A stretch of 64,000 nt of DNA from Eledone cirrhosa (Eukaryota): contig OZ024740.1 in NCBI GenBank assembly GCA_964016885.1, positions 365,490,001-365,554,000 of the forward strand, read 5' to 3'. The notes under the pieces were generated by a model. It did not search any database. It saw only the letters and a program-made list of their open reading frames with translations, and had not been told where the DNA came from. Each line of letters starts with the position of its first letter. Within the stretch, counting starts at the first letter, position 1. Shown here in pieces: positions 1 to 64,000 of the stretch. The position numbers were made by a program, and so were the translations under genes.

Positions 1-19829: not shown

Positions 19830-22800
19830 TATATAACTCTAAACAGGAAAGGTCAGTAATTCATTACCACCTTATTACCAGTAAGAAGAATAGCTCAATG
19901 TAAATACATCAGATGTTTTACAGAGCCGGAATATAAATTACAGAATAATCAAAACTATGTTCAAAACATTTTATTGCTGACAATCGTTTCTTCCAAACTT
20001 TCGTTTGGTATCATCGGAGCTCTAGCAAAGTTTAGACATATAATTAACCTCCTATTCCACAGAACAATTATAAAGATACATAGATATTAGTGTTGTCATT
20101 AATAGTGTCATGTTTAAAGAGTGAAGATGATGTGGTCAGTATCAGTGGATGCGACAAATATTATAAAAGAATAATACAACAATTATAGAGGAATTAAAGA
20201 AGAAAGTTACTCGAAAAATGAGGACATTAGTGGTACATATGAAAACGTATAGAAAGAGTGCAGAGGTATTGGGCATGTACAGAATAACCAGGTAAGAAAC
20301 AAGCAATGGTACTAAGCATTTATATCACAGTATGGAAAAGTATCACATAATACAATACAGGTATAAAAGCATATCAAACAGACAAAGATGCGTGGGTATG
20401 AAAAGCAGTTTCTATGAAGTTTATGGTGGATGCAATGTGATAATTGTTCCGATAATGTTCAAATGTGCATGTGTTGTGAGTATTAATATCAAGGTTTTCC
20501 TTTCCATTACATTGGTTATATTTTAGTAAATGTTTATCAGTAGTTACAACTATGGATTGTATATTGGTCCTATTACAATCTTATCCAGGGTTCGAGTTGT
20601 ACTGGAGTAATCTGTCTAACGGTTTAATTTCAGGAAGTGATTAGAGATCTACACTAAGAGGAGCTAATGGGAAAGGGGAGGTAATTGGCGATTAATTTGT
20701 GTATAAGAGAAAAATGTATAGTTGTTTACAACTCCAATTAATTAAATTCTATGTGTTAATATACAATATATTATGTTATAAGTGAATCCTTTTATATAAT
20801 GCTATTTATTCTTAAATTTATATATTTAATTTTATATACAATCTTTTTTATATATAATATTTTAAAGGTCTCATTTTATCACTACCTACTATTTAATTGC
20901 ATAAAACATTTAAAAACTTTAACTTAAGTATTACCTTAGATAAAAACACTAAAAACGTTAACTTCCTTGATGCTACCCTTTGCCTGGACTCTAAAATATA
21001 TACACTCTTTCATAAACCAAACGAAAAACTACTTTATGTAGATACCAACTCTAACCACCCTAAATCTATATTAAACTCAATTATTAAAGGAATATCTAAT
21101 AGAATTTCCACTCTATCATATAATGAAACTATATTTAACAGTAATTCCCAATATTATAACGAGGCCTTAGCTCGACCAGGCCATAAAAATAAAATTAGAT
21201 TTTTACCTATAAAATCAGCTAGTTACAACATTATTTCTCACAATATGGCCATGAAGAAAAGTAATAAAAGTACTAGCCACTCTAACTCTAGTACGAAGGG
21301 TAATATCAAACTTAACTCGCACCAAAATAAACACCCCAATAATAATAATATAAACAGAAATATAAACAATACTTCAAATAACATTACAAAAAACAAAAAT
21401 AGGAGAACTAATACATTTTTCAATCCCCCTTTCAATCTAAACGTTTCCACCAACTTGCCTAAGGCTTTCTTCTCAATCTTGAAAAAAAACTTCCCAGTCG
21501 GCCACAAATACCATAACCTTATCAATAAAAATACCATTAAAATCTCTTACTCTGCCACACCTAACATCGCGTACCATATAGCTAGTAGCAATAAAAGGAA
21601 GATTAATAATTATTTCCAACTAATTAAATAGCAACAAGGGGAAAACTTACATAGCAACTTAGTACCAGAGATTTCTAGTAGCAATAATAATAATAGTAAT
21701 AGCACTAATGAAATTAATAACAATGGGAATGATAATCATCATTACTCTAATGCTGTCCCTAACAACCATGCATCTACACACCTTATTAACCAGCAAGTAA
21801 ACAACCAAAATAACTGTAATTGTAGAACAAATAGAACTTGCCCCTTAGGTAAAAATTGCTTAATCAAAGACATCATTTACTCATGCACAGTCATTACAAA
21901 CAACACTTCTAAAACATATATCGGTTCTACTTGGAAATGCTTCAAGACGAGATATAACTAGCATCTTCACACTTTCAAAAATCGCAATCTAGCCAACTCC
22001 ACTTCTTTATCTAACTACATACACTCTCTGAAAACCAGGAATAGACCATATACACTTCAATGGGAAGTAATAGATAGGGCCGCATCGTGTAAACCACCAA
22101 ATGGATTATGTAACCTCTGTCTTCTAGAGACTCGCACTATAATCTATTCTAAGCTAAACCTTTTAAATAGAAAATCAGAAATTTTTTCCACGTGCCAACC
22201 CTACCACCGACACCCTTTCCACAACTTTAAACCTAGCTGCTAGTATATAACAATGTCAGATCTGGATTCCTCACCACCGTTAACAGTTTACCTCTAGATT
22301 TTATCAGCATATAATTACCCCACAGCATCACATTCTATGATCAGCCCATTCCTCTACTTATCTCCTGTTTATCTCAGATCTTATACTCTACAATAACTAT
22401 TGGGAATAAACATAAAGTTACCACCATTTAATATAACTACAATATCTTCCTTACTAATATTTCATTCAATTAATTAATATATAGGAGACCTTTAAGGTAT
22501 TATATAGAAAAAAGATTGTATATAAAATTAAATATATAAATTTAAAAATAAATAGCATTATATAAAAGGATTTACTTATAACATAATATATTGTATATTA
22601 ACACATAGAATTTAACTAATTGGAGTTGTAAACAACTATACATTTTTCTCTTATACACAAATTAATCGCCAATTACCTCCCCTTTCCCATTAGCTCCCAT
22701 TAGTATAGATCTCTAATCACTTCCTGAAATTAAACCGTTAGACAGATTACTCCAGTACAACTCGAACCCTGGATAAGATTGTAATAGGACCAATATACAA

Positions 22801-23416
22801 TCCATAGTTGTAACTACTGATAAACATTTACTAAAATATAACCAATGTAATGGAAAGGAAAACCTTGATATTAATACTCACAACACATGCACATTTGAAC
22901 ATTACCGGAATAATTATCACATTGCATCCACCATAAACTTCATAGAAACTGCTTTTCATACCCACGCATCTTTGTCTGTTTGATATGCTTTTATACCTGT
23001 ATTGTATTATGTGATACTTTTCCATACTGTGATATAAATGCTTAGTACCATGCTTGTTTCTTACCTGGTTATTCTGTACATGCCTATAACCTTTGCACTC
23101 TTTCTATACGTTTGCATATGTACCACTAATGTCCTCATTTTGCGAGTAACTTTCTTCTTTAATTCCTCTATAATTGTTGTATTATTCTTTTATAATATTT
23201 GTCGCATCCACTGATACTGACCACATCATCTTCACTCTTTAAACATGACACTATTAATGACAACACTAATATCTACGTATCTTTATAATTGTTCTGTGGA
23301 ATAGGAGGTTAATTATATGTCTAAACTTTGCTAGAGCTCCGATGATACCAAACGAATGTTTGGAAGAAACGATTGTCAGCAATAAAATGTTTTGAACATG
23401 TTTTGATTATTCTGTA

Positions 23417-23420
<4 letters not shown>
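19830..23420 (+). mobile_element. Naiad-like PLE, 5'-truncated, with inverted 3'-UTR arm
   Basis: 19830-20872 is the reverse complement of 22485-23420 plus about 100 extra terminal bp. HHRs at 23336-23380 (+) and 19976-20020 (-) with a CCGATGA core. Confidence 0.92.
20897..22243 (+). pseudogene. PLE RT thumb plus GIY-YIG, with premature stops
   Basis: VNFLDATL, SNHPKSI, FNPPF, KISYS, CNCRTNRTCPL, YIGST. In-frame TAG at about 21629 and 21959. Confidence 0.9.
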
Positions 23421-23457
<37 letters not shown>

Positions 23458-23610
23458 AACCAGTAAGACCCCGACAGCTGAGCTCAAGCCGTTTCGACGG
23501 CTAATTCAGCTGTCGGGGTCTTACTGGTTCCTATTACCCACTCTACTACCTCAAGTATTGAGTACTTTGGTGCGTTATGGTCCACCTGGTTCCTTACCAC
23601 ATTTCCTTCG

Positions 23611-23668
<58 letters not shown>

Positions 23669-23827
23669 AGGAGGTTATAGTTCACTTGAAGCATTGTGTA
23701 ATGAGGTATAAACGTTTGAATATGTGTAATAAAGCCAAAACAATGCAGGTATGGACATAGAAAAAAGAATGCAATTGTAAAAGATATTGTTGACAATTCG
23801 TCCTTTACCTTAGATTTATTTAAATGT

Positions 23828-23863
23828 CCTTAATTTTCGAGATAATAATCTCTTCTTCAGAGG
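23828..23863 (-). ncRNA. Minimal HHR in PLE 3' UTR
   Basis: cct-CTGAAGA-a.gagat.tatt.atctc-GAAAA-TTA-agg. Helix III has no loop (AATT palindrome). Confidence 0.7.
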
Positions 23864-24261
23864 GAAATAAAGGTCTCAAACCAGTGTTCTAAATATCTTG
23901 CCAAGCCATGCTGACAGGAAATAGTATAGAGTATCTGTTCTATCTCTAATGTCAAAGAGTTAAAATTAGGTGGATAAAGAGTAGTCTCCCCTTAAAAGAG
24001 GTTTGTTTAGGGGTTTTTTTTTAATTTTATTTTTTTAAAATGTTATATACATGTCTGTATAAGTGTGTGGGAGAATGCATGAAGGTGTAAGTATGTGAGT
24101 GTGTGTGTGTGAGTGTGAGAAGATAAGTCTATTCGTAAATGTGGGGGATAGGTGTTATCTGGTGTTAGAACTGGTTTTGTGTGTGTATGTGTGAGAGAGA
24201 ATAAGTGGAGGTGTAAGCGTGTGTGTGTGTGGGGTGTGTAAATATGGGGCTAGAAGCCCTA

Positions 24262-26274
24262 TCAGGTTATAAATTGGGTGTTGAGTTCTAGTCTATTATT
24301 GATTGGTGGTAGTGTTTTATCTATAATTAGTGCTTCCTTAATTCTAAGATTGCCGAGGTTTCTTTCCTTAGTTTCTATCCTAACTGTTATGGTTTTGTCG
24401 GTGTTTTTGCATTTAACTAGGTGTTTCTTAAATGAGGAAGCGTTAGTATTGAGGTGTTCTTTTATTCTTATGTGGAGTGGTCTGGTGGTGCTACCTACGT
24501 AGAAGTTGTTGCATTTGTCACACTCTAGTCTGTATACGACGTAAGCCTGGTGGCATAGGTCTGTGTCGTTGATGGGACAGTTGGCTAGTCTGCAGCAGTT
24601 GTCATGTCTGGTGGAGTGTCTCTTGGTCAGCCGTCCGCGCAGAAAAGGACCCGAGTGGGCCAGTTGGATATCCAGTCCCTCTCGTCTGATGGCTCTGCGG
24701 ATGGCTGTTGTTGTTTCTTCACTGAAGTGTGGGAGCTTCAGGAAGCAAGTGTTAGTGCCGCGGGTGTGGTGTCCTCTGTTCTTTCTGGCACGGTTTGTGG
24801 TGGATGTCGTGTATCCGTTCAGTTTGAGTACTTCCAGGAAATGTGTGGTGTGTGTGTCTCGGTCTCTAGCGTCGGTGCATTTGTTCCGGATACGTGCCAG
24901 TTCGTTCCTTATGTATCCGAACTTGGCACCGAGTGGGAGGGCCGATCTGAAATGTACGAACAGGTCCCTGCTGGCGGCTTTTTTATAGAAGCAGGTGTGG
25001 ATGTTGCTTTCCTCTGTTACCCTGAGTTGGAAGTCCAGTAGGGATAGGGATCCGCGGTCATCGGGGTGTTCCATGCTGAACTTTATACTGGCGTCCATGC
25101 TGGAGAATGTTGTGTATATTTTATCTGCCTCCTCACGGGATGATGTAAGGATGAGTATGTCATCTACATATCGGGTGAAGAAGGCATGGGAATGGCAGGT
25201 GTTGAGGGCTCGGCATTCTAGCTGGTTCATGTAGGTGATGGCCAGCAGGCCCGATAGGCTGGATCCCATGGGTAATCCTGTTGTCTGTCTGTATGTGTGG
25301 TGGTGGAAGGTGAAGTACGTGTTGTCTACTGTGAAGGACAAAAGCTGGTGTATGTCCGTCGGGTGGAGGCCGTAGCAGTGGATGTCCTCTGCGACCACGC
25401 AGTCCGTCAATAAATCGACAGCTGGATGAGCGGGGACTGTAGTGTAGAGGGAGACAACGTCGAGGCTAAAGGCGTATTTATTTAGTTTAAGTTGTTCTGG
25501 CTGGAGTTGGTGTAGTCTACGTATAACTTCGTCGGAGCTACTGACATGCCCGGGAAAGGTGGAGAGTAGAGGCTTGAGGACCTGGGAGAGGAGCCAGGAA
25601 ATTTTGTATAGGGGTCCTTCTATGCTAGAGACGATGGGTCTTATTTGCGTCTTAGTACTATTCTTGTGGGTCTTGATGAGGTGGTAGAAAGTGGGCAGTC
25701 TGCTATTTCTAGTGGTGTAGTTGAGCTTAACTTTATTTGGGAGTTGTCTTCTCCTACAGATATCGAACCAAATGGAGTTGGTCTGTTTTTCGATCTGGGC
25801 TGCAGTCATGTCCGGGATCACTGTGTATAATTCACTGTCGCTTAGGTGTTCAAAGGCTAGGTTATTGTATGTGGCTTGAGAGATGACGCAAAACTCTTTA
25901 CCTTTGTCGGATGGTAAGTATATAAGTTCCCTATTCCGTAGGTTCTTCAGGGCGAGTTGTTGTGTCCTGGAGAGGTTTGGGGCTATCTTCTTCTGTTTCC
26001 GTAAGATGTTAAATACGGAATGTTTTAGTCTCGAGAGTTTTTCTTCAAGCTCGCGGTTGGCAGGCGGTGGACAGAGTGGGCGATCTAGTTGGTATATCGG
26101 GAATCTGGGTTTGATGGATTCCGTGGTGTTGTTGTCGAGAGTCGATATCCATTTTAGTTGGTAGGCAGCCCGACAGAAATTCGTTTCTATGTCGAGCCAT
26201 AGTTTGTCGTCCAGTCTCTGTTTCAATATGAACTTGGGACCCAGGCTGAGGAGGTCTAATTCCTCTCGGGAGAG
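24262..26274 (-). CDS. PLE reverse transcriptase-GIY-YIG polyprotein (5'-truncated, open frame)
   Basis: DKG, IKTHK, RPIVS, SLDVVSLY, GLPMGS, RYVDD, VVY..C..C...YVGST.R.L..R..EH. The first ~23 aa of the listed 693-aa ORF come from the inverted junction. 3' UTR runs to about 23665. Confidence 0.95.
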   Translation of the reverse strand, partial: LSREELDLLSLGPKFILKQRLDDKLWLDIETNFCRAAYQLKWISTLDNNTTESIKPRFPIYQLDRPLCPPPANRELEEKLSRLKHSVFNILRKQKKIAPNLSRTQQLALKNLRNRELIYLPSDKGKEFCVISQATYNNLAFEHLSDSELYTVIPDMTAAQIEKQTNSIWFDICRRRQLPNKVKLNYTTRNSRLPTFYHLIKTHKNSTKTQIRPIVSSIEGPLYKISWLLSQVLKPLLSTFPGHVSSSDEVIRRLHQLQPEQLKLNKYAFSLDVVSLYTTVPAHPAVDLLTDCVVAEDIHCYGLHPTDIHQLLSFTVDNTYFTFHHHTYRQTTGLPMGSSLSGLLAITYMNQLECRALNTCHSHAFFTRYVDDILILTSSREEADKIYTTFSSMDASIKFSMEHPDDRGSLSLLDFQLRVTEESNIHTCFYKKAASRDLFVHFRSALPLGAKFGYIRNELARIRNKCTDARDRDTHTTHFLEVLKLNGYTTSTTNRARKNRGHHTRGTNTCFLKLPHFSEETTTAIRRAIRREGLDIQLAHSGPFLRGRLTKRHSTRHDNCCRLANCPINDTDLCHQAYVVYRLECDKCNNFYVGSTTRPLHIRIKEHLNTNASSFKKHLVKCKNTDKTITVRIETKERNLGNLRIKEALIIDKTLPPINNRLELNTQFIT

Positions 26275-26280
26275 GACTAT

Positions 26281-26763
26281 TTCCAGCCTTGTACCACAAC
26301 TCGCTGAAACCCCAGAACCTCTGTCCAGAGTCATCTCCGCCACTATAGACAGGTCATACCACCACCGCCGAGACTACGAGAAAATACGTCTAACGCAAAA
26401 ATTTCTCAAACTCAGGACGGCCAACTGTCTTAACAACATCCCAACTCTAAACACCAACAGAGGCGAACAAGACGGTACCAACACAGAACCTAGCGGCGCC
26501 TCGACCAACAACACACCTGACGCAAAACACCTCGTCACAGACTTGACAGGATCCCTCTCCCGAGAGGAATTATACCTCTTCAGACCTATTAGACCGACAC
26601 AGACCTATGCCACCAGGCTTACGTCGTATACAGACTAGAGTGTGACAAATGCAACAACTTCTACGTCGGTAGCACCACCAGACCACTCCACATAAGAATA
26701 AAAGAACACCTCAATACTAACGCTTCCTCATTTAAGAAACACCTAGTTAAATGCAAAAACACC
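26281..26763 (+). mobile_element. Inverted fragments of the same PLE (N-terminal piece, then duplicated GIY-YIG piece)
   Basis: The plus frame ends HLVTDLTGSLSREEL, overlapping LSREELDLLSLGPKF of the minus ORF. About 26595-26763 is the reverse complement of about 24400-24570. Confidence 0.88.
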
Positions 26764-26802
26764 ATACCTGCATTGTTTTGGCTTTATTACACATATTCAA
26801 AC

Positions 26803-26893
<91 letters not shown>

Positions 26894-26904
26894 TATATAT
26901 ATAA

Positions 26905-26941
<37 letters not shown>

Positions 26942-27010
26942 TATATATATATATATAGGTATATATATAAGTGTATATATAAGTATATATATATATAAGT
27001 ATATATATAA

Positions 27011-27069
<59 letters not shown>

Positions 27070-27100
27070 TATATATATAAATATATATATATATATATAA

Positions 27101-27156
<56 letters not shown>

Positions 27157-27175
27157 TATATATATATATATATAA

Positions 27176-27212
<37 letters not shown>

Positions 27213-27559
27213 TATATATATAATTATATATATATATATATATATATAATTATATATATATATAATTATATATATATATATATATAATTATATATATATA
27301 TAATTATATATATATATACTTATATATATATATATGTATACTTATATATATATATATATAAGTATACATATATATATATATAAGTATATATATATATAAT
27401 TATATATATATAATTATATATATATATAATTATATATATATATATATATAATTATATATATATATAATTATATATATATATATATATATATAATTATATA
27501 TATATATAATTATATATATATATATATAATTATATATATATATATATATATAATTATAT

Positions 27560-27790
27560 ATAAGTATTAAGGATACTATTTATGGTTATGTATATAATAA
27601 AACATTTTATGGTTATATATTTTTCATATACAAACCCCAAATAGTGAAAGGTAGTCATTCATTACTATCTTATTACCAGTAAGATAAATAGCTCAATGTA
27701 ATAACATCAGTTGTTTTACAGAGCAGTTATATAGAGCAGTTATATAGTGCCGTACTAAGAGTGAGAAATGAAATTTCGTTTCATTCTATT

Positions 27791-27837
<47 letters not shown>

Positions 27838-30800
27838 TATAGAGATTACAATAATCAAAGTTCAGTTTAAATCATTTATTTGCTTACAATTGTTTCCTCC
27901 AAACCGAGGTTTGGATTCTTCGGAGCAGCTATTTAGTTATCTATAACATACTTGACCTCCTTTTCAACACAAGAGACATAAAAACATATGCATATATTGA
28001 CCCACAGTGGGTTGACATCCATCATAATGATATAGCATGGCAATTTACATATAAAGGTTAAAGGATTAAAATGAAAATAAAAATAAAAATAAAAATAAAA
28101 ATAAAAATAAAAATAAAAATAAAAATAAAAATAAAAATAAAAATAAAAATAAAAATAAAAATAAAAATAAAAATAAAAATAAAAATAAAAATAAAAATAA
28201 AAATAAAAATAAAAATAAAAATAAAAATAAAAATAAAAATAAAAATAAAAATAAAAATAAAAATAAAAATAAAAATAAAAATAAAAATAAAAATAAAAAT
28301 AAAAATAAAAATAAAAATAAAAATAAAACATTGGCAGTTTATGAAGATAAAGCAAGAGGAAAGTTTAGAGTAGTCAGTGTATGAAACAATCTCACGTGTA
28401 GCATGCACGCGTGTCTTATTTATACAGGATTAGAGTGCGGCAGATTGTTACTTGTAGAATCAGGCAGTTAAAGCAGGCAATCAATATTACCATGTGGGCC
28501 GTATTGTTAAATCATTTTTTCGCAAACATCATTTTTTCACCTTTGAAGACCAATTATGGACCCGCAAAGATACGCAAAACAACTTCGACATTACCATGAA
28601 GTCTAGTGACTCGGCGCAGGTCACTGATTTAGTCGGCCTATATTTACTTAACCAAATCCATAAGGACCTTCTTTACCTCAACGGTGGTTTGTACCGCGAC
28701 GATGCACTTCTACTTATAGATTATAAAAAAATCAATATAGAAAGAACTAGAAAACTATTGCACAAAACATTCAAAAACTATAACCTTAGTATTACCATGG
28801 ACAAAAACACTAAAAACGTCAACTTCCTAGATGCCACACTCTACCTAGACTCAATGATACACGCACCTTTCCACAAACCTAATGAAAAACTCATTTACGT
28901 AGATACCAAGTCTAACCACCCTAGATCTATATTAAATTCTATCTCTAGGGGAGTATCTAATAGAATCTCTAATCTATCCTATGACGTAAACATATTTAAC
29001 AAAAACTCGCAATATTATAATCAGGCATTAGCTAGATCAGGCCATAATATAGAGATCGAGTTCCTACCTACAAAAACGCATAGCTACAACATTATTTCGC
29101 ACAACATGTCCATGAGAAAATTTAGTAATAAGAATAGCAACCACACACACACTAATAGGGATGATACCAACAAAAGTAACCCACACCACAGAAATTACCA
29201 TAGTACCATAAAAGGAAACAAATCACCAGACATAAGAAACAGAAATAAAAGAAGAAATAATACATTTTTCAACCCTCCTTTCAATCTAAACGTCTCTACC
29301 AACCTACCTAGGGCTTTCTTCTTACTACTAGATAAAAACTTCCCATCCGGCCACAAGTACCATAGCCTTTTAAACAAAAACACTATTAAAATCTCATACT
29401 CTACTACGCCTAACTTAACATACCACATAGCTAGTAGCAATAAAAGAAAAATTAATTCTTACTTCCAACAAACTAAATCACAACAGACGATAAACCTTCA
29501 AAATAACATTATAACAACTAACCCTAATATCAATAGAAATAATAGTAATAGCACTAGTGTAAACAATAACGCTGAGAACGACAACCCACATAACCATAAC
29601 CCTATAGCTAACATCCAGACTTCTACACAGCATATTAACCGGCAGACTAACACCCAGAATAATTGTAACTGTAGATCAAATAGAACCTGCCCTTTAGATA
29701 AAAAATGCTTAACCAAGGATATCATATACTCATGCACAGTCACAACTAACAACCATTCTGAAACCTATATAGGCTCTACTTCTAACTGCTTCAAAACTAG
29801 ATACAATTCGCACCTCCACTCTTTCAAAAAACACAGTCTAGCCAACTTCACTTCACTATCTAGCTACATACACTATCTAAAAACTAAAAATAAACTATAT
29901 ACACTTAAATGGGAAGTGGTAGGTAATGCGACATCGTACAAACCACCTAATAAATTTTGTAACCTCTGTCTACTAGAGACCCATACTATCATCTTCTCTA
30001 ACCATAATCTCCTTAATAAAAAATCAGAAGTGTTCGCATCTTGCCAACACCGCTTCCGACACTCTTTCTAAAACTTTAAACCCTATATATAACAATGTCA
30101 GACTTGAACCCGTCACCACCTCTAGCAATCAGCATCAGTGGCACACCTTACACCTCATATCCACACCCATTTATACACTCTAACGCAAATAGTGGCACCC
30201 TTATAGTACCTTTTACCCTGGAGATACCCCCATGTACCTCTACTTCTGATATATTGGCCTTGAATTATTTGGACTACATTGCACAAATATATGATTAATG
30301 TAAACTGCAGGCACTGTATTGGTTGTGCTAACATAGTCCTGTGCATGGAGTGCCACCATAGGATAGATAGATGATTAAGTAATTAATTTATTATTAAAGG
30401 GACTATATACTCTATATGCTGAGTACAATGAATTATGTACAGGTGATATGTGAGTTAGGAGTTTCTGTATTGCTTGTTGGCCAGATTAGTGTCTTTCTAT
30501 GAGAGAATTGGTCTCCGGACCACCCTGGTGATATTTAAATTTGCCAAAGATTCAGACATATAATGACCCAGAGCTTACCGGGAGTCATATATAGTAATAA
30601 GAACCTGCTAGGTTCTGCGGGTGCACTACACTTACAAAGATCATTGATTTGGAGGTCTGACTCTTCTTATAGATTGTTCAGGTGTGGCACGCCATAATAG
30701 AAGGTAATCATCCTGATATGAACACCTTTAGTACTTCTTAATAGACTACACTGTAATTTATAGATAAGTAACTTAATTTATAAATTGGCTATAACCTCAT

Positions 30801-31745
30801 ATGATAGGGACTCACTTGAAACACCATTAATGTAATTTAAGATAATAAATTTAACTATGAAAATCAGCTAGTTACCCCCCCTTACGCATTAACTCCCCTT
30901 AGTCACACACACACTTCCGGAATATACAATGTCATCTCACACAACTAAAACATCCTGATCTATTAATCAAAGTAAGAAACGACAAGATATGGTTTATAAC
31001 TTGACTCTCCAGACACCCAATGCTGAATCATCGTGGATTGTGTGATAGACCTGTAGTCTATATATTGCGTTTCATGGATTGTGTGAGTGGTGATGTGTGC
31101 GAAGACAGTGGTGCTGTTTTGCCTATTTTATAATATGTTTTGTGATATGTTTGATATTTTTGATATTTTGGTGTTTCTCTACATTCGGGATTGTATATCA
31201 TGCAGGTGTATGCGAAAAAATGATTTAACAGTACGGCCCACATGATAATATTGATTGCCTGCTTTAACTGCCTGATTCTACAAGTAACAATCTGCCGCAC
31301 TCTAATCCTGTATAAATAAGACACGCGTGCATGCTACACGTGAGATTGTTTCATACACTGACTACTCTAAACTTTCCTCTTGCTTTATCTTCATAAACTG
31401 CCAATGTTTTATTTTTATTTTTATTTTTATTTTTATTTTTATTTTTATTTTTATTTTTATTTTTATTTTTATTTTTATTTTTATTTTTATTTTTATTTTC
31501 ATTTTAATCCTTTAACCTTTATATGTAAATTGCCATGCTATATCATTATGATGGATGTCAACCCACTGTGGGTCAATATATGCATATGTTTTTATATGTC
31601 TCTTGTGTTGAAAAGGAGGTCAAGTATGTTATAGATCACTAAATAGTTGCTCCGAAGAATCCAAACCTCGGTTTGGAGGAAACAATTGTAAGCAAATAAA
31701 TGATTTAAACTGAACTTTGATTATTGTAATCTCTATATAATTATA
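27560..31745 (+). mobile_element. Naiad-like PLE with inverted 3' arm (27560-28517 versus 31211-31805)
   Basis: Arms share the (ATAAAA)n tract and an HHR (31647-31695 plus, 27880-27928 minus): ttgct-CCGAAGA-a.tccaaacc.tc.ggtttgga.g-GAAAC-aatt-GTA-agcaa. Confidence 0.92.
28518..30071 (+). CDS. Naiad-like PLE RT (C-terminal half) plus GIY-YIG endonuclease
   Basis: FDITM, GGLYRDDAL, VNFLDATL, CNCR..CPL..CL..IIY, YIGST, CNLC, CQHR. The listed ORF start lies inside the inverted arm. Confidence 0.93.
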   Translation, partial: FRKHHFFTFEDQLWTRKDTQNNFDITMKSSDSAQVTDLVGLYLLNQIHKDLLYLNGGLYRDDALLLIDYKKINIERTRKLLHKTFKNYNLSITMDKNTKNVNFLDATLYLDSMIHAPFHKPNEKLIYVDTKSNHPRSILNSISRGVSNRISNLSYDVNIFNKNSQYYNQALARSGHNIEIEFLPTKTHSYNIISHNMSMRKFSNKNSNHTHTNRDDTNKSNPHHRNYHSTIKGNKSPDIRNRNKRRNNTFFNPPFNLNVSTNLPRAFFLLLDKNFPSGHKYHSLLNKNTIKISYSTTPNLTYHIASSNKRKINSYFQQTKSQQTINLQNNIITTNPNINRNNSNSTSVNNNAENDNPHNHNPIANIQTSTQHINRQTNTQNNCNCRSNRTCPLDKKCLTKDIIYSCTVTTNNHSETYIGSTSNCFKTRYNSHLHSFKKHSLANFTSLSSYIHYLKTKNKLYTLKWEVVGNATSYKPPNKFCNLCLLETHTIIFSNHNLLNKKSEVFASCQHRFRHSF

Positions 31746-31760
31746 TATATATATATATAT

Positions 31761-31885
31761 GGAATAGAATGAAACGAAATTTCATTTCTCACTCTTAGTA
31801 CGGTACTTACTTAAATGTAAGTATGTATGTATGTATACGTACATACATATATGTATACAGACGTACAGTAGTATGTATATATATA
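31761..31885 (-). mobile_element. Fragment of the 503-bp retrozyme-like family (45-bp copy also at 27747-27792, plus strand)
   Basis: Reverse complement of tactgtacgtctgtatacatatatg...catttaagtaagt.cc.tactaagagtgagaaatgaaatttcgttt. Confidence 0.88.
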
Positions 31886-31989
31886 CAGCGACTGTTGGTC
31901 TTTATATTCATCCGTGGATTCACTGCCGTATTGTTGGGCAATTTCTTTCTGTGTGAGCTTTTGATTATCATGCAGTATCTTTCAGGGAG

Positions 31990-32433
31990 TTCCTTCCCAA
32001 CTCTCATGATTTTATGTCTCATGTAGACAGACTTGCTCAATAGAGGTGCTCCTATGCTTGAAGGTTCGTAGATATTGTAGAAGGAAGATGATGCGACACT
32101 CAAATGCTGATATTAGGCCTTTGCCACCCTGCTTACGTTTCAAGTAGAGGCGGTCTATGTCACGGTTGATGTGGAAGTTCCCGGTGTTGTTCAGGATTTT
32201 TCGGGTTTTAACATCAATTGCTCGGATTCCGTCTATCGTCCACTCGGGTATTCCAAACGTTGGTGTAAGGGCAGGCACAGCAAACACATTGTGAGACACT
32301 GTTTTATTGTGTGCAGAAATTTCAGATAACCATATCAGTCATGTCGGTTACGCATTCTTTGTTACAGATGCCATCATAGGATATATTCTCATCTATCCCT
32401 AGGTACCTCTAGCAGTCCTCGTCGGATATCGGT
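31990..32433 (-). pseudogene. R4/Dong-type non-LTR retrotransposon RT fragment
   Basis: RYLGIDEN..HNVFAVPALTPTFGIPEWT..IDVKTRKIL..DIDRLYLKRKQGGKGL is a typical post-RT region of RLE-type LINEs. Confidence 0.78.
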
Positions 32434-32796
32434 GAGACCTGCCAACCTCTAAAAACCCAAACGTGGAGTATCATGAAAAAAAGAGCCTCCAAATGGGGAG
32501 AAATTAGGCAAAATGGGGAGATTTTACATAATGAAATCTACCGTATTTATCGGCGCCGAAGATGCTTTATTCTCGAGAACGCACCTTAATTTTGAAACCA
32601 AAAATTTGAAAAAAAATAATATACTACCTTCGGCTTCCAGGACGCATGGTAGATTTTTGAGACTTATTTTAGCCAAAAAACAGCGTCTTCGACGCCGAGA
32701 AATACGGTATACCCATTTTCACAAGAGAAGACATCTTTCACCCACGCCAAAGTGGGTGTGAGATCTCCTCTCGGACGGAGAGAGTTGACAGGTCTG
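32434..32796. mobile_element. MITE with hAT-like terminal inverted repeats (TIRs)
   Basis: AGACCTGCCAAC ... GTTGACAGGTCT; no clear target-site duplication. Confidence 0.6.
32541..32707. mobile_element. Tc2/pogo-like MITE nested in the hAT-like MITE
   Basis: TA|CCGTATTTATCGGCGCCGAAGA ... TCTTCGACGCCGAGAAATACGG|TA. Confidence 0.8.
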
Positions 32797-33079
32797 ATGT
32801 ATGTATGTATTGGTAGTTAGATGGAGAGGAGGAGGATATCCACGCCCTTTTATACGAGCTAATAAAGATATATTGTTAAAGTTTATATGGTTGGAGTTCT
32901 ACCTGAAAGTTTGTACGTGGGTGGTAATTGGAAAAAAAAATAGAGCCAATGTTCTATGGAGATACAAAGTGTATATGTAATGGCAATTTGTTGTATGCAT
33001 GTAATTATAAATACATAGATACATGCATGTATATACGTATGTATGTATGGGCATAGATATTTGTATACGTACGTGTGTG

Positions 33080-33111
<32 letters not shown>

Positions 33112-33297
33112 GGGGGAGGGGTGTATTCGCGCGTGAGTATACACGCACACATACACGTATATACATATATATGTAAATATAACATATATACGTACATGCA
33201 CAAACACACACAGACATACCCCCCCCACATATATATATATATATTATCAAAGTTAGAATAAATATATATGTATATATCTATTGATATGTTCTCTCCT

Positions 33298-33363
<66 letters not shown>

Positions 33364-33529
33364 CGTTTGTATGTACACGTGCGTGTCTACTGGAGGAATT
33401 TACATACATTTGTATGCGTATATCCTTTCCGTCTGAATGATTTCTTACGAAAGTATCTGCACTCATATCCGTAAAACACCAAACCTCACACACACACCCC
33501 ACGTCAATAATGTTACACATGAGAAAGAG

Positions 33530-33640
33530 GGGCGGGAGATAGATATATAGATAGATAGATAGAGAGAGAAGGGGGGGGATTGACATGCAGAAGGGGGTGT
33601 CAGAGAGAGCGGGGGAGATATATAGATATATAGATAGATA

Positions 33641-33716
<76 letters not shown>

Positions 33717-33764
33717 GGGGGAAGATTCACATGCAGAAGGGGGTGTCAGAGAGAGAGGGGGGGG

Positions 33765-33796
<32 letters not shown>

Positions 33797-34093
33797 TGTT
33801 TCTTTTATTTGCCACCAGGGCATCAAAAGTGGGACAAGTACAATGGGGGGAGTTTACAAAACAAGGCGTCCTCAATAAGGAGGAGGCAATAACAATATAT
33901 AAAAATAAAATAAAATATAACAAAAAATAAAATTTATAACAAAGTCCTCAATAGAGAGGAGGCGCCTTGGGGGGTCGCACACCCCCCCGAAAAAAGTGTG
34001 TAACCCTTCTCCTCAGGAGCACAGAGAAGGGGTGCTCCCTTGGTCTTTCATCTTCCTCACCTATAGTCTGATGTAGAGTGAAGGCCCATTCAC

Positions 34094-34144
<51 letters not shown>

Positions 34145-34208
34145 GGGAGAGAGAGAGAGAGAGAAGGGGGGGATTGACATACAGAAGGGGTGTCAGAGAG
34201 AGAGGGGG

Positions 34209-34239
<31 letters not shown>

Positions 34240-34923
34240 GGGAGAGAGAGAGAGAGAGAAGGGGGGGGGGATTGACATGCAGAAGGGGTGTCAGAGAGAG
34301 AGGGGGAGATAGATAGATAGATAGATAGAGGGAGAGAGAGAGAGAGAAGAGGGGGATTGACATGCAGAAGGGGTGTCAGAGAGAGAGGGGGAGATAGATA
34401 GATAGATAGATAGATAGAGGGAGAGAGAGAGAGAGAGAAGGGGGGGATTGACATGCAGAAGGGGTGTCAGAGAGAGAGGGGGAGATAGATAGATAGATAG
34501 ATAGATAGAGGGAGAGAGAGAGAGAGAAGGGGGGGATTGACATGCAGAAGGGGTGTCAGAGAGAGAGGGGGAGATAGATAGATAGATAGATAGAGGGAGA
34601 GAGAGAGAGAGAGAAGGGGGGATTGACATGCAGAAGGGGTGTCAGAGAGAGAGGGGGAGATAGATAGATAGATAGATAGAGGGAGAGAGAGAGAGAGAGA
34701 AGGAGGGGGATTGACATGCAGAAGGGGTGTCAGAGAGAGAGGGGGAGATAGATAGATAGATAGATAGAGGGAGAGAGAGAGAGAGAAGGGGGGGGGTGAC
34801 ATGCAGAAGGGGTGTCAGAGAGAGAGGGGGAGATAGATAGATAGATAGATAGAGGGAGAGAGAGAGAGAGAGAGAGAGAAGGGGGGGATTGACATGCAGA
34901 AGGGGTGTCAGAGAGAGAGGGGG

Positions 34924-34954
<31 letters not shown>

Positions 34955-35023
34955 GGGAGAGAGAGAGAGAGAGAGAAGGGGGGGGGGATTGACATGCAGA
35001 AGGGGTGTCAGAGAGAGAGGGGG

Positions 35024-35066
<43 letters not shown>

Positions 35067-36110
35067 GGGAGAGAGAGAGAGAGAAGGGGGGGGGGATTGA
35101 CATGCAGAAGGGGTGTCAGAGAGAGAGGGGGAGATAGATAGATAGAGGGAGAGAGAGAGAGAGAGAAGGGGGGGGATTGACATGCAGAAGGGGTGTCAGA
35201 GAGAGAGGGGGAGATAGATAGATAGATAGATAGAGGGAGAGAGAGAGAGAGAGAAGGGGGGGGGATTGACATGCAGAAGGGGTGTCAGAGAGAGAGGGGG
35301 AGATAGATAGATAGATAGAGGGAGAGAGAGAGAGAGAGAGGGGGGGGGGATTGACATGCAGAAGGGGTGTCAGAGAGAGAGGGGGAGATAGATAGATAGA
35401 TAGATAGAGGGAGAGAGAGAGAGAGAGAAGGGGGGGGGGGATTGACATGCAGAAGGGGTGTCAGAGAGAGAGGGGGAGATAGATAGATAGATAGATAGAG
35501 GGAGAGAGAGAGAGAGAGAAGGGGGGGGTTGACATGCAGAAGGGGTGTCAGAGAGAGAGGGGGAGATAGATAGATAGATAGATAGAGGGAGAGAGAGAGA
35601 GAGAGAAGGGGGGGGATTGACATGCAGAAGGGGTGCAGAGAGAGAGGGGGAGATAGATAGATAGATAGATAGAGGGAGAGAGAGAGAGAGAGAGAAGGGG
35701 GGGGATTGACATGCAGAAGGGGTGTCAGAGAGAGAGGCAGATTGACAGACAAACAGACTGACTGACTGACAGACATGCAGAAGAGAGGTGACAGTGACAG
35801 AGAGACAGAGAGACAGACAGACAGACAGACTGATTGACTGACAGATAGAGCGACTGACAGACATGCAGAAGGGAGGTGACAGTGACAGAGAGACAGAGAG
35901 ACAGACAGACAGACAGACTGATTGACTGACAGATAGAGCGACTGACAGACATGCAGAAGGGAGGTGACAGTGACAGACAGACAGACAGACGACAGACAGA
36001 CAGAGAGATTGACAGACTGACAGACTGACTGACAGATAGAGCGACTGACAGACATGCAGAAGGGAGGTGACAGTGACAGAGAGAGAGGGAGAGAGAGAGA
36101 GAGAGAGAGA
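33530..36110. repeat. Compound minisatellite, ~80-100 bp units
   Basis: (GATA)n-(GA)n-Gn-ATTGACATGCAGAAGGGGTGTCA in about 20 copies, grading into GACA-rich variants after 35740. Confidence 0.95.
33797..34093 (-). mobile_element. Probable 3' end of a retroelement inserted in (GATA)n
   Basis: Unique 300 bp flanked by (GATA)n on both sides; minus strand ends AATAAAagaaaca-(TATC)n. Confidence 0.5.
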
Positions 36111-36233
36111 GGATGGTGTGACGAAGACATGCTGTTCTCAGTAGACCAGCTTTTTATCCACCTACGCCATTTCTGTAAACTTTCAAATATGTAAACTCAC
36201 TCAACACTAATATATAAAACTTTATTCGATTAA

Positions 36234-36540
36234 CACCACCACCACTTACACAGCCCTTACATCACCGCCACCATTCACCACCAATTACACCTCCACCACC
36301 ACAACTTACACCACTCCCCATCACTTACACCTCGGCTACCACCACCACTACGACCACCAGTTACACCACCCTCCTTCAATTACACCTTCACCATCAACAC
36401 CAGTTACACTACTACCACCTACACTACCGCAACCAATAACACCACCACCACCATCACTTACACCACCACCACCATCACTTACAACTCGGTCACCACCACC
36501 ACCACCAACACCTACCCTGCCACCACCACCATCACATCAC
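36234..36540. repeat. Degenerate (CAC)n repeat
   Basis: Read directly. Confidence 0.85.
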
Positions 36541-37351
36541 GACCCCATTCCGCATAAGTGATGTCCACTTATTGCATTATGAAGATTGATACCTACATTA
36601 ATCCACCTATTAAATAAATGGCTGTGGGGAACCCCTTAGAGAGACACGTGTGGATATAAATGACTTTCGATACGAAACTTTGGTCTCTCTACAACATTGG
36701 CAACATTGGAGCAGGTAAGAACTTCAATTTTATTACTTTTAAACTACAGCATAAGTGTCATGACCAATATATTCATATACACAAGCACGCACACACACAC
36801 ACAGCCACACACACACATACATATACTGTACATACACCACACGCACACGCAATCATACCCAACTACAAATTAGTACATAGGCATAAATACATATATTACT
36901 ATCGGAGTTCAAAGCTCACCGAGATCGACGTTGCCTTTCGTCTTTCCGGGTTTAGTTAATAAAAAAATAAAAAAATGAATTTTCTAATTTTTGACTCCGT
37001 CTCTCCCCATCTCTCACTATTATGAGTAAATGGGGGCCCACGCGCTGGCCGCCCCGGCGGACAGAATAGAGAAGGCGTTTCCCCGGAGAAGGGTGGGGGA
37101 GACGCGCTGGAAGTACTAAGGGTGGAGGATTAATGGAATTGTTCGAGCGTTGAGCAAAATATCTTGTTTCAGTTCTTTGCCGCCGGAGTTCGCTTGCAAT
37201 AACTTAGTGGCCAAGCTGTATTGATATTGATCCTTCATTTTAGACCAGATTCATAGGCAACTGATAATGATCGATTTTTTTAAATATTGCTCGAGTCTAT
37301 ACTCTGTGGGGAACTTACCAAGTGCAGACACGGTCAACCTTATATATATAT

Positions 37352-38758
37352 AACGCGTAGATTACTTCCCTTGCTTTTATCGAGAATCTAATTGTAATAC
37401 GTGACGTATTCTATTCTATAGCGATTAGGTCTTCAAAATGTTTATTATAAACATACAGAATATTTTCGAATATTCTATGTCTATATTCACATATATATCG
37501 CTATTTCAGAGCATTTATTCCAATTTCTAATTTCTGCCGGACCGGCAACCGCTCTTTCAAACCAGTTCCTGTACACAGCTAAGTATTCTATAAGTCTCTA
37601 GCTGTGTCATTCTCGATAAAAGCACTGGATATGTAGTCCTGATGAATTCTAACAAGAATGAAACGCGTAGATTACTTCCCTTGCTTTTATCGAGAATCTA
37701 ATTGTAATACGTGACGTATTCTATTCTATAGCGATTAGGTCTTCAAAATGTTTATTATAAACATACAGAATATTTTCGAATATTCTATGTCTATATTCAC
37801 ATATATATCGCTATTTCAGAGCATTTATTCCAATTTCTAATTTCTGCCGGACCGGCAACCGCTCTTTCAAACCAGTTCCTGTACACAGCTAAGTATTCTA
37901 TAAGTCTCTAGCTGTGTCATTCTCGATAAAAGCACTGGATATGTAGTCCTGATGAATTCTAACAAGAATGAAACGCGTAGATTACTTCCCTTGCTTTTAT
38001 CGAGAATCTAATTGTAATACGTGACGTATTCTATTCTATAGCGATTAGGTCTTCAAAATGTTTATTATAAACATACAGAATATTTTCGAATATTCTATGT
38101 CTATATTCACATATATATCGCTATTTCAGAGCATTTATTCCAATTTCTAATTTCTGCCGGACCGGCAACCGCTCTTTCAAACCAGTTCCTGTACACAGCT
38201 AAGTATTCTATAAGTCTCTAGCTGTGTCATTCTCGATAAAAGCACTGGATATGTAGTCCTGATGAATTCTAACAAGAATGAAACGCGTAGATTACTTCCC
38301 TTGCTTTTATCGAGAATCTAATTGTAATACGTGACGTATTCTATTCTATAGCGATTAGGTCTTCAAAATGTTTATTATAAACATACAGAATATTTTCGAA
38401 TATTCTATGTCTATATTCACATATATATCGCTATTTCAGAGCATTTATTCCAATTTCTAATTTCTGCCGGACCGGCAACCGCTCTTTCAAACCAGTTCCT
38501 GTACACAGCTAAGTATTCTATAAGTCTCTAGCTGTGTCATTCTCGATAAAAGCACTGGATATGTAGTCCTGATGAATTCTAACAAGAATGAAACGCGTAG
38601 ATTACTTCCCTTGCTTTTATCGAGAATCTAATTGTAATACGTGACGTATTCTATTCTATAGCGATTAGGTCTTCAAAATGTTTATTATAAACATACAGAA
38701 TATTTTCGAATATTCTATGTCTATATTCACATATATATCGCTATTTCAGAGCATTTAT

Positions 38759-38764
<6 letters not shown>
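37352..38764 (+). mobile_element. Retrozyme-like tandem array: 4.55 copies of a 310-bp unit
   Basis: Exact period 310, apparently identical copies, TA-flanked. HHRs at 37633, 37943, 38253 and 38563. Confidence 0.94.
37633..37675 (+). ncRNA. Type I hammerhead ribozyme (310-bp unit)
   Basis: gtagtc-CTGATGA-attc.taacaa.gaat-GAAAC-gc-GTA^-gattac. Helix I is extended by attctcgataaaagca/tgcttttatcgagaat. Confidence 0.94.
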
Positions 38765-38792
<28 letters not shown>

Positions 38793-38949
38793 GGAGATCT
38801 ATGTAAAATTTTTACATAGATCTATATGATATACATACCAACACACACATATATATCCTAGAAACGATCGTAAAATGATGAATTTTTTAATATAAGGAAC
38901 TGTTTCTTTGTTTTTATTCATTGTTTTTATTAATTTATATATATATATA

Positions 38950-40034
<1,085 letters not shown>

Positions 40035-40129
40035 GTCCTGTAACTCATGAGGGAATCGTAGGGACACCGCTTTGACATACGGCGTTCTTGAGTATTTTAA
40101 AACCATATATATATATATATATATATATG

Positions 40130-40520
40130 ACAAAATTTGTGCAAAGGAAGGTCAAATTTTTATTTAGGCTATTTTTAAGAAAAATCGTGCAAATGCCAGC
40201 CCCGCCCCTCCACACACACTCAATCATACACACAAAGTTCAATTCTTTTAAGTCCATGATGGTTTTCAAAATGTTTGATGTAGGCCCGTGAATTTCTGTT
40301 CAGATGTTTCCCATGAGAAGTTGTATGATTCTTGACTTAGTGACATATAACATATCTTATAAGTATCTCTAAAAGCTACAAAACTTGGCGGAGTCAGGTC
40401 TGGAAAGTGTACAGGCCTATTAATTTCTGATTTCTTAGAAATTAGGCAATTACAGCGTGAAAGAGACACTTTAGTCATTCAAAAACACACAAAATCTGTT
40501 CAAACTTTAGACACCAGACC
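40130..40520 (-). pseudogene. Tc1/mariner transposase C-terminal relic
   Basis: RPVHFPDLTPPSF resembles WPPRSPDLTPLDF; frameshifted downstream. Confidence 0.55.
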
Positions 40521-40659
40521 TTCTGAAATCTCCACTGGTTCTACAATAGAAATCTGTTTATTTTAAATAGTTTATATTTATCTAAAATATTATGTAAGGA
40601 CTTTTATGTTCAGCTTAATAATTGTTCCTACTTTTTATACTTTATGTTCAGCCTAATAA

Positions 40660-40876
40660 GGATTTCTTATATAGGCACAAAGCCAGCAATTTTGGGGAAG
40701 GGGAAAGTCGATTAAATCGACCCCAGTGCGTGACTGGTAATTTATTTTATCGACCCCGTAAGGATGAAAGCGAAGTTAACCTCGGCGGGATTTGAACTCA
40801 GACTGTAAAGGACCGTAACTCTGTGCTGCAAAGCATGGCATCCGACCCTCTACCGATATTGCCAATCCACCGCCCT
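40660..40876 (-). mobile_element. tRNA-derived SINE with Meta-like central domain
   Basis: Minus strand GAGTTCAAATCCCGCCGAGG..CTTTCATCCTTACGGGGTCGATAAAATAA. Decayed relatives near 36900, 40940 and 47175. Confidence 0.78.
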
Positions 40877-41055
40877 CTGTTCAGCTTAATAATGAAAACA
40901 TTATATGACTAATCAGGTCAAATTTTTTATTATTTTATGACAAAGTTGATTTCGGCATGATTTGAAACTCAGAGAGCAAAAATGAATACCGAAAATCATT
41001 TTGGCTACCATAGTCAAAATACGACGAACGCTTCTAATTCAATTTTCAAATTTTA

Positions 41056-41087
<32 letters not shown>

Positions 41088-41090
<3 letters not shown>

Positions 41091-41638
41091 ATTAATGAAA
41101 ACAAATTATTATTCTTTCATCAAAAAACCGTGTTCATTCTCTTACAATCGTTTCGAATGAGATATGAGGACCTCGAATTATTCGAAGTGTTGGTAAAAAT
41201 TCGTTTCATATAGTCATGTCAATCTATAAGTTTCGATCTATCTACCTATCTATATATTACTAAAACTCTCTGATTGCTTGCTTGCTTGCTTGTCTGTAAT
41301 ACAGCTAAAAGGGCGCATAATGGGAAAATACTTTGAAAGGAAGTTGCCTCTGAAATGGGAATACAAATGGAATAAAACAAGTTTCGTGTAAATCAAAGCA
41401 TGTGTTCCCGAGATATGGTGTTTTCTGGGTACCTTCATAAACAGAAAGAGAGAAAGATTGAGAGAAAGAGATAGTGGTTGTGAGAGAGTAGATTGAAAGA
41501 GAGACATAGAGAGAGGGAGAAGAGACAGAGAAAAAGCATGGAAAAGAGAGAGAGAGCTGGTGGTGTTGTTGTGTATATATATATGTGTGTGTATATGCGT
41601 GTGTGTGTCTACGACCAGTGTATATAGATCACAGACAC

Positions 41639-41687
<49 letters not shown>

Positions 41688-42169
41688 CACACACACATAC
41701 ACACTCGTATATATATGGGCCTTCCAGTTTCATTTCACATCATATACATTATGTATATTTTAATTATTCAAAAATTATTTTTAAGTGAACATGATTTAAA
41801 AAAAATATTTTGAGGTGAACGTGACCCAACGGGTCACGGGTGGTCTAGTATACTACTAAAACTCTCTGATTGCTTGCTTGCTTGTCTGTAATTAATACAG
41901 CCAAAAGGGCACATAATGGGAAAATACTTTAAAAGGAAGTTGACCCTGAAATGAGAATACAAATGAAATAAAACAAGTTTCGCGTAAATCCGAGCACGGA
42001 TTCCCGAGATATGGGTTTTTTTCCGGGTACCTTCATAAATAGAGAAAGATAAAGATAGAGAGGAAGAGATAGTGGTTGTAAGAGAGTAGATTGAAAGAGA
42101 GACATAGAGAAAGAGAGAGGAAAGCAAGAAGGAGAATGGAAGAGAGCTGGTGGTGTTGTTGTGTATGTG

Positions 42170-42208
<39 letters not shown>

Positions 42209-42752
42209 ATGTATATATATATGTGTGTGTGTGTCTATGACCAGTGTATATAGATCAGAGACATCCACATATATATACACACACACATCTATATATATAC
42301 ATACACACACGTATATATATGGGTCTTCCAGTTTCATTTCACATTATATACATGTCTGTCTATATTTTAATTATTTAAAAATTATTTTTAAGTGAACATG
42401 ATTTTAAAAAAACATTTTGAAGTAAACGTGACTGAACGTCTATGTCTAAAACCAAAATGTCAACATACGACGAGCGTGCGAAATACAAAATCCGGAAAAA
42501 ATTTGTTCTAAGATAAACGTAATCCAAAATTTTCAGTGAAAAAATGTCACCAACGACTGTCTTGTTCTTTCAGAGGAGAATGAATTATGACCTAGTAGAC
42601 ATATATCTAAAATTTATAGCTTGACATGACTTTATGAAACGAATTTTTTACCAACACTTCGAATAATTCGAGGACATATCTCATTCGAAACGATTGTAAG
42701 AGAATAAATACAGTTTTTTTTTTATGAAAGAAGAAGAATTTTGCATTAATAC
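41088..42752. mobile_element. MITE with ~135-bp TIRs that hosts a Helitron dimer
   Basis: 41088-41222 is the reverse complement of 42621-42752. Confidence 0.75.
41249..42440 (+). mobile_element. Non-autonomous Helitron, tandem dimer (41249-41848 and 41849-42440)
   Basis: A|TC 5' end, (TTGC)n subterminal repeat, 3' hairpin cgtgacc-caacg-ggtcacg followed by CTAG|T at 41845-41849. The second copy is diverged. Confidence 0.82.
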
Positions 42753-42931
42753 CTTAGTCTATATATGTTCAGCATTTATATGTATAACCACTTTTCCATG
42801 TTAATATCTCTTCTTCTTCAAAAGTTTATATATTATATAAACGCATTGAGCTATTCCTAAAAGCTGGCAATTACATTCTATAATTTTAATTCTCTACTGT
42901 CCTTTGATAATTGTTTATATAGTTCTACCTT

Positions 42932-42996
<65 letters not shown>

Positions 42997-43446
42997 TATA
43001 GTAAGGTGTATTATTGGTTGTGTCAAACGGTCCAATAAATTTTTGTTACCAATATTAAATTCTCCACGTTTTAGTATATCTCCAATTCCATTTATGGGAA
43101 CAGCTAGATGATGTAAAACGGAGTATTTGTATCAAATACTAACTGAGGACGATAGCAGTCGCCGTGTCTTGACTGCTTGATCTTCATATGAGGAACTAAA
43201 CTCTGTAGGTGAACACCGTTAATTTTCTCCCTCATATCAAGGATTTGAAGACAATTCATTTTCACATGACGAGATCAGTGATAATCGATCATGGCTACAC
43301 GCTCAATCTATCTCTTATTGAAACATGTTGAAACAATATTAATAACAACATTCGATTCGTTTGCAATTATGCAAACAAGCCTCAATTGTATAGCCATGTC
43401 AGTAGAATGAACACTTCATTCTTGCTCTTGTGTTGGCATGCGAACT

Positions 43447-43496
43447 GAACTGCAGACACTAATATTTCTGGGTATCACCCTTCATCAGTACAGTTC
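43447..43496 (-). ncRNA. Type I hammerhead ribozyme
   Basis: gaactgta-CTGATGA-a.ggg.tgata.ccc.a-GAAA-tattagt-GTC^-tgcagttc; 8-bp helix I. Confidence 0.82.
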
Positions 43497-43532
43497 ACTG
43501 GTCACCTGCCAAACTGTCAGAGCTAGTGAAAA

Positions 43533-43647
43533 TATATGCTATTTTTAAAAATACACAGTGACTGATCGGCTTGATTTGCATATTAGCAGACTGGTTGATC
43601 GGTCAGATCTGCATATTAGCAGATCCACTGATCAGCCGGATTTGCAT
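43533..43647 (-). promoter_or_regulatory. Triple octamer repeat (33-bp period) plus TATA upstream of HHR
   Basis: On the minus strand, ATGCAAAT at 43640-43647 and 43574-43581, ATGCAGAT at 43607-43614, TATA at 43533-43536. Confidence 0.55.
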
Positions 43648-43899
43648 ATCAGCAGACTGTACGATAAAGTTATTTTGTCTCTACCCACAACCTACTCCTA
43701 CACCTCAGTCACCTGCTTTTCGATTTTCTCACTACTATCAAACTCCTCAAGCTTAATTCTCTCCTTCATTCCACCTCCACGGTATCCCCCACTTCACCAG
43801 TACACACGCATGCATCCAACAAACACTCACCTCCCACCTTGCTTCTCCCATTTCTCAGCCGCCACGCGCACCTACAACACACCCTCTGAGGAGGGTTTG

Positions 43900-44800
43900 A
43901 TAACTCCGTATTAAACCCTCCTGACCCGAACTCCACCCCCATCAAACCCACAACCAGCCCACAACCTGTTGTCACTCTACCCACTGACCTTCCCTTCTCC
44001 GGATCTGAGCGCTCACTCCTCAGTCGAGGTCTGCATTTCATATCCCTAACATCTTCCGGCGATGAATTTCTGAACCACTCCGATGTCGAACGGTTTCTGC
44101 ACCGAACAAAATTGCAGGACCATTTTTATCGGAACATACCGGCTCCGAACAACTCTAGTCACTTTGATGAGCTGGATCGGGGACCATCACACTGGACGCC
44201 GCCCCCGGACAATTCAGTGCCATAGGCACGTTCGTTGACGCCTGCCATCTATATATATAAAACTGAGGATGTCTGTCTGTGTTTGTGTGAGTTTGAATCC
44301 CTAAAACTAGAGAAGCACCCAACCGACTGTTTTCAAACTTTACACGTGTAATACTTATGTTTCAGGGAGTGTTCTGAGCAAAACAATTTCAAATTTTCAA
44401 TGCCCTAGGGACCGCATCAAGCGATTTAGCGATCTCTTCTATAATTCTTAGTATTTCTTTTCATCGTCGCCGCATGCAATTGTCCAACTGAACTGGTTTC
44501 GGCTTTCCTGGACTCCATCCTTTAATCCCTGATATCCATCTTACCATCCCACATCTCTGACACTAACCACACCCTTTTTGACTTCTTTTTGACTCCTTCA
44601 TCTTCCAATCTGGTCTACCACTCCTTCTTGTCACACTCGATATCATGTCCCTCTATACAGTCATCCCCCCACGCCGAGGGCCTCATGGCCCTCCAGCATT
44701 TCCACGACCTTCGCCCATCGCCTCAACCTTCCCTTCAACCTTATCCACCTGACCGAACTGGTCCTCATCCGCAACCATATCTTTTTCTCGGGTGATGTAT
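43900..44800 (+). pseudogene. Decayed Neptune-like PLE RT, interrupted at 44249-44460
   Basis: VVTLPTDLPFSGSERSLLSRGLHFI; IVAACNCPTELVSAFLDSIL; TLDIMSLYTVIPHAEGL. Confidence 0.82.
44249..44460 (+). mobile_element. Helitron-like 5' fragment
   Basis: A|TCTATATATATAAAACTG followed by (GTCT)n; interrupts the PLE reading frame. Confidence 0.55.
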
Positions 44801-44829
44801 TTCGGTATGATATTAAAGAGAGCGGGGCC

Positions 44830-45583
44830 AGTTGAGGTGAAGTATGTGTTTCGTATCGTTGCTTGAGATGCGAGTTTGATGTTTGTAGAGGGGGGGGGGG
44901 GGGGACATGGGGACCAAGCCTTGGGTGGATTTTAAAGGTGATACCAACATCATTTAGTCAATATTGGTGGAATATTTTCCACATCATATAGATGATGTAG
45001 CGCTCACGGCGACGTTGGAGAGAGTAGAGTTGAGTTTTTCTAATCGACCCCAACAGTCAAGGCCTGTCATACCGCCTATCTTTTTATATAATTGACCTCT
45101 GGGTTGCTTCAATTTTCATAATACTTTGTTTCGTTTGAGGAGACCACAGTGAACAAGGGTATTCAAGCTGGAACTGGGAAATGGTTGAGTAGACTAGGAG
45201 GATGGTCTGAATTTATCTAGACCGGAAAATTCTGATAATCCAGGAATACATCCCGCGGGTCAAGTCAACTTTGATGTTTAAGCGAGTACTTCAGCTTAAG
45301 TTGTTAATAATTACTCCAAAGTCTCTAGTGTTATTTGAGGCATCGGTGGAAAAGAGTATGGTAACTTCAATGTATCCTCTTTTCCAAAGTGGATTAATTC
45401 AAATTTATCCTCGTTTAGTAGCATATTGTTTTTTGCTACCCATTGGATAACAGCAAGCAGATCTGATTGAAGGTCGTCCGGTCTCCCACTCCGTTGATGA
45501 CCTTCTGGGCCTTGGAATCATCTGCAAAAATCCTTATCTTGCTGTGCTTGATGACGTCTATAATGTTATTTATGTAAGGAGCT
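44830..45583 (-). pseudogene. CR1-like LINE RT 3' relic
   Basis: KIRIFADDSK; LQSDLLAVIQWVAKNNMLLNEDKFELIHFG; SLQRRRERY. Confidence 0.85.
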
Positions 45584-45664
45584 TAGATCTCACACACACA
45601 CACACGCGCACACACACATATATATATGAACAAATTCAGGACCTCGATGGCTGAGCTCCGACGT

Positions 45665-46859
45665 TTCTTTCTGTCGCTTAAAATTCCACACCTGGGCGAG
45701 AATACCACCAACGCTATCCGCAAGGCTATACGGAGGGAGGGCCTCGACATCCACCTGGCCCACTCGGGCCCCTCCCTGCGAAGATGGCTCTCTAGGAAAC
45801 CCGGGAAATCAACTGACGCGTGCTCCCTCAGAGACTGCCCGATGCGCCATGCGAACTGTTGCCTACGCACATACGTCGTGTATAAGATAGAATGTAACAA
45901 GTGCAACCAATACTATATAGGTAGCACAATCCGGCCGTTGCACATCCGGATCAAGGAACACACTAAAACCAGGGCCTCGTCTTTCCGGAAACACATAGCC
46001 AAATGCGGAAACAAAGACGGGAGGCCCATTGTCACAATTCTAGCGACAGAAAGAAACGTCGGCACATTACGTATCAAGGAAGCACTTTGGATCAAACGCC
46101 TAGGGCCACAGTTAAACAACCGATCCGAGAGAAGCGAAATGAGGTGGTTGGTTTAAGTTAACAAACGATGCAGCAACACACGCACACGCACAAGCGAGAC
46201 AGCAACACACGCACGCACACACACACAGTAGCATTCCACCATACGAACATACTACACTGCCAATACAGAGGAACAAGGCAACAACACACGCACACACACA
46301 CACAAACAAGCGAGACAACAACACACGCACACACACACACACACACAGTAACATTCACCAAACAGGCAGAGAATGGACTGACAGCTAGCGCCACCCCGCT
46401 CCTACAATTGAAAGAACTACTTCGGCCGCTGACCTCTGCGTGACCGACCCCATTTCACGCGCACGCGCGCTCTGCTGAATACCTCAGATATTCAAAACAA
46501 CGAACAGCGGAGGACACGTTTCGCACCTTTCCGAAAACAACCTCCCCCCCCCCCCTCGCAAAAACCCCCAGTTGATGGATGTGAATCCGAAATATATAGG
46601 GACAATTAAATCTCTCCTAAGGTAACTCTTTCTCGTGTTGTTATTTTTATTTTTATCCTTTACGCTCTTTCCTTCATTCCTCTACACGTTACAGTCTTAT
46701 ACACGCCACGCATCTCAACGTACACCCACTTACATCTCTCTCTCCACCACCGGATCTTGTTACCCGGAGATTTACCCATCTGCATTGTCGAGGCTTCCAA
46801 ACGACTTAAAGAAATTTACCTTATTATTCCACAATGCTTCAAGTAAACTTCAATACTCT

Positions 46860-46862
<3 letters not shown>
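45665..46862 (+). mobile_element. PLE 3' fragment (GIY-YIG to 46156, UTR, degenerate HHR at 46566-46601), relative of the 24262-26274 element
   Basis: LKIPH..AIRREGLDI.LAHSGP..VVYKIECNKCNQYYIGSTIRPLHIRIKEH; ends in (TA)n. Confidence 0.9.
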
Positions 46863-46908
<46 letters not shown>

Positions 46909-46943
46909 GAACAAAGAATCAGTATTGCGTCATAACATATTTA

Positions 46944-47028
46944 ATTACATATGTTTCACTGCCGATCAGTTCGAGGAACGATCGATTAATGATCGATCCT
47001 GACTCTGGAATTGGAAGCTCCTCAGATA
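46944..47028 (-). ncRNA. Probable HHR with long domain II
   Basis: CTGAGGA-gct..agt-GAAAC-atat-GTA; helix I is weak. Confidence 0.55.
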
Positions 47029-47496
47029 TGTGTTCACGTGTTGATATTGATACCTCTGCTCACCATGAGTATCGAGTGCTCATCTAGGCATACCGCCTAT
47101 GGACGCAATTAATTTTCACCTCTAATACCTATATATAAATATATATATATATACAAGTTAATATAAATTAATTGTTTCTACTATTGGCACAAGGCCAGAA
47201 ATTACCCAGTACATTACTGGTACTAAATAATAAATCAATACTCACAAACACATATCGGCCTTTTGCCGATATGTGTTTGTGAGTATTGATTTATTATTTT
47301 TTAGATCGATACAGGCAGACTATATGTATTTGAATTAAGATATTTCATTCTAGCTATTTTATTGTCAATTACAATAAAAACACGTAAGTGTTTATCATAT
47401 ATTAATTTATATTAACTTGTATTGTACTGCTCAGAAATGGTTCTTTCTTAGAGCTAAAATAATTGTAAATGACCCCTTGAGTGTAAACTCTAAATT

Positions 47497-47577
<81 letters not shown>

Positions 47578-48560
47578 AGGGTTGTCCCCTCGTTATCGAG
47601 TATGACCATTGCACGATATACCATTATTAATAATTATTGATTAATTCTATCGTGCAATGCCTGTGCGTGAAGATTTTTTTAAAGCGAGGAAAGACTGTGC
47701 ACTGAGCCAATCCCACTCTCTGAGCGACAGTAGCTATAACCCGAAAAGAAGAAAAGATCAACATCATCGGTAACTACTGAGCAGCAGGTCTTATGTCGGA
47801 GTTATCCCTGTTTCCTGAGTTGCCTTCTCTTAGAAGAATGCCCTGACAAATTCTAGGGGTCCTTCACTCCCAGTGGTTTAACCGCCTATCAGGTATGCAG
47901 CGCGACTATTTCTATGTCCCCGCCCATATACATACACATGCACACATACATATACACATATACATATACCTACATATGTACATGTGTATATACATATTTA
48001 CACATTTTTGGATAGCCGTTGACTCTTATGAGTTCTTCCACCCTTTGTCAGGTTTTGTTTTTGTCTTGCAGTGTGTCCAAAATCACCCTCCTCACCAAGT
48101 AAATTTGGTGGGGTTGCCGGTTTAGTCGCCGACGATCCGACCATACGACAAGTTGTACTGGGCTAGATGTTACCAATAACACTCAAGAGTGACCCGACAT
48201 ATATATATATATATAGAAAGAGAGAGAAAGAGAGAGAGGGAGATTTTTACTTCATCTCATTATTAATTAAAATGTGTGCACTCTGAACTACTGGTTGTAA
48301 TTACATTACTGCAATTTGGCAGATTTATTGAGTGAGCAAGACCTTGGCCGGGAACTTTGAGTTATTATCAATAGTCTTCGTTAATAATCTCTCTCTCCCT
48401 CTCCCTTCCTCCTCCCCCTCTTTCTCTACACATATATATATATATATTTGTATAATATGTGTATGTATATATATGCAAAAGTTTTATTTAAAATTGTTGG
48501 GTTACAACAAGTAAATATTTTATAACTGATATAAAGCACTCGACAAGTTTTGGAGTAGAT

Positions 48561-50995
48561 ATACGATATTAAACAAATGGAAACTATATTTATAAAACCA
48601 TATTTATTTCATTATACATATTTCGGGGATACCATATTAAAAATATGGCATGCCTTCTTCAGATAAAATACAATATATAAACAGTTTTATAAATAATTTT
48701 GACGTACCATAAATATTGAGCAACCGTTATGTAGGAAGCCGGTTTGGTAGTGAGATGTTTATAAATATTTAGTGTTAAGCACAGTTAAAAAGAAGAAATG
48801 TATGTAAAGAAAAACAGAGAGAAATAGAGAGAGATAGGGGAGAGAGAAATAGTGAGGAGGTGAAAAAAGAGACGCAGCTGAAGGCAACAGATGAATAATA
48901 ATAATTCATCATACAAATTGAGAGATTTAGGAGGGAGGGAGTACTGTAATTATTTAGTTATAGTGTTAAGGACAGTTAGGGAGGAGACGGAGAGAAATAA
49001 AAAATGAAGAGAAAACAGAGAGAGAGAAAGATAGAGGTGGGGGAAAAAAGAAAGAGGTAGACCAAATAATAATAATTATATAGGGGGAGGTGAAAATCAA
49101 GAGAGAAATAGGAGAGAAATAAGAGAGAAACTTGAGAGGCAAAGTCAAAACAACAGATACATAGACTTCATCATATATAAAGAGGGAGGAGAAGAAAGAG
49201 CTATATCTAGAGAGAGGGATGATAGATTTACATCTTTACGTTATGTCCTATCAATTTGAATTATCAATTCATAGGAACTGGGTAATATGATGTAAATATC
49301 AATATTCATGAATGAGACATAGATATATAATGTGTGAAAATAATTTTGCTCAATAATGACCATATGTTTAGTTTTCGATGTACCAAAAACTGAGATAAAA
49401 CTTCAAAAAAAAAAAAAAAAACGGAAATATATAAGTATATACATACACATGCATATGCACTTTCCGGAAAAGGAAAGAAAGAGAGAAAGAGAAGGTCATC
49501 TCAAGTTCTAGTTGATATTATAGACATACCCATGACTTTACGTGATCAACTCTGTAATTTCTTGTTTCACAAAAAAAAAAAAAATTTTTTTCCCTTGTGT
49601 TATAAAAGATTTCACTATATATATATACATAAAAAATAAACGATTAATATTCTTGCCCTCACATACATGATTATCGTTCATGTATAGAATATTATGCATA
49701 TCTGTAACATATCCAGAACTATACCCACACATACATATAGATATATATGTATGCACACATACAGGTACATGGACAGATAAAATATACTCTGTAATCATTC
49801 CATATGCATATTAATACATATGGCCTTTGTACAGAGACAACCAGATATCAATATATCAGCACAGAGATATCAAAACGTTAAAATATTTTCATCACTCCCT
49901 AGGGTATCTCGGGCCACAAAAACACAGTATGCCCCTTATATCAACCACAGAAATCTACCCTTCCAATTTATCTGACAATATATTGCCAAGTTCATTAGAA
50001 GCAATCAGAATCAAAAAGCAAACAAAAAACCAAAAATTATTCAACAAAACTTATTTAGCAGAAATCATTTAAAGGATTTAGGAGACCCTGTTGTTCTACG
50101 GATGCTCTTATATTTAGTATAGAAGTTTATCTTGCGTAAAATTTATTCAATAGATTGGGAGCATCTACATTTTAGAGTAGTTTAATTACATCATTAGTTT
50201 ATATTTATGAAGAAGGTTTAAAAGAAAAAGTTGAAGGAATCGAAAGATTTATCGTCAGGTTTCATACATTAATTAAATATCTTAATTAATTATACTACAT
50301 TTTAAATTTATATTTATATTTAAACGTTGAGTTCAATCTATGTCTGCAGCAACTGAATAAATTGCTCCTTAAATTAAGGGAATTTTTGGATTTTAATATA
50401 AAGAATATCTCCTCCACACAGAGGTCACATGTCTCTTATTTCTCTCCTATTTCTCTCTTGATTTTCACCTCCCCCTATATAATTATTATTATTTGGTCTA
50501 CCTCTTTTTTTCGCCCTACCTCTATCTTTCTCTCTCTCTGTTTTCTCTTCATTTTTTATTTCTCTCCGTCTCCTCCCTAACTGTCCTTAACACTATAACT
50601 AAATAATTACAGTACTCCCTCCCTCCTAAATCTCTCAATTTGTATGATGAATTATTATTATTCATCTGTTGCCTTCAGCTGCGTCTCTTTTTTCACCTCC
50701 TCACTATTTCTCTCTCCCCTATCTCTCTCTATTTCTCTCTGTTTTTCTTTACATACATTTCTTCTTTTTAACTGTGCTTAACACTAAATATTTATAAACA
50801 TCTCACTACCAAACCGGCTTCCTACATAACGGTTGCTCAATATTTATGGTACGTCAAAATTATTTATAAAACTGTTTATATATTGTATTTTATCTGAAGA
50901 AGGCATGCCATATTTTTAATATGGTATCCCCGAAATATGTATAATGAAATAAATATGCTTTTATAAATATAGTTTCCATTTGTTTAATATCGTGT
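48561..50995. mobile_element. Divergent ~565-bp arms of a PLE-type 3' UTR (HHRs 48605-48670 minus, 50886-50951 plus)
   Basis: 48561-49126 is the reverse complement of 50431-50995. tattttat-CTGAAGA..GAAA-tatgt-ATA-atgaaata. Confidence 0.88.
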
Positions 50996-51057
50996 ATGTA
51001 TATATATATATTTTAAAGTTGAGACTACATCGCTATTTCAGAGCACCAATACTAATA

Positions 51058-51183
<126 letters not shown>

Positions 51184-51226
51184 ATTTATATATATATATA
51201 TTTATATATATATTTATATATATATA

Positions 51227-51337
<111 letters not shown>

Positions 51338-51340
51338 ATT

Positions 51341-51423
<83 letters not shown>

Positions 51424-51437
51424 TATATATATATATA

Positions 51438-52012
51438 CCATTAGAAGAGGTAAATATTTATATTATATTTTTTAATTTATTTTAAAAAATTGGTTAAATT
51501 TTGCTTGTTCTGCTTATCTTAATATTATAGTTCTGGTATGTCAAATTAATACCATTGAACAACCTTGAATCATAGACAACCTATGTATTTCTAGGGGTAC
51601 TTAGTACCCTTGGATATATTAACTTCATTTATTATTATTCTCCGTTATGTAGAGAACAAATCCGTTGTTCTATTTAGCTGCTATTTTTTTTGTAGTAATA
51701 TAGACAACACGTCTATGGTTTCCTGCTTTTACTTCAGACCGGTTCATATACGGGTCACTTTCACGACCTTATCAGATCCGTGTTAGCTGGCAGTAGACGA
51801 TATATTTTATCGTTCCTGGGTCTTTAGCCCTAGGAAAGGAAAATGCTTCTCTGATGAAGTTTGGTTTTCCATTAGATATCCATTGGATTTCTGGTGTTTT
51901 ACAAAGCGAAACTGATCAATAAGGGCCATTAGAAGAGGTAAATATTTATATTATATTTTTTAATTTATTTTAAAAAATTGGTTAAATTTTGCTTTTTCTG
52001 CTTATCTTAATA
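51438..52012 (+). mobile_element. Retrozyme-like 488-bp monomer with ~87-bp terminal redundancy; decayed HHR at 51847-51925
   Basis: ccattagaagaggtaaatatt... occurs at 51438 and 51926. CTGATGA at 51851, then GAAAC-tgatca-ATA. Confidence 0.78.
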
Positions 52013-52054
52013 TATATATATATATATTATATATGAAAACAAAATATTATATGT

Positions 52055-52496
<442 letters not shown>

Positions 52497-52510
52497 AATA
52501 TATATATATA

Positions 52511-52542
<32 letters not shown>

Positions 52543-52545
52543 AAT

Positions 52546-52576
<31 letters not shown>

Positions 52577-52579
52577 AAT

Positions 52580-52614
<35 letters not shown>

Positions 52615-53066
52615 AATATATATATATATTGTTATACTTTGGGAGGGTCATGTTGCCAATAAGAAACACACGTACCAGTTGCTTTCACTTCAATTTATTA
52701 TATATTTATAAATTTATAAATTTACAAATTTACAAACTTATAAATTTCTGGTTGGTTGGTTGGTTCCACAACCAGATAGTTGTTTATATATAGTCATAGT
52801 CCTTTCGTCACACATTCTGTGACCTCTTCAGTGACTGGGGATTCCTTTCTTTGTTTCTGTGCCTGTCCTTTCTTCTATCCTACGCCATTTTGTTTCTGTG
52901 TGTGTGTTGTGTGCTCAGTTTGCGCATGCGCCACATCCGGGTGTCTGTGTGTGTTTGTGTTCATTTATCTATTTGTTTATTTATTTATTTATTTATTGTT
53001 GGTTGGTTGTTTGTTCTATGTGTGTGTGTGTTTTCATTTTGTCCTGTGTGTGTTTTCATTTTGTCC

Positions 53067-55223
53067 TTAATTGTAAGTTGTGATGTTGCTGTTCCACTCA
53101 TATTTTCTATTTAATTTTGGTTTTAATTCTTTTATGCTTACTGCCTCTGTAATTTGCCTAAACATTGCGTCTTTTCTGTGTGTGGATTCTATTTTTATTT
53201 CTATGTTCTCTAATCTACCCCTGTGTTCTATCTTAGCATGTTGGTAGAGCACAGATGATTCTTTATTATCTTGGAGGTCTCGCCAGTGTTCATTTATTCG
53301 TTCCCCTATACTACGAGCTGTCTCACATATGTACACTATATTTTTGTTTCTACATTGTCCTTCAGTACATCTTATGCTATACACTACATTTCTAGTTTTA
53401 CAGTTAATATGGGGGCTTATTTTACAGGTTATACATTTCTTATCTATACATGAGGGTCTTTGGAACGGGTATGTCTTGCTAATAAGTGTTTTTACGGAGG
53501 TACCTGGTCTTTCTACTATCTTAATATTGAGATTGTGTTTATTTAGGGCCCTTCTAAATTTGTAGGCTAGTTCGCCTCTAGGGGTTGTATTGATGAACAT
53601 TACACTCTGGTATTTATTGCTATCATACCATGAGTTTATTCTATTGGCCTTGTTCCTAGTTCTTTCTATTCTATTCCAAAATTTGCTCCTATACAAGGGG
53701 CAGGTCCCATTTATGTCATTATTTACCATTTTTTCCCATTTGGTTCTGGCTCCTTTATACACTCTGATTCTATCTCTCTGATTGTAGCCAGAGAACTGCA
53801 TACGGTGGATGAAGTGTTGTATGTGTCTCTCTAGTTCTTCGGGGTTGCACATGCGGGACACATTTCTCATCACCCGTACCAAATCCGCAATCAGTATGTT
53901 GATTTTGGTATGATCCGAAATGGCCGAGTTTCGGTGGATCAGATGTTTGGAAGTCATGGGTTTGGCATAATGGGAATGGAGGATTTGTTTTTTGTTGTTA
54001 ATGGTATCTAACCAGAGCTCTGTGTCTAGTACAGGTAATCGATGGTTGGGGTGTCTACTTGGGTAGTCTATAGTAACTCTAATGCTCTGGTGGATGGAGT
54101 TTGCTATTTGCTGGATGCTTTCCATTGTGTTTTTCTCTAGTTCCTGACTGTTCTTTAGTGGGGGTGTCTTAACTACGATGTTTATATCATCTACGTAGCG
54201 GGAGTACATTATCAGGGTTAAGCTGTCTTCTAATTGTTCTTTAAGTTTTTGTTTAAGTCTACTGTCCCACCATACCATGAATAAGTTAGCTATGTCGCCT
54301 GCAATGCTAACACCAATGGCTGCTCCTTCCTCTTGGGCATATGTTTTACCATTAAATTTGAACATATGTTCCTTAAGGGTTAATTTTATGCTGGCCCCTA
54401 CCGCATGTGCAATCATTTTCTTCAATTCATAGTGGTTTTCGGGTGTCCGTATGGCCCTGGCCCACCCGTTCCATCTATCTGTGTGGGTTTTCTTGGCCAT
54501 TGAGGTAATGGTAGGTGGTCTGCCTCTTGCTGGTCTTGTAGGGCACAGGTTGCTAAGGTCATAAGTGTCTAGGTAACTATTACTATGGGTAAGCTTAAGT
54601 AGAAGTCCCAGCTCACTGGTATCAATCCCACGGAACTCAACCTTGCTCTCGCTGATCATTTCTACGCATTTCTCCACAGCAAAATCCACGCCAATAGATG
54701 GATACAGGGACACAACATCCATACTGCCTATTATGCAGTTTGTTAGGTCCCCAGATCGGTTACCCGCGCCGATTCTGCTGAGGAGGTCCTCCGTGCTGTC
54801 ACATACATCTGGGGACATCTCAATGATGGGGTGTATGATCAGGGAGAGGAAGTAGGACAGTCTGTAGTTACTAGCAATGTTAGCCCCACAGACTGGCCGT
54901 GTTGGTGGTCCCGCGACAGGGTCCCAGCCCGTTTTATGGTCTTTTCGAAGCCCATACAACGCCGGCACGTCATTGTTCCAGGCCTGGAAGTTGTTGGCAG
55001 TCCTTTTGTTGGGCTGCATTATATTCGTCCACATCACCATATGGGCATTGAGGGCTTTTTCTCTATCCTCATGCTCCTGTGGTGTTACCTCTCTTGTGTT
55101 AGTGATGTGGGGTTGCATTGCCTGGATGTAGTTTGGCAGGCTGTCAACCGACATTCTGCCAGACTTGTCTGTTGGAAAACATGCTATCTCTCCATTACGC
55201 GAGCGCTGCATGAGCTTACGCAA
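53067..55223 (-). CDS. PLE reverse transcriptase-GIY-YIG polyprotein (5'-truncated; frame stays open to about 55332)
   Basis: TDKSG, KDHK, RPVC, MDVVSLYPSI, RYVDD, LPVLD, NVVY..C, YI(C)ETARS..ER..EH. Confidence 0.95.
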   Translation of the reverse strand: MRKLMQRSRNGEIACFPTDKSGRMSVDSLPNYIQAMQPHITNTREVTPQEHEDREKALNAHMVMWTNIMQPNKRTANNFQAWNNDVPALYGLRKDHKTGWDPVAGPPTRPVCGANIASNYRLSYFLSLIIHPIIEMSPDVCDSTEDLLSRIGAGNRSGDLTNCIIGSMDVVSLYPSIGVDFAVEKCVEMISESKVEFRGIDTSELGLLLKLTHSNSYLDTYDLSNLCPTRPARGRPPTITSMAKKTHTDRWNGWARAIRTPENHYELKKMIAHAVGASIKLTLKEHMFKFNGKTYAQEEGAAIGVSIAGDIANLFMVWWDSRLKQKLKEQLEDSLTLIMYSRYVDDINIVVKTPPLKNSQELEKNTMESIQQIANSIHQSIRVTIDYPSRHPNHRLPVLDTELWLDTINNKKQILHSHYAKPMTSKHLIHRNSAISDHTKINILIADLVRVMRNVSRMCNPEELERHIQHFIHRMQFSGYNQRDRIRVYKGARTKWEKMVNNDINGTCPLYRSKFWNRIERTRNKANRINSWYDSNKYQSVMFINTTPRGELAYKFRRALNKHNLNIKIVERPGTSVKTLISKTYPFQRPSCIDKKCITCKISPHINCKTRNVVYSIRCTEGQCRNKNIVYICETARSIGERINEHWRDLQDNKESSVLYQHAKIEHRGRLENIEIKIESTHRKDAMFRQITEAVSIKELKPKLNRKYEWNSNITTYN

Positions 55224-55334
55224 GCCATGTGCAGATTTTTCTCCCAGTTGCTGGGCCTCTATTCTATTATGCTTCTTGCTATACTGTTCTATAATATTTC
55301 TAAGTTCGGATTTAGCTATACTAAATTGTGCTAA

Positions 55335-55846
55335 GAGGCGAACTAGCCTACAAATTTAGAAGGGCCCTAAATAAACATAATCTCAATATTAAGATAGTAG
55401 AAAGACCAGGTACCTCCGTAAAAACACTTATTAGCAAGACATACCCGTTCCAAAGACCCTCATGTATAGATAAGAAATGTATAACCTGTAAAATAAGCCC
55501 CCATATTAACTGTAAAACTAGAAATGTAGTGTATAGCATAAGATGTACTGAAGGACAATGTAGAAACAAAAATATAGTGTACATAGGTGAGACAGCTCGT
55601 AGTATAGGGGAACGAATAAATGAACACTGGCGAGACCTCCAAGATAATAAAGAATCATCTGTGCTCTACCAACATGCTAAGATAGAACACAGGGGTAGAT
55701 TAGAGAACATAGAAATAAAAATAGAATCCACACACAGAAAAGACGCAATGTTTAGGCAAATTACAGAGGCAGTAAGCATAAAAGAATTAAAACCAAAATT
55801 AAATAGAAAATATGAGTGGAACAGCAACATCACAACTTACAATTAA
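55335..55846 (+). CDS. Inverted duplicate of the PLE GIY-YIG domain
   Basis: Identical to the C-terminus of 53067-55223 except YIG instead of YIC. Confidence 0.85.
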
Positions 55847-56298
55847 GGACAAAATGAAAACACACACAGGACAAAATGAAAACACACACACACATAGAAC
55901 AAACAACCAACCAACAATAAATAAATAAATAAATAAACAAATAGATAAATGAACACAAACACACACAGACACCCGGATGTGGCGCATGCGCAAACTGAGC
56001 ACACAACACACACACAGAAACAAAATGGCGTAGGATAGAAGAAAGGACAGGCACAGAAACAAAGAAAGGAATCCCCAGTCACTGAAGAGGTCACAGAATG
56101 TGTGACGAAAGGACTATGACTATATATAAACAACTATCTGGTTGTGGAACCAACCAACCAACCAGAAATTTATAAGTTTGTAAATTTGTAAATTTATAAA
56201 TTTATAAATATATAATAAATTGAAGTGAAAGCAACTGGTACGTGTGTTTCTTATTGGCAACATGACCCTCCCAAAGTATAACAATATATATATATATT

Positions 56299-56333
<35 letters not shown>

Positions 56334-56336
56334 ATT

Positions 56337-56397
<61 letters not shown>

Positions 56398-56682
56398 ATA
56401 ATAATATAATTGAAGACTAAAATCCAAAGAGGGCTCGATAAGGAAAATATATATCAAATATATACGAACCGTAGAGCAAATATTTATTAAAATAACAGAT
56501 TAAATTTTAAGCAAAGAAACGCTGCTTTCACCCTTCACGGGATCTTCTGAGTTTCAGAAGATCCCGTTAAGGGTGAAAGCAGCGATTGATTGCTTAAACT
56601 TTAATCTGTTATTTTAATAAATCTGTTATTTTAATAAATATATATATATATATATATATATAAATATATATATATATAAATA

Positions 56683-56770
<88 letters not shown>

Positions 56771-56820
56771 TATATATATATATTTATATATATTTATATA
56801 TATATATATATAGAGAGAGA

Positions 56821-57718
56821 GAGAAAATTGAGGTTGGTAATGGCACATGGAATATATAAGAGAATACTTTTTTGTGAAAAAACATAATTTTATAAGGTAA
56901 GGAAATAATAAAGGGTATAAAAAATGACCGGTTTCGATGGGTCTGCAAAAGCCATCTTTTCAAATGTTGATTAATATTAAGAAAAATTAATAATACGAAG
57001 AGTTAAAATTTGAGACTTGAAAATTCAAGTATAAAATTCATTGTGGGATTTCATAGCAGTTTTCATCTAGGTAGCAACAACAGGTTGACTGCTGTGTCCC
57101 TTTCTGGTAGTGAATGAGAAGTTATTTGGGGTGTGGGTTATTTTATAAAAGTCAGATTTAGCAATCACCAACTGGCCAGCTGCTGGTCAGTGAGGGGGTG
57201 GAAGCAATATACATACACATATCTTCCTGTGGTGGGTAGGAGAGTGGAGCGTGATAGAAAGGGATTTAGTGCACTTACACCTATATATACACACATACCT
57301 TCATCCACACATACATACATATACATATACATATATATATATATATATATACATATACACACATACATACACACATGTGGGGGGGGGTTGTATATATATA
57401 TATATATATGTGTGTGTGTATGTCTATATATGTGTGTGTGTGTATGTGTGTATGTATATGTATGTGTGTATATGTATATACACACATACATATACAAATG
57501 AATTTTATACTTGAATTTTCAAGTCTCAAATTTTAACTCTTCGTATTATTAATTTTTCTTAATATTAATCAACATTTGAAAAGATGGCTTTTGCAGACCC
57601 ATCGAAACCGGTCATTTTTTATACCCTTTATTATTTCCTTACCTTATAAAATTATGTTTTTTCACAAAAAAGTATTCTCTTATATATTCCATGTGCCATT
57701 ACCAACCTCAATTTTCTC
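56821..57718. repeat. ~220-bp inverted arms (56821-57042 and 57497-57718) with degenerate HHR
   Basis: TTGAAAA-gatgg..ccatc-GAAAC-cg-GTC at about 57574-57615, with its mirror at about 56924-56965. Confidence 0.75.
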
Positions 57719-57750
57719 TATAACCTTCGTTTTGTGTAGAAAATTACACT

Positions 57751-57898
<148 letters not shown>

Positions 57899-57997
57899 AT
57901 ATATTTATATATTTATATATATATATATTTATATATATATATTTATATATTTATATATATATATATTTATATATATATATATTTATATATATATATT

Positions 57998-58072
<75 letters not shown>

Positions 58073-58236
58073 AGTGTAATTTCAAGGCAGTTATTGCCGA
58101 GGGGGCAATTGTCAGGATAGGTGCAGTTACAGTTGTGTACGTTGGTTTTGTAGTTAGGTTCACTCTGGAGTAGTATTGCGGACGAACTTAGGTGTGGTTT
58201 ATTTATGTTCTGTAGTGTATTGTCTACTGTTTTTTT

Positions 58237-59739
58237 TTAGTTCTTTGTACTTAAGTTTTTAGTGTTTTCGTTTAACCTTCTAGTATTGATCTTTTTTATG
58301 TGTTGTTCAAGGTTTAACGCTGTAGAGTATGACAGTCTTATAGTGGTAGGGTTTAGGATTTTGCGGTATTTGTGTGATGTAGGAAAATGTTTCCTAACTA
58401 TTTTAAAGAAGAGTATTGGTAAATTTGTACTAATGGAACTATTGTATTCAGGGTTATACCATAAGTACTCTTTGCATCGCTTTCTATTAGTTTTGTTTGT
58501 TGGTTTACTGGTGTGTACACTATGGTAGTAAGTGTGGTTTGGTGTTGTGTTATTATTTCTACCTATGTGGGATTTATTTTGAGTGTTTTGATTGTTTTCA
58601 TCTATATATTCTATTTTGTTGAGGTAGCCTGCTTTACTAAGGGCGTTATCGTAGTACTCGGCGTGTTCCTTAAATACTTGTATGTTAGAAGATAGACCCG
58701 AGATTCTAAGGGAAATATTTTTAGGGATAGATTTAATTATAGAGATGGGGTGGTTAGACCCAACATTTACGTACTTGAGATTTTCATTCAATTTATGAAA
58801 CGGTTTAATCAGACCAGAGTTTAAATTGAGTGTGACATCCAGGAAGTTAACTACTTTAAGGTTGTGTTCATATGTTATAGTTAGTCCTATTTCGAGTAGT
58901 AGTTTTCTTATATCTTTGCGTAGTTTTTCTAGTTTTTGGTTATTTAGGTTTTTAACTAGGAGGAGAGCATCATCGCGGTATATTCCACCGTGGAGATTAC
59001 TGAATTTTTCCTGGAGTTTAAAGGCGATAAATAACCCCACAATATCAGTTATTTCCGCCGAATCGTTAGAGACCATTGTTATGTCAAAGTTGGAGGGTCT
59101 ATCTTTACGAACCCAATAACTGTTCTCAAATTTGACTATAGTTTTCCTAGCTTCTAATATAATCTTATTTTCTTCGTTTGTAAGGTCAGAGTTATCCTTA
59201 GCAAACTCAATGGCTCTATTCAGAGTTTCAGGTGATATCGATGAGTAATATTCGTCGATATCAAACTGAATAAACTTAGATTTATTCTTATTGCTAATGC
59301 TATTAAACCATCTAATTGCTTCTTGGGTCTTCCCCCAGAGTTTAATGTTAACCTTAGCCTTAATTTGGGGGATGATTCTATCTAAGATATATTTGCTTAT
59401 TTTACCTATATCGGATTTAGAGGGGCAGATTAGTCTAATTTTAGGGTCATTATCAAAGTTTACCTTATGGTCCTTAAGATTGAAGGTGGGTACCGCCGGT
59501 AAGAGTGGTCCTGTCCTATCTTCGATTCCGAGATTTTTCACTATTTCGCATGCCTCATCATTGATGTGCTTAAGGGTTACTTCACTCGTTTTTCTATATT
59601 TTTTATGCAGTTCTTTTCGAATGAAGTTGTTATATGTAGTGCAGTCCATAGTATACAGGCTAGATGTTTTGTCCGCTTTTACTACAATCCCTTTGGTGTT
59701 TTTAAGGTCATCCAGTAGTTTTTTAATATCCAACGCCAA
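58237..59739 (-). CDS. Naiad-like PLE RT (truncated at both ends; no GIY-YIG domain retained)
   Basis: ADKT, LKDHK.NF, RLICPSKSDIG, FDIDEYYSSI, GGIYRDDAL, VNFLDVTL. Confidence 0.93.
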   Translation of the reverse strand: MALDIKKLLDDLKNTKGIVVKADKTSSLYTMDCTTYNNFIRKELHKKYRKTSEVTLKHINDEACEIVKNLGIEDRTGPLLPAVPTFNLKDHKVNFDNDPKIRLICPSKSDIGKISKYILDRIIPQIKAKVNIKLWGKTQEAIRWFNSISNKNKSKFIQFDIDEYYSSISPETLNRAIEFAKDNSDLTNEENKIILEARKTIVKFENSYWVRKDRPSNFDITMVSNDSAEITDIVGLFIAFKLQEKFSNLHGGIYRDDALLLVKNLNNQKLEKLRKDIRKLLLEIGLTITYEHNLKVVNFLDVTLNLNSGLIKPFHKLNENLKYVNVGSNHPISIIKSIPKNISLRISGLSSNIQVFKEHAEYYDNALSKAGYLNKIEYIDENNQNTQNKSHIGRNNNTTPNHTYYHSVHTSKPTNKTNRKRCKEYLWYNPEYNSSISTNLPILFFKIVRKHFPTSHKYRKILNPTTIRLSYSTALNLEQHIKKINTRRLNENTKNLSTKN

Positions 59740-59894
59740 ATAATGTATTCTATAAAAATGTCAAAACAACAGATGGGAATCTAATTACCCACTGCTATCA
59801 AAAATTTCTATCCACTCCCTTAACTATTCTTCTAACAACTTCACTCCTCCCTCTTAATATTCTCTATAAAAACCAAACAAGTTCTCAAATAAGA

Positions 59895-60015
59895 TTATTC
59901 TGATGAAATTATAGTTGAAAATAACATTGAAATATTGAGTGTCTGCATAATTAATACTTTGTAGATAGCAGCTGTTTTCAGGTTATATAACTGTTATTGA
60001 AACACATGTCAATAA
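59895..60015 (+). ncRNA. HHR with ~90-nt domain II
   Basis: ttatt-CTGATGA-aattatagtt...aactgttatt-GAAAC-acat-GTC^-aataa. Confidence 0.75.
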
Positions 60016-60194
60016 ATTCCTTTTACTGAACTGTATCCATTTAAATCCTTCTATTTTCTCAGGATTACTTTTGAAACTACAACTGGAACCGTCGAGCAAA
60101 CCCTACGTGAGCTGTCCATCTACTGTGTGTAATATTCATATTACAACACTACGGAAAATACTATATTTATATATATATATATATATATATATTT

Positions 60195-62069
60195 AGTATT
60201 AGTTATACTATTTATGGTTATGTAAACACAAAACCTTAAGCAGTTGTAAGTATTTTACACACACCCTAAATAGTGGTAGGCAGTAATGTATTACTACCTT
60301 ATTACCAGTAAGTTAAGTAGCTCAATGTAAAAACATCAGATGATTTACAGAGCAGTTATATGAAATATAAGAATCAAAGAACTGTTCAAAACATTATTGT
60401 GCTTACAGCTGTTTCCTCCAAACCGAGGTTTGGATTCTTCGGAGCAATTTATTAATGCATGGACAGTTATATGACCTCCTTTTCAGCCGAGAGATATACC
60501 AATACATATTCAAACATTGATACATATTCAAACATTGTGGGTCAACATTCATTACAGAATTTAGAGTGGCAGTACACACTTCGAGATTACATTTATATTA
60601 ATAGGTACAATCAAAAATCAAAGATATAGGTTAAAGTACAACATGAAGATAAGTGGTTATATAGTGCAAATGTTATATGTGTGGCACGCATGTGCGTCTT
60701 GTTTATATAGTGTGGCAGAGAGATATGTGTGGTAGAGGCACTTAGGTAGGTAAATAAGAGTGTTAGGTTGGTAGATCTGGTGGCAAAGTCTTTATATGAT
60801 TGATATAGTCTGTGTGTGGAGAAATATTATAAGCATTAAAGATAGTGCAAGCATTAAAAGTGTTATAAGTATTGGAGATGCACAGCGCAGGGATGTCAAG
60901 TAATTCATGTACTTCGGCATTTTCAAGGTCAAGGGAGTGTATATTTCGATTATATGCCTTTCACATAATCCACGACAATCCAGTTAGAGATCGTAGTCTG
61001 GTGTTCTTTAGTTCGATACAGGAGGTTGTTACGTTTCGAGAAACGCCATTGAATACCGGAAGTGTGTGTGTGGCTAAGGGGAGTTAATGCATGCGGGGAG
61101 GTAACTCTGGGGTTTCTATATCTAGCCATTAAAATGTGTCCCAATATAGACCCTAAATTCTATGGTGAGGTGCACCTTCCAAGAGAGACTTTTAAAGCAT
61201 AAAGTGTACTAACTATAGAGTAGTTTAACTAAATTATGCTGAAGGTGATCATATTATTATTAAGGTGGATTAATCCATCTTAAGGTGCTACAAATGGAAA
61301 TTATAGATGATGAGCGAGGATTCTAAAATAATGATCTCTGTGGTTGTAGTCTGCTCATATGACCAGGCGCGGTGATTGCAGGATTGCTTCAGGACCCAAT
61401 GATCTCTGGTAAGATCTGGGTCATCGCTTGCTACATTGGATGTCGAAAGATAATCGTCCCCAGGCAGGCCAAAGGTCAATCCGCAGTCCTCGCGACCCCT
61501 CTCTGACCGTCAGATCATCCATATACGTACAACCCGCACGGCAGTTGCATTGCATTCACTCACTGCGCTCAGCAGCCCGGTCCTACTGGTCAACAGCGCT
61601 ACTCGATTAAATCATTTTACATCTGTCTAAGGAAGGTGTTTCCTCTGCCCAACACCATCCAACCGATCAATTCATGCTCAAATTACCCTTAGAGCGGTGT
61701 AGTGCCGTCCAAGTGGGTGGATGTTGTCACTCCTGCCGTAGAGGTATAAATGGGTATTTTCCCTGCGAAGGGTTCCAGAGGGATGTCGTTATTTGTGTTA
61801 TAATGGATCAGCTAGTGTTGGGTATGTAGTATAGGGTGTGTCTCTGGTGTTTGATGCTAGATGTGGTGTTAGGTTCCAGTCCGACATTGCTATATATAGG
61901 GCTTAAAGTTTTGGAAGGAATGTCTGAGGCGGTGCTGGCAAGTTGTAAACACCTCAGATTTTTTGTTAAGTAGGTTACGGTTGGAGAAGATAATATTGTG
62001 TGTCTCTAGTATACAGAGGTTACAGAATTTATTAGGTGGTTTGTACGAGGTCGCGCTGCCTATCACTTC
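60195..62069 (-). mobile_element. Inverted 3' arm of a Naiad-like PLE (GIY-YIG end, ~1.7-kb UTR, HHR at 60400-60446)
   Basis: EVIGSATSYKPPNKFCNLCILE..CQHR; CCGAAGA-core HHR with an ACAGCTGT helix III. Confidence 0.9.
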
Positions 62070-64000
62070 GGCTTTAAAACCTTTAAAAGCCCCCCTCATA
62101 ACACTCTACTTAACTCCTTTGAAAATGACCTAGTTAAACTAGTTAAGAACATTAAATACAATAAGCACCATATTAGAAGCAACACCTTCTTAAACAAACT
62201 TAACACTTCTATTAGTGGATTCAAAACTAGTAATAAAATTATTGTACACGCAGATAAAACTAATAACATATACAGCCTAGATTATATTACTTATAGAAAG
62301 TTTATATATATTGAACTACATAAAAGCTACAAAAAAACCACCTTGAAAAACTTAGAAGATATTAATGTAGAGGGTTATAATATAGTGTCTAAACTAGGAC
62401 TACAGAGGCATACACAACCTTTCACTCCGAACCCCCCTAGATTCTCTCTGAAGGACCATAAGGAGAACTTCATCAGCAACCCCACGATAAGACTTATCTG
62501 CCCTTCCAAGTCCGACATTGGTATTATCAGCAAGAAGATTTTGGATAAAATCATCCCACAAATTAAACACAAGATACACCTTAAACAATGGGGAAATACG
62601 GGTGAAGTAATTGAATGGTTTAAGGATATCAAGAATAATAAGAACAAAAAATTTATTCAATTTGATATCAATTCATACTACACCTCTATTTCCCCTATCC
62701 TATTAAATAAGGCACTTATCATGGCCATGACCAATAGCGACCTGACTAGAGCCCAGGTTGATGTCATCCTTGCGGCCCGTAAAACCATAATCACCTTCGA
62801 GGACCAACTATGGACACGCAAGGATACGCACAACAACTTCGACATAACCATGGGATCTAGTGACTCGGCGCAGGTCACTGATTTGGTCGGCCTATACCTC
62901 CTCAATGAAATCCATAAAGACCTCCCTTACCTCAACGGTGGTTTGTACCGCGATGATGCACTTCTACTCATTGAATATAAAAAATTTAATATAGAAAGAA
63001 CTAGAAAACAACTGCATAAGACATTCAAAAACTTTAACCTTAGTATCACCATGGACAAAAACACTAAAAATGTTAACTTCCTAGACGCCACACTATACCT
63101 AGACTCAAAAATATATACACCTTTCCATAAGCCTAATGAGAAACTTATTTACGTAGATACCAAGTCTAATCACCCTAGATCAATATTAAACTCTATCTCT
63201 AAGGGGGTGTCCAATAGAATCTCTAGTCTGTCCTATGACGCAAACATATTTAGCAAAAACTCACAATATTACAATCAAGCATTAGCTAGCTCCGGCCATA
63301 ATATAGAAATTGAGTTCCTACCTAAGAAAACACATAGCTACAACATCATCTCGCACAACATGTCCATGAGGAAATCTAATAATAGGAATAGCAACCACAA
63401 GTACACCAAAGCGGAGGGTGCCACCGGAAGTAACCATTACCATGGAAACTACTGTGAGGCCTTAGGAGGAAGCAACACACCAAACACTAAAAGCAAAAAT
63501 AGAAGAAGAAATAATACATTTTTCAACCCTCCTTTCAACCTAAATGTCTCCACCAACATACCTAGGGCTTTCTTCTCACTACTAGATAAAAACTTCCCTC
63601 TAGGACACAAGTACCACAACCTCTTAAACAAAAACACCATTAAAATCTCATACTCTACGACGCCTAACTTAGCATACCACATAGCTAGCAGCAATAATAG
63701 TAAAATTAGTTCTTACTTCCAACAAACAAAATCACAACGGGATGCAAACCCTCTAAATACCACTGTAGCAAGCAACAATAGCAACGGCAGTAACAATAGA
63801 AATAACACTAGTATAAGTAATAACACCAGGGTTGTCAACCCGAACACCCAAAATCCTATATCCACCACACAGACTTCCGCATTGCATTATAACCAGCGGA
63901 CTAACGCACAGAATAATTGTAACTGTAGAGCTAATAGAACCTGCCCTTTAGATAAAAAATGCCTAACCAAGGATGTCATATACTCATGCACAGTCACGAC
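62067..64000 (+). CDS. Naiad-like PLE RT polyprotein, running off the window end
   Basis: Hand translation: FGFKTFKSPP..ADKT..LKDHKENF..RLICPSKSDIG..FDITMGSSDSA..GGLYRDDAL..CNCRANRTCPL. Presumably absent from the ORF track because no stop is reached. Confidence 0.92.

Follow-up and report, generated by a model that had tools for sequence, protein, structure and literature searches.

An octamer-rich repeat block, a TATA-like box and a hammerhead ribozyme that lie back-to-back with the remains of a PLE raise the question of whether these elements belong to that PLE or to a hammerhead repeat of another kind. The original prediction chose the former, reading the segment as the inverted pseudo-LTR of an autonomous PLE whose promoter may have given rise to two other hammerhead units. 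We examined the segment (the “arm,” minus strand, from about 43660 to 43000) within the window, meaning the whole 64,000-nucleotide stretch of DNA analyzed, which is AT-rich DNA of animal type, possibly molluscan and perhaps cephalopod, and dense in (TA)n; a simple pattern picks out 30 hammerhead cores in it, and pieces of PLE coding sequence occur at some ten places. The arm is a decayed retro-repeat that carries a hammerhead and a conserved octamer-TATA block, triplicated locally, and it abuts a Neptune-type relic. Its parts and those of the relic are as follows.

43627..43659, minus strand: 33-bp repeat unit 1, exact octamer at 43640-43647
43594..43626, minus strand: 33-bp repeat unit 2, one-mismatch octamer at 43607-43614
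43561..43593, minus strand: 33-bp repeat unit 3, exact octamer at 43574-43581
43529..43536, minus strand: TATA-like box, starting 45 nt past the start of the last octamer
43433..43512, minus strand: type I hammerhead ribozyme, helices I-III, predicted fold
43001..43432, minus strand: stretch of about 430 nt downstream of the ribozyme, without homologue or detectable coding similarity
42934..43000, unstranded: (TA)n tract (TRF), outer (3') arm end, likely insertion target
43660..43694, unstranded: head-to-head junction interval, without (TA)n
43695..44248, plus strand: Neptune-type PLE ORF relic, N-terminal region, frame open from 43668
44249..44462, unstranded: unrelated insert of about 215 nt, replacing about 125 codons (homologue residues 292-417 unmatched)
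44463..44790, plus strand: Neptune-type RT fragment with a stop and frameshifts, element 3' end absent

Structure of the arm and of the adjoining relic

The three octamer-centered 33-bp repeats of the original prediction were confirmed at 43561-43659 (minus strand) by the TRF call (43559-43659: period 33, 3.1 copies, 72% matches, score 118), by pairwise identity and by octamer position. Units 1 and 3 are the closest pair (29/33 identical, compared with 23/33 for units 1 and 2 and 24/33 for units 2 and 3), which gives an A-B-A pattern, and the two flanking 33-mers are identical to the units at only 12-14 of 33 positions. The octamer sits mid-unit in every repeat, with minus-strand starts at 43647 (ATGCAAAT), 43614 (ATGCAGAT, one mismatch) and 43581 (ATGCAAAT), and conservation within the triplicated repeats is centered on this block. 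The suggestion that 33 bp corresponds to about three helical turns carries no weight: the period is 3.14 turns, an offset of 51 degrees per repeat, and by arithmetic about 29% of random periods (3/10.5) come as near to a whole turn. The period is uninformative about phasing, and the helical argument was rejected as evidence. Exact octamers are not over-represented in the window (five collapsed loci versus 3.7 sites expected). An apparent enrichment upstream of hammerheads (4/5 loci in 4.7% of the sequence, nominal P 2e-5) was likewise not counted as independent evidence, since homology links three of these four loci.

The TATA-like box and the hammerhead read toward the (TA)n at 42934-43000, as had been proposed. 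The ribozyme core starts at 43488 (minus strand), the core boxes CUGANGA, GAAA and NUH are present together with helices I-III, and cleavage is predicted after GUC at 43455; the 96-nt fold has a z of -3.08, with 0/200 shuffles equally good. Helix I, previously put at 8 bp, has 9 bp in the fold, including one G-U, and runs on into two distal stems, and helix III consists of 3 bp with a 4-nt loop within an imperfect 10-nt palindrome; these features identify a canonical type I hammerhead rather than a minimal one. Helix II has 4 bp, with an unpaired A-A mismatch at the closing positions 10.1-11.1, so this copy of the ribozyme is probably impaired. Rfam hammerhead models gave no match at gathering score in the whole window or at E 5 in 42900-43900, and the ribozymes of the three tandem or monomeric units described below likewise received no Rfam call at gathering score.

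The (TA)n tract is the likely insertion target of the arm, and an insertion bias toward microsatellites is described for PLEs (PMC8557442, in part). No homologue of 43001..43432 was found in the window or in the Neptune-like loci introduced below, and protein coding was not detected anywhere in the arm by Pfam, homologue search or N-terminal profile. Pfam matched 0/9 of the short frames tested from a total of 13 (the other four being a 30-aa frame and three that extend into the TA tract), and no protein homologue was found for the longest frame, which is weak evidence. A plasmid blastn with the arm as query gave no match, and a sigma-70 scan was empty, the latter being irrelevant to the arm. 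The arm family is present as a single copy, with no tandem or second copy in the window. Two candidate similarities were set aside: one between the post-ribozyme stretch and the ribozyme family at 50894 (0-1/200 shuffles), given the many AT-rich comparisons and the fact that blastn sees none, and a short motif common to the arm 5' boundary and the 466-bp unit described below, which scored only 19. Elsewhere in the window, 11768-11969 (minus strand) holds an isolated 5S rRNA sequence followed by the tRNA-like head of a SINE-like repeat and adjoins (AC)n/(AT)n.

On the plus strand, PLE coding relics do diverge from the arm as predicted, but not from about 43900, since similarity begins by 43695. 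This point is position 131 of a profile of the relatives, so that the first ~130 positions are missing: the relic ORF is 5'-truncated by about 130 codons and starts no more than about 35 nt from repeat unit 1. The missing N-terminus was not found elsewhere in the window, from which the relic's own 3' end is also absent. Both the arm and the relic are decayed.

The relic was correctly described as Neptune-like, judging by RVT_1, the linker motif and the layout of its homologues. With 43890-44222 as query, a word-indexed protein search returned 150 candidates, none significant, and an exhaustive search returned 114 hits at E 0.001 or better. Three full-length homologues (897-924 aa, 35-45% identical to the relic) all have RVT_1 and the CX2-5CxxC linker, and one of the three has a C-terminal GIY-YIG by Pfam, below the cut-off. 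An RT, this linker and GIY-YIG at the C-terminus form the Neptune/Nematis layout in the excerpted text of PMC8557442, and the name Neptune here reflects domain order and linker, not a tree, Nematis having the same linker. Among seven frames near the relic, only a separate GIY-YIG at 45587-46153 passed Pfam; it shares 57% identity with the PLE at 24265-26589, belongs to another PLE family and does not represent the relic's own end. A LINE-like RT piece, read by eye, follows the relic on the minus strand. For comparison, a four-protein alignment scan of a prokaryotic genome collection yielded nine Neptune-like PLE loci (L001-L009), whose contigs, in bacterial species-representative assemblies, are most likely animal host contamination.

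Kinship with other hammerhead units in the window

Three further hammerhead units bear on the identity of the arm.

13435..16897, plus strand: 503-bp tandem hammerhead array, 6.9 units, 99% identical, with a homologous cassette
18966..19476, plus strand: 466-bp hammerhead monomer with a 45-nt terminal direct repeat and a homologous cassette
37352-38764: 310-bp hammerhead array, 4.6 identical units, starting inside the ribozyme

The stretch of the arm from its last octamer through the TATA-like box and the hammerhead (about 135 nt) shows collinear homology to the 503 and 466 units, which have one octamer 88 nt (each 503 unit) or 100 nt (466) upstream of the core; the 310 unit has no octamer. 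When the 130 nt upstream of the arm's core were aligned to the 503 unit, the score was 49 (shuffles 17.9+-3.1, 0/200 as good), and alignment to the 466 unit scored 35 (again 0/200). The signal persists with the octamers removed (0/300 and 2/300 shuffles for 503 and 466, respectively). The same 130 nt did not align to the 310 unit (70/200 shuffles) or to four of five other ribozyme loci (at least 58/200), the fifth, at 9085, being equaled by 6/200. A profile built from 503 and 466 alone, with rows taken from an alignment that had included the arm sequence, finds 43605-43470 at E 9.3e-7 as its best non-self match in the window and the nine Neptune-like loci. Blastn of 42901-45500 against the window gave no link to the 503 and 466 units.

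Upstream identities among the arm, 503 and 466 are 68/110, 58/106 and 65/105. Within this region the octamer is invariant in 8/8 columns, compared with 37/97 (38%) of the other upstream columns (nominal p 4e-4, from three families), and four TATA columns are also invariant, with an octamer-to-TATA spacing of 43-45 nt. Unit 3 has its octamer at the place orthologous to that of the lone octamer in 503 and in 466, and the tail of unit 2 matches the stretch ahead of the single octamer in the 503 unit; thus, part of the repeat structure is older than the split. Downstream of the ribozyme, the arm has no clear similarity to 503 and 466 (90/200 and 9/200 shuffles). The three families thus share an old module of candidate promoter plus ribozyme, for which the alignment gives no direction of descent. 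The proposal that the 503 and 466 units derive from the octamer-TATA-hammerhead cassette therefore survives as homology and not as derivation, the resemblance being confined to promoter and ribozyme, at 55-62% identity, and directionless.

The ribozymes are also comparable in form, with helix I of 9, 7, 7 and 6 bp and helix III palindromes of 10, 6, 6 and 6 nt in the arm, 503, 466 and 310, respectively. The 503 unit has T-T where the arm has the A-A that closes helix II; throughout the seven ribozymes of the young 503 array (13563 and the six next units), helix II is apparently closed by T-T and not by G-C. Insertions of 503, 466 and 310 are flanked by (TA)n on either side (3/3), whereas the arm has it at one end only.

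Several other repeats in the window may be noted. A hairpin-bearing 503-unit tail (90-91% identical) occurs at 27746-27791 and 31762-31885, at the outer ends of the inverted arms of one PLE, which hints at a non-Neptune partner for the 503 family or at shared targeting. A 498-bp unit at 6816-8651 is both tandem and inverted, 97-98% identical, and without a hammerhead core by the simple pattern. At 12204-12530, an exact octamer is followed 46 nt later by a TATATATAA box beside an inverted pair of long-helix-II hammerheads; the spacing is similar, yet the locus does not match the cassette profile. In a further family with long helix II, which falls outside the classifier used for minimal-type ribozymes, an exact octamer lies within 220 nt in 1/9 copies and is reversed.

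Origin of the arm

On balance we favor, with modest confidence, the view that the arm is an old non-LTR retrozyme, present as a solo copy, that carries the octamer-TATA module and shares its clan with 503 and 466. The type of the ribozyme, its kinship and the octamer all point this way. Canonical type I ribozymes are reported to mark retrozymes and minimal ones PLEs (PMC7229834, PMC4209133, both in part), so the sizes of helices I and III in the arm, compared with those of the minimal Neptune ribozymes, support a retrozyme, as does the homology of its cassette to 503 and 466. Solo monomers are a recognized retrozyme class in the accessible part of bioRxiv 10.64898/2026.07.22.740005; the active form, with tandem units and at least two ribozymes, is seen in the 503 array and not in the arm within the window. 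The octamer is evidently not required in the wider group, as the related 310 retrozyme does without it. Further points count against a retrozyme: the single copy of the arm family in the window; the (TA)n at one end only, with the other end abutting a PLE ORF in the manner of a PLE inverted arm; and the A that follows the ribozyme core, as in 6/6 Neptune ribozymes. This A could just as well open a helix II of five positions, as happens in 310.

Tentatively, and with less confidence, the arm could instead be the inverted, 5'-truncated 3' UTR or pseudo-LTR of the adjacent Neptune, as originally proposed, in a lineage with an octamer-TATA promoter ahead of a canonical ribozyme; the 503/466 clan would then descend from such a pseudo-LTR. 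The geometry of the junction fits this. It lies within about 35 nt of the truncated start of the ORF; L001 has an inverted truncated arm within about 50 nt of its ORF, and in the window the PLE at 53124-55292 (minus strand) has one that starts at 55334. The outer arm end lies in (TA)n, as in L003, with inner (TA)n absent, and the arm and the relic are alike decayed. Further, inverted truncated copies are a described feature of PLEs (PMC8557442, in part), and Xenopus retrozymes are reported to derive from PLE pseudo-LTRs (bioRxiv 10.64898/2026.07.22.740005, in part).

It is the ribozyme and the octamer that fail to fit. A hammerhead stands beside PLE coding sequence in six of the nine Neptune-like loci (L001, L002, L003, L006, L007 and L008), and all six ribozymes are minimal, with helix I of 6, 4, 5, 4, 4 and 2 bp, a helix III palindrome of only 4 nt and an additional A following the core, unlike the canonical ribozyme of the arm. 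Exact octamers are absent from the 200 nt upstream of all six (a site with one mismatch occurs in one of them), and the eight hammerheads of minimal type in the window likewise lack an upstream octamer. In the arm, 496 nt separate the ribozyme from (TA)5, as against 39-251 nt for these eight, about 70 nt to the terminal (TA)n for L003 and, for L001, about 85 nt to the end of the element. Blastn found no similarity between the arm and L001-L009, although the loci are distant, and the one PLE promoter that has been dissected is internal and TATA-less (PMC2377424, in part). The hosts of L001-L009 are distant from this genome, so this lineage may have a Neptune promoter of its own. The pseudo-LTR proposal is thus supported by junction geometry and not by ribozyme type or octamer.

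Some other hammerheads and PLEs may be recorded here. Two octamers upstream of a hammerhead in L003 (5632, minus strand) fall at the end of another PLE's ORF and were dismissed as chance. The PLEs at 24265-26589 and 53124-55292 (both minus strand) have long, nearly uninterrupted reading frames, and each is accompanied by a truncated arm in inverted orientation (26596-26763 and 55334-56408, respectively). The hammerheads at 31652 (plus strand) and at 27923, 60442 and 11223 (minus strand) have CCGAAGA as first core box (U4-to-C), with 7 bp in helix II and a helix III palindrome of 8 nt; the PLE family that carries them may be Hydra-like.

A further alternative concerns function rather than descent. 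The octamer block may simply be inherited, without a promoter role, its triplication being neutral slippage and transcription being read-through. The absence of octamer over-representation in the window, the octamer-free 310 unit and the derivation of the conservation signal from only three homologous families all speak for this. We nevertheless consider it improbable, given the invariance of the octamer columns and of the TATA columns at their 43-45 nt spacing, and the concentration of conservation among the three repeats on the octamer block. Very improbable is a twin-priming-type inversion, in which the arm would be the flipped 5' portion of Neptune itself, comprising promoter, ribozyme and the initial ~130 codons: the arm's length fits the missing N-terminus and one minus frame just past the ribozyme weakly matches the N-terminal profile (2.8 bits, E 0.063), but 35/500 shuffles match equally well, and the sense strand of the arm has 17% C compared with 37-39% C in the relic.

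For the solo retrozyme copy that we favor, the relation to the neighboring Neptune can take two forms, co-insertion with Neptune cDNA or accidental adjacency, between which we divide our confidence about evenly. That one end lies in (TA)n and the other on a truncated ORF, as in L001 and the arm at 55334, favors an insertion link with Neptune. The junction and the kinship would be reconciled by co-copying of the retrozyme with Neptune cDNA, or, in a region dense in PLEs, by independent insertion or later deletion: the junction may record one insertion with a template switch, the other two being about equally possible. The Neptune-type PLE may be the element that copied the arm into the genome. 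In its most specific form, a speculative one that we consider rather unlikely, the locus would be a fossil chimera in which the Neptune RT switched between its own RNA and retrozyme RNA in one insertion, and the clan would carry a portable octamer-TATA promoter tunable by octamer copy number. If true, this would name the autonomous partner of an invertebrate retrozyme clan, and the portable promoter would be convergent with that of newt satellite 2 and would explain the strong tissue-wide expression reported for retrozymes.

A candidate promoter module and comparison with known systems

From its sequence we infer that the octamer-TATA module is an internal promoter, presumably bound by a POU factor. 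In the three families, 23-31 nt separate the start of the TATA-like box from the 5' edge of the distal stem of the ribozyme, which would put the transcript start near the ribozyme's own beginning. Within a tandem array, this RNA would read through the promoter of the next unit to the next ribozyme, double cleavage would free a monomer, a host ligase would circularize it, and a PLE reverse transcriptase/endonuclease would copy the circle into (TA)n, restoring the order of promoter before ribozyme. Circularization and PLE mobilization are steps of a cycle already proposed (PMC7229834, in part). The polymerase is probably Pol II and not Pol III, since T4-T7 runs, which act as Pol III terminators, occur in the unit that it would transcribe. 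The octamer enhancer of an snRNA-type promoter is present, but it is proximal; snRNA octamers usually lie about 200 nt upstream. In insects, the TATA box occupies positions 34-41 from the PSEA start (PMC1761439, in part); the PSE-equivalent stretch here has no ATTC-CAA by eye and is patchily conserved, the consensus being an insect one that may not be the host's. The triplication would represent an enhancer-like amplification of the octamer block in the arm family, possibly longer before 5' truncation. In the literature searched, which was mostly without subscription papers, we found no account of an invertebrate retrozyme with an octamer-TATA promoter.

Two questions about animal retrozymes are touched by these observations, namely what drives their strong transcription and which element mobilizes them. 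For the first, an octamer-TATA block that three related families conserve at 88-100 nt upstream of the ribozyme core is a concrete, mutable promoter candidate, and the useful lead is that the module is common to the arm and to the young 503 array, in which the promoter is directly testable. For the second, PLEs are named only as strong candidates for retrozyme mobilization in the available text of PMC7229834, and a retrozyme-Neptune junction, if recurrent genome-wide, would be direct evidence for the mobilizing partner. Should the arm prove to be a Neptune pseudo-LTR, it would instead represent a PLE with an upstream-type octamer-TATA promoter, unlike the TATA-less promoter of Penelope.

Among the systems closest to the arm are the metazoan non-LTR retrozymes (Cervera and de la Pena 2020, PMC7229834, in part), with which it shares a canonical type I hammerhead, a short non-coding unit of low GC, co-occurrence with PLEs, and homology to hammerheads arrayed in tandem within the window. 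The arm differs in being solo, decayed and about 660 nt long, compared with RNAs of 170-400 nt, and in its triplicated octamer block, an internal promoter not being described in the part of that work available. Neptune pseudo-LTRs and inverted arms (PMC8557442 and PMC4209133, in part; L001-L003 and L006-L008) resemble the arm in the head-to-head arrangement with a truncated ORF, the outer (TA)n, the hammerhead inside and the A after its core; their ribozymes differ in being minimal, with octamers in 0/6, and 70-85 nt from the element end where this is defined. In Drosophila virilis Penelope (Schostak 2008, PMC2377424, in part), a promoter also lies in a terminal repeat and is propagated by tandem formation, but that promoter is TATA-less, of DPE type and downstream of the start site, and the word “octamer” does not occur in the excerpted text.

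As regards the promoter itself, a precedent is newt satellite 2, a hammerhead repeat with its own internal promoter, reportedly of snRNA type and transcribed by Pol II (Coats, Zhang and Epstein 1994, PMID 7984420, cited in PMC2220036, in part). In the arm, which lies in an invertebrate-like genome, a TATA-like box stands 43-45 nt from the octamer start, and the two are likened by description only. The promoter of satellite 2 reportedly includes an octamer.
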